This document shows, piece after piece, positions 1 to 64,000 of a DNA stretch of 64,000 nt. The DNA lies in NCBI GenBank assembly GCA_028534125.1, contig CM052851.1, forward strand, positions 49,662,001 through 49,726,000, given 5' to 3'. The translations under genes were made by a program, and so were the position numbers. A model generated the notes under the pieces. That model was not told the DNA's origin. It made no database searches and saw nothing but the letters and a program-made list of their open reading frames with translations. Every line of letters begins with the position of its first letter. The first letter of the stretch is position 1. The DNA comes from Lama glama (taxonomy: Eukaryota).

Positions 1-539
1 ATGAACAGTGAAAGGGCTGTTGACTATTTGAAGAAGCGGTAGACATAAAAAAGTCTTGGAATTCACAAAACAGATAAACATTGGATATAAATGTAAGTAT
101 CTTTTGAAACCAAATAATGAAACCATTCAAAGAAATCCCAGGAGTCTCCAAACACTCAGGAGCCCTTAAAAATTGGGTTGTAGAAAGATAATGGTATGCA
201 CACTACACCATTTGTTTTCTAGCACGAAGACTGCACATCTCAGTTTTCCTCCTCCATCTTGAGAACCATAGAAGATGAAAGAAACTTACAATATGAAAAT
301 TTGTGAAAAAAAACAATTGCTTTGGAGTTTTAAACCTGTGGGTGTGCAAAGGAGATGTCTTATCATCAGTAGAAGAAATGTGCTTCCAGGCAGAATTATA
401 GGATTTATACTGTAACAATAGAAAAGATCTTAGAATAGATAAGGCAAGTTCCCTAAATTACTTACCCAGCATTAAATAATATCTTTATTGATACTTTATT
501 ATCTCATTTTCCATATTGAATTAGTTCTCAAAATTGTTG

Positions 540-772
540 TTACTTAAATAATAGGAAGCTGATTGCTTTCATAGAACTTCTATTCTAGTAGTGTAGTACA
601 TACATAATATAAAATAAATTAATGCAGAGCAGATGAGCAAGCGTTAATTGTTAAAGATAAAAGATAAAGATAAAGATAACAATGGAAGCAAGGAGGGGTG
701 TCAGGAAAGGGATAGGTAGTCAAAATTTTGTATAAGGCTGTCTGGGAAATCTGCACACTGAGGTTGACTTCT
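540..772 (-). mobile_element. L2 LINE fragment, 3' part, interrupted by L1; resumes at ~4452
   Basis: Degenerate antisense L2-type sequence (ctttcatagaacttctattctag...gggaaatctgcacactgaggttgac) that continues after the L1. Confidence 0.5.
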
Positions 773-3700
773 CATGATTAATTATATTGAATTATAATTT
801 ATATACACTGAAGTGTGCATATTAAGTGCACCATTTAGTAAAGGCTGACAATGTGTATGTATCCTTATTAGCACCACTATAGTCAACCTATAGAGCATCT
901 CCACTACCCTAAAAACTTTCCTATGTCCTGTTCCCAGTGAGCCCTGATCTGGGGACTCCAGGAAACCACTAATCTGCTTTCTGACACTATACATTAGATT
1001 TTCCCCTTCTAAAATTTGACATAAACAGAATCTTATAGCACATAGTCTTCTGTATCTGACTTCTTCAGCTCAGCATATTGTTTATATGATTTAAGGGATT
1101 CATCTATATTATTGTGTTCATCAATTTGACCCTATTTATTTATCTTTAAAATATACTTTTATTTATTTTAATTTAAGGAATTTACTACACTCAGTTATTA
1201 TATTCAACTCATTGGACATTTGGGTTCTTTCCACTTTTTACTATTATAACTTTGTGTATTACTTATTACTAATATGAAAATTTGTGTACACATCTACCAA
1301 CAGGTGTATGCTTTCACTTCTAGTGAGTTACTATCTAGAACTGTCGGGGCATATGGAAGGTGTTGGTTTAACTTTACAAAGGGAACTACCAAACTTTTTC
1401 AAAGTGACTATAATGATATAGTCTCCCAGTAACAATGCATGCAAGATCGAATTGCTTCAACACATAGTGTTGTCAGTGTTTTGTTCCGGTGTTTTAATGT
1501 ACGTTTCTTGGAAGTTGAATGATGCTGAGCGTGTTTCTTAATGGTGTCCTTTGAAGAGCACAATATTGCTTTTTCTTGAATGTTCCATGCTTTTTATGCC
1601 CTGTCTAAGAAACCTTTGCCTATCTCTAGGTCATGAAGACTTTCTCCTATGTTTTCTTATGGATGTTTTATAATATATTAGCATTTATATTTAGGTCCAC
1701 AATCCTGTTAGATTTTTTTATATATATAATATAAGCTAGGAGTCAAGATACATTTTTTTCTATATGGAAATCTGGTTGTTCTAGTGCTGTTTGTTGAAAA
1801 AACTTATCATTTCCCCCATTGCATTACCTTGGCACTCCTGGAAAAAACTAGTTGACCATTTATGCGTAGTCTATTTATGGACTCTATTCTTTTCCATTGA
1901 TTACCTATCCCAAAACCAATACCATATTGTCTTGATTACTATAGACTTAGAATAAACTTTAAAATCTTGAAGTTGGGTAATGTAAGCCCTCCAACTTCGT
2001 TTTTCTCCCTTGTGGGTTTTTTGTTTGTTTTGTTTTGTCTTTTTGCTTTTCCACATACATATTTTAGAATAATCTTGTCTTCTTCTACAAACAATTCCTA
2101 TTGGGACTTTTATGGGAATTGTGTTTTCTAATTATCAATTGATAACGCAGAAAAATAAAATAAAAATTTTACATATTGACTGTGTCTCCTGAGATATTGC
2201 TAATTTCACTTACTATTTAAAATATATTTCTTTATATATTATGTAGTTTTTTATGCTCATTTATCTGCAGATAAGCATTACTTTATTTACTCCTTACCAA
2301 TCCTACAAACTCTATGCTTTTTGTTTGTTTATTTTAATATTATTGCCCTGATTAGAACCTCCAGTACAAAGTAGATGGGAAATACTTACTCTTTGTTCCT
2401 TATCTTAAGGGAAACTATTCACTCTTTTATTAAGTATGATATTGGATATAGATTTTTTATAGATACCCTTGAGATAGTTTTATAATAAATAGGAGTTTAA
2501 TATTGTCAAACAGTTCTTCTGAATCTATTAAAATGATCACATTTTCTTTTTTATCTTGGAATTAATTATACTGATTGATTTTCAAATGTTAAACTAATTT
2601 TGTTTTTATGAGATAAACTCCAGTTGGTCAGAGTATCTTACTACATGTTGTAAGTTGCTCAGTTTAATCTGCTAATACTTTGTTATGAATTTTTATGTCT
2701 ATACTACAGAGTGATTTGGTTTGGTAGTTTTACTTTTGCATGCTATCTTTGTCCAGCTTTGTCATTAGGGTAACACTCATTTTAAAAAATTAGGTGACAA
2801 GTGTCTCTTTTATCTTTTTCAGTATAGTTGGCAGTATTGGTGGTGCTTCTTTCTTAAATATATGATAAAGTAGACTAATGTGGATATCTGGGCCTACAGT
2901 TTTCTTTACAGGAAATTATTTACTTTTTTCAGTTTTTTGTTACAGGGGAGTATTTACTGTTTTTCAATTGTTGGTTCAGTAACTTGATTTTGATGGATTA
3001 TTTCAACTACAAAGACAGATTTCAGGTAGTAAGTCAGCATTAATTATTTTTCTTTGTTTTTATATTCATAATGTGTATTTTTTAATCTGGCTAGTTTTTT
3101 TTTTTATTTTGTTTTTCTTTTCCTTTATGACTGGCTTTCAGCAATTTGACTATTGTATACCTTGTTCTGTTTATGAGTATCCTGCTGTGCTTTCTTGAAC
3201 TTTTTGTACCCATTGTTTTATAGTTTTCTTGAAATTTGGAAAATATTTCAACCATATTTTCTTCAAGGACTCTCACTTAGCCCCAAGCCCCCACCATTTT
3301 CTTGTGAATCTCAAATGTTACATTCCTTGATACCACAGGCCACTGAGGCTCAGTTTATTTTATTTATTTTTCAGTCATATGTATGTATATATATGTATAT
3401 ATACATACATACATGTGCTTAACTTTGGGTAGTTTCCATTGCTATGCCTTCAAGTTTACTGATCCTTCTTCTGCTGTGTCTAATCTGATATTAATCCCAT
3501 CAATGCTCTTCAGCTTCCCCCCAGCCTTTGGAAATCTTTACTTCTGTAAGTAGAGATTTCATTTGAGTCTATTTTATATCTTTTATTTCTTTCCTCATTC
3601 TATGCATAATTTCCTCTAAATTCTACATAACCATAGTAGCTACTTTAACATTCTTTGGTACTATCATCTATGTCATTTTTGATCTTCTTTATTGACTTTA

Positions 3701-4451
3701 TTCTCTTCTTTTAAATAATACTACATTTTGTTCTAACAGAAGTTAAACCTGTGGATCAGCTTAATTATCTCAGGCTTGTTATAACAGGTTTAGAGTAGCT
3801 TTTATTCTATGGCTAGTTCAGCACTACTATAAGGGTACGACCCTCTGGTGTCTTTGATGAATCTTCCAGGCATTTAACAAGGACTTTCTTCTGCCTTCTT
3901 AGAACATGAATGCCTCCCAACCATGTTTAGTTTACGATTCCTTGCTTGTTCCTTGCCATTCTTACGGAGTTTAAATCTATGCATGTATATTACTAAGTGT
4001 AGTAATCCTGTATTTGTCTAATAATGTGTGTAGTATTCAGCCAGAGTCAAGGGACTTCTAAGTAGAGTTCTGCTGCTTTTTTGGACAGCTTGCCTTTTTC
4101 TCCTTTTTTTTTTAAGGCATGCTACCTCTCAAACTGCTGTTGCCATTGTTTCTCCAACTTCTGATCTCTATCTTTTCAACTTATATAAACCACTGCACTT
4201 TTCTTGGGATTCCTCTCCTTGCACCTTTGTGTAGAAAATGCCTCAGACAGAGTGCTAACAAAATTGTAAAACTCACCTTTTCTGTTTCTTTTCTCTTAGG
4301 GACCACAGTCCTTTCCTTTTGATCTTGTCTGAAAACAGGTCTTTTTTTTTTTTCCTATGAAAAAGATATTTGGTCTCATTTTCTATTCATTATTTGTAAG
4401 AGAATAAATCTGGTCCCAGATGCTCCATAGTTTCAAAAGCAGAAGTCCCAA
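773..4451 (-). mobile_element. Ancient L1M LINE with both ends retained and an internal deletion
   Basis: L1M 3' UTR-type sequence from ~780 and antisense ORF2 remnant to ~2950. The ORF1p remnant at 3091-3276 reads VLEENMVEIFSKF...YTIVKLLKASHKGK. An L1M-like 5' end (minus TGGGACTTCTGC) lies at 4450. Flanking repeat GAGGTTGACTTCT (760-772) / GAAGTTGACTTTT (4452-4464). Confidence 0.8.
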
Positions 4452-4850
4452 GAAGTTGACTTTTAAGTAAAGAGCTGGAGGAGGTGAAGGAGCTAACAAT
4501 GTAGATATCTGGAGAACGAGATTTATGTGACTAATAGAAACTAGAGCAATGGATCTAAGGTATCTGTGTGCCTGACAAGTTTAAGAAACAACAAGGAAGG
4601 CAGAAGAAGTGAGAGAGAAGAATATCAAGAATTGGGATCAGAGACTGAATTGGGGTGAAATCATGGAAAAATTTATAGATTACAATAGGGACTTTTGTTT
4701 TACGTTCAATGAGATGAAAAATCTGAAGTGGGGCAATGGCAAAAACAGAGACCTAAGTCAGGAGGCTACTGAAATAACCCAGGAAATGCAAAATGATGAG
4801 AAGGAACAGGGTACTTGACTGTCACTTACTGGTTATGAGAATTGGCATAT
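4452..4850 (-). mobile_element. L2 LINE fragment (continuation)
   Basis: aagagctggaggaggtgaaggagc...gtttaagaaacaacaaggaaggc...aggaggctactgaaataacccagg, typical antisense L2. Confidence 0.6.
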
Positions 4851-5564
4851 TTTAAGATATTTAGAAAATGTTTGGGATGCATATGCAACACAATTCTATG
4901 ACCTTGCAAACAACACAAAGCAAAGCAAAATCATGCTTTTGTTTCTCTATAAGAGAAGGGATTTAATTCCCTATGTAACCTTAAAATAAAAACAAACCAA
5001 CAGCAACAACAACAGAATGAGCTCATCTAGAGAGTGTGCTACATTCAGGATCCTCTCTCATCAGCCTATTTTTTCTCTTTCTTCCACCATCAGCCCAGTG
5101 TTGCTTCAGGGAAAAATTTTTTTCTGATAAAAGTTTTCCTACAAAATTTCTATTTGGATTAATTCTAAATGTACAAGATTAGAGCTTAAAACAATTTTCA
5201 GCTCATCTGTTCCTTTGAGCTTGTAGAGTTAAACCATCAGTCAAAGGGCCACTATAGCAACCTGAGCTCCAAGAGGACAGAACGAGAGCAGAACTTCTCC
5301 GTAAGTAGCAAGGACTATAGCCAGAGGAATAAGACAAGTGGAAATCCATTAGAATTGAGGATGAAATGCCAGTGTGAACAAATATAAAAACAGTGTCCAA
5401 GGGACCAATGTCAGATGCTTCACTTAAGAATGTGAGTTGGGAAGAAATCTTAATGAAAGAAAGAGGGGGTATTAGCTAATAAACAAGTTCAATCTGAGGT
5501 CATGGGAGCAATTGTTGGTAATAACCTATAGGCAGTCACTGTTTTAGGGGATATATGCCTTCTT

Positions 5565-5604
5565 GTGTGTGTGAGTATATGTGTGTGTGCGCGCGTGCGT
5601 GCGT

Positions 5605-5636
<32 letters not shown>
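5565..5636. repeat. Compound (TG)n/(CG)n microsatellite
   Basis: Largely alternating purine-pyrimidine run read directly. Confidence 0.95.
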
Positions 5637-5985
5637 ATGACTATGTGGGTATAAGTTGCTCTGGCTTAAAGTACCAGAAGCAGGACTCATATCAGACATA
5701 AAAAAGATAAAAGTACATTCCTGGTGGATAATGCATTAATGAATATTTAAATAGAATGCACCCCAAGGAGCAAAATCATACACTTTTCACAACGTACAAT
5801 GTGGCAAGATGTGTTTCTATAGTAGAGTTATACATATCCAATACAGCACACAGGCAAAACTCAGTGTAAACGGGTAGTGCGCGCATGCAAACATCTAAAA
5901 CGGACTTCTTCATGGAACCACGGATAGGTGGGAGTAGTAATCCACCCCCTGCTGCTTTTCTGATTTGTTCCTAAGCTCATTAGAT

Positions 5986-6133
5986 NNNNNNNNNNNNNNN
6001 NNNNNNNNNNNNNNNNNNNNNNNNNNNNNNNNNNNNNNNNNNNNNNNNNNNNNNNNNNNNNNNNNNNNNNNNNNNNNNNNNNNNNNNNNNNNNNNNNNNN
6101 NNNNNNNNNNNNNNNNNNNNNNNNNNNNNNNNN
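5986..6133. other. Assembly gap (148 N)
   Basis: N run. Confidence 1.
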
Positions 6134-6792
6134 GCTAAGCTAAGTATATTCAGTTTAGCAAGTAGCTGCCAGTGGAAACTTCTATATCCCTCCACACGCA
6201 GCCTTAGGCCCCTCCTGGGGATGACAAGGCCATTTTTTTTTTTTAAAGGAAAAATCTTGACAAACCATCTTGCAACAGACTCTGGTGCAGCCAACATAGA
6301 AATGGATAATCTCAGATGATGGCAATTGGAGCCATGAACAGTTTAATTTCATGATTAGGACACATATAAATATGTATATTCTGCCTTCTGAAACTAACAT
6401 ATATGATAAAATAGGCTTTGAATTCTGGGTTCTTGATTTTAGCTGTTTGTAGTTTATGATTATTGTTTCTGTTTTTATTAAAAGTTAATTTCTGTAAAGA
6501 AATATTATTCCTGCTCTCTCTTAGAAAATCTAATTCCTGGGATGAGGCTCGGTAATCAGTCTTCTACCACTATCTCAGTTTTCCTGAGGCATTCTCAAGA
6601 AAGAGTCACTGCCCAAACTGCTCTCTCTGCCTCCAAACTGTTCCATCACAGTCCACCCCCAACTCTGACAACAGAACAGCCCATCAAATCTAAATTCAAT
6701 CATATTAATCCTTCATTCAAACATTTTATTGTATTCTATACAGAATCAATTCAAAACACTTGTGATGGCTATCTGCAAAGCTCTACGGGTTT

Positions 6793-6794
<2 letters not shown>

Positions 6795-6830
<36 letters not shown>
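6795..6830. repeat. (GAT)12 microsatellite
   Basis: Perfect trinucleotide run; explains the poly-D in ORF 6729-6932. Confidence 0.95.
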
Positions 6831-7249
6831 ACAATCATTATCATTATGGTTAATTATGGTAGTACTAAGAGGAAGCCTAACACACAGGCATGTGTATTAA
6901 AAAAATTGTTGCCTCTTTGTTTGTTTAAATAGCAATGATAATAGATTGAGTGGTGATTAGGAAACCTGAAACTCAGAGAGAAAGGAAGTATCTAGATGTT
7001 ATATCTGTCTATCTGAATCTGCATTTGTTTCCCTGAAAAGTGTACTGACCCCAAAGTTGTGCCTATAATAATCACACACCACTTAGATAGATAGGGATAC
7101 ATCATATATTTTTATTATACAAGAAATATTTGAGTATATTATTAAAAAAAACAAATGACAGAAAGGTGTAGAGCTTCCTGAAAGGCTACTTGGAGCTTGG
7201 CCAATCACTCCACTCTTCTTAGAAGAAATAAGAATTAAGAGCGTCCTTA

Positions 7250-8130
7250 TGTATTTCCAGATTTTTTTAAATTCACGTGGGTAAACATATATGCTAGAAA
7301 TGTATTTGGCTTCCTGGGCATCAATTTTTTAAAATGTTTTTACATACAGGAAATCATGTCATTTTCTATTTCATTTCTTTAGTTAATATAATTGTGTGGG
7401 GGGGTATATTTTAGAAGGATATATACACACACACATATATATATACACATGTGTACCTTCACCTTTTAACACAAGGATAATATTTTATGGTGTGAAATAC
7501 CAAAAGCTATTTAACTGCTCTCTTACTGGTTGGATACTAAGACTGTTTCCAACTACTTAGCACTACACACAGTATTGTAATAAAAATCGTTTTACAGCTA
7601 TTTTTATTTACATTACACCTTTAAAAATATTTAAATTTCTTCCATATCTGTAGTGATGCCCCCTTTCTTATTCCCAATTTTATTTAAATTCTCTCTTACA
7701 CTCTTTCTCTCAGTCTCCCTTCCCTTTCTCTCTTTCGTTTTCTTTCAATACTTGAACTTAACAAAGATTCTCTGTTTCATCATTTATTTCAAAATACTAA
7801 TTTAAATCATAAATCAAATCTCCTTGCTTTTATTTTCTTTGTTTTTTTTTCCCCTAATACTTTGAGTTTGGAATTTCGTTATAATTTACCCTGTTTTCTT
7901 TCTAATAATTTCATTTAAGTCTGTATGCTTTTATTTGATTATTACCAAAAACATGTGTAGTGAGTTGATTGTTTTCCACTTTTAAATAGTTGGCAATTTC
8001 GGTTGTAGCTTTCTTTTAAAGTTTGTTTTGTACCCAATTATTGTGAAGGGTTTGGGAAGAAAAAAATAAAATTTGTTGATTTTTGTTTTTCTGGGCATTT
8101 TCTTATTGATTTCTAATGTTCTAAGCAAAA
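7250..8130 (-). mobile_element. Highly degraded L1ME-type fragments
   Basis: T-rich antisense L1 motifs (gactgtttccaact; atatctgtagtgatgccccctttcttattcc). Confidence 0.45.
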
Positions 8131-8424
8131 ACCAATTCTCACGCTAGAGAACATAACAGAGAATCCCAATTTGTGACTCCCCCTCCAAACACACAAAGAA
8201 CCAAAAAGCTCTACTGAAGATAAAGAATGTTTGCTAAGACCTAACTCATCCTATGGGACACTAATAGATAGATCTTCACCTCGAGGTCAGTTTTGCCTGC
8301 TAGATTACAGGCACTTTCTATTTCATTTTGAGCAGAGCTGTGGATTACAATTAACCTTAAATCTGGGCAGGATGATGTGAATGTAAGTGTGCATTTGTGG
8401 AATATTACATATGAGAAAATTTTG

Positions 8425-8885
8425 TTATTCTTTCAACAAACATTTGCTTAGAGCCTATAATGTACAAGGTGTGTTTCTAGACACTTGGGCTTCATTAGTG
8501 GAAATGCTTGGCCATGAAGAGTTTACGTTTCATTAGGAAAATCAGACAATACATAATAAATAGAATATATACATTATAAGATATTTTTGAAAGCCATAAG
8601 TACTATGAATTAAATAAGAGTAAGTAAGAAGGACTGGATTTCTTAACCATGATTTAGAAATAAGGCAGTCAGGGTAGCATTGAGCATTGAGGAGGAAGAT
8701 ACCTGAAGAAAGGAATCTGAGGCAGAAAGAAAAGAAATTCCAAAGGCCCTGTAGTGGGGAGCATTTTGGAGGCCTAAGTAGCAAACCAGAGGGCTGTGAG
8801 AACTGAGTGGGGCAGGGAGCTATGGGAGGTGAGATCAGGGTTTAAGGGGAGGTGGTGAGATCCTGTAAAGCCTTTGTAGGTCATG
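8425..8885 (-). mobile_element. L2 LINE 3' fragment
   Basis: ttctttcaacaaacatttgcttagagcctataatgtacaagg...ccaaaggccctgtagtggg. Confidence 0.7.
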
Positions 8886-10389
8886 AAAACTGGTGATCCA
8901 TTAATACTTTAAAAACTAAAATTTTTCCTGAAAGCATTTTGGCCCATGTCTTCCTTCCTTGGGTTGAAATTGTAAAAATATCTTTAATAATAAATCAAGA
9001 ATGTCCATGATTGGTCACAATCTACCCCTGTGGTCTGGGTTTTACTCCTGTCCCTTGAGTTCCCTGGAAGCAGAGAATGATGAACTTCTGCAGATTCACA
9101 AATACAAACTTGCAGCTGTACCAACATACCCAGGTGTTTAGAGAACGGTCTGATTTTGACCCTGAACGTTGTCCAGGGCTATGGGTACCATTTCACCTTC
9201 TTCTTTGTCTCCCCATCATTGCAGCTTCTCTTGTAATGTAACCATCTGAAGCTGCCACAGACTTCTGAAGTGGTGTCAGTCATCAATTTAGCCTTTTAAT
9301 TGAGCACGGACAATGCCTAGTTTCCAGAAGTCCTACTGCAGACAACTATTGATTTGCTTTTCAGTTTAGCATTTGTGCAATGTACCAGATGGACAGTCAC
9401 AGAAACTTCAGTCTTTTTTTTTTTAACTTTCTCCCATGGATACTACCCTGCTCGAGTCTCAGCGAATACTCCCATCTTTCCTCAATCCAGAACATATGTG
9501 ATCTATTCTAGATGAAACAAGGTATTTGCAATTACAAAAATAAAATAAGTAAATAAAACAATGGATTAAGATCAGATGCCAGGGACAGCAGATGAGAGTG
9601 ACAGCCCCACGACTTCAGGAATTATGACTCTTCTGTCTACTACAATATACAAATGCTTCCACAGAAATTCATTAAATATTTGTGGAATAAATGAATACAT
9701 GGAAAGTAGACATGTTTTGCAATAAGAGAAATGACCATTAGAAAGTAGAGTAATTTTCCACTTACTAATGCTGTGTCCTTGTCCGCTGCACAGAACTTCT
9801 GTAAAACGGGCATAATGGTACCTGTTCATTGTTATTGCAATCACAAAAATAAATAATTGATTACAAGGAGAAGCCACCTGGCACACACTTGGCCCTTACA
9901 TTTTACTTTAATCACTTCTCAAGCCCCGCCATTGTTTCCCCGAAAACACACCCATATACGACTGTCGGCACAATTCTGTGTATGTATGAAATCTTTTCCT
10001 AAGCTCCTCAGATTCGCCTGTTGGCATCTGTTTATTGTTCAAGGCCTGCATCCTGAGGACAGTCCCACTAGCCCCTGTCTTCTCAGTATGCCTAGAACTT
10101 CACTTGCAGCTGCCTGTGTCTCCTGTTGCCTTCTGAATGTGAAAATCTGCATAGGCAAAGAATTTCAGCAGACTTCCCATGGGAACTTCTTTCCCTGAGT
10201 CAGCAACATTTTTAAAAAAATGTTGAATTAAATTCATTCTGTAAAATCACTTGTGTGGCTTCAGCTTTCAGACCACCAGGATTCTTGTACATTGCACACT
10301 GCTATCCCAGCCTTTCCTAGTCCAGACTCAGCCTTCCCTAACAAGGTGAGGGAGAACATGGAGGGTGCTCTGCAACGTGAACATTTACT

Positions 10390-10560
10390 TTTGGGACTGT
10401 CACTCCTGGGTGAGTTACTTCAACTCACTCTCCCTCAATTTCTTCTCCTTTATAATGAGGCAAAAACTGAACCTAATTCACAGAGTTGCTGTGCGGACTG
10501 TGTAAGTCAATACACGTGAAGTACTCTGAACCATTCCTGGCCCCTAGTGAACATTCATGT
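10390..10560 (+). mobile_element. MIR SINE
   Basis: MIR core: ctgggtgagttacttcaac...cctcaatttcttctcctttataatgagg...cacagagttgctgtg. Confidence 0.7.
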
Positions 10561-10964
10561 ACTATTATTGTCGTCATGATTAAACTTATTTGCTATTATC
10601 TTCACACTGGGGAGAGCCAATACATTTTTAAAAGTATTTGATTGTACTCTATCTTTATTACAGTTAAAGTGATCTTGACTTGTAGTTCTCTATAAATAGA
10701 AATTACCAGTATTTGGCCAAGATGGAACAATCAGGAAGTATTTCTTGAACAGGTCAATGCCAAGGCTAACGTGGTCTGACTTTCTATCCATTCTTCTGTC
10801 CCCATTTCCTGCCTTTGTCCATTTGTGCCCTGCTCTTCAGGCCTCACTTCCATCATCAGTTTTGTTCACCTGGTCCCTTCCTAACTGCAGTACAAAATTT
10901 GATTCAAGGCACTTTCACAGGTGAGCCTCTCTTGGCCAACTGTACTTACCCAGTGACATTTTAT

Positions 10965-11200
10965 ACTATAGCAGAGGGGTCAGGGTTTGGGCTCTGGCAG
11001 TAAGCAGAGCAAGGCACCCTCCTGGCTCAGCCATGTGTCATGCACATGCAGTGGTCTAAGTGACTTAACATCTCCAAGTCTTACATCTCAGTTCCTCCAT
11101 GTGCATCCACTTCTCAGGGTTGGTGTGAAGATCTATTGAAAGACTGTATCTATGTGCTCAACACAGTGTCTGCACAGGGAATACAGCTTTATAAATATTG
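10965..11200 (+). mobile_element. MIR SINE
   Basis: aagtgacttaacatctcc...ctcagggttggtgtgaagat...gtgctcaacacagtgtct. Confidence 0.6.
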
Positions 11201-11435
11201 GCCATTTTATAGTCATTTTAATTGACATATTTCTTGACTTTCATAATATTTTCCACTTTGCATTATAATCATCTATAACTTTATCAGTATGTGCTACCAC
11301 CCTAATTCTGTCAGGCAGTAGGCCCTCTGTAAACAGTTATTGAAAGAAAAAAGAAAAAATGTACTCCCAGAGGGCAGAGTATACCCCAGCTCTGCAAAAC
11401 CAAATTGGCAATGCCAAGCACAGAGACCCCTGAAG

Positions 11436-11630
11436 TAGGGTTGCCAAATTTAGCAAATGAAAATTCAGAGACCCAAGTGAATTTGAACTTTAGTCAGAAA
11501 CAATTTTTAGTAAAAGCATGTTCCATGCAACATTTGAGATATACTTATTCTAGGACTTCATTATTTATCTGATGAATTTATCTGCAATTCAAATTTAACT
11601 AAGTGCCCTGCATTTTATCTGGCAACCTCA
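11436..11630. mobile_element. MER53-like hAT MITE (palindromic)
   Basis: Termini TAGGGTTGCCA...TGGCAACCTCA, with inverted internal aatttgaa/ttcaaatt arms. Confidence 0.85.
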
Positions 11631-12274
11631 CTGTGAAGCTACTTTCAAATTCAGAAGTCTTTCTCTTCTCATGCCAATATTAAGAATAAGGACTCAAGTC
11701 CATCTATGGGACACCCAGTCAAGGTCATTATGAACATAAACTGGATGTAATTCTGTATTATTTATCTATATAATCTAGCTGTAGGTAAAACACTTATTTT
11801 GAAGTGACCACTACTATTAAATTGTGTTCTCTTCCTCTAAAGAATACACTAAGGTGGACAGTGGTGCCTTTCTTTTATTTCCATTGAGGTAATAATAAAT
11901 AATTGCATAAAAGTTTCTAAAATTACGGGAGGAATGGTAGACTGGTTCAGGGCAGTATTAACTCAGGCCTTCATTTGCCTCTTTTATTTGATCAGTTCTA
12001 GGGAAGAAGCAGAACTTGGGGGTCAGTCCTCACCACCCTAATTCATTTTATTTGGGTAGTTAATTAGCTGCCAGGTTCATATCCTTGACATCAGACACTT
12101 TCTTCAATATAATTTAGTACTTGCACATTTTCAGTCTGTAAATATCCAGCACAGGTTACTGCTACATGCACTGTAGAGGCTCTGTATGTTTCTTGTTCAA
12201 TTTTTTATCCCTTGCTCCTAGCAAAGGACTTGACACAGAGTTGGAGGTCAATATATAGTTGGTGAATAAACAAA

Positions 12275-12510
12275 TGGTTAAGAGCTTAGACTCTGGGGAC
12301 ACAAACCTAGATGCAGATTCAGACTCTATGACTTATTTGCTAGAGGGATGACCTTGCAAAGTTCCTTCTTCCCTCAAGATTTAGTTTGCTACCCTATAAA
12401 ATGTAGATGAAAATAGTAGCTGGGACATAGATATGCTTTGAGGATCACATGAACTCATGCACTTAAACAGCTTGACAGAGGGTCTGATATTATAGCAGGT
12501 GCTTTAAAAT
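12275..12510 (+). mobile_element. MIR SINE
   Basis: tggttaagagcttagactctgg...gaccttgcaaagtt...ctataaaatg. Confidence 0.75.
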
Positions 12511-13179
12511 GGAGTTCATATTATGTTACATGGCTGAATGCTACTGTAGGCAAAGTGTCAACAGAATCCCACCCTGGCTGCATGAGAACCTGACCTTGAG
12601 TTAATTCTCTAGCTCTGCTCCTCTGAAAAGGCTGATAAGAGCAAGAAAGTCAACATGTTTCTAGGCAACACAGCTAATGGTAAAAAGGACTCTGAACTGG
12701 GAAGAACTATAAACAAACAATAAATACCTCATGAGTACACGATGCTTGGGGATTCACTGAGTGTTGCATAAGGCGTGTAATGCATGAGTGTATCCCTTGT
12801 GGTGACTCCAGGAGCTAGTCCCATGGGATGTTAAAATGGATATTGGTTCTTCTGGGATACAGAGCTTCTATGCCAGAGCAGCCTTATGCCCATCAATCAT
12901 GTTTCCTTGTACCTGAAGTTGTCCTCTGGAAGTAAGACAGTTTCTGGGTGGCTGTGTGGCCTGCTGTCCAGATCACCACAAGAGGAAGACTTGACATGTC
13001 CCACCAGCAAGCTGAGCTCCCCTCCTCCCATCTTCTGAGCAGACTCCCAGTGGGGCCTACTGTAGCCTCAAGGGTGTAAGGCTCACTGAGGCCTAAGGAG
13101 ACACCGGTGGGTGTTCCAGCTCTCTCCAGTGGGGGGGCATCCCCAGAGAATTGCCCAATGATCTTGAAATCTTAGGACT

Positions 13180-13415
13180 AGACAGATCATACATGCCATC
13201 TTCTTCAACAATGTGCCCAATGTTGGAAGCTCTTCTATGATATTTGCAACAACTGGCCAGCTGACATCTTCTTCAGAACTTTCAACCACAGGAACAGCTA
13301 TAAGCTCCCCTGCTGACATCAGTTTTATCCTCCATTAATCTCTTCTTTTTTCAGCAGAAGTATGCCCGGTTTCCTCAACTATTCTCTGATGTCCTTGCCA
13401 TCTTTCTGTCCTTTT
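13180..13415 (-). mobile_element. CR1/L3 LINE 3' fragment (probable)
   Basis: Minus strand gagaatagttgaggaaaccgggcatacttctgctgaaaaaagaagagattaa...cttatagctgtt resembles the CR1 RT C-terminus (LxELGxFSLEKRRLRGDLIAV). Confidence 0.4.
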
Positions 13416-13699
13416 CCCCATACTAAGCATTGCATTAATCTTTCAGTGTAATTTCTCGAGCAGTTGGTACTATCTCTAACTCAGAGCAAAGGTATTCTTC
13501 TTGAAGTAGGGCTTATTTACTTCACATTATAAGAACAATAAACAATTACTATTTTATAACTTGGGAAAAGCAGAAAATGCATAGGAGAAAACAAAAACAC
13601 TAAAGCACATGCCAAAATACATATGTATACATGATACAAATGATGACAGTTAATAAAATACACCAGCAACGCAGTGCTGTACTTGAAATCATCCTTTGA

Positions 13700-14037
13700 A
13701 GAAATACCACCTGTATTCAAATCCGGGCACCACAAATTACTAGGCATGCAAATTTAGAAAAATTATTTAGTTTTTCTCAGCTTCGGTTTCCCCATTTGCA
13801 AAATAGCAATGATGCTATAGATCTCATTGAGTTGTTGAGGATAGAAAGAAATAATCCATGCCAATTATTTTATGTACACGTGGTTGACAGTAAACAGTAT
13901 GGAAACCAGTGTTGCAAGCTGATACAAATTGCTAGCTCTGAGCTTAAATCTCTGTTCTACCATTTACTAGCTGTGAAATTTTGGACAAGTTGTTTAACCT
14001 CCCTCCATCCCCATTTTCTCGGATGAAAAATGGAGAT
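13700..14037 (+). mobile_element. Two adjacent MIR fragments; the second is split by the MLT1 LTR and resumes at 14604-14678
   Basis: ctcagcttcggtttccccatttgcaaaatag; ctgttctaccatttactagctgtgaaattttggacaagttgtttaacctc. Confidence 0.7.
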
Positions 14038-14603
14038 TGCAGCAAATTGTATTTCATAAAGATGGATTCAAAAATATTTCCAGCTTGACATCTCTTCTCA
14101 AAACTTGCCAACTCCCTCATCAAACGGTGAAATGCTCATCCATTTCAACCTGGGTAATCCTTTGTGACTTTCTGGATAGTAGGAATTTGGAAAGTGATGC
14201 CATGTGACTTTCAAGGTTCAATCATAAAAGATGATACAGCACCCACTTCTCTTTCTCTCTCTCTCTCCCCAGATTGTTGCTCTTGAAACTGTCATAAGAA
14301 ATCTGGCCACCCATGATGAAGAGACTACCTGGAAATAGAGATTCCTTAAGAGTTGTAGCTCTTCCAGCTTCCAGCTATTTAAGTTTTCCCAGCACAGGCT
14401 GCAGACATACATGGGAGTGAGCCCTCAGATCACTCCCACCCCATCATCTGACTTCAATTGGATGGGAGACCTTGGGCAAGTGAAAACGTACTACAAGGTT
14501 ACTTAACCTCCAGAATCATGAGAGATAATGACAAAACGATGTTGTTGTTTTAAGCCACTGCATTTTGGGATGGTTGTTTAGGCAGCAATAGGTAACTAAG
14601 GCA
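14038..14603 (+). mobile_element. MLT1 (G/H-like) MaLR solo LTR
   Basis: gaaagtgatgccatgtgactttcaagg; 3' end gttgttgttttaagccactgcattttgggatggttgtttaggcagcaataggtaactaaggca. Confidence 0.85.
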
Positions 14604-14679
14604 AAGATAGAATAGTATTTGACTTGTAAGGTTTATATGGATTAAATGAGATGGTCCATATAAGCTATTGCACATAGAG

Positions 14680-14867
14680 AAGTGGTTCTCAAACTTTCAT
14701 GTCCAATTCTATCACCTGAGGTCTTATTACAAAACAGACTCTGCAGCCCTGCCCCAGAATTTCTGACTGAGTCAATCTAGAGGGAGCCTGAGGGCTTGTC
14801 TTTTTAGTGTGTCCCTAGCTGCTGCTGCTGGTGGTCATGGTCCAGAGACCACACTTGAAAACCACGG
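14680..14867. mobile_element. MER5A-like hAT-Charlie MITE
   Basis: TIRs agtggttctcaaact...accacacttgaaaaccacgg. Confidence 0.85.
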
Positions 14868-16938
14868 TGCAGGAAATTCTCAATTATTAATTTTATTCTC
14901 ACTACTGTTTTTTATACTTACTGTTTTCATTTCATGGAACTTAATTAAGCACTGCCAGTTCCTTTGGATACAAGGGAAATTTACAACCAGTTTCTCTCCA
15001 TAAGTCAGTCTAATTTACCTCTTTTATCCCTAGTGCTGATCACAATGACTTTCACATAATAAGTGCTTAACAATTACTTGTTATAGGAAATAATTAAGAG
15101 TCCCCATATCAATTTATGGGTATACGATGTATGAAGGAGACAATGCAAGAAAAAAAGTAAGATGCAAAGACACAGGGGTGGAGGGAAAGAGAGGGAGAGA
15201 GAGAGAGAGAGAGGAAGGAAAAGAGTGAAGGATAATTTGATACTCCTTGATCTAAAACTTTTTTTAACACTATGACAAGTATTCATATTGTCTTTTTCTA
15301 ATTTTAAGATGTGCATTTCATGACAGGAGCATCTTGTCTCCAAATCCCCCTTCTCATTTATTTATTCTTCAAAATGGAATGGTAAAATCATTGAACGACT
15401 GTGAAACAGAGCTAGCAAAAAATGTTATCAGACTCCTGTTTTGATTTTGTTTTATAGCTACTGTATATTCTGATTTAAAAAATGCATCAACTGTTTGGAT
15501 GTCTGAGCACTCTGTTTAGCTTAGGATGCAACATTCATCTTATTGACAAGATCTTATGGATATGAATGTATAAAAATGTGACTGGACAGAACAAGACAAG
15601 GATTCCCTGGAGGACTCTGGTTTCCATATAGCCTCAATTTTAAAGGTACTTATGAGATTGGCCATGTCTATGAGTTCTATCCAGGTTTCAAATTGCGTAT
15701 TTAATGTTCGGTTCCCTCATTTCTCATCCCATCTAGATGAAGATCATGAGAATAAATCATACCATCTATATAAAAGCTCTCCAAGCCTGAAGAGTTCCAC
15801 TTATAGACACTTAAGGGAACAAGGTATTAATTACTTTATTTTTAACAGCTTGTAAGTCGTAATTCAAATGTTAAGTTTGCACACTATCCAACTTATGGAT
15901 GATGTGTGGAGGACTATTCTGTACCTATTAATTTTGAAATGCTTAGGGAAATGCACAAAAGGAGAAAATCTGGCCCCTGCCTTCATGGAAGACGTGATTT
16001 TGAAAGAAAGACAATATTTTTAAGTGAGACAAGCTTTGCGTTTCATAAATAGGCATGAGATCATATTAACTTCCTGCTGAAAGTCTTCTGATGTTGTCAC
16101 AGTGCTTTCAGGGGAAAACAACAGCAACAACAACAAACTTCACAGAATGGCTGACAAAGCCTCTATGATCTAGCTCAGCTCTCCATCCAATCAGTCTCAC
16201 CTTCCTCATCTCTTCCATAGACCTACCAGATATCCACCACTGATGTTTAAACAGTGCCCGATACATAGTAACTATACCATACAAAGGATTTCTAGAATTA
16301 CTTATTAATATAGTCCTGTGACTCTATTATTGTTTGCCTATGCCAACAGACTGCAAGACGAATGGTAGAGTTTGTGCCAATCTCTCTCATCATCACTCCC
16401 ACAAAATCTAGCAGGGTTCCTGGTTGACTGACTAAGAGAAGGAAAATGCACTAAATGAAATTCTAAACAATTAGGATGAAATGAAAAATCAAAAAAAAAT
16501 ACTAAACCATGGGGTACTAACAAAAGAGACTATGGATAGTGATTAAACTAGCAACAAATCCAAATAACTTCAACGATGACTTCAAGAAGAGGGTAAAACA
16601 TTTGATCTTGACTAACCTATGTGAAATTGAATATCCAGAAGTCAGTTCATGCTCTGGTGACACTAACTGCATCAACAACTCAAAAACTTGCATATCCATC
16701 AACCTTATTTGTAATAAGAAAAGCATGGGTATAGAGCTAGGGAACTCACACTTGCTAATTGCATACGATGTCTCAGTATCTCATTAAGAGTCAGAACAAT
16801 GTTATAAGATGTAAATTTATATCCACTTTAATAGAGGAGTAATCACAGTCTTCAAGAAGTAAATAAATTATACAAAGTCATAACCTGAATGTTAGAGTCA
16901 GGAGTATGCAGAAGCTCAGGGTCTTTTCAACACAGAAC

Positions 16939-17000
16939 AAGGTTACTAAGTTACTTGGTTACTAAGTTATAAAGTTATACTAAGATAACAAGTTACTAAG
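16939..17000. repeat. Imperfect AAGTTACT-type short tandem repeat
   Basis: GGTTACTAAGTTA occurs twice, plus several AAGTTA variants. Confidence 0.75.
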
Positions 17001-19069
17001 AGAAAGAGAAGGACCATAGCTTTCCCATGGTAGTATGTTTTCTAGAAAAGAAAAAAAGACTTATTGAAACTACAATACATTCACTTCAGCTTTTAGTAAA
17101 TTGCCTCCTGGGGCTGCAACAGTAAGTATAAAAATCACACAAATATACAGGCTCTGTTCTTGTGGAGTTTATGAGAAACAGGATACATTTTAAAAAACTA
17201 CATGAATACATGTAAAATTACGACTGTGTTCAATATGATTTAAAAAAAATAAAGGGCTGTTTAGTACTTTGAATTTCCTGGAAAGAACAGATCTGATCTT
17301 GTCTTTCATTCTGATGTGATGAAGAATGGTGATCTTAAAGAGCAGCTGGGATCCACGGATGTGTGTAGAAACATTTCAGGCATAAGAAACAGCACAAGCA
17401 AAAGTCTAGGAACAGGAAGGACAGTGTCATGTTTAGGAAACAGAGGGAAAAACTGTATTCCAGACTTTGGGACCTACCAGAACAATATATAAAAGTCTTC
17501 TTACATTGAAATCTGGGAAAACAGGAAGATTGTGTCTAGGAAAGATCAAGCTTCAATTTGAATGAAAGTGTCATTTGAGATTTTCAAACTCTTTCCCTTC
17601 TTTAACCATCACGCTTCTCACCCCATGGTGCAGAGTCAACAGTGAAGCCACAGAGTCTCAAGTTGCAGCATATGATGGATTTGCTCCAGGACAATCACTA
17701 GAAGGACTGTCATCAACCTCCTTAATAAACAAGTAGAGATTGTTCAGAAATCTAAGATACACGATAAGAATCAGCAGGGTCTTTGGAGTCTGTCAGAATT
17801 TGACTCAAACCCCAAACTTTACTAAGCCAGGTCAGTGTGGGCAGGCAATAGACTCTCTGGGCTTCAGGTCCCTTCTCTATAAAATATTGTAATGAGTACA
17901 TTGGAGAAGAAACACAAAGTACTAAGCACATATTCAATACTTACCCTTTCTTTCCTCCTTTCTTTCATTAATTCAATTTCATTTCCTCTTGTACTATGTC
18001 TATTGCTTTCAATCTTCTCACAAAATACCTTCCACCCCCACTTCTCCCCCCTTTTTTTTGATTTGATATCTTTTTTTCTTTTATTCCTGGTGATAAACCA
18101 AAAAAAGACCTTTTTATTACCTCCATGCTATATTGAATCCCAAAGAATGTTATTCTGTCATAAACCAGGGCTAATCTCTTCCTCATAGAAATGATACTGT
18201 ATACCATGCTGTATAATTGCATTGCTTTCTATGGCACTAAAAGAGAATAATGGAGAGAAATGGCATTTTTTTTTTGTCCATTTCAAAGACAAGAGGTTTC
18301 CAGAACACTTTCAGTTGAGAACACAAAGTCCTTTGCAATGGGGGTGGGGCGAGTAGACAAGTAGTGGCTACATCTGCACTTGTCGCACCCAACAGCACTT
18401 ACGTTAGGGTAATTGTTCATGGAGATAGGCTTTTTATCCCTCAACTTACAATAATCCCTATTTCTTCAAATTCACTACTTAGAACCCTGTTTTCTTTTAA
18501 TCATTTATTCATCATTAGCAGCATTACAAAGACACGTGTCAGGCTTAGAAATGCCAGGTGTCTTAGGGAATGAGCTTGGTGGTTAATTAGAGATATTTTG
18601 CAATTCTCCTTGGCTGAGCCTTTATATTTGTGCTGGGAATAACACACCGTCTCTGGAAGCAAGCCCCTCATGCCTACAGTCAACAGTGCCTTCATATTAA
18701 TCCAGAAGTGGCAACCTAGCTCTCCCTCTGAATATTGCTTTTAAGAAACAGAACAATAGATAAAGAAAGTACTGTTCCATTTCATTCTTCCTATATAGGA
18801 AGTCACCGCTCCACTGTCTCCCACATTGCTATTTTCTTGTCTATAACTCCCTCACTATTTTGTAAGCTCCTTGAATCAAGAGACTTTGTCTTGTCTACAA
18901 TTATATACCTAGCACTTGGTAAGTGTCCCATAAATAGGAGTCTAATTACAAAATAGGGAACAACCGCTGCCTACCTCGATGCATCTCCCGTTTACTTGCA
19001 GTGGGTCCTAGGGTCTTTTCTATCTGACAGCCTTTCTAAGTCCTTCTCACAGGAAGAAATAGAGAAAAA

Positions 19070-19270
19070 GTAATTTGCTAAATACCTGGTATGTGCTAGG
19101 TACCACGATCTGCATTTTTCGTACATGATCTCCTCTAATGTATATCACACCAGTGATAGTTAAGTATCTTCCCCCAGCTTTACAGGAAAGAAAACTAAGG
19201 CTCAGAGAAATTAAGTGACCTTCTCAATTTCCCAAAGCAAGGAAGAGTCAGAAAATGAATTTGAAGACAC
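19070..19270 (-). mobile_element. MIR SINE
   Basis: ccccagctttacaggaaagaaaactaaggctcagagaaattaagtgacc. Confidence 0.75.
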
Positions 19271-19814
19271 AGCCAAGATGGTAAGAACTTGTGCTTTTGG
19301 CTTAGAGGGTAGAGTGGAGGGCCTGATCATGGGAGGGGAAAGAAAAGAGATCTGTGAAAAATGAAGAAATTTGATCTCAAGAATTCTAACAGAAAATAGA
19401 AGTGAATGGGATTGCAGACTTTGTGAATATTACACCTATTTGAAAAAAAGTCTCAACAGCAGTTTGCATTTTACATTATTAGATCTCTAAGTATACGTTG
19501 ATTATCTGTATATCTAGTTTTGGTCACAGTCTACATTTTCAATAGCATGAGCTAACCTAAAGCTAATGACAAAACAGTTGTTTTAAGAAAGAAGGTATTC
19601 ATTATTCAATTCTTATATACTTTACACAATTAGAATGAGAAAAATTAGCCTAATATGGCCCTATGTTACAACTGCAAGGGCTGTTATTTTCTAAGCCAAA
19701 TGGCTTGGCATAAAGGACATGGGTTCCCACTGGGGGCTGTTTTGAGCAAAAGCAATCAGGCAATGATGCAATTACAGCACCTGCAAATATTATTGTAACC
19801 TTTCCTTTCTACTA

Positions 19815-20267
19815 CAGGTTGTCTTCCCAAGGAAGCAAACTCTGAAATGGAATTTAGCATTCAAGGAGTTTTTTAGATGTGCCCTTGGGAGCAACACCTG
19901 TGGAAGGGATGGGTGGGAAGTGGGATTTGGCGCAGGGAAAAGTCAAGCTGCAGTACAGCCAACTAGAGCCTTTGCTACCACACAGAGAATTCTGGAACTA
20001 GAAGAGCCCCTCTAAATTGTCCTAAGGTGGGCCAAGGTGACCAGGTCTTTATACTCCCAGATTAATTAGTCATTCTATGTGGGTCATGCCAGGAAAAGAC
20101 TTGACCTTGGGTGTGGCAGCTCTCTGAAGCCAAGGTCATCTCTCCGAAGAAGCTGACCACTGAACATTTTAATAAGGCTGTTGCCTGACAGCACAGCAGT
20201 AGTAGAGGAAACATGTCCTTCATGGAAGAGGAATCTGGGTGGTGCCTGAACACACAACGTCCACACA
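19815..20267 (-). mobile_element. LTR16-type (ERVL) solo LTR
   Basis: ttcccaaggaagcaaactctgaaatggaatttagc...gggaaaagtcaagctg...gaatctgggtggtg...gtccacaca; similar to the LTRs at 55.5 kb and 58.5 kb. Confidence 0.8.
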
Positions 20268-20506
20268 GAGTCCAGATAATAAAACCCCCTACCCGGATGT
20301 CTTTATCAATGCAGGGCTACTCAACAACAGGAAGCCGTCTCTTCCTGTGAACACGTACAGTAGCACATGGTCATTCGAGTCTGATTGCAATTATTTATGA
20401 ACCTCATATTCCATTTACTGTTTTAATTTAGGTAATATGGAGAGGGTTTTTTTTATGGGAGCTGTTGGTTGTATTATAGATGAGCTCAGAGACAGCATTT
20501 ACATGG

Positions 20507-20869
20507 TGTATTAGCAGGCTACCATAATAACATAGCACAGAACAGAAATGTATTTTCTCTTAGTTCTGGAGGCTAGAAGTCCTAGATCAAGGTGCCTACA
20601 GATTTGATTTCAGGTGCAAGCTCTCTTCTTGGCTTTCAGATGGCTGCCTTCTTTCTAGGTCTTCACATGAACTTTCCTCTGTGCATGCATGGAGAGAGAA
20701 AGGTATCTCTGGTGTCTCTTCTGATAAGGGCATCAGCCTTACCAGAATAGGGCCCCACACGTATGACCTCGTTTAACATTAATTACCTCCTCTGTCCCCA
20801 AATACAGTCAGATTGGAGGTTATGGCTTCAACATATGAATTTGGAGGGGGCACAATTCAGTTCACCAGA
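20507..20869 (-). mobile_element. MLT1A-like MaLR solo LTR
   Basis: agttctggaggctagaagtcctagatcaaggtgcc...ggcttcaacatatgaatttggagggggcacaattcag. Confidence 0.85.
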
Positions 20870-20893
20870 TAAGGTAATTAAATTGAGAATTAC

Positions 20894-21393
20894 NNNNNNN
20901 NNNNNNNNNNNNNNNNNNNNNNNNNNNNNNNNNNNNNNNNNNNNNNNNNNNNNNNNNNNNNNNNNNNNNNNNNNNNNNNNNNNNNNNNNNNNNNNNNNNN
21001 NNNNNNNNNNNNNNNNNNNNNNNNNNNNNNNNNNNNNNNNNNNNNNNNNNNNNNNNNNNNNNNNNNNNNNNNNNNNNNNNNNNNNNNNNNNNNNNNNNNN
21101 NNNNNNNNNNNNNNNNNNNNNNNNNNNNNNNNNNNNNNNNNNNNNNNNNNNNNNNNNNNNNNNNNNNNNNNNNNNNNNNNNNNNNNNNNNNNNNNNNNNN
21201 NNNNNNNNNNNNNNNNNNNNNNNNNNNNNNNNNNNNNNNNNNNNNNNNNNNNNNNNNNNNNNNNNNNNNNNNNNNNNNNNNNNNNNNNNNNNNNNNNNNN
21301 NNNNNNNNNNNNNNNNNNNNNNNNNNNNNNNNNNNNNNNNNNNNNNNNNNNNNNNNNNNNNNNNNNNNNNNNNNNNNNNNNNNNNNNNNNNNN
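20894..21393. other. Assembly gap (500 N)
   Basis: N run. Confidence 1.
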
Positions 21394-21485
21394 TTTTTTT
21401 TAATAGAATTTAAGGAAGACAAAGTTCCTGCTATAGATTAGAGCAGATGGACATTATCTACAACTTGATTTTATTCAGGAGAAAA

Positions 21486-21623
21486 TTTTCTTTTTCTTTT
21501 TTTTTTCAGGCGGGGAGGCAATTAAGTTTTATTTTTTTATTTTTAGAGGAGGTATTGGGGATTGAACCCAGCATTTTGTGCATGCTAAGCATGTACTCTA
21601 CCACTTCAGTTATACCCTCCCCC
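21486..21623 (-). mobile_element. Vic-1-like camelid tRNA-derived SINE
   Basis: Minus strand GGGGAGGGTATAACTGAAGTGGTAGAGTACATGCTTAGCATGCACAAAATGCTGGGTTCAATCCCCAATACCTCC, with A/B boxes and an A-rich tail. Target-site duplication AGGAGAAA at 21477-21484 and 21625-21632. Confidence 0.85.
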
Positions 21624-21634
21624 AAGGAGAAATG

Positions 21635-22270
21635 TATTAAGTGCCTCCTTTTTGTCAAGCAGAGTTCTAGTTATCAGTTGCAGCAATAAGCTCAATGATG
21701 TTTCTGCCAGCATGGGCCTTATATTTTATAGCAAAGAGAATAAATAAGAAACCTCATAGATATATTCATTTTTTCAATTAATAATAAGTGCTTTGAGGAA
21801 AAGTCATGGAAAGTAAAGGAAGAGAGAGGAATAGACGTAAAATATTGATTATAATGTCAGTGGAAGCCTGAAGAGATTGCATTGCGTGGAAACCTGAATA
21901 GAGTTATGAAGGAAGAGATGTAAATACATACTTCAAGGAAAAAAAAATAATTCCAGGCCAGTGGAAAAAGCAAGTGGTAAGGTTCTGAACTTGGTTCCCC
22001 CAGGCATCAGCAGGGAACCAGTGTGACTGAAGGGAGGAAATGGAAGGAAAGGGGATTAGGAACTTAATTATGAAGAGTCTTGTTAGTCAGAGACAGAATT
22101 TTGAATGCATTCTGAGCGTGATGGGAAGCCTTGAAGAATACTAAGTGAAAGATTGTTGCTTTGGTTGTTTACATGCAGATATGATTAACCTTGGTCAAGA
22201 ATAGAAAGACTTATTAGGCTATTGTAGCATCTTAGTCATGATATGCTGTACCTTGGACCAGGAAGGGGAA
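21635..22270 (-). mobile_element. L2 LINE fragment
   Basis: tgtattaagtgcctcc...ttccaggccagtggaaaaagcaagtggtaagg...tctgagcgtgatgggaagcc. Confidence 0.65.
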
Positions 22271-22289
22271 ACAGAGATGTGGTGTTCAT

Positions 22290-23630
22290 TGTATAGTGTG
22301 GATCTACCTTCACTTCTTTTGTTGGACACTTAGTGAACCCTTCCAAACAAGAAGCAAATATTTTTCCTGACATAAAAGTTTCTTGAAGTATCCTATTAAA
22401 AGTTTCCTCCACCGTTTTAAAATCTTAATTTTGTTGATTATGATAGTTCTGAAACTCCTATTATTTTGCTGTTGGATCTCCCATAATTATCTTATTTTTA
22501 TATATTTTTACTTTTCTTTTCCTTATCCTTATATTTTTTATTCCACTTTCAGCAATATTTCTATAATGTTATGTTTGAAGCATTTTATTGAATTTTGATT
22601 TCTGCTGTTATACATATAAGAAAAATCTATGTCTATATATGTTATCATAAAAGCAAAATTATATATGGGCATAGGAATATAAAATAATAACATATGATTA
22701 TTGAGTTCTTTACTTTCTAAATAGAACTTATTATAGTATCCTATTTGTAATAGAATTAATATCTACTCTTAGTCCTCTGAGGCTGTCAACTAACTTTTTT
22801 AAGTTTAATTTTTATAGTTCTCATTTATTCAGAATTGCTTTTTCTTTCTGTTGGCTCATTATTTAGCTTTTATATTAGAGACACTCTTCAGTTGCCTGTA
22901 ACTTTTAGTTGTCTGCTTACATTTAGGAATTGGGAACTCAGAATCTATTTATTTGAGCCAATGTGTGTAACTTGTAGCTGTGGGCATCATTGCAGGGTTA
23001 TCTGCTTGGTTTGTTTACTTTAGGTCTTTCCTACTGGGTTAATCAGTTTCCCCTTAGAGGGAATTTTCAAATTCCTGTCTGGGGTCTATCTGTGTGTCAC
23101 ATGAGGGAAGAGAGCTGTGGGTCTCAGCATTCAGCATGTTAACACACACTGAACCCCTCTATTTTCAGTAAAGTATTTTCCCGACAACTATGGTAGATAA
23201 TATCTTATAATAAACCCCTATTTTATCCTTTTTAGTCTTTTAATAGTTGGAGGACAGAGCGGGGAAGGTTATATGGGGATTTAACTGCATCTTATGTAGA
23301 CTTTCAAGTAGTTTTTAATTTTTTTTCACCTTTATCCCCATTCTTAGAGTATCTGTTACCCAATCCCCACCTCTTTTTTTTTTTTTGAGAGGGCTTAATA
23401 TGCATTTTCTACCCAATGGCTTTTTAGTTTTTCTCACTACAGGTTTAGCAGTCAGCTTCCTTGGATACGCTCACTTAACAGTTGTCTATCAACTTCATAG
23501 CTCTCAACATTTATTGCTTTTATCTCCTCTCCTTTCTCTTTTCCTCTGCAGGTTTGTATAATTTAAGATATCCTTTATTTTCATTTAGGGAATAAAGGTA
23601 AATGTGTTTTCACCCCCACTATCTCTACCC
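22290..23630 (-). mobile_element. Degraded L1ME/HAL1-type 5' region
   Basis: T-rich antisense tract with gtgaacccttccaaac and ttttattccactttc motifs, ending ...ctctacccaaagtc. Confidence 0.45.
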
Positions 23631-26600
23631 AAAGTCCATTAGTATGAATTATCACAGACACCATGTAAAGGTAGACTACCTCCTATTTCACAGAGGCCAA
23701 AATTAAGCTCAGCGAATTTAAGTAGTTGTTTTATATTCTCAAGGTTAATAACTGGTTGAGTCGGGATTCTCATCCAGTTCAAGGTGACTCCAAATCAGCA
23801 GCTCTTCCTGCTACATCCTGCAGCCTCAGTTATCACCCTCATTTACAGTGGACCAAATGCAAACGTACTGTCCATCTGCCAGGAGTGGTTACTGGCTTAT
23901 CGCAGTCCCACGGGTCCTGCACACACATCCTATTGACTTTGCCTGCTCACACCTACAAGCAGACAAGTCTGCAAATCTCCACTTTCCAATTAGTCAAGTT
24001 AATGAAGCTCTTTAAAGAAATCCATAAAGCCTGCCTCCATGGTCCTGACATTTAGTAACTTCTGGATAATGGTCTCTGGGCCCTTTCTCCATTAAAATAT
24101 TGTATTGTGAGTCATGAACTGCTGACTCTGAGACTTCCTTAGAAGAGAACAAGGAGGAGCTCCCTTTGAGCCTTCCCAAATCCCAGGACAAATACAGAAA
24201 TGGCACTTTGAATAGTCAAGCCCTCTGAGAGGCCACCTTTAATGGAGTTGCCTCCTGTCAGGAAAGCTATAGTTTTCTGAGTGAAGGAAAACAGTTAAGA
24301 GGCAGAAGCAAAGGGGGAAAGAAAAAGAACCCAGAGTCATGTCTTAGGATCACAACATGACATCCACAGATAAAGAGATGCCTTGATTAGTTAAAAAAAA
24401 AAATTAGTCATGAGCTGGACTCCTCAAAACCCAGGGCAGATTACTCTCTTGGTGCCTCACTTTTCTGTGTAGTAGGAATAATAATGCCTTATTCTTAATT
24501 CAGTCTTTTGGTGAAGATCCAAAGGAGAGCAAGAGTAGGAATATATTACTCATGCAGAAGGAATTAAATGAAACACTAACTCAGTAATGTTCACTTTCAG
24601 CTTGCACAGTATGGATAGGTAAGTCGAATTACATGTTTCTAATATTTTCTTCACAAAGGTTGGAGGCATATTTGTGTCCACTTTGTCAACAGGCCTCTTG
24701 GTCACATTCCCTTATAGCTTCCTGGAAATGTGCTTTGACTTTTCACTTCCATCACTCATTCTGATCACTTATTTTCACTACTCGGTCCAGTTTGTGCTCA
24801 CTATATTTATCGAAATCTAATTAAATCATATATTAAACATAAACCATCCTCAGGTATTTCTGGACTACAGGTATGGTTTTCTTTCTCCTACTAGATTAGA
24901 ATGTACAACAAGTCAGTTAATACATCACCTCTGGCCACTTAAAACCTATCCTGATGCTATATATTTCCATTTATTTCATCTTAATATTTATCGGTACGCT
25001 ACAAATGTGTCAGATGCTGGGTTAAGTGCTGGAATCAGAAAGAAAACATGATTCTGTATAGACATACTGTTGAGGGGGAAAGAGACTTACAATTTCTCCA
25101 CATCCTGTGGTCATATGTGTTACAGTGGGATTAGAGATTAAAGAGATCTCGGCCCTCAGGAACACTCCTCCTAGAGGCCAGAAGCAGAGAAATAAATTAA
25201 TATTTGCAACGTCATGTGATTCGTTTGAGGTTGGAGGTGGTCTTTGGAGACTGATGGGTACAGAGGAGGAATTTCTGTGTGTGTTGGTTTCCAGGAGTAA
25301 ATCACCTTGAGTCAAGTACTAATTAGCAGCGGTGAGACATCTAGTCAATGTCCCTGGCTGACAAAAGCTGCTATCACCTCTTGTGCCTTTACTGGTACTG
25401 GCGTTAGTTAAACCAATCCCTCTGCACTTGGTATGTTTTGAAAAACATCTATGACCTTTAGAAATCTACCATAAAAGGTTAATTGCTTTATCCATCTCTT
25501 GCCACTAGTACAGTGGAGCAAAGATGTAGCTCAGGCTACACAAGCTGCACCTTGCACTTTGTCATTTCTGATGTCCCATGCGACTCCAAAAACATGACGC
25601 TCTTTCTTGCTCACACGATGAGACGTTTACTCTTTACTTTTTCCATCTGGTTAAGTATTTCATGCACAATAAGACTCAGAGGGAAGGGAAACTTTCTTCA
25701 TTTCCCAGGGCAGAGGAAATAGTTACCTTGGTATATGTCCACAGCAAAGTGGACTAGCCCTAAACTTAATTATTAAACTTAACTGTCTTTACTCCACAAA
25801 CTAGGAGCTACTTGAGAAGAGAAATAATGTCCAATTCATCTTTGATCCTTCTCACCAGTCCCTAAACCAGTCACTGGCCTATACTTGGCACTCAGTAGCT
25901 ATAACTATGTGTGTCATGAAGATTAGTCGGCCATCAGCCATTTCCATAGGAAACTGACATTACGGTTCTACCCAAAAGCACTATTTTCCTGGTTAAATGT
26001 AATCCACATTTCCAAAACATCATGATTTACGTGATTCGACCCCAAACTACTTCCGTAGTTTGATCCCCTATCTTTCTTCCTGCCATTCACTGCTCTCCAA
26101 TAACTTTGTGAGGGAGGTAAGTTATTTCCCACATTTTATAAAGAAAGAAACTGAGCTCCAGTACAGTCATTTATTTGATTGTGTTTATCCCTCTGGGCAG
26201 CAACAGAACAAGGACTTACACTGCCATGTTCTGCCTCTCGGTCTAGTGCACTTTCCACTACAATGTGGCCACCTTGACTCTTATTTTCATCTGTTTAAAA
26301 GCTGTGGGGCACTTTGGAGTTAGTTAAGATCCCTCTCAAATCATAAAGTTTTATAAAAGCACTCTGATCCTCAGAGACCACTCTACACTCTTAAGTAATG
26401 ATCATCTAGGTCACTGGAAATCACTTGCTACCCCTAACATCTCCCCTATGCTTGAAGTTATTTTTATACAAGTTTATTGTTAAGCAAACTTCCATATGCT
26501 TATATTATCTCTCTCCCACTTAAGTTCTCTGAGAGCCAAAGGGCATTTATGCACAAGGTTTAGCACATTGCTTTGTATTTAGTAGGTGCTACTCTGAGAT

Positions 26601-26999
26601 TATTTCCTCACGTATCAACCCTCCCTTTACAATTGGCCTAAGAGACATGTTTGGAGCTCTAAAGACTTATGATAGTGTGACATGGAACTGATGCATAAAC
26701 AATGAGATTATGGCAGGAGAATGAGTTGAGGTAGAAAGGTCCAAAAGCTATTGATGTCAAAATTCCACCTTCTTTATCAATAAATGTATTTTCGCACCAT
26801 TAAACCTGTATGCCAGAGGTTAAGGAGAAAACATTTTTTTTTATTGAAGAATCCTGGAGTGATAATTAAATATAGCCTATATGATTTTCTTGGAAATCCC
26901 TCTTTTCTTTTTCTGTTTTCTTATACCAAACTACACAGAGTGACAATTAGAAGACCATCCCACCTTGATTCTTGTATGCAAATTATCAAAATATATTCT

Positions 27000-29090
27000 G
27001 TTTTTAAAAAAAAACATGGTTTTCATTATAAAAGATTAATGCTCATTGTAGAAAATTTAAAACAAAGAGAAGCCATGAGATTAAAATGAAAACTGACCCA
27101 TAGCCACAGCACCCAGAAATAATCACTGTTGACATTTGGTACCAGTATCTACACTAAACAAATGTATAAATCTTTTGTTTCTTTTTCTTTAAGGGATCAT
27201 AAAGTTTATACCTTGGGAAAATAGCCAGTTTCATTTAACAGTGTACCATGAACATTTTCCCATGTCATTAACTACTCTACAACATCATTTAATGACTACA
27301 TGAATATTCTTTCATGTATTGCAGGAGTATAATAAGCCAAACCACTAATATTAACTAGTTAGGCTTTACCTAATATTTTGCTTGGTTTTTACACCAATGT
27401 GTAAATTTAAGAGATTGTGTAACATCTCTGGCTCAGTTTCATCATTTAAAAACTGGAGATAATAATATTATATTTTCAGAGAATTGGGTAAGGGATTAAA
27501 TGAGCTAATTTATGGACAATCACAAGAGGTCAGTGATTATTAACCATCATTCTTATGTTGCTATAACCAACTTGCAGTAATGTCTTGGTACAAATATTTT
27601 GTGCACTCTGATTTCTTTGGAGTTTCCAGGTTAATGATATTATACTTAGATTTTTGATGCATAATGGAAAACTCACATTCCCCAAAATGTACCAACATGC
27701 ATACTCATCAGCAATGCATGAATCTGTATCGTCACTGACCTGGTTCTTGGAATTATTTGGTCTTCTCCGGCATGATTAATGTAAAACTGTTATATTCTGC
27801 TATTTTAATTCACATTCTTACATTGTTTTATTCAACATTTCAAGGCTTCATTTAGGAATTTCCAGTTACTGTCCTTTATTCAGTTTTCTATAGAGCTTTT
27901 TATCATTGTTTTTACTGAGTTGCAAAATATGTTTACATATTCAAGGTAACAACCTGTTATTTTCATATATATCTTGCTATTTTTGCTATTTTTGTAATTT
28001 GATTATGCATATCTTTTCAGATCCTTCAGGAGGCATACATTTTTATGTAACTATATTCATAAATCTTCCATCTCTTTGAGTCATGTTTATAAAGTCCTTC
28101 CTCATTCTAAGACTAGGCGAATATTCAACTGTACATTTTGTCTAGAATTTCTATTGATTCAATTTCTATTTATCATTTTAATTAAAGTTTACAGTGCAAC
28201 ATAGACATATGTCTTTTTTTTCACAAACAGCAAGTTGATGAATTTAATATTTAGGAATTTTACGTTATTTGAAATTTTGCTTTTTTTATGTTTTTCTGTC
28301 TGGATGTTTTTACCAAAAATATGTTCTCTATTGTTTTAAATCTGCTAATATGTTAATAAAATATTTCTTGGTAATTTTTTAGTTTTTAAAAATTATTCTT
28401 TTAGTTGCACTTTGAAAGTTAAAATGATGTTAGTGTTATCATCAGATTAAATTTTAAACTAATAATAAAATGTGAAGTCTTTCCAATGTTGAGTTTTCTA
28501 ATTCAAAAATGTCAAATATATCTCTCCATTAATATATCTCAATACATAGTATATATCTTAATATATAAAATATCTCAATAATATTCTGTGGGGTACTTGA
28601 TATTAACACTATGTGTTTCTTAACTATAGTCACGGATATTTTATAAATTTTTATCATAAATAAATGTTTTCTTATATTGATGCAAGGAATAACCAGTTAC
28701 AAATATAAAAAAACTATTTCTCATGTATATTTTTTCTTTTGCTATTTTTCAAGTTACTGTCATTTCATTTTTTTCCACAAATGTTTAGAATGTTTTATTT
28801 ACATGCTTTGTTTTCACTTTTAACCAACATCAAAAGAACAGTCTTTTTTCTGTTCCAAACATGGACATCATTTCAGAGAGAAGATGGCTTCTAAGTTAGG
28901 AGCGGAGATACATGTCTATTGAGCCTGTGATTTTTTTCATTTGTTAAAACATTCTATTTGAATTTTTTGACCATTGCATGAAGAAAATCCCCTAACTTAA
29001 AAAAGATTTATTTTATTCCACTTTACAATTTATAAACACTATATATTTTTCTTAGCTTATTGCATTGGATAGAAAGTCCAATCTTTTTAT
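27000..29090 (-). mobile_element. Degraded L1ME LINE (3' UTR/ORF2) with a MIR inserted at ~27410-27540
   Basis: gctcattgtagaaaattt...cacccagaaataatcactgttgacattt...catactcatcagcaatgcatg...tattgcattggatagaa. Confidence 0.65.
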
Positions 29091-29667
29091 TCATTAAAAG
29101 CTCATGTCATCCTATATGCTAAAAAATATTTATACAGTTAGCAAGTTTCTAGAACTATAGTACTACCACACAACTCCTTCTAGTTTTCAAAAATCCTTTA
29201 ACATCTTTTATCTCATTTTTCTTAACAAGTCTGTGATATGAGAAGTTGTATTTTTCTTATATAGAATATGGGGAAAAAAACCTGGGATTTTAAATAACTC
29301 ATTCAAGGTACTGCAGCCAGTAATTAAAAAACAAAACAAAACAACAACAAAAAAACAGGAATAAAATCTAAGTTTTTCCGCTTCTAGGCTAGGGCTCTTT
29401 TCAAAATAGCAATTCAGCAACTTGCCTCCTCTTTTATAAATGATTTGGGAAATCTTCAAATTTTAGATGTAACAAAAATATTTTTGAATATGTAGACATT
29501 TGCCTTGTATGAGATGTTATTTATTAAATAAATAACATACACATGTGTTTCACTGAACAACATGTAAACCAGCTAAATCACTGCACGTTAACACCAATTC
29601 AGAAAGTAGTGTTGTGGACCAAACCCTTAGGTACTGGGATATAAGAACTGATGAGACAAAATCAACA

Positions 29668-30011
29668 TATTAGTCAGAATAGACTAGATTTTGCTGTGAT
29701 CAATAAAAAAAAAAAGATCTCAAATACTTGTGGCTTAAAATTTTTTTCTCTCAAGCTACCTGGCCCATTTTGGGTGAGCAGGAGTGTGCTGTGTTCCTGT
29801 AGTAGCCTAGAAAAGTCCACTGACATTTTTTACTCATTTTCTCACAATCCATGTGTCAGAGAAGAGAATGTGGCATGTCACTCTCTGGATGTGGAAGTGG
29901 CTGAGATCACAAGGCTGTGCCTAATTTGGAAAGGGGTAAAGAAGTGCAATCCTACCATGTGCTTGGAAGGAGAGGGGCAGGATATTTATGAACATCGTAA
30001 CAGTCTCTAAA
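29668..30011 (-). mobile_element. MLT1K/L-like MaLR LTR
   Basis: tattagtcagaatagactagattttgctgtga...gaagtgcaatcctaccatgtgcttggaaggagag. Confidence 0.7.
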
Positions 30012-30738
30012 CTGCAGTACTGGAGCTATTCACAGCATTTTGAAGAAGAGAGAAACTAAACACATAATTACAGTAATTATAATATAGTACTATAAATTGA
30101 AATATGGTAGGAGAAAAGTCATCTATAGGAGTGGAAGGCAACAATTCAATGTGCATGGAGAAGACAGAAAATACTTCTTAGGGAAATTGACATGCAACTT
30201 GACTATCATGATAAATTAACTAAGGAGATTAAGAAAGAGAACATTTTACTCATAATTTATACTTCAGTGCAATAAAGAAATAGCTACTTAGAGAAAGAAG
30301 CATAAAGAAAGACCAAGTTTCAGTGGGTTATTCACAATACTTCGTATCAGTTTAGATAAATTACTTAACCTCTCTAGACCACAAGTTTCATGATGATATA
30401 AGGAAACTGAACTAGTAACATTCTTTTCAGCTATAACATTCTATGTTGGAATTTTTTATGTTAGAAATTTATTGGTAATTCTCAAGTTCTAATATATTAG
30501 TAATCATAACATATCAGAGGAAGTCAGATGGAAGAGATAGCAAATGATTCTGCACTATGCATGCCAATTCTAATTGCTTAGAAGTGTCTGTCTGGAACAC
30601 TCTACTGAATAAGAGGCAGCCTGAGAAAGAATGGTGGGAAAGACTCTCAATGTCTTCCCTGGACCAGGACTGGGTAGTACAGAAGTAAAGGTGGGAGTGA
30701 GTAGGGATGTAGGAGTGGTTATTTCTGTGGGTTCTTGG

Positions 30739-30857
30739 TATAGAAGTGGTGCCATTTCAGCAGTTGTTAAGCCTCTGATAAAAATACCTTGTGTGATATC
30801 ACACTAGTATATTTTTATCACAGGCTTAACAACTGCTGAAATGGCAGCACTTTTATA
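30739..30857. repeat. Near-perfect loopless inverted repeat (59/60-bp arms, centre GAT|ATC)
   Basis: Left arm tatagaagtggtgccatttcagcagttgttaagcctctgataaaaatac-cttgtgtgat versus right arm reverse complement tataaaagtgctgccatttcagcagttgttaagcctgtgataaaaatatactagtgtgat. Confidence 0.95.
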
Positions 30858-31418
30858 GTGATATATTTTATGTATCACTTTTTATAGTGAGATATATATA
30901 TATATATTTCCAGTGTGATATATGAAACTTTAACATCAGTGGTCAGACAAGTCATCTAGGAGCCAGAAGTGCTCCTCCCCTTTCTGTACCACACTTGCTC
31001 TGGTGCTCATGAATGCAGAAGACTAATTACTGGGGACCCAGCCCCCCCAGGGATTCCCTTTCTTATGTTGATAATCCCTCCTGTCTGTGGCTCTGGGAAC
31101 ATGCAAATACAATTTGGTGGAGAAAAAGACACAGAGAAAAAGTTATACTGTGCATGAAGAGTATAAAGTAGAAAACTACAGGGCAAAGTAGAGAATGTCT
31201 CTTAAAAAGTAGATGCAGGCTTTTAGCCCCTTCCATACTTTAAATGAATTATTGTTTTCACGATTTTTTTTCCTAGAGAAAGCAAAGGTTAAAATCTATT
31301 CTCAAAACAATTCCATACTTTTCAAGTTCCTTCCTCACAGATGTAGGTACAAACCAAGACTCTTCATAAATGTAGTGTTATGATACTGCTAAACCCCTGA
31401 AAGAGGAGGTAGCCTCTA

Positions 31419-31742
31419 TCAAGGTCAGCACACAAAGTCCTAGAAGCCAAATACAGCCACTGTCTCATTTTGAGCCTGTGAGCAAGGATTGAATTTTACA
31501 GTTTTAAAAAACAGAAGAAGAATCAAAAGAATAACATGTTTTACCCTATGAATAGGATATAAAATTCAATTTTTTGTCTACTTGTAAATTTGTGTTAAAC
31601 TGACACTCATTCATTTGCGTGTTGTCTTTGACTGCTTTCATATTACAAGGGCAGAGTTGACTAGTTGAAACAAATATCATATGACCTGCAGGCCTAAAAT
31701 ATTTACTATTTTGTGTTTTATAGGAAAAGCTTTCTGATCCCC
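31419..31742. mobile_element. MER58B-like hAT-Charlie element
   Basis: aaggtcagcacac...gcctgtgagc...cctaaaatatttactattttgtgttttataggaaaagctttctgatcccc. Confidence 0.8.
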
Positions 31743-32809
31743 AGACGATATGATTAAATCAACAAGGTCCTAATATACTCTTTTAAATAAATCTGTATTC
31801 TGTGATTACTATCAATGGAAGCATTTTAGTTGAATAAGTAGAGTAAATATAAGCTTATATGAGATTATGCTTTAGAGACTAAAGTGAAAGGGGTAGTAGG
31901 AGTGATATTTTATAATTTGTCATACGTTCTAATAGTATCAAAAACAATGATAAAAGCAGAAAATGACATATAATGAAAATAAAGGAAGAGTAGAAGTATT
32001 TGTGTATATTTCTAAAGAGGTTTTCTGATAAGTGTCACTATTTTATAGAGCATAGGTATAAAGAACAAGACTAGCACTGAGAGAAAAAAAAAAAAAACAA
32101 CAGAAAATGCACCATGCAAGATCTTGACATTTTTAATCATGACTTTATGAAAAACAGAAGATGAAGAAAAAATTCACTACATTAAATATAGATCAACAAA
32201 AATCATACTAAAAGAAATGAATGGCACATGCTTTACTCAGGAAAAGCTCAAGGCAGCATAAAAGAAAGAGAAAACTGATTCTGGCAAAGGAGACTGAAGG
32301 TTTCCTCTCCTGAGAGCCACATGAGTTTTCATTAACATATCAAGGGGACTGATGTTCCAGGAAACAACTAGCCCCAACAACAACAAAAAATCAATTATGA
32401 TATAAAACTAATAAATATTTCCATATAATTAATAGACATCCTTTCTTCTATATTCATCATTTAGTAGGAGACAATCGAGAAGTACTAACCTTTTTAAGTA
32501 ATGAAGGACCTGTAATTGCTAAGGTAGTCTTTGGAACCACATTTTATATTAAAATCTGAAGAACTGAACAACATTCAAAATATACTCAAATTTTATGTGC
32601 TCTTGAATTTACAGAGATATTTTTAAAATGTGTGTTTATCTATATTTCAACTCCTGGGGATCTGTACTTGCCCACAAGGTTATGGAATTTGAGATGAAAA
32701 TGACCTTCATTGACAGATGTCCAGTAAGTGTCCAATGAGAAATGTGTATCATAATTGGATTCACAGTTCTAGGGCTGGGTTAGGGGAGTGAAGGAGCCTG
32801 CAGGGAGTG

Positions 32810-32990
32810 ATCACTATGTTATAGGCATTGTACTAAGTGATTTACAAGGATTATTTAATTTAATATTCACAAGACATTGACAAGTTACTCTGCTTGATAC
32901 ATGAGAAAATTGAGATGCACAGAAAATAGATTATGTGTCTGTTGTCTATTTAGTAGAAAGTTGTAGAGCTGAACTTAGAAATCTAAAAAG
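32810..32990 (-). mobile_element. MIR SINE
   Basis: ggcattgtactaagtgatttacaaggattatttaattt...atgagaaaattgagatgcacaga. Confidence 0.65.
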
Positions 32991-33521
32991 CATCCTACTC
33001 TCAGGATACTGCTCTGTTTATATTTATGGTAGGATTATCCCAGGACAAGCTACAATTAATAAAATACAGCTGAAAGTTCAGAGCAGTGTCCTGAGAATAG
33101 GATGACTTAACTCCTGTGATGCTCAATTGCCTGATTTTTGAAACAAGGATATCATTACTGATGACTTCACAAAACTCTTGGAGAGAGGAGATTCCCTTAA
33201 CTCATGCCTGGCATAGGGTTAGTGCTCAACAAATGATGAATTTTAACTTCTTTTTTTGGTATGAAAATTAATGATTCAGTATACTTTTCCTAAGTGCACT
33301 TATGTGATTTTTCGTATCACTATATTCATCAGTTTTTGTTGGTGGAATAAACAAAAGCAAACCAAACCTTGGGAACCTTTAGTAAACAGCTGGTAACAAC
33401 ATTTAGCTTCAGGAAACACACCTAAGGAATTTAAAAGGACAGACACATTCACACTAATGTTTGCGCTTTTGATGATGAGCTTTATGAGCAAGGACACCAT
33501 TGCTTACTCATATCTGAATAC

Positions 33522-34320
33522 AACAGTCTCCTCTTATCCGCAGGAAGCCACTTCCAAGACCCTCAGGTCATGCCTGAGACCATGGATAGCACTNNNNNNN
33601 NNNNNNNNNNNNNNNNNNNNNNNNNNNNNNNNNNNNNNNNNNNNNNNNNNNNNNNNNNNNNNNNNNNNNNNNNNNNNNNNNNNNNNNNNNNNNNNNNNNN
33701 NNNNNNNNNNNNNNNNNNNNNNNNNNNNNNNNNNNNNNCTCTTTCAAAATATCTTATTCTACAAATTTAAAGCACTTCTCACACACTACAGCTGTAACGT
33801 TTGCAGTTTGAGATAACACAGCAAAGCTAAAATTAATTTATTTGTCTTTCTTCACAATTTTGTGGATAGATTTGTCCTTACCATAGTTCTTTGCAACTTT
33901 AGCATATAATTTTTTTTTCTTTCCTTATTAAGTTGAGAACTTTCAACTTTTCACTTAAAGGAAGCACTTTCCAGTTTCTCTTTGGCAAGTCTTAATTGCC
34001 AACATCTATACTCTTGTACTTTGGGGTCATTACTAAGTAATATGAGGGTTACTTGAACACAAGCACTATGACACTTCAACAGTCAACCTGATAACCTAGA
34101 CAGCTACTAAGTGACTAGTGGGTGGGATATGCTGGACAAAAGAATGATTCATGTCCTGAGTGGGATGTTTTGAGATTTCATCATGCTACCTGGAAGGGCA
34201 TACAATTTAAAACTTACAAGTGGTTTATTTCTGGAATTTTCCATTTAAAATTTCAGAAAAACGTTAACCATGGGTAACTGGAACTACGGAAAGTAAAACC
34301 TTAGTGAAGGGCAGCTTACT
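33522..34320 (-). mobile_element. MER44/Tigger7-like DNA transposon spanning a gap
   Basis: Left end cagtctcctcttatccgcagg...ttccaagaccc; right end tttctggaattttccattt...gggtaactggaactacggaaagtaaaacc...ttact. Confidence 0.8.
33594..33738. other. Assembly gap (145 N)
   Basis: N run. Confidence 1.
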
Positions 34321-34464
34321 CAAAACTTACTCATAATTCACATTGTAAATATCCTTCTAGATTGTTTGAGGAAATAAATACATTTTGTTCTTTAACTGAA
34401 ATACAGATCCTGAATAGCAGCAAGAGTATTTTATCAGATAATTAGGATCAATGCATGCATCTTA

Positions 34465-35005
34465 ATTATTTTTGATTGAGGTACAATTGACATATAACAT
34501 TACATTACTTTCAGGTGTACAACATAATTATTTTATATGTTTATATATAGCAAAATGATCACCACAATAAGTCTAGTTAACATCTGTCCTCATACACAGT
34601 TGCAGAACTTTTTCCTTTGTGATGAGAACGTTTAAGCTCTTCTCTCTCAGCAATTTCCAAATATGTAATATAGTCATCCCTACAGTATCTGTAGGCTGTT
34701 GGTTCCAGGACCCCCAGCCCAACAAATGCCAAAATCCACAGATGCCCAAGTCACTCACACAAAATGATGTAGTATAGTCAGCCCTGTGTATCTGGGGGTT
34801 CGACAAGTGCTGGTATGGAGGGCTGACTGTACAGTTCTAACAACTAATCACCATGCTGTACATTACATCCTCACGACTTATTTATTTTATAACTTGAAGT
34901 TTGTACCTTTTGACCCCCTTTATTCATTTCACACACCCCTACCCCTACCACTGGCAATCACCAATCTGCTTTCTGTATCTGTAACTAAAAGCTTGTTTTT
35001 TTTCC
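34465..35005 (-). mobile_element. L1MA9-like 3' end, split by a MITE
   Basis: ttgaggtacaattgacatataacatt...aaaatgatcaccacaataagtctagttaacatc...ctggcaatcaccaatctgctttctgtatct. Confidence 0.85.
34671..34829 (+). mobile_element. Short MER2-like Tigger MITE
   Basis: TIRs tagtcatcccta...gagggctgactg with TA on both sides (34669-70, 34830-31); internal ggttccaggacccc...aaaatccacagatgcccaagtc. Confidence 0.8.
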
Positions 35006-36607
35006 TTTTTTGCGAGGTGTGCATATAAGGGGAATGGCACTTCCCTGAGATGTGCCTCTTTTGTGTAGTACACAACTTGAACAACCAGACATGACAGACT
35101 TCACTGTGAAAAAGCGTAACACATTGGCACACTTGCATCTAATATCCCAGTGGAAAAACTATGCCCAGACACAAATGTAGCATGGTTTAAGAAAATAAAA
35201 AAAGATAATCCAAGACTGATCATTCAATACTAGTTATGTATTTGAAAATACATGCCATTATATAAGGGTATATATGTCTTCTGAAATGTTTTCCATTTAT
35301 ATTTCCATTTTTATATACCTAATATTACTTGATCAACTATTTTGTCACATGGCATGTTAAACCTACACAGGGATTTAGAGATAATTACATTTTAATTGCT
35401 TAACTTTAAAGGTGAAGAACTTGACATACAGAAAGATTAAGATGCCCACGGTGACACAGCATCCAAACAGGAAAACAAACTACTAGTTGCCAGATGTTGA
35501 CATCTTTTTCACTGTGCATATTTATTAGCCATTTCATGAAAAGATAATTGTTTATTAAATTTACACGTGTTAAATAACCGTTTTGCTTTTTGCTAGGCAT
35601 GCCTTGTGTCTTCCCCCTCCACTTGACCTCTCACATGCTGCTATTGCTGTGATCATTCTAAAGCAGAAATAACAGAAAGAGAATCATGCACATCTCTTGC
35701 AGGGAATATGAATATGCTCCTGTTCTGCAAGTCTTGATTTATACATTCTTTCAAAAATATATCTATCGTTTATATGAAAGATGCTGGTCATACAATAATG
35801 AAATACACACGAAATCTAATCTCATGGTATATCTGGTGAGAGACATATGCTATGGCAAAAAAACCCCAAAACATCATACAAATAAATACAGAAGTATTAA
35901 TTTCTTTAGTGATAATAAGAAAAATAAGGGTTCTAAAGTTGATGTGGCAGGAGAGAGAGGGGTTCACTAAGGAGACAAAGTCATCCAGGTAAGAGGACAG
36001 GCTCTGGAGCACAGGTGATAGTGCCCATGCACTCATGAGCTATAAGCTCCAACTTCATATTAAATCACCCCTCCTACCTCTCCCGCCTCATTGTGACAGT
36101 TTCTCCTTCTTGCTCCACAAAATATCCATGCACTCCTACTTAAAGTATACTTCTGTTTTTTGTTCCTGGCAACATATTTCAGCTTCTAAGACCCAGTTCA
36201 AAAAATGCCTACTGTTCTAACAAACTCTGTAGGCAGAACTCCTCATGGTCTATCCAGTGTTCTCATATGTTTTGCAAAGACTTCAATGACCATTGGGTAC
36301 TTTGCTGATTTATTTGCATGTTTTTATCATTAGACTGCAAATTCAATGAGAACAAAAACTGTGTTTTATTCATTTTTGCATCCTCTTAGGGCTCTCTTAA
36401 TACAAATTGATCTAAATGAATGAATTAATGAGTTATATTCCTTGAGTCAGGGGAGTTAGTGACAAAATTAGGACTAGAACCCAGATCTCTAAATTCCCAG
36501 CTCAGATTCACTTGGCATTCTAAACACACAAATTGGGTGTAACTTTACAACATGACATGGTATCAAAAAGACAAAGGCAATTTATACCGAGTTTGAAAAG
36601 GGAGATA

Positions 36608-37107
36608 NNNNNNNNNNNNNNNNNNNNNNNNNNNNNNNNNNNNNNNNNNNNNNNNNNNNNNNNNNNNNNNNNNNNNNNNNNNNNNNNNNNNNNNNNNNNN
36701 NNNNNNNNNNNNNNNNNNNNNNNNNNNNNNNNNNNNNNNNNNNNNNNNNNNNNNNNNNNNNNNNNNNNNNNNNNNNNNNNNNNNNNNNNNNNNNNNNNNN
36801 NNNNNNNNNNNNNNNNNNNNNNNNNNNNNNNNNNNNNNNNNNNNNNNNNNNNNNNNNNNNNNNNNNNNNNNNNNNNNNNNNNNNNNNNNNNNNNNNNNNN
36901 NNNNNNNNNNNNNNNNNNNNNNNNNNNNNNNNNNNNNNNNNNNNNNNNNNNNNNNNNNNNNNNNNNNNNNNNNNNNNNNNNNNNNNNNNNNNNNNNNNNN
37001 NNNNNNNNNNNNNNNNNNNNNNNNNNNNNNNNNNNNNNNNNNNNNNNNNNNNNNNNNNNNNNNNNNNNNNNNNNNNNNNNNNNNNNNNNNNNNNNNNNNN
37101 NNNNNNN
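36608..37107. other. Assembly gap (500 N)
   Basis: N run. Confidence 1.
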
Positions 37108-37688
37108 TTCCCAAGGTGGAGCCTTTTTCATGTCCAGGCAGAATTAGATATATCTTCTCCCACAGACACACTGCTTTTTGAAAGCACTCCACCTTCACTA
37201 CAGCTGTTGTCAAAAAAATCCACGATCGTTGACTCCCATATCTATTTGTCAACTAGACTTTGTCCTTCTTGAACGCAGTCTCCATGGATCCAGAGTTGCA
37301 TTTGGAAGTGCATGTTCCGGTGTGTGGCACATAGACATTCAATGAATTATTACTGAGTGAATAACTATACAAATGTAAAGAGGTTTTGCTAGTAATTGGC
37401 TTCAGTGTATTTCAGAGAATTAGGTGTTAGTTGTTTCTTCCCCGGCTGAGACCGTTTCCTTTATTTCCATTTTATAACATGGACTCTGAAAACCTAACAA
37501 CAAGTTTACTTTTCAATAGCTGAATTGCATCAATTTGGTGAACTTATAATGGGTTTGTTTTATTCATCACCTTGTTTTATTCACCATCTTCCGCTGTAAA
37601 TTCTTTTCATGGGGTTTCTATGGTTTAATGATAACCAGAAATGACTCAAGCAGTTAAAGAATTCACTTCATTAGTGCAGAGTGTACTA

Positions 37689-37703
37689 ATTTGCATCACA
37701 AAA
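37689..37703 (-). promoter_or_regulatory. Candidate SOX-POU (OCT-SOX) composite motif
   Basis: Minus strand TTTTGTGATGCAAAT (14/15 to CWTTGTNATGCAAAT) in a stretch with no recognisable repeat; motif match only. Confidence 0.3.
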
Positions 37704-39789
37704 CAATTCATTTAAATACAGAAAGCTGCTCTGCACGTCTCTTCTTCATGCCTAGTATAATTGCACCTTTATTAATGCAAACTCTCAAGGTATCCATCTT
37801 AACGGGCTTGTTCTCCAGCTGTCAGGGAGGGGGAAGACCAATATTTTCTCTGGTGTTTTTAAGAAGTGAAGAGAGGCCAATGCTATAAAGTAAAAAATGT
37901 ATGCTACTTAAGTGTATTGCATTCACTTTTGCAGTAAAATAGCATGGATGACCTCTGTCTTACAGTGGCAGGATCATGAGAGGGACCTGACTTCAAATCC
38001 TGGTTCCATCAATTATTTATAAATGTACTTACATTATCTCAATACTTTGTCTCCCTCTCTCTTTCTCTACTAGTACAAGTTTATTTTCAAACCAACTCTG
38101 TACATAATATTACAATTAAAGTGTAATATTGTGGTATTACAGAAAAGGAGTATGCTTTGGAGTCAGCAGACCTAGACTAAAGTTTTCTAGCATGTGTTAC
38201 CTGCATATTTTAAACTCATTCTGTATTAGGTGGCTGTGAGGATAGACTGAGGTGGTGAATGCAAAGTGCACAACAGAGTGCTAGTTGCTCAGCAGGTGAG
38301 GGATAAACGTCAGGGAGCCCTGTTCAATGATGAATTGGGCAGTATATGATGTTTTCTTCCGCTCTCTCTTCCTTTCTCCTTTCTGTATGCATCTATTAAT
38401 CATCCCGGGTACAGACCCTTGTGAAGGGAGGTTCATGTTCAAAACCATAAAGCAATTCCTGTACCCATAGTCTTCACTTCCGACAGCCCTCCCCTTGCTT
38501 TTCAGAAACAGCAGACACTTTTCTGATACACAAGCAGCTTCTAACTCTGAACAGAAAATCACTGGCTCAAATCATTTACACCTTGATTGATACTCATTCA
38601 GAGTAAACGCAGACTCCTCTCTGTGTTCTGAGCACTTCTGGAGAGGCATCCGCTGCAATCAAGGCTCCTGGAGGTAGCTGCTCCGAGGACGGAAACCAGC
38701 GGTAGCAGCTGCCACTTTCTGATCACCAGGGACACGGAGAGCTCTGGGATCCACCCTGAACACGAGCTCTGTCTCCACGCTTCCTGGCTGCTATGAAGGC
38801 ACGTGGTTCTGCCTACAACTCAGAGAGGAGAAACTAAGAGGCAGAGAAAGGAATCATCACTTGATCAAAGACACGTAATTAGGGGGAAAGGAAAAAGGAC
38901 ACCTGCTTTATAGAGCTGCTGGATAAGCGTCCAAACACCACCGGTGTTCAGTGTGGGCCCCTCCCCCTCTTCTTTAATGTTTACTCAGTCTCTTTACGAG
39001 GCCCAGAAAAAGGCTGCAGAGGGAGGCCTACCCTACCGTCTACCTGCACACTTAAAAGCTATGAATCAAGTCATGACACGGTTAAAGGCATTCTATCTTC
39101 TAAGCTGAAAATTAAACTTGAATTCCAAACTCGTGCACATCTTAGACTTCTAAGCTAAATGCGGTAGTGCCAGCAGATACCTCTCCTAAGCCACAAAGCC
39201 ACGTCTCCCAGTCCCAGATTTGACCCTACTCTTCTCAGCTACCTCTGGCTCATCTCATAATGAGGAGGGGCTTGGGGACATGTGTGTGGATCCCCCGCCC
39301 ACACATCCAAGCTCCATCTGTATTCCCACACACATCTATCATATGGCCACATGGGCCTCAGATGTACCCCACACAAATACGGCTGGAGGCCAGGGGAAAT
39401 TTTAGACAGTGGATGTTGGGATCTCAATTACCCAGAGTGTACATATCCACTCATGGTCTAGGGGCACTTTTACCTCTGACTTCATTGGATCTTCATCACA
39501 TAAGAAGGTGTGTGTTGAAAAGAGGCCAGATGCCTAGAGTAAGCACCAACCATTCTTGACTTAGTCTAAACGTGGCTGTGTGTTTTGCCCTTAAAGACCA
39601 AGAATCCCCGGCCAGTTGGCAGTGCAGTCCCTGTATTCCATGGGCCACCGTCCCTGGAAGAAGTTCCATCCCCTGCATTCACTGGGGAATCATGTTGATT
39701 TTCTCCTTCCTGTTTTCTGTCTCTCTCCCCTGTGTCCTCACCTCTTCTTCATTCCCTCTCTCTGTTCCCCTTTTTCTGTTTAGAAGAGT

Positions 39790-39990
39790 TGCTTCAGGAA
39801 TCAAGCAGCCTGAGTTCAAATACTGGCCTCTCATTTGTTATTTACGTGGTCTTGCGTTACTGCCTGGTGTCTCTGTGCTGCAGGTTCCTTATCTGCGAAG
39901 CGTGTGTACTCATGGCTCCAATCTCATTTGACTGTGGTGGGAATCATAGGAGGCAGTGTATGTGCCTACCACATTTTAGCAGCTTAATAG
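39790..39990 (+). mobile_element. MIR SINE
   Basis: ggaatcaagcagcctgagttcaaatactggcctc...ctctgtgctgcaggttccttatctg. Confidence 0.65.
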
Positions 39991-40158
39991 ATGTTGGCTT
40001 CTTTCCCTCCTTCCCTGCCTCCCTCCCTCTTTACCTCCTTCCTTTCATTTTTCCCTTGACTTTTTTCTCCCTTGCTTCCTACTTCTGTTGTTTTTCTCTC
40101 TGTTCCTTATTTAACCATAGACTCTTCTGTAACTGCCATAGAACTAGGTCTTGAACCA

Positions 40159-40367
40159 CAGTGATTCTCAACTGAGGATGGTTTCCACCTCCAGAGGACG
40201 TCTAGCAATGTCTGGAGACAATTTTCTCTGTCACTACTAAAAAAGCGCTAATGCAGCTGGTGAGTAGAATGAGGGATGCTACTAAACATCTTATAATGCA
40301 CAGGATAGGCCCCCCCCACAATAAAGAATTATTCATCCCACATTAATGTAGCTGAGTTTGAGGCCCC
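40159..40367 (+). mobile_element. MER20-like hAT-Charlie element
   Basis: cagtgattctcaactg...gcaatgtctggagacaatttt...gggatgctactaaacatcttataatgcacagga. Confidence 0.85.
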
Positions 40368-43300
40368 AATTCTAGAGGTTCAGATGTGAATACAGTATCA
40401 TTTTCAGAGTCTGCAGGTCTCACAGGAGAGACAAACAAAAAGCTAACAATGTCCTACCTTAAGCAGCATGTACAGATTGCTATAGAAGTAGAAAGGGAAT
40501 GCCACTAAATTTTACCTAAAAGAATACAGAAAAGTCTTGCAAAATAAATGCTGTTTTAATACATATTAAATTAAACAAATGAATTTATTAAATAAATACT
40601 AAATTAAATATTAAATAAATGTCTCCTTTATGAGTGCTTTCTATTTACCAGCTATTGTGTTAAATCCTTTCCATATATTATGAGAGAATGTGTTGTTGAT
40701 GAGCTCTGAGTAGGGAGGAACAAAATCTGTACCTTCAGCATCTCCATCAGAGCAAGTTACATACTAAGCACTCAGTAAATACATGTGGAATGAATAGATG
40801 GATGCGAATATATTACTTCTAAGCTTAGATTCTTATAAGCACTCAGTAAATAGTATTTACGATGCAATATATCTCCTAGTATTACACAATGTATGCTATA
40901 TTAACTTTACTAGGTCATATACTAGTAAAGTTTAACACAAATTGGTTTGTGACTTCGAGGTTCAAGCTCCTAACAAGTAAGCCCCAGGAACGGCACAGGA
41001 AAGCAAGCTAAGCAGAGGTAATACATTACAAATGGAAAACAGAGGCCAAGTCAGGAAGTAAAGGGCTATGAGGAGGTGACAGTGATTAGGCTGCATAAGG
41101 ACATCAGAAGTTTGAGGCAGAATTAACAGCCCTGAGGCTAGGAAGATGGGCTGTGGTCAGATTGTAGACATCCTTGCCGGTAGTCACACTGGTAGTACAA
41201 GACCTAGCCTGGAGTCTAGACTGTGGACAGCTACACGAATAAGTACTTCTGCTGTTATCCTCTCAGTCCTCACACATGGGGTGAAGTTCAAGAAGCATTT
41301 ATATCCCTGCTCAAGGCACACTGAGAAGCTGGTAAAAGAAAGGCAAGTAGGGTGGGGAGAAGATGGATTTGGGAAGACTGGCAGGGTGAAATACCCTAAG
41401 GAACAGGGAAAAGTAAGCCAGTGTGAAATAAATGTATCTAGGAAGCTGACTGCACAATACCAGAATTATATGATGCCAGTTTCATTGTTTAATGCCTTTC
41501 TTGCAATTAGGATTTCAGTATTAAGATTTTTTGAAGTTTCCTGTCATTATTACCCTTTGTGCTAGCAGTGTTCTTCCATCACACAGGTGCTACAGGTGTA
41601 GACGTTTTGGCAGCAAATAGTTAAGACTGTTGCCAGAAAGTTTTGCCACACAGCAAGACTTCCTAGCTCAATCAGGGCTTAATTTTGATTCTTAGAAAGT
41701 CTCTTCTCTGTGAGACTTCTTGACTCAGCTTCAGCAATGAGACCCTAAAATAAATGATTCCCGTTTCATTGAATAGGGTCAATGACCAGAGAATATCAGT
41801 AAGTCCCTGTCAGATTTCTCAGTCTTTATTCTACTTATTCTTTATGACCAGCTTAGAATATTAAGTGCTGTTATGTGATATACAGTTACCATGTAACAAG
41901 AACTTACTAAGCAACTTGTATTGATACACAGGTATATTTTATGTAATCTTCCCAGCAACTCTATGGCTAGATAACCTTCATTTTGCAAGTGAAGAAAGTC
42001 TTAGAAACCCAATAATAATAACTAATATTTATTGAACAGGAAATGGATGGCAACAAATATTTTAAATGCATTTTCATGCATTGTCTCGTTTTATTCTTAT
42101 AAAGTCTTTTCTGTAGATTCATTCTGACTATCCTTTAACACACCTGCATCAAAGGAATGCATAGAACTATTCATCTTCTACCTCTGTCCTCCCTGACCCT
42201 ATGTGCCTGATAGCTGCTCAAACAATTTTTAATGAAGAAAAAGGAGAATCAAGGAGAGGAGGAGGATAGGAAAAAAGAAGGTAGGAGATAATGAAGTTCA
42301 TTAACACTGTAGTGAAAAAGAAAAAATAGTAAAATAATACGTAAAGCTCAGGGTAGTCAGCTCTACACTGGATGTATACACAAGATAATAATACAGCACA
42401 AGGAAGAGGTATTGGATCAATCTTGGGATTCATGAAACACTTTCAGAAAGATGCTTTGTTTGGTTAAGTCCTACACAATGAAGAGGAGTTGCCTGGACAA
42501 CAAAGAGGGGAGAACTTATGGCCCACATATGATTGAACAAAGGTGTAGGCATGAAAAGATACTCACTAAACCTTAGCAAATTCCAACAGCCATGCCTGTT
42601 GGTCAAATAAAGATACCATTTGGACATGCACTGGACCTACTTCTTAGCCCTAGTTAAGGGACATTTGATCTAGTCATGAGAAACATTCGACAAGGACTTC
42701 TAGGTGCACATATACGAAAAACCATCATCAATTAAAGGTTTGGCTTCATCCAGATGTGAGAATTATGGCACCTGGTCCCTTAATTGCTTCAGCGTCGCAG
42801 ATCCCAGCCTGAAGTGCTGACTATTAGCTAGAGAATGGTCCCTACCAGAGCAGCCCCACCACAAACCTCCCAAGCTGACTTGTGGTTGTCTTTGTAGTGC
42901 TGGTGACATAAACTGCCTTATAAAGTCACTCACTTCTTAAAATCCCATGAAACTGGAATTCTTAATAATGGCCTAACATTTAATCATGAATTGAAGTCAT
43001 TTATGAACAGATGTTAACTCCTTAGCAAAACAATAGAGACCTTGAGGTTTGGACCATAATTAATACATTTTGTTCCTCCATGGTATACGATTAAGTGCCA
43101 TGTCCTTAGGAAAATCTTAGAGAAGATACGCCCAATTAATTAATTAAAGAAAGAAGAGGCTATTATTCAACCCTCCATGGAGTTTTCTAGAAGGGTAAAA
43201 TCTGCCTTCCAGTCACTGACTACAAAAGTTGTACTAAAAAAAAAATTGTAGCAAAAAAATCACCATGAGAAAATGGACTAGGGAGAAAATATATAAAACT

Positions 43301-43604
43301 ATTGTTCAGAGAATTGCAGTAATAATAGTACAGGCAGAGGGTGATGCAATATGCTAATCACCAAAATAGGCAATATTGGAACATAAAGCAGAACAGGTTA
43401 GAAATCAAGATGAAGAGGAAGCAAAGAAAACCTGTTTAGAAGAGTCAGCGAAAAATTACAGTAATAACTGGACACTGAAATATTTACTGTGGGAATCACT
43501 ACCTTGCCCTTGTGCTACAGACATAGTATATACTCAGGACAAGAGTGAAACAGGAGACCAGAGTCGTGTAGGAGCCTTAAAAAGTGCAATGGATTCAAAT
43601 TTAA

Positions 43605-44280
43605 TTTAGCAATTCAGCAAACATTTATTATGTATCTACTCTGGACTGAGAATTGTGTTAGGCTGAAAAAATACAAAGATAAATGGGACAAAGACAAATG
43701 AGCTCATGGTTTTACTGGGGCGAAATGACATGCATTACAGCTTTTTGTTAACACTGTGATAAGTGTTATAATAGAAGTGAGCGTGCATTACGCTGGAAAC
43801 AAAGAGAACAGTTTATTATATCTGGGGAAGTACACTGGGCTTGGGGGAGGGACCATGGGAAAGCAATGACATTAGCAATTGGCCTTCAAGGTTGATGAAG
43901 TTTCCCAAGTGGGTAAAGGGCAGATTTTCTAAGTCAAAGCAAAGGCAATGAGGCATATATATTTTTGGTGTGTTGGGAAATCCTCCTGTTAAGTAGCAGA
44001 ATGTGGCTGAAGTATTAGCTACTTCTTTAAGGATGAAAGGTGAGTAGTAGCTGGGTTATAAAAGGCTCTGAATGATACTCTAAGAAATCTAGACTTATTT
44101 ATTTATCTTTTTCTCTCGCTAAAATAATAGAAGCTTAAAAATGAGAAGATGTGTTCTGAGAATGCTTTAGAAAATCAGTCTAGTGCCATGGTAAAACTAA
44201 AGAGAGCTTGGTGGGGTCTTAAAGAGACTGAGGCAGGAAGGTCAATTGGGGGTGACTTTTAGAAGATTCCAACTGAGAAA
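43605..44280 (-). mobile_element. L2 LINE fragment
   Basis: attcagcaaacatttattatgtatctact...tgtgataagtgttataatagaagt...agactgaggcaggaagg. Confidence 0.7.
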
Positions 44281-46429
44281 GAGGAAAAGACATCCACAGA
44301 GCCAAATTTGACATAAATCCTTGCTAGGCCCTTTTTAAGAAGAGTCTAGATAGCTAATTGTATGACTTTGTAGACAGTATCACATAAATACACTCGTGGC
44401 CAATATTATTACATAGAATACATTTGATTTGAATGTTCTGTAAAATGAGTATACCTACATCCTACTGTTCTTCACCAGCATATAAATACTCAGTGAGTAT
44501 CTGTTATGTGAATGAGTGAAAGTGTCATATAAGTTTATGCTCAAAGTTTTTTCTGCAAGCTAAGGTATTAGACATGTATAGGGGGATTATTTACATCAGA
44601 GACACCTGCATCTGGTGGACCTTAAGCAAGTGGGACACCAGCAACAGAAGTGGTGTCTGATTTTATTACTAACATACTTTCTGAGTAAGAAAATTAATTT
44701 CACTCATTTATGAAAGACTGGGTGAACAGAGTGCTAAACAGTAAAAACAAAAACCAACCAACCAACCAGCCACAAGGCCCATCAACTCAGTAAGCTATTT
44801 CTATGAATTAAAAGTCCCAGATCTCAGGGTTATGAATAGTGTTGGCTTAAATGAATATAGAGGATTACAGACATCACTCTGCTTTTATTTTAGCAAAGCA
44901 TGCTGACATACACTTTTAAAATAGAAAAAGAAAACACTTTAGTTATTTTATTTTAATATATAAGTTACTATAACTTTCTGGTGTAGATCATTTTTTAGTA
45001 GTGTTTTTGCTTGCCATACAATTTCTGTATTTATTGAGACTAGAATGTTTTATTCAAAGCCAGACAGAGCTGGTTTCAAATCCTGGAATTTCTCAACAGC
45101 TTAGTCTCTGGAAAGAGACAACTTTGACTCTCAGATCGTTCTCAATAAAGTGTGACTCACGTCACATACACATTTTTGGAAAGAGCAGGTAAGACAATAT
45201 GTGGAAAATGCCTAACTCTCTTCCTGAGCATATGTAAAGGTTCAAAATTCTGCTTTCTCCTCTTACCCTCTCTCACTGCTCTCCTTTCTGTTCCTATCTG
45301 CCCAAATGCATGTGTTTTCTAAAACAAATGGTAACTGGAAAACAAAATTGCCACAGAGTTCAGAGAAAGTTTAAGCAATCAGATTCTACTGATATTTGAT
45401 CTCAAATTAAAAACCCTGACTCCTTGAGAAGAGTTCCCGATATTTCAACAATAACTCAAACACCCAAAGCTATTCCTGTCTCAGGTAATAGTCTTTACAA
45501 AACAATGATTTTAAGGAACAAAGTACAGATACTCATTATATTTGTGCCTGAGCAATAGAGTTAGGATAGGACTTTGTATTTCAGGGACAAAATAAACTTG
45601 AGAAATCTCAGCTCAGACAATAACGCATTCCCAAATTACCCACTGTCCAATAAATTTGTTTTGCTAGGTTCTAAACAGGAGAACAAATATGTGTTCTGCT
45701 TAGCTATGGGATAACCTCTCTGACCTAGAGATAGCACTGGAATCATGGTCTAAAGCCATGTTAAATACCTCCCAATCCCTCACTGCATTTGCCATGGCAT
45801 GCTAGTTTAATCTGATGTTATCCTAGTGTTAATGGTTTTAGTTCCATCCTGGTGGCTCAAATCCATTAGGCTGAACTTGTTTAGTATAATGTGTCTGTGA
45901 CCAACTTCGTAGAGAACCACTATTTAAAGCAAGCAAGAGTTAGATCCCATAATGACATTACTAATCTACTATTTTAAACTCCCATTCAGTAGGAGCTAGC
46001 TGGCATTTTCATAATGTCACACTGACAGTAAGTCCTATACCATCACTGGAGATTAAAAAGCCCTTGAAGGTATATTATGTAACCTTTATTTCTAGAAACA
46101 TTTCTGTTTCTAGCTGGGGAAAAGAGTAGAATGATTTAAAGGAAAAAACAGTCACAGCTGCATCAGGGAATGGAAGAGAATCTGGCTGAGATGTATTAGT
46201 AATAGTTTCTAAAAGAAACTGAGGACTGGAAAGAAAGGAATAACAGAAGAAGAGTAGTTGACTTCTTTGCAGTTCAGCCTGGGGTAAGGGAGAAAGCTGA
46301 GATATACACGTCCTCTTTGGAAGACAGTCATCTGCAGGAGGAAGTGAGCTGACTATGCCATGCAGAATGTCCTTGCTCAGTTGTGACCAGAATGGATTTA
46401 CCAAGAATATTGTTAAGTCTGATTATAAA

Positions 46430-47480
46430 CTGAGCTTCTTTTTCATCATCTCCACTCTCCCTAAACCTGTTCCTCCTCCTGTGTTACTAACAAGGGTGAG
46501 TGGTACTTGTGACTCAATCAGTGCCCACACCAGGCATCCGGACACATCTCTAAACTTTTCACCTCTTCCTCTGCATCCTTCCATCATCAAAGTTTGTTGG
46601 TCCTATGTCCTAGACTATTCGCCCAGTCCATCTACTCTCTGAGCAGCTCCACTGGACCTGGACACCACTATTGGTTTTTTTATTTGTTTTTCTTTTTTTT
46701 TTTAATTGAAGTATAGTCAGTTTACAATACCATGTCAATTTCTAGTGTACAGCATAATGTTTCAGTCATATTTATATACATACAATCATTTTCTTTTTCA
46801 TTATGTTAGTACATATTCTTTTTCATTATGTTAGTACAAGATGTTGAATATAGTTGATTAAATTGCTACAGACACCTTCCATGTTGCTCCCTGCCTCTAT
46901 TCCAACCAGCTCTGAGAGAGGCCCCACAGACAGAGTAGCCCAATTTTCTACAGATATTTTCATATCATTACCTTATTTAAAACCCTTCAATGTCTTACAG
47001 TTTAACTGAGTAAAATCTAATGTCCTTAAAATAATTCCACATTATCTGGCTAAGGCTCCCCACCCTATCACCCACTTTCACAGTAATTCACACTATATGA
47101 AGTCTGTTTCAGATCTTTGATTTCACTATGAACTTTATTCTCTCTATGTATTTTTACATGCTTTTCTCTTTGCCTGAAAAAATTCCTCCTTCCTCACATC
47201 CCTTACATCTTAGCTCAACCATCAATCTCTCAGGAAAACTTCTTGACCACACCAAATCTGGTCCATTACTCCTTTGAGGGGTCCTCACATTATCCTGTAC
47301 TTTCCTTAATTAGTACACAACAGACTTTGTATAATACATTTCAAGTTTCCTCATCTGTGTCTTTCAGTGGCTAGTAATCCCTTCAAGGAAAGAAGCCAAG
47401 TTTATTTGCTATTGCATCCTCAGCAATTAAAACAGTGCCTGGAATAAAGAAAGGGGTCAAAATTATTAATGAATGCATGA
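46430..47480 (+). mobile_element. L2 LINE fragment, interrupted by a younger L1 tail
   Basis: ctaaacctgttcctcctcctgtgtt...ttaaaacccttcaatgtctt...acagtgcctggaa...tgaatgcatga. Confidence 0.7.
46675..46856 (-). mobile_element. 5'-truncated artiodactyl/camelid L1 3' end with poly(A) tail
   Basis: T-run followed by aattgaagtatagtcagtttacaat...tgtacagcataatgtttcagtcata...gatgttgaatatagtt. Confidence 0.8.
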
Positions 47481-50054
47481 CGAAGCAAATCCTGTGTACT
47501 AGGATCATGGTATGAGAAAACTTGGATTTTTGTGGGGATTTGTTTTTCTTTTTCATGGCCTAAATAGATGATAAATAAGTAACTTAAAACTTTTATTATC
47601 TCAAATTACAAACTTTGAGGTAGCTCTTTCCCTGGCCCTCCACAAGGAACTAAGTTCACAAAATAACCTGTGATCCTTAGAAGATAGATAGGCATATTTT
47701 AAAATCTTCTATTTTTTCTGTTAATTGCCAGAGGATCACTCTTGTCTCTTTTACATATTAGTCTACAACCTGGTTAACTGTGAGTTACCACCCTAAGATG
47801 ACCAGGGAGCTATAAGACATCGTCCACATACCACTGAGACAGAATTCATCTTGGTTTTGCCTATTTGCTAAAAGCCCAAAGTTTATTCTAGGTAAATTAA
47901 CCAAGGTCAGGGCCAAGGGTAACTGTGCCTAGATATAGGGAATGTCTGTGACCTGAAGTTCTTTGATAGATGAATAAAATTATGTCAAAAGTTACATACT
48001 TAATAAGAAGAACAAATGTAAAAGACATTTGAGCTTGGAGTCTAAGACGAAGCTATTAACATAACAGAAATAATCACGTTACCTTGATCAAGACATTTTG
48101 GCTTTTAGTTGATCTCCCCTGTAAAATGAAGTTCTCTGCCTCCCCTTTCTTACCTCCTAGAGTTTTTGTAAAGCTCAACAGTGATAATGTTAACTCTATA
48201 AAATATCCCAAGTACTAAAAACATACAGCACCTAATAGAATTCTTAGAGGAAGGCTTCATACCAGAAGTGGCCCCCATACGGTGAAGGTTGCGCTGTCTT
48301 CCTGTACTGTCACTGCCCAGAAGGAACCGTGTTCCAGGATATTGGAAGCAGTGATATTCTTCTATTTCTGATGGCTTATAAAATACCTATAAAATAATGT
48401 GTGCTTAATAAATATCTTTTTAATTAAAAAAAGAGTTTATATGTACATGTTTTTTGATGCAGAAATATCGACAAGTATTTTGAGAGGAAAGAATACACAT
48501 CTAAATTAAGCAGGGAAGGGAGTGGCTGTGTCTCAGTTACCCACTCTGTGCCAGTAACTGTGGAAACTTTGTTCCATTTGGACTTCTTTGCCTCCAAATC
48601 ACATTTTACTGGTGAGGCAACTGAGGTTTAGGGAGGTAAAACAGACCTTTTCACAACTAATAGGTGGTATAACAGGATTGAAAACTGAGTCTGCTGCTTC
48701 TAAACTCCATTTTCTATTATTGATGGAGGTAGCATTCCCAGGCAAGAATGAGTATTTTCTGCAGTTTTCTCTTTAAGATTTTGTACTTACTTACATTTCC
48801 AAAAAGCTATAGCCAAGGATCATTTTAATCACTTGCCACTAGAAAGATTGGTGAATCACATTGTTTGGTCAGAAATCAGAGGATAAATTAGATTCCTTGC
48901 TGTAGCACATTGCCTTGATGCATATGTAAAATCAATCAAAATCTCTCTTGATGACTCAGTGGGAAAGAACAGCAGGAAAATCTTCAACATCCAGCAGGAT
49001 GCCTGATCTGGAGCCTGTTGCCAGCATTATTTGAGAAGGAAAAGTTTGCAGGAAGGCACAAGACTGGTTGGTCCTGCACACTCAGTACCAACCAACTCCA
49101 GCTGGGCTGAACTCAACCTTCCCCAACTTGCATTCCCAGATCACTACTACAGATTCAGTTATATTCACTTCAAAATGTACAAAATGCATGTTCAATATTC
49201 ACATGCTGCATAAGCATCATGTTTATTGAATTGAAGGACATTTTTTCCTGTAAAATGAAGTAGGAGAAGGCAAAAGATGACTCAAAGTTCTTTCTTCCTC
49301 TAAATGATATACAGAAATTAGCTCAAAGGCTAAGCATGTCAAAGTGCTTAGTGATACAGGGACAGCACAGCTCAATCCCCTCCTTTTTGTGGCCTTGGAT
49401 CACAGTGGAGTGTTGTGCGAAGGTATTGCAAGATTTTTTGACTTGTATTTAATATATGACCAGCCCTGGTATTTCTCTGCAAGAAACCTTTCACAATTAA
49501 TCAGTCCTCCTAGAAAAATTATATAAAGTGACCATCAGGCTCTGGATTTTCATCTGGACTCCACACATCCTTCAATACTCAACTTTAATACTGTCTTCTT
49601 TGGAATATAAATTCTATATGGGGAGCTTTCTTGTCTATTTTTCTATCCCTCAGGGACTATATAGCATAGAACCTGACTTACACTGGGCACTTTATCAATC
49701 TTTGTTAAATACATTGATGCGAGGCTAGCCCTGACTTCCCAGGATAACAACCTTTCTTCCCTGCGGCCCTCATTTTATTTTACATTTACCTCTGTTAGAA
49801 CATTGATAACATTGGACAACCTGTATTTGCATAGATAACTGGCATCCTATTAGATTGAGATTTATTTAATCTATCTTTGTACCTCCATTGCCTATTACTC
49901 TTTATGGCTCGTGACTTTAAATAAGTATATCCTTGGGGACTGGGTGATTTTGCGATCATTAAAACGAGTCTTCCTATTTTTGAAGATTTTTGCTTTCATT
50001 GGAGCCCACTCTGATCTTATTCTTCTTTAAACTTTCTTGTTTTTAGTTGACAGT

Positions 50055-50250
50055 ACCTAGTAGCAAGTATGTACTGAATTCCCACCATGAAAACATAGTA
50101 AACACTCATATGTTTATTATGTACCAGAAAACTGAAGCACATAGAAGTTAAGAAACTCATCTGAGGCCACACAGTGAGTGCCAGAACCACGGTTATATAA
50201 TCAGGTAATATAGTTTCCAAATCCGTGCCTTTAATCATTATTAAAATACT
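50055..50250 (-). mobile_element. MIR SINE
   Basis: agaaaactgaagcacatagaagttaagaaactcatctgaggccacacag. Confidence 0.65.
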
Positions 50251-51042
50251 GCCTCTTTTGGACTAGGTATTTATGTATATGCTTTCTAATTATTCCAGAT
50301 AATTCTATAATATTGTTTCTACTATGTCCTTTTAGTTAATGAGAAAACAGAGACTCAGAGAACTCACTATCAAATCTCACATCTAGTAACAGTCCACTGT
50401 CAGAACATGCCTGACTACATCTTTCCTTCCATATCCAATACTTGTTCTTTGCTATAGTATATAAATTAATTACTTACTATTTGCTTTACAAGTTTTGGTT
50501 TGTTTCCTCCAACTGGACTTTAAATCTCTTGTGGATGAGTTGTATATGTAATATTAGTATATCTTCCTCAGCATTGATCACAATTACTGGCATGTGAAAT
50601 TAACATTAACTATTGTCCTATTAATTAATACTAAATGAGACCTACAGAAGTAATCAAAAGTCAACATATGTCAAAAGCTGGAATATTGAGTGAGTTATAA
50701 ATATAAAGATATGGGCTATAAGAATTTTAAATAAAATAAAACGAGATTAAGAGAAAATGCATGACTTTGGGTTATTACTCACATAGCATGACACTAAGAA
50801 GCAATTTGACCTTGTGGGTAAAGCACAAGAAGTCAAGAATTGTGGGTTCTTTTTTTAAATATGACTTCATATGACTTTCTTCACATAGCTTCTCAGTCTA
50901 TGAAATGGACTAATTTAAATGTTGTCAAAAACAAGAATCAAATTTTCCACCGAGCAACCCATACAAAACAAGTATCAGACAAATACCTGTTACTCATAAG
51001 AAGCTTAAGTCATCTAACTCTTTCTTACCTGAACACCTTTTG

Positions 51043-51192
51043 TCCATAAACCAGCAGTATCAGTATTAACTTGGAGCTTATAAGAAATGCAGAATTTCTA
51101 GCCCCATCTCAGACCTATGGAATCAGACTCTGCAACTTTAGGAAACTACCCCTACGTGATTCACATGCACATCAAAGTCTGAGAAGCACTGG
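51043..51192. mobile_element. MER5A-like MITE
   Basis: cttggagcttataagaaatgcagaatt...gaatcagactctgca...aaagtctgagaagcactgg. Confidence 0.85.
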
Positions 51193-52218
51193 TCTAATGC
51201 TCAAGATAATTTACAGCCCAGTTTTAATTAACTTTTCCAATCTTCCAAAAACTCTACACTGGTTTGTTCAATCTTTCTTCTGTTCTTTAGCATATGTCTG
51301 GTCTTATCAACCAATTTTTTTGTTTGTTTGTTTAGTGTGGGAAGAACACTTAGCATGTACACTTTGAAGCCAGGACTATGTAATGTTCTTATTTTTTATT
51401 CCCCTACTAAGATTCACAGAGTTCTTTAATGAATTTTTACAAATTCATTTCCAGTTTAACTCATTAACTTCCTATGTTACATTGGACATCACAATTCATC
51501 TGTTTTGAACTCAATTTGAAAACTCAATGAGGGGGAGTGAACTAGATGATTTTTTTAGGCTTCTTCTGGTTTCTGATTGTGTGGTTATCATATTTCCTAT
51601 TGTAAAAACCAAGGTACAAGATCAGACGCACATGAATACAATAATATTTTTAAAATCAAAACCACCCTGGAATATCCAATCATATCATATAATATCACAA
51701 CTCACAGAATAGAGCAGAAAATCAGACTGTGTGCCAAGGCTGATCTGAAAACTTGACCATGATTTATTTCTACAAGTAGGAATCCCTACCTGATAGGAGT
51801 AGTGGTTATATAAGCAGGGGTACAGGCATCATGAAGTCTTTCTTTCCCTTTTTTTTTTTATACATGTTTTTGGAATTTGTTTCTGTTTTCTATCTCATTT
51901 TAATCTAATGGAACACGGCAATTTAGTTTTCATATAAAACCACAAATTTAAAGAATCTTTAGAACCACTGAAATGTTTATTATTCCATTGCATTTATAGT
52001 CAAACCCCACAGTAAGATTTGAGTGTCTTCCATAAACCAAGCAATCACAGGCTCTGTATGAGAGAGCGCACCCAGCCTAAAACACAGCTCCTATCCAAGA
52101 ACTGGGCCTCTTCCAATGCCCCCGTCGCAAACATCACTTCTTTGTGCTCCTCAATGCCAAGTACGGTCCTCAAACTTACACTTCGAAAAGCAAGCTTCTT
52201 ATGTTTCCTTTCCCCAAA

Positions 52219-52363
52219 NNNNNNNNNNNNNNNNNNNNNNNNNNNNNNNNNNNNNNNNNNNNNNNNNNNNNNNNNNNNNNNNNNNNNNNNNNNNNNNNNN
52301 NNNNNNNNNNNNNNNNNNNNNNNNNNNNNNNNNNNNNNNNNNNNNNNNNNNNNNNNNNNNNNN
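52219..52363. other. Assembly gap (145 N)
   Basis: N run. Confidence 1.
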
Positions 52364-53029
52364 TTTTTAATAATAACTTCATGATAGATCTAGAAGCCTA
52401 AGCCAGAAGCATCAGAGTTTACAGCAGTGAGGACTGGGGAAAGTCAGGGATTCTGCAGAGAAGATGGTTGTGGAAGGGAAGCCGTGCACAAGCCTCCATG
52501 AGTTGGTGGTGTCCGTGTTACACAACCTGACTGTTTGTCTCCGCTTAGCTAAGTGATTAGTCCTTTGGATAATAGTGATGCCTGTTGCCATGTCTACCTG
52601 ACTCCAGAACATGTTATTTTTCTACTGTGCTATGAACTGTGATTTGCATAAATAAAAGTAGGCTTGAAATAATCTTTAAATAGCTCAGTCTTCGTCATCC
52701 TCCTGACATTCAGTATGACCACAGCAACCTAAAAGGGGCATGTCAAGACTAACAATAATGGAGGAAAAAATAAGAAACACTTAAGAAATGAGAAAATGTT
52801 AAGAAAAAAAAGTCAACATTTCATCTATACTATGACTATAATAAAATATATATGAAAGCAAAGAAGAAAATCAATTTCCTTCTGATGACAAGAGGAAGTG
52901 TTTTCTATCTTTGCTTGAATAGTTTTTAACGTTGCTATTACAGTTAGTTTTTAATTCAAATGGAGGAATATTAGAGTTGCAATGCATAGAAGATGATTGA
53001 AATAAAAGTTATAGGAAGCATTTTAATAG

Positions 53030-53250
53030 AATGGAATGAATTCAAGTTTGGGCAATGGATATGCAACTTGCTTCCAAATATTACTAGCTGTGTGACTTCT
53101 CCAAGTTGCTTGATGTCTATTAGCCTGCTTCAGTCTCCTTATCTGTGAAACTGGTATTAACAATACACCACTTATTCTATATAATTAAACGTCATCATCA
53201 GCATGAACCGTTTAGCAGAAAGTATTTACACATAGTGTGGATGCTGGATA
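53030..53250 (+). mobile_element. MIR SINE
   Basis: ttactagctgtgtgacttctccaagttgcttgatgtctat...cagtctccttatctgtgaaactgg. Confidence 0.7.
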
Positions 53251-54943
53251 AACAGCATGTGATGTTCATATGATGGTCACGATTGTCATTATCAATACAG
53301 CAGCAGCATTCTACGTGGCTGGACTGGATTGGAAGAAAAGGCTTTTGCAAGTCTCTTACCCTTTAGTTGAAGCCAAAGCACTCTATCCAGAGGATCATTT
53401 TTGATTCTCCTTCTTTTGCTTCTCAATCTCTTTCTCCTTGCTTTCATCTTTACCCACTGCCCCGGGCCAAGAAATGCCCTCTCTACCACTCATACTTCAA
53501 GAGATTTTTGAATAGACAAGAACCTTGGATATTTCCTGAAGTGATAACTCACTTATCATCTGATCTAGGCACAGTCCTGGCTTGAGGATATCAAATGTTT
53601 TCTCCCAGTATTCAGCGCTTCAGGTGAAATTAACAGGACTCCAACACCACACAAACATAACACATGGAATAAATATTTGAATTAAACATACAAACAGATG
53701 GGACTCCAACCTAGGGAGATTTTCAAAATAAGGTGGAGGTGGGGGTAGAGAATTGCTGATTCTTGAGAGAGATGGATTTTGTCTGAATTATTGTAAAAAT
53801 ATATTTGAATTACGAATATACAGCATCTATAGAGATTGGGTATTATTTCAATGTAATACAGGTTTGAAACTGGAGAATACATAACTAACATTACTTTTTT
53901 TAAATAAAAGAGAGTAGTGAGGGTGATCAAAGAGATACAAAGATTTAAGTGCATCATATATTTATCAGTGATGTTTTAAAAGCCAAAAGAAATTTCAACA
54001 AATAGTAGCAATGGAGAAAAAAGAGAAATCTAATGAAGCATGGCTGTGAAGAGTGTAAGCAGCAAACAAATCAAAAAACAGTATTTTCTAGGATGCTGCT
54101 CTTTGTTACAAGGCAAAGGCAAAGGCAAATACTTTACATACAAAAACCATGTAATTAAAGATACAGTCCTATTTATTAAAACATAAATTGATCTTGATTC
54201 AGTATGTTACCCTCAATAGTGGTAGCTATTGGCTGACTACAGGAAGAAATAAGAAAATAGTGCCTCTTTTTTTTCCTACTAAGCTGGACTATGATCATCT
54301 TTATCTTCACAGAGGATAAGTATTCTCCTGAGATCACTCTCAGGGACAATTCTCACGTGTGGGCCAAGTATGAAAACATCTTTCTCTCTCTTAAGACCAA
54401 ACGCTATTCATAGGTTTGGATTAGGTAATATATCCAAAGTGATCCATGTGTTTTGGGGCACAAATTGCCCAAAACTGCCAGGTGCAATTACATTTTAATC
54501 ACTATTATTATTTATTTTTCTGTATAGAGATGAGAAACAATGTCTCATACTGGCTAGACAACAGAACTGACTCTGGATTGGAACTAATAACATTTGTCTT
54601 CCCTTTGGCCAAGATTTTCCTAATATAACAAAATGAATTGTTTTGATTGTTCTGATCTCAAATTTTTCCAAATAGTCATAACTAGAAGATATTACAAATT
54701 AAATATAAAACATAATTTGCAACAGAGTTATTTGGAAAAAAAGTATCATAGAATGTAATAGTTAAGTGATAGAAAGATATCCTGTGGTTTGATTTTTGTT
54801 TTTAAAGAATCACACATATTGATGAAAGTTACACTTAATTTGTAATATCATGATTTCTCTAATTTGACCACACAATTACTATGAGTATAATTAACCAATA
54901 TAGACATGTTGAATGAATTGCAAAGGTTAAAGTGTTACCATTT

Positions 54944-55437
54944 TGTATTTGTTTCCTATTGTTGCAGTAATAAATGGCCACAAATTTAGTCACTTGATTA
55001 CAGGATACGAGCCCTCAAAGTTATTCTATTAAACATCTGGAGGTGAGAAGTCTAAAATCAAAATATTAGCAGGGCTGTTTTCCTTGCAGAGGTTTTGGGG
55101 GTAGAATATGTTTCTTTATCTCCTAGACTCTAACTTCTAGAAAATACCTACATTCCTTGGCTCAGAGCCTTTTCCCCATTTTTGAAGCATATCACTTTGA
55201 CCTCCTTGGCCATTGTCCCACCTCCTTCTTCGGCTTCAACCGTCTTGCCTCCCTATTACAAGGACCTTTGTGATTACATTGAGCTCACCAAGATTAATAT
55301 AGGATAATCTTTCCATTTCAAGATGCTTAACTTAATCACATTAGCAAAGTCACTTCTGCCACAGAAGACAATATAGTCATAGTTTTCAGGGATTAGGATG
55401 TAGACACTTTTGTAGGGGGAGTCATTGTCCTATCACA
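54944..55437 (-). mobile_element. MLT1B/D-like MaLR solo LTR
   Basis: tgtatttgtttcctattgttgcagtaataaat...caaggacctttgtgattacattgag...gggattaggatgtagacacttttg. Confidence 0.85.
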
Positions 55438-56139
55438 CATTCTAAATTATAATCTCTGAGATTTCGGTGGTTGAGGAAGACTGGGATATACTCTTAAAAA
55501 TGCTATTTGTAAAGGGGTGGAGAATAGGACTGATTAGAGGGAGAAATTAAATTGGTATGCAGTTGCAACAGAGGCTTCAGCTGATTCTAGAGGAGCCTGG
55601 CTCTTTGTCTACCCCTCGTTGACCAGTCACTGGACTCAGCAGCCGCCAGAAAGCAGAGGTGAATTTGGGCAAAGCATCGCCCCACAGCAAACAGAAATTC
55701 CCAGGATACCAGCCCTCAGCCACCAACAATCCAGGAAGGTGGGAAAATGGGTGTCTTAGTCCCACAGGGAGATCTAGGTGGTGGGTCACAGTGTCTACTC
55801 TAGTCCACTTGTTTTCCTGCTTGGATCTACTTTCTTTATATAGTAAGTCCATCCCATACGGGAATAGTTTTTCCAGGGTCCTTATTGGTATTTTTTTCTG
55901 GGATCTACCTTAGAACTTTTCGTTTATCTTCCAATTCTTCTTCCAAGCACCTAAAGAACTAACAAAGCCATTTTTTACTGTTCAAGATTCCACACATCTT
56001 CTTATCTTGAGCCACTAGTCCTTCCAAACAAAGTGAACAAACAGGTATGTCACCAGCAGCGATTCTTGTAAGGATACTCATTGCTATCTTTCAGGGGTAC
56101 TCTTCATTGGAGCTATAGCGCAGTATTTTGGGCTTGCAC

Positions 56140-56482
56140 TCACATACTGAGATACCCCATTTGTGGAAAAATGTGCCCTCTTTCCTCCTCTGTGAGCTGG
56201 TCATAAGACACCCCACTCCATCCCCTAAGCAGCCATAGATGTAACAGGAGATAAACTGCATCTATCTGCTTTTGACCAAGTACCAACACATGACCTCTAC
56301 TCACTGAGGATCCTGTTATCCCCAATACTACCAGAAAGCCCAGATCTGTAATAGAATTTTCCATCATCGCCCTGCTTCTCAGTAATGCTGGTTCCTCTTT
56401 AATTAAGACATTCCTCATAGCTTTTGTAAATGGATTGTCCTCCAGGCTCTCCTTTGCTGTCTTCTGGCCTTATGTACCTATT
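56140..56482 (-). pseudogene. ERVL gag remnant; its upstream part lies at 57195-57550, beyond the inserted LTR
   Basis: EDNPFTKAMRNVLIKEEPALLRS...ITDLGFLVVLGITGSSVSRGHV resembles ERVL gag EDTPFTKAIRNxLVRGAPA...VTELGSL..MG.IG...RGQV. The far side has MLE, FIDIGA and YTPKE motifs. Confidence 0.7.
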
Positions 56483-57123
56483 TATTGCCAGGGATTATGT
56501 TCTTGCCTTGTTGCAAAAATAATTCAGGTTAGACACGGAGGTCAAGAAAGTAAAGTGAGGATTTATTAAGGGATAGACAGAACCCTTTCAAGGGGAGAGC
56601 GGGCAGGCTCAGGTGAGCCGCCGCAATCAGTTTCTTTGGCAAGCTGGTTACACAGGGTGTGAAAATAAATGGGCAGAATATTCATCGGGAGGAAGGGTTT
56701 GGGAGGAGTTGATTTCATCACAGCTCCATCTTCCCAAGGGGAGGAGGGATTTTTGTCCTTATTTAGTCTGGATTGGAAGTGTCATGGCGTCAGTGTACAA
56801 TGGGTACTTCTAATCTGCAAGGCTAACTGTATTGTAATGAGGGCATAATAGGCAAACGGTTACCTTCGGACATTGGAGATTCCAGCCTTTTTCCAGTTTT
56901 CTTCTTGGCTTCCAGGCCACTTGTCACCCCAAAGTGTGTGATTTCTTATCAGTTCAGAGGTTCCTGGTTTTTTCTGTCTGTCCAAGAACGCTTGAACTCT
57001 TGTTGTTTACACGATGTATAATTTCCTGTATTTCTCCTGTGCCCTCCTTTTTTAACCAATTTCTCACATTCGGCCTGTGTTCCCCTTTCTCTGCTCATAT
57101 CTAGCTATCTGCCTGCTCTAACA
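56483..57123 (-). mobile_element. ERV1-class solo LTR (MER50/MER83-like U3 start)
   Basis: Minus strand begins TGTTAGAGCAGGCAGATAGCTAGATATGAGCAG, has AATAAA ~80 nt before the end, and ends ...CAAGAACATAATCCCTGGCAATA. The U5 boundary could instead be 56498. Confidence 0.8.
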
Positions 57124-57125
57124 TT

Positions 57126-57192
57126 TGGCTCCCCATCTGGGAATTAAACCTCGGTCTCCCACTGACAGGGGAGCATACTCATCACTATACTA
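57126..57192 (-). pseudogene. tRNA-Asp(GTC) DNA copy with encoded CCA, lacking the first 7 nt
   Basis: TAGTATAGTGATGAGTATGCTCCCCTGTCAGTGGGAGACCGAGGTTTAATTCCCAGATGGGGAGCCA matches recalled mammalian tRNA-Asp-GTC at about 57/68 positions by hand; several changes look like CpG decay; the B-box is degraded. Confidence 0.9.
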
Positions 57193-59805
57193 TACAACTT
57201 TTCTAACATATTCATGCTAACATGTGCATGGCTCTGAGCCCGTTTGATCAGTTTTCCCGCCACCGTCTGTGATATTTCCAGCACTCCTACTTCACTTGCC
57301 TTTTCTCCGAGCTTCTAAGAGCATGCATATATAACTTCCTAGACCTATGACTATCTCTCCCAGGGTCCTTGTCAAGGTCTGTCATGATGGGGTGCTCCTA
57401 TATCAATAAATGTTTGTAGATAAGCTTTTCCTTATCTAAACTAATGTTTCATCCTCCCCAGGGCATCACATCCGCAGAATCCAGAGAGTCTCCTGGCTCA
57501 TGTTAATTAGACACTTGGGCTCTTTTGGTGTGTAATCACTTTCTTCCTGCAGAAAAAGCACTTCACTAGTCAGTTTATACTGTAATTTGATCCTAGTTGT
57601 TGGTTTGGCAGCTAGAAGGGGAGGCAGAGGTAAACCCTGACATTGAGTACCTGTTGTCCTGTAAGGTAAAGATTTCTACTCCATCCTCAAGCAATGAGAG
57701 ACCACTGCCTTTAATTGCAAGGGTTGGGCCACTTCTGCAGGCCCATAAGTTTCTGTGAAATGTGAAGGTGCAAGGTTTTCAAGCGGATCAACCCAGACGT
57801 TCTCATTCTAAATCTGAGTATCTCACTTCTCCCTATTCAAGGTCCTAACTGGCTTAGCTGATTTGCTGTGTATGAGAATTTAGCAATTTTTGTAGCTCTA
57901 TGACCCATTTAATTGAGTCCTGGACTGGATTCTTAACTTTTTTTCTGCCCTCCAGGCGTAGCAGATGAGAATCTTTTCATACACTGCCAAGGAGGTCCTC
58001 TGGCTTTGACAGTTTGCCTTTAATTGGTGATTAAAAATCTCCAGTCTTTCATTATCTTTTCCAATCCATCAATAGCACTCAGCAAGAGCCAGTCAACTGC
58101 ATAGAACTTATAATTGCTACTCCCTCCAACCTTCCAAAGGCCTGAGCTATCGTATCAGTCAGTGCATTTACCTTCCCTGAAATTCCATCCTGGTCTACCA
58201 CCAGAGGATTTTAACAACGCCAAGGGCTGTAAGTACTCCATCTATCGCTGCACTGCCAAATGCCAGGAGGGTGACCAACTCCAAAATCCCATGTGTGAGT
58301 CTGATTCCTAGGACCGTTTCAAATACCAATCATCCTAAATTACATTTCCCAGGAAACAGACTATTAGGGAGATATTTGTGTACAAAAGGTTTATTGGAGA
58401 GTGTTTGGGAAAATGCACCCGGATGGGAGATGCAGAAATAGTTTGGGCAGAGGGAGAAGTTGAACTAAAATGTAATTGTAACAGGTCCCTCCATATATTC
58501 CATGGGAACTCTTGAGCCTGGACAGCCCTTCAACGTTATCTTGAATTAAGGCAAGAAGGTCAGACCTTTGTATTTCCCTTAGCAACCAGTTAATCAATGT
58601 GGGCTTCCCCCAGGGAAAAGACATGACCTTAGTTGATATCATGCATTTCAGTTGAAGGCAAATCCCGGAGAAAGACTCAGATGTGAGTCTGTAGGACCCA
58701 CCACTCATGGCAGCCCACAATTAGGAAGGTGGAAAAATGCATCAATCAATGCCTCCATTCTTAAGAGTGGATCTAGGCAGCATATCACAGGATCCACTAT
58801 AGGAAACAATGAGATAGAAATCCTCTTCAGTACTTCAAATGAAGTTAACACAATATGGTAGAAAAATTATAGACTTCAGATGCACAAACACAAGTACATA
58901 CCCAATTTTCACTAAATTAACACTTTTGAAGTTTATCATCAAAGTAAGGAGATTATGTTTTAAAATAACTTTAATTCCATTTTTTTTATAATGTGATTGC
59001 ATTCTTCTAAACGTATTTACCAAACATGTAATGAGCACCTACTAGGCACTCGGCTAGGTCAGGAAGATTAAGGTGACCAGGCCCTAAACTTTGTTCTGAA
59101 AGAGTTTGTAGTTTCATATCCTATTTCCACATAACTAACCTCATGATGTAAATGTCAAACAGTCAAAAAACACATCCTTTCTTTTTTTTTTTGGAATCTT
59201 AAGGACTGACATTACATACTGTTAATATATTCCAACATACATATCTTCTTTCAGAAAACATACAGAAAATATTCCCACTATTTATTTTCAAGACATTAGA
59301 AAATAAATGGATGCATTGGAAAATTAGTATCATTTAAAAATCTGAATCTTAAAACAAAATAACAGGACAGGGAGTAAACAAGTTAGGTCTCCCATATCCT
59401 AGGTTTATTGCAAAGATCAGAAATATAAGTATAAGGCAGAGAAAAGATTCAGAAAAGCGGACAATAGTATGCTGTAATGATGTTTAAACTCTCTTTGACG
59501 TTCACATTTTTAACGTATTAGAAGAAGCGGTAATAACTACATTATATGCGTGAGATCTCTATTTGATAAGTGAAATGCTCATTCTATCATCCCCTGATAG
59601 ATTTTAAATACATTAAGGCAGAGATCATGTCTCTTTCATCCACTGCTGTGTCTCCGACATAGTACCTCTCACATCATAGGCTTCCACTACACACTTCATG
59701 AATAAAGGACATGTGGTGTATCAAAATCAAACAGAACAAGGAATCTTATGTTCTACATCAACTGTATTTTTGTTAAACCTTACGTCCCTGCAAATCAGTC
59801 TCATA

Positions 59806-60312
59806 TATTGACTAAAAAACAATGCACAATCTAAAAGGGAACAGTTATGTTTTCTTTGGTAGACTGAGGACTTCAAACCTGAGATAACAGACTCTCAGCT
59901 CTGAGGGACTGCTCTGAAGAGGCAGAGGAGGACCCAGGATATATAAGAGTTTTTGCAGCAAAGACCAGGTAGTAGGACTATCAATTAATGAAAGAAAATC
60001 AGATATCTCAAGTTAAGGAATCTAGTGCTTTTCCATGTATGGGAAGGTGCAAAAGTCTGGGCTCACTGACATCATTCCTTTGATGTGCACCTTAGCTATC
60101 TAGGCCAGTCTCTTGCGTCTACAGTCCTGAGTCCCCACAGAGGGCACCCCTGGGAGTGGCTGCAGAGGCTCAGGACCTGTCAGTGGGCAGCCTGCTTATC
60201 TCCATCCTGAGTTCCCTCTGCCTCACTGTCAGGGGTAGTGATAGTGGCTGATGATTTGATGGGCACAGCATTTTTTTTCCACTGATATGGCTGGCAATAT
60301 TTTTCATTCACA
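59806..60312 (-). mobile_element. Cetartiodactyl MER41-like ERV1 solo LTR
   Basis: Minus start TGTGAATGAAAAATATTGCCAGCCATATCAG; family motifs agatatctcaagttaaggaa and gggaaggtgcaaaagtctgggctcactga; TSD-like CATA (59802-05) / CATG (60313-16). Confidence 0.85.
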
Positions 60313-60979
60313 CATGTACGGCATGCCCAGTGTTTCTTTCTAGAGTGAATATTAACAATATTGCAACCCATGGTAAGATAAAATAGGATATTCCTGTTTT
60401 AAGCTCTAGGAAAGGCTTCTTGAATATTTATTATTTCTCTAAAACACATTAGAATAATCAAGTTAATTGAGGCATACCACTTGTCGGAACGATCAAAATG
60501 CTAAGCCTGTGGTCTCATGCTGAATTAATACATTCATAGTTCAAAAGATTCCTCTAGACAAAGAGGCAAAGAAAATTAAGACAATTGCATAGAATAAAAA
60601 GGCAGAAGCTAATGGAGAAAAAAATTCTTCTCAGGTTCCATTAGTATCATACTCAGACCCACCCCTCATCGGATAGAGAACTCAGTCTAAGGAAGAGGTT
60701 TTGGGCAGGATATTCTGTCCTAAATCTGCTATATTTTTATCGATAAGAAAAAAGGTAACTAGGCTTGTGATGAAATGATGAAGTGGCACATCTAAATAGT
60801 TTAGGAGAAAACTCTAGGAACAGACTAACTCTTCACAAAATAGGAATATTCTCATCAGATCTTCCCAGTGCCTGCAGCAAAGAGTCACAGAAGGCCAAAA
60901 ACCAAAACGTCCTCTGCACGTTTTGAGCCAGCTTAAACACAGCGTACCAGCTTGGACAAGGTACAGAGATGATGCAAAA

Positions 60980-61200
60980 TATATGAAGTCAGAAGATTTT
61001 AATTCAAATGTTGCTTCCCCCCACCCCCGTTTGCTGGTTTGTAACCTGGGGCAAGAAGAACAGCATCTCTCGCCTCCAACCTCCTCATTTCTAAAATGTA
61101 ATGAACCGCACCATCAGAGGCAGAAGATTATCATGAAGAACCAAGAGGATAATGGATTCAAAAGCACTTTGAAAATCTTGTATGTTCAACCTATATTTAT
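60980..61200 (+). mobile_element. MIR SINE
   Basis: tgaagtcagaagattttaattcaaatg...gtaacctggggcaag...ctcatttctaaaatg...aaagcactttgaaaa. Confidence 0.65.
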
Positions 61201-62931
61201 AATTATTGTTATAGTAATAACATGACTACTTCAAATTTGCTCTGGGCTGGTGAGTCACGACTCCATGGCCAGGGCTCAGAATGAAACCTGGCAAAGGAAA
61301 ATACAACTGTTTCAAGCAGAACGGTATCTACATAGAAAATGGGAAAATAGCTCTCATTTTTTTAAATCCGCCATGTGGTCTGAACATTCTTCCTGCAGTG
61401 CTTTTTCTCTCTATACTTGTTATCTTTCTGGTGATTTCAGAATACTTACTAATAATTACAAAGCTTTGTACAAAGAGCCCAATCACATTGTTACATTGGA
61501 GCAGATATGCTTTAGACCAGACTAGCTGAAAGCTTTAATGCAATACAACACAATTATGCAGCTAAATTATACCTTGAATTATTGATGCAATATTGACTCA
61601 TTTAGTATCTCTCATAACAAATAGGCAGAACATACACTTACAGGTTAATATGCCCTACCAAAGGGAGACATGCACAGCAGCTGAACCTATAAATTCAGTA
61701 ATTTTATAGCCCTACGTTTTATTAAAATCCACTAGGTTCCTTCAAGGCACAAGGTCAAGGAGGAACTAAAAAAGGTGTTCCCCACTAGTTTAACCAAGTT
61801 TAAGCAACTACAAAAACAAGACAGATTATGTAACATTCATCATTTTAATTACCAGTAACCACTTTCTGTAATGCAGAGATGTGGTTAAACAGTATAAACT
61901 GTTAACAGCTCATGGACTTTTTGGCCCCAATTATCTATCTCTACAAGGGCTGGCTTTGTTTTTGCTGGAAACTTTGCTACATTTGCTACAATTCCAAGAC
62001 ATGCAGAAAGCCCAAAGATGCATTTAAACACTAATGATCCCAAGAACTGTGCTGTATATACATTAATTGGTAAATGCTTGTTTGTGTTTTTTTAACTATA
62101 AAAGACTCATGTTCTGCGTTTTTAAAATGTATATATTATTTGCTTTTGCATATTCTTTCTTTTTGTGTAGCTAGTTAGCACCTTAAGAACAGAATCTGTC
62201 CCTTATTTGTGAATGTCCTAGAGATTCTGAAAATGCCCTAAATTCAGAGACAAATTAATATGTACCAAAAGTTACTTGAAGCTCTCAAATTTTATCAGTT
62301 GCCAAGTGAAAGCAAAGAAGATACTGTCAGCTTAACAGTAGCCTAAATATCAAGCTAAATGCGATCTCTATATCATATGTAAATATGATAAATACTGCCA
62401 CAAAGAGTAGCAGTGAATATCCTCAAACAAGGTCTTTTGACCAAATATCTTTCTTTGGATAAGCTGTCGCATAATAAGGTTCTGAGTATTGGTAGCATTC
62501 GGCTAAAAATGTTGAAATTTACCGAGTTTTCAGGTAATTACTTTGAGTAAATAAGAGCCTTCTGGATTCTTAAATGTACAAGCGAGTGTTTGGCATTTCT
62601 GACATTTCAAATGACTGCCTCAAACTTTCATAGAATTTTTAGGATTTGTTCTTTTTCCTTATCTTTACTTTTTTTCTTTTCTTAAAGGAAGCAAAATTTG
62701 TCTATACATTACCATATAAATGAGTCTATAAAAGGGAAGAATCAGAGAAAAAAAATGTTTTCTTTCAAGTATGTGTTCTGCATGCCGTGGAATGGTACCT
62801 TAAAATAGCAGAGTTGAGGTACAAATAAATTGGAATCAATTGTGATTTAGTTAAGGGAAAAAAACAAAAAAAATACAATTGTTTAAATAATTATGTTATC
62901 CAACAAGTTTCCGCCAATGTAAAAAGGTTCT

Positions 62932-63103
62932 TCAATCACGCTTGCTAAGGCGTATTGAGAATTTTGCATTGTTCTGAGTATGTAGTATGCAGTCTGATGG
63001 AATAAATCTCTGACTTCCTTCATAGTCTTGCGATCTTTGAGGAAATGTAAACAGCATCTCTTGACTGTGATGGCTAGTGAGAGGTTTCGCATAGCTTAAG
63101 TGT
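62932..63103 (-). CDS. Possible terminal coding exon of an unidentified minus-strand gene
   Basis: Unique, CpG-retaining sequence. AG at 63105-63104 is followed by a 56-codon open frame HLSYAKPLTSHHSQEMLFTFPQRSQDYEGSQRFIPSDCILHTQNNAKFSIRLSKRD* and then UTR-like sequence. The polypyrimidine tract is weak and the frame is unconfirmed. Confidence 0.25.
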
Positions 63104-63329
63104 CTATGTTACATATAGAATGCATTCTGACTTTTAATCTGGAGGATTAATCTAATTAATCATAAGGAAGGTGATGGAGGTACTGTTTGTAAATTGTGGA
63201 AGTCATATTCCCCTAATTATTCCTGAATTCCCTTTATTCCACCGCCATGGATAATCAAAGCCCAGTTCATTTATATACCTTCACCACCACCATCATCCTT
63301 GGAGAATAAATCACTTCTTCATCTGCGAT

Positions 63330-63550
63330 ACTTCTGTATCCGATCCATACTTCCACTTTTGTACATATCACACAAGAATGTAATGTAGTTACGGTAGGTT
63401 TGTCACCTCCAATAGACTGTAAACTCTGAAGAAAGGAACTCTGTCTTATATATCTCTATATCTTTAGCAACAAGCATGAACCTGGTCATACAGTAAATTC
63501 TTAACAATTGATTGCTATTATTATTAAAGCCTCAATAAATATTTGTTATT
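63330..63550 (+). mobile_element. L2 3' end
   Basis: tagactgtaaactctgaagaaaggaactctgtctta...ctcaataaatatttgttattgaa. Confidence 0.65.
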
Positions 63551-63739
63551 GAAAATTTTCTGTCACACAGCTGCTCATGTGAATCCCAATTCTTCAGCTG
63601 AGTAAATACAAGGAATAAGGTTAATCATTTTTCTAGGCTAAGTCTATAAGTATATAAGGTCAGGGAATTGTCAGAGGAGCATCTATGAAGAGGAAGAAGT
63701 AAAGGAGGAAGTTAATCTTAGGAACTTTGGGCTAGAGAG

Positions 63740-64000
63740 TCCTTCTGTCTGGAAGGTTCTTTCTCTGACCCTGACATGTCTAGATATATTATGTCATTTA
63801 GATCTCATTTATCTCTTAAGAGCGGTTTCTCCCTTAAGTACCCCAAATAAAGTAATCACTTTATCAGATCACCTTGTAATTCCCTGCCTAGTAGTAATCA
63901 TAGTCTGGTTATTTCTTTGTTTATTTATTATTTTACATATATATTCATTTAGTGCCTGTCTACTCTCCTACCATAATGTAGCATCCATATAACAATCCTG
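63740..64000 (+). mobile_element. L2 fragment running to the window end
   Basis: ccttctgtctggaaggttctttc...tgcctgtctactctcctaccataatgtagcatccat. Confidence 0.6.

Follow-up and report, generated by a model that had tools for sequence, protein, structure and literature searches.

A mature tRNA-Asp copy at the U3 end of a germline ERV1 LTR in Lama glama and its possible capture by retroviral reverse transcriptase

We found that a DNA copy of mature tRNA-Asp(GTC) lies at the U3 end of an ERV1 solo LTR within a 64,000-nucleotide stretch of the Lama glama genome (the window; all positions below are window positions unless a contig is given, and all features at the locus are read on the minus strand). 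The unit runs in the order target site duplication (TSD), U3 tip, tRNA-CCA, AA, whole LTR, TSD, and its ends are of the integrase type. The copy was made by reverse transcription. In the reading that we favor, with a probability of about one-half, a retroviral reverse transcriptase (RT) left the U3 end for a non-primer tRNA-Asp and returned to the U3 tip, after which the resulting DNA was integrated in the normal way. An earlier note on this DNA had also proposed tRNA capture during reverse transcription. That proposal remains the leading reading, but two independent insertions are now a serious rival to it.

RESULTS

The minus strand from 57192 to 57129 aligns with nt 8 to 72 of the genome's own tRNA-Asp(GTC); 54 of the 64 positions aligned are identical, and there is a single 1-nt gap. 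When the fragment was compared with 50 distinct tRNA genes taken from the genome, tRNA-Asp was the best match (E = 2.4e-14), and 6 of the 10 changes in the copy are at CpG sites. With its CCA (57128-57126), the copy occupies 57126..57192. It is followed by AA (57125-57124) and by the LTR (57123-56483). Thus, the tRNA-CCA-AA-LTR junction reported in the earlier note is real, and its observation that the locus has neither a poly(A) tail nor ERV1 internal sequence was confirmed. The 3' end of the copy is complete, and 3 to 7 nt are missing at its 5' end. CCA is added to tRNAs posttranscriptionally. We found no CCA next to any of the 9 gene-like Asp loci that we looked at, and we therefore infer that the template was a mature tRNA. 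Neither ARAGORN nor Rfam called the fragment as a tRNA, and the tRNA-side sequence was found nowhere else in the genome, so that it is single-copy. The copy has decayed neutrally, and both internal promoter boxes are changed. We concluded that it is a one-off that is probably functionless; no function was predicted and we saw no sign of one.

We next describe the boundaries of the unit. The left 4-bp TSD copy, AATA (57209..57212), matches the right copy (56479..56482) at 4/4 positions and is followed by TG. The TSD of the LTR family is likewise 4 bp. A TSD directly flanking the LTR alone, which the earlier note had set against its view of one insertion, was rejected, as these flanks match at only 2/4 positions. 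The unit lies in an older dispersed repeat, which DNA comparison with its paralogues showed to be co-linear across the insertion. The upstream flank (57213..58400, extent approximate) has 61 to 67% DNA matches to paralogues L078 and L083 and no Pfam match, and the downstream flank (55500..56478, extent approximate) has 67 to 69% matches to L078 and L082. This repeat may be ERVL-like gag, a name suggested by a motif; none of 7 host frames matched Pfam (0/7). When close host paralogues were sought with DNA and protein queries, only the locus itself was recovered. A search with the host motif gave 6 other matches. Of these, L080 proved not to be a paralogue, L084 duplicates L083, and L082 is deleted at the site, so that three served for the spacing comparison.

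The spacing between two host landmarks was compared with that in three paralogues. The outer boundary at 57212-57209 leaves 6 nt between the landmarks, where the three paralogues have 7, an agreement within 1 nt. The left TSD proposed earlier (57191-94) overlaps the tRNA and would leave 24 nt in the same place. The true duplication lies 16 nt outside the insertion end given in the earlier note, and an 11-nt copy of the U3 tip lies between the two. The earlier host reading "MLEKLY" was not confirmed, and the boundary at 57212-57209 fits the paralogue spacing instead. The earlier idea of an unprocessed end mended by the host also fell, as this end is integrase-like, with the 4/4 duplication followed by TG; the anatomy of the locus gave no sign of host repair at either end of the unit.

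The extra copy of U3 nt 1 to 11 (57198..57208) starts with TG and matches 57123-57113 at 9 of 11 positions, the first 7 of which are identical. When 57208-57198 was compared with LTR nt 1 to 11, it was 1 such site in 127,970 window positions. By a rough likelihood model with rates measured on the window LTR, a copy of the LTR tip explains the 11-mer about 2,300-fold better than unrelated sequence does. It also explains it 545- to 672-fold better than a duplicate of the right-side host bases, a figure that should be taken as roughly a hundredfold, as the host prior comes from three paralogues. Between this 11-mer and the tRNA is a 5-nt linker (57193..57197). It may be tRNA nt 4 to 7 in which a CpG has changed and one base has been added, or it may be untemplated; the two readings score alike (8.9e-4 versus 9.8e-4), and LTR nt 12 to 16 scores 3e-6. 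We also tried a longer U3 repeat, of 19 nt and with TAG as its joint at the m1A9 position, and rejected it, since it scored about 300 times worse than the 11-nt reading. Viral sequence therefore borders the tRNA on both sides, with the U3 tip 5' and AA-U3 3', and the tRNA is in the viral plus sense.

The LTR itself (56483..57123) is a 641-bp solo LTR of the ERV1 (gamma-like) class, has the order U3-R-U5, and belongs to the short-U5 variant. It starts with TG, and the CA of the family end reads TA. The family has at least 2,724 candidate matches in the genome, and we examined two of its proviruses (L085 and L086). Provirus L086 has the order LTR, 4-nt spacer, primer site, gag, pol, env, purine run, LTR, with gamma-type domains (Gag_p30, RVT_1, RNase_H, MLVIN_C, and TLV_coat), and its LTRs are 77 to 78% identical to the window LTR. 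In L086, env and the purine tract lie toward the U3 end of the LTR, and the Arg primer site and gag lie toward its opposite end. This fixes the minus orientation of the window LTR and places the tRNA at the U3/polypurine tract position, as the earlier note had reasoned for a minus-oriented LTR. The poly(A) signal alone could not fix the orientation because AATAAA is present on both strands. The family primer site matches tRNA-Arg(ACG) at 15/15 positions (next best, 9/15), and Asp matches at 10/18. In both proviruses, a G run and 3 or 4 A lead into the 3' LTR. At the locus, the AA linker (57124..57125) makes three A before TG when the last base of the tRNA is counted, which equals a family 3' LTR junction with no change needed. 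The AA may be a remnant of the polypurine tract, or it may be what remains of a LINE-1 duplication or tail. We found no Asp-like piece in the two proviral interiors, in agreement with the earlier view that the insert is not ordinary internal sequence of the family.

For a survey of TSDs, 58 family copies were taken, and both ends were located in 40. We found flanks matching at 4/4 positions in 18, at 3/4 in 11, and at fewer in 11, the last group including two proviral 3' LTRs and some ends that are probably misplaced. The same 11 nt that begin the window LTR begin 33 of the 40. A search for a short-U5 provirus gave 10 matches, none with a primer site or an internal match, and the primer and polypurine tract of the short-U5 variant are taken from the long-U5 variant. 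The window LTR differs by 12.7% from the short-U5 column majority (15 other copies, 4 to 11%), and judged by this divergence it may therefore represent a sister subfamily of the short-U5 variant.

Several features of the family were noted in passing. In L085, a third LTR of the same family (6609-7266; G000:C37) lies between pol and env with 4-bp repeat flanks and is a solo LTR inserted in its own kind. Both proviruses have 4 nt between the LTR CA and the primer site (L086 at ~1300 and L085 at ~180); the usual spacer is 2 nt. The LTR of L018 is split by an insert of ~480 bp near nt 66 to 140, and L017, L040, and L062 each have two family LTR pieces within 3 kb. In the window, 21492-21618 on the minus strand is a 127-bp, 77% match to the env-side interior of L085, 35 kb from the tRNA-LTR unit.

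An assembly error is unlikely. Contigs from 4/4 sequencing runs, one of which may be the source sample, bridge the right junction. In 3/4 runs, a single contig spans 57098-57330; it crosses the tRNA-LTR joint but reaches just 26 letters into the LTR, less than the 31-letter bar of the tool. A second read check gave one variant, at 57176, in 1/4 runs, the other 3 having no cover there.

We also looked for further cases in the genome. Searching for a tRNA T-loop plus CCA before other copies of the LTR start gave 7 matches versus 13 in the control, and the locus alone was a tRNA. The genome-wide tRNA-CCA-AATG pattern gave 78 matches versus 19 in the control. Among the 26 that we examined, the only tRNA copy at an LTR was the locus, and there were also one SINE and one weak 33-nt match; the remaining 52 of the 78 were taken as SINEs by motif. 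Exact patterns thus found no second case in the LTR family or the genome; such patterns miss most decayed copies and bound the rate only loosely.

DISCUSSION

The anatomy of the junctions suggests that a viral RT likely made the copy during replication. According to this model, minus-strand synthesis would have reached the U3/polypurine tract boundary, at a template end or nick, after the terminal A run had been copied. RT would then have moved to the CCA end of a tRNA-Asp, where no more than a single A-T pair of homology was available, and copied this tRNA as far as nt 8 or nt 4, around the methylated A9. A switch back to the viral template at U3 nt 11 would have led to the tip being recopied, which would restore a TG-ended attachment site. 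Integrase would have inserted this DNA with a normal 4-bp duplication and, if a full provirus formed, LTR-LTR recombination would have left the solo unit.

Several findings argue for capture by RT: the minus orientation and U3 position, a family primer other than Asp, the 4/4 duplication followed by TG at the outer boundary, the 11-nt copy of the U3 tip, a tRNA that lies in the viral plus sense (the outcome expected of a template switch during minus-strand synthesis), an AA joint that needs no later change, the 3 to 7 nt missing at the 5' end, and decay that does not differ between tRNA and LTR. Against it, two template switches are needed, there is no microhomology for the return at nt 11, our searches found neither a precedent for the exact U3 layout nor a second case in the genome, and the repeat of 4 + 11 nt has the modal length of a LINE-1 duplication. 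Decay of the tRNA was compared with that of the LTR at non-CpG positions (4/51 versus 73/576; P = 0.38) and at CpG positions (6/13 versus 8/22; P = 0.72). This comparison has little power and rules out no more than a tRNA far younger than the LTR; of the two parts, the tRNA is if anything the less decayed. A9 of human tRNA-Asp is nearly fully m1A (PMC7293042), and m1A9 is a plausible stall, although only a suggestive one since the copy may run to nt 4. The literature consulted did not establish a low baseline of m1A58 in tRNA-Asp. Priming of the plus strand by the tRNA at the purine tract was considered and set aside; it would need a 3-nt bulge beside the 3' end, is weak, and is not separable from template switching.

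The earlier view of one insertion missed that the 4 + 11 nt also read as a LINE-1 target site duplication. It is for this reason that two insertions are a serious rival, even though capture still leads. According to this model, which we consider a close rival of lesser probability, a solo LTR with a 4-bp TSD came first, and LINE-1 later put a tailless mature tRNA-Asp at the left edge of the LTR with a 12- to 15-bp duplication. The weights that we give to capture and to this reading are judgements and were not computed. Consistently with a LINE-1 origin, 57212-57198 is repeated in the bases that follow the tRNA, over 15 bp and with 2 mismatches and a single gap. Fifteen base pairs is typical of LINE-1 target duplications, for which the mode is given as 14 to 16 bp (PMC2912911). 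The same repeat can alternatively be read as 12 bp at 10/12 with one extra A, and recopying by RT explains the repeat too. The nick would read TATT/CA, 2 off TTTT/AA. In two tailless Asp copies of the same genome, L127 and L128, it is 3 off, and their duplications are 14 and 12 bp. A CCA-ended Asp piece also exists within a SINE of the genome (L033), tailless tRNA copies are a known class (PMC5322556), and this reading accounts for the case being unique.

In contrast, the LINE-1 reading requires the nick to fall within ~4 nt of the LTR end. To mimic the AA junction, it also needs either a later loss of 1 to 2 nt from the linker or a 1- to 2-nt tail at a site 4 to 5 off the consensus. CCA-ended Asp copies are scarce (3 pattern matches, one of them chance-like). 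Known tailless copies are mostly 3'-truncated and 5'-complete, and the locus copy is the reverse. L127 and L128, which are clear Asp copies of the LINE-1 type, both begin at nt 1, whereas the locus copy is 3 to 7 nt short. Tailless retropseudogenes are expected to be flanked by a TSD of 8 to 35 nt with at least 70% identity, and for screening they are defined in PMC5322556 as 5'-complete and 3'-truncated; the locus copy, CCA-ended and short at the 5' end, does not have that form.

One-ended aberrant integration, the reading closest to that of the earlier note, is improbable in our judgement. In this scenario, RT added the tRNA to U3, integrase joined U5 only, and host repair joined the tRNA end with ~15 bp of host duplication or filler. 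A single template switch would suffice, 57212-57198 does resemble the host bases to the right of the LTR (11/15 with one gap), and there are known cases of aberrant ends accompanied by larger duplications of host DNA (PMC5041404). However, reported duplications are usually much longer, and the LTR tip accounts for the left 11-mer better than a duplicate of host bases does, by the roughly hundredfold ratio given above. We regard as very improbable a plus-oriented LTR with an overlong primer-binding site (PBS) made by primer read-through, or a segment of family internal sequence: the plus-strand joint does read CA-TT-TGG, and read-through inserts of 7 to 54 nt occur in HIV proviruses (PMC12657518), but L086 fixes the orientation, the primer is Arg(ACG) and not Asp, the insert lies at U3 and not U5, the two proviral interiors lack an Asp-like piece, and no other family member has a tRNA at its U3 end. 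For the long-U5 variant, the orientation and Arg(ACG) primer site of L086 refute the plus-orientation alternative raised earlier.

Both candidate mechanisms, capture by RT and LINE-1 retrocopying, are of kinds already known, and a U3 position with a rebuilt tip would be new. Our literature search, which most subscription journals lay outside, turned up no description of a non-primer mature tRNA at the U3 end of a germline ERV LTR. The variants of HIV-1 made by hairpin-induced tRNA-mediated recombination (HITME; Konstantinova 2006, via PMC12220202) resemble the locus in that non-primer tRNAs, including tRNA-Asp, were acquired by recombination at a near-equal length (63 nt of tRNA-Asp or 65 nt of tRNA-Glu). 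These arose in laboratory HIV with an engineered hairpin in nef, and the tRNA replaced deleted sequence and was later lost. The locus, in contrast, belongs to a germline ERV, and its tRNA lies at the U3 end together with a short duplication. An MLV 2-LTR circle (Colicelli and Goff 1986, via PMC12220202) and an HIV provirus (Gurgo and Franchini 2025, PMC12220202) carry, as at the locus, a near-complete mature non-primer tRNA with CCA at an LTR end. These are tRNA-Gly copies lacking 4 and 5 nt, respectively, at the 5' end. Unlike the locus, they abut U5 in the primer orientation, are described without a repeated LTR tip, and are somatic or unintegrated. The authors of the HIV tRNA-Gly report favor independent insertion (PMC12220202).

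Tailless LINE-1 tRNA retropseudogenes (Noll 2015, PMC5322556; Kojima 2010, PMC2912911) share with the locus the lack of an A tail and a direct repeat of 12 to 15 bp, and there are tRNA-Asp examples in the same genome. They are usually 5'-complete and 3'-truncated, whereas the locus copy is 3'-complete with CCA and 5'-short, and its repeat is imperfect at the 3' joint. In HIV-1, delayed second-strand transfer with primer read-through (PMC12657518) resembles the locus in that RT copies a mature tRNA past A58 into a provirus, but it involves the cognate primer at U5/PBS, and the locus has a non-cognate tRNA at U3. Helenus/TRIMp3 elements (Kojima 2024, PMC10886601) likewise have tRNA-derived sequence in the terminal repeat of an LTR element and a 4-bp TSD in animals. 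They are multicopy families with two LTRs, a PBS, and a polypurine tract, whereas the locus is a single decayed copy. SINE insertion has been proposed as the source of the tRNA-derived sequence in Helenus.

If capture by RT is true, an error described in cultured HIV and MLV also occurred in the mammalian germline, at U3 and with normal integration, and was fixed. It would also give LTR elements, such as Helenus, a route to gain tRNA sequence without a SINE. The signature to search for is a 4-bp TSD, a short U3 tip, tRNA-CCA, an A run, and TG. If the LINE-1 reading is true, the copy is an ordinary retrocopy at a coincidental place.

Other Asp-derived sequences in this genome take several forms. 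L127 and L128 are tailless retrocopies of nt 1 to 37 and 1 to 38 that end just past the anticodon, with 8 and 5 extra 5' bases that may be leader. L033 (G000:C12:48474648-48474665) is an 18- to 19-nt 3' Asp piece with CCA that starts at about T-loop A58 and sits between A-rich repeats in the A-rich middle of a tRNA-derived SINE; it may be a copy that stopped at m1A58 or a copy of a 3' tRNA fragment. L126 (G000:C2:80492338-80492407) is a decayed full-length Asp copy (85%) that lies ~20 nt upstream of a tRNA-derived SINE and lacks a clear duplication.
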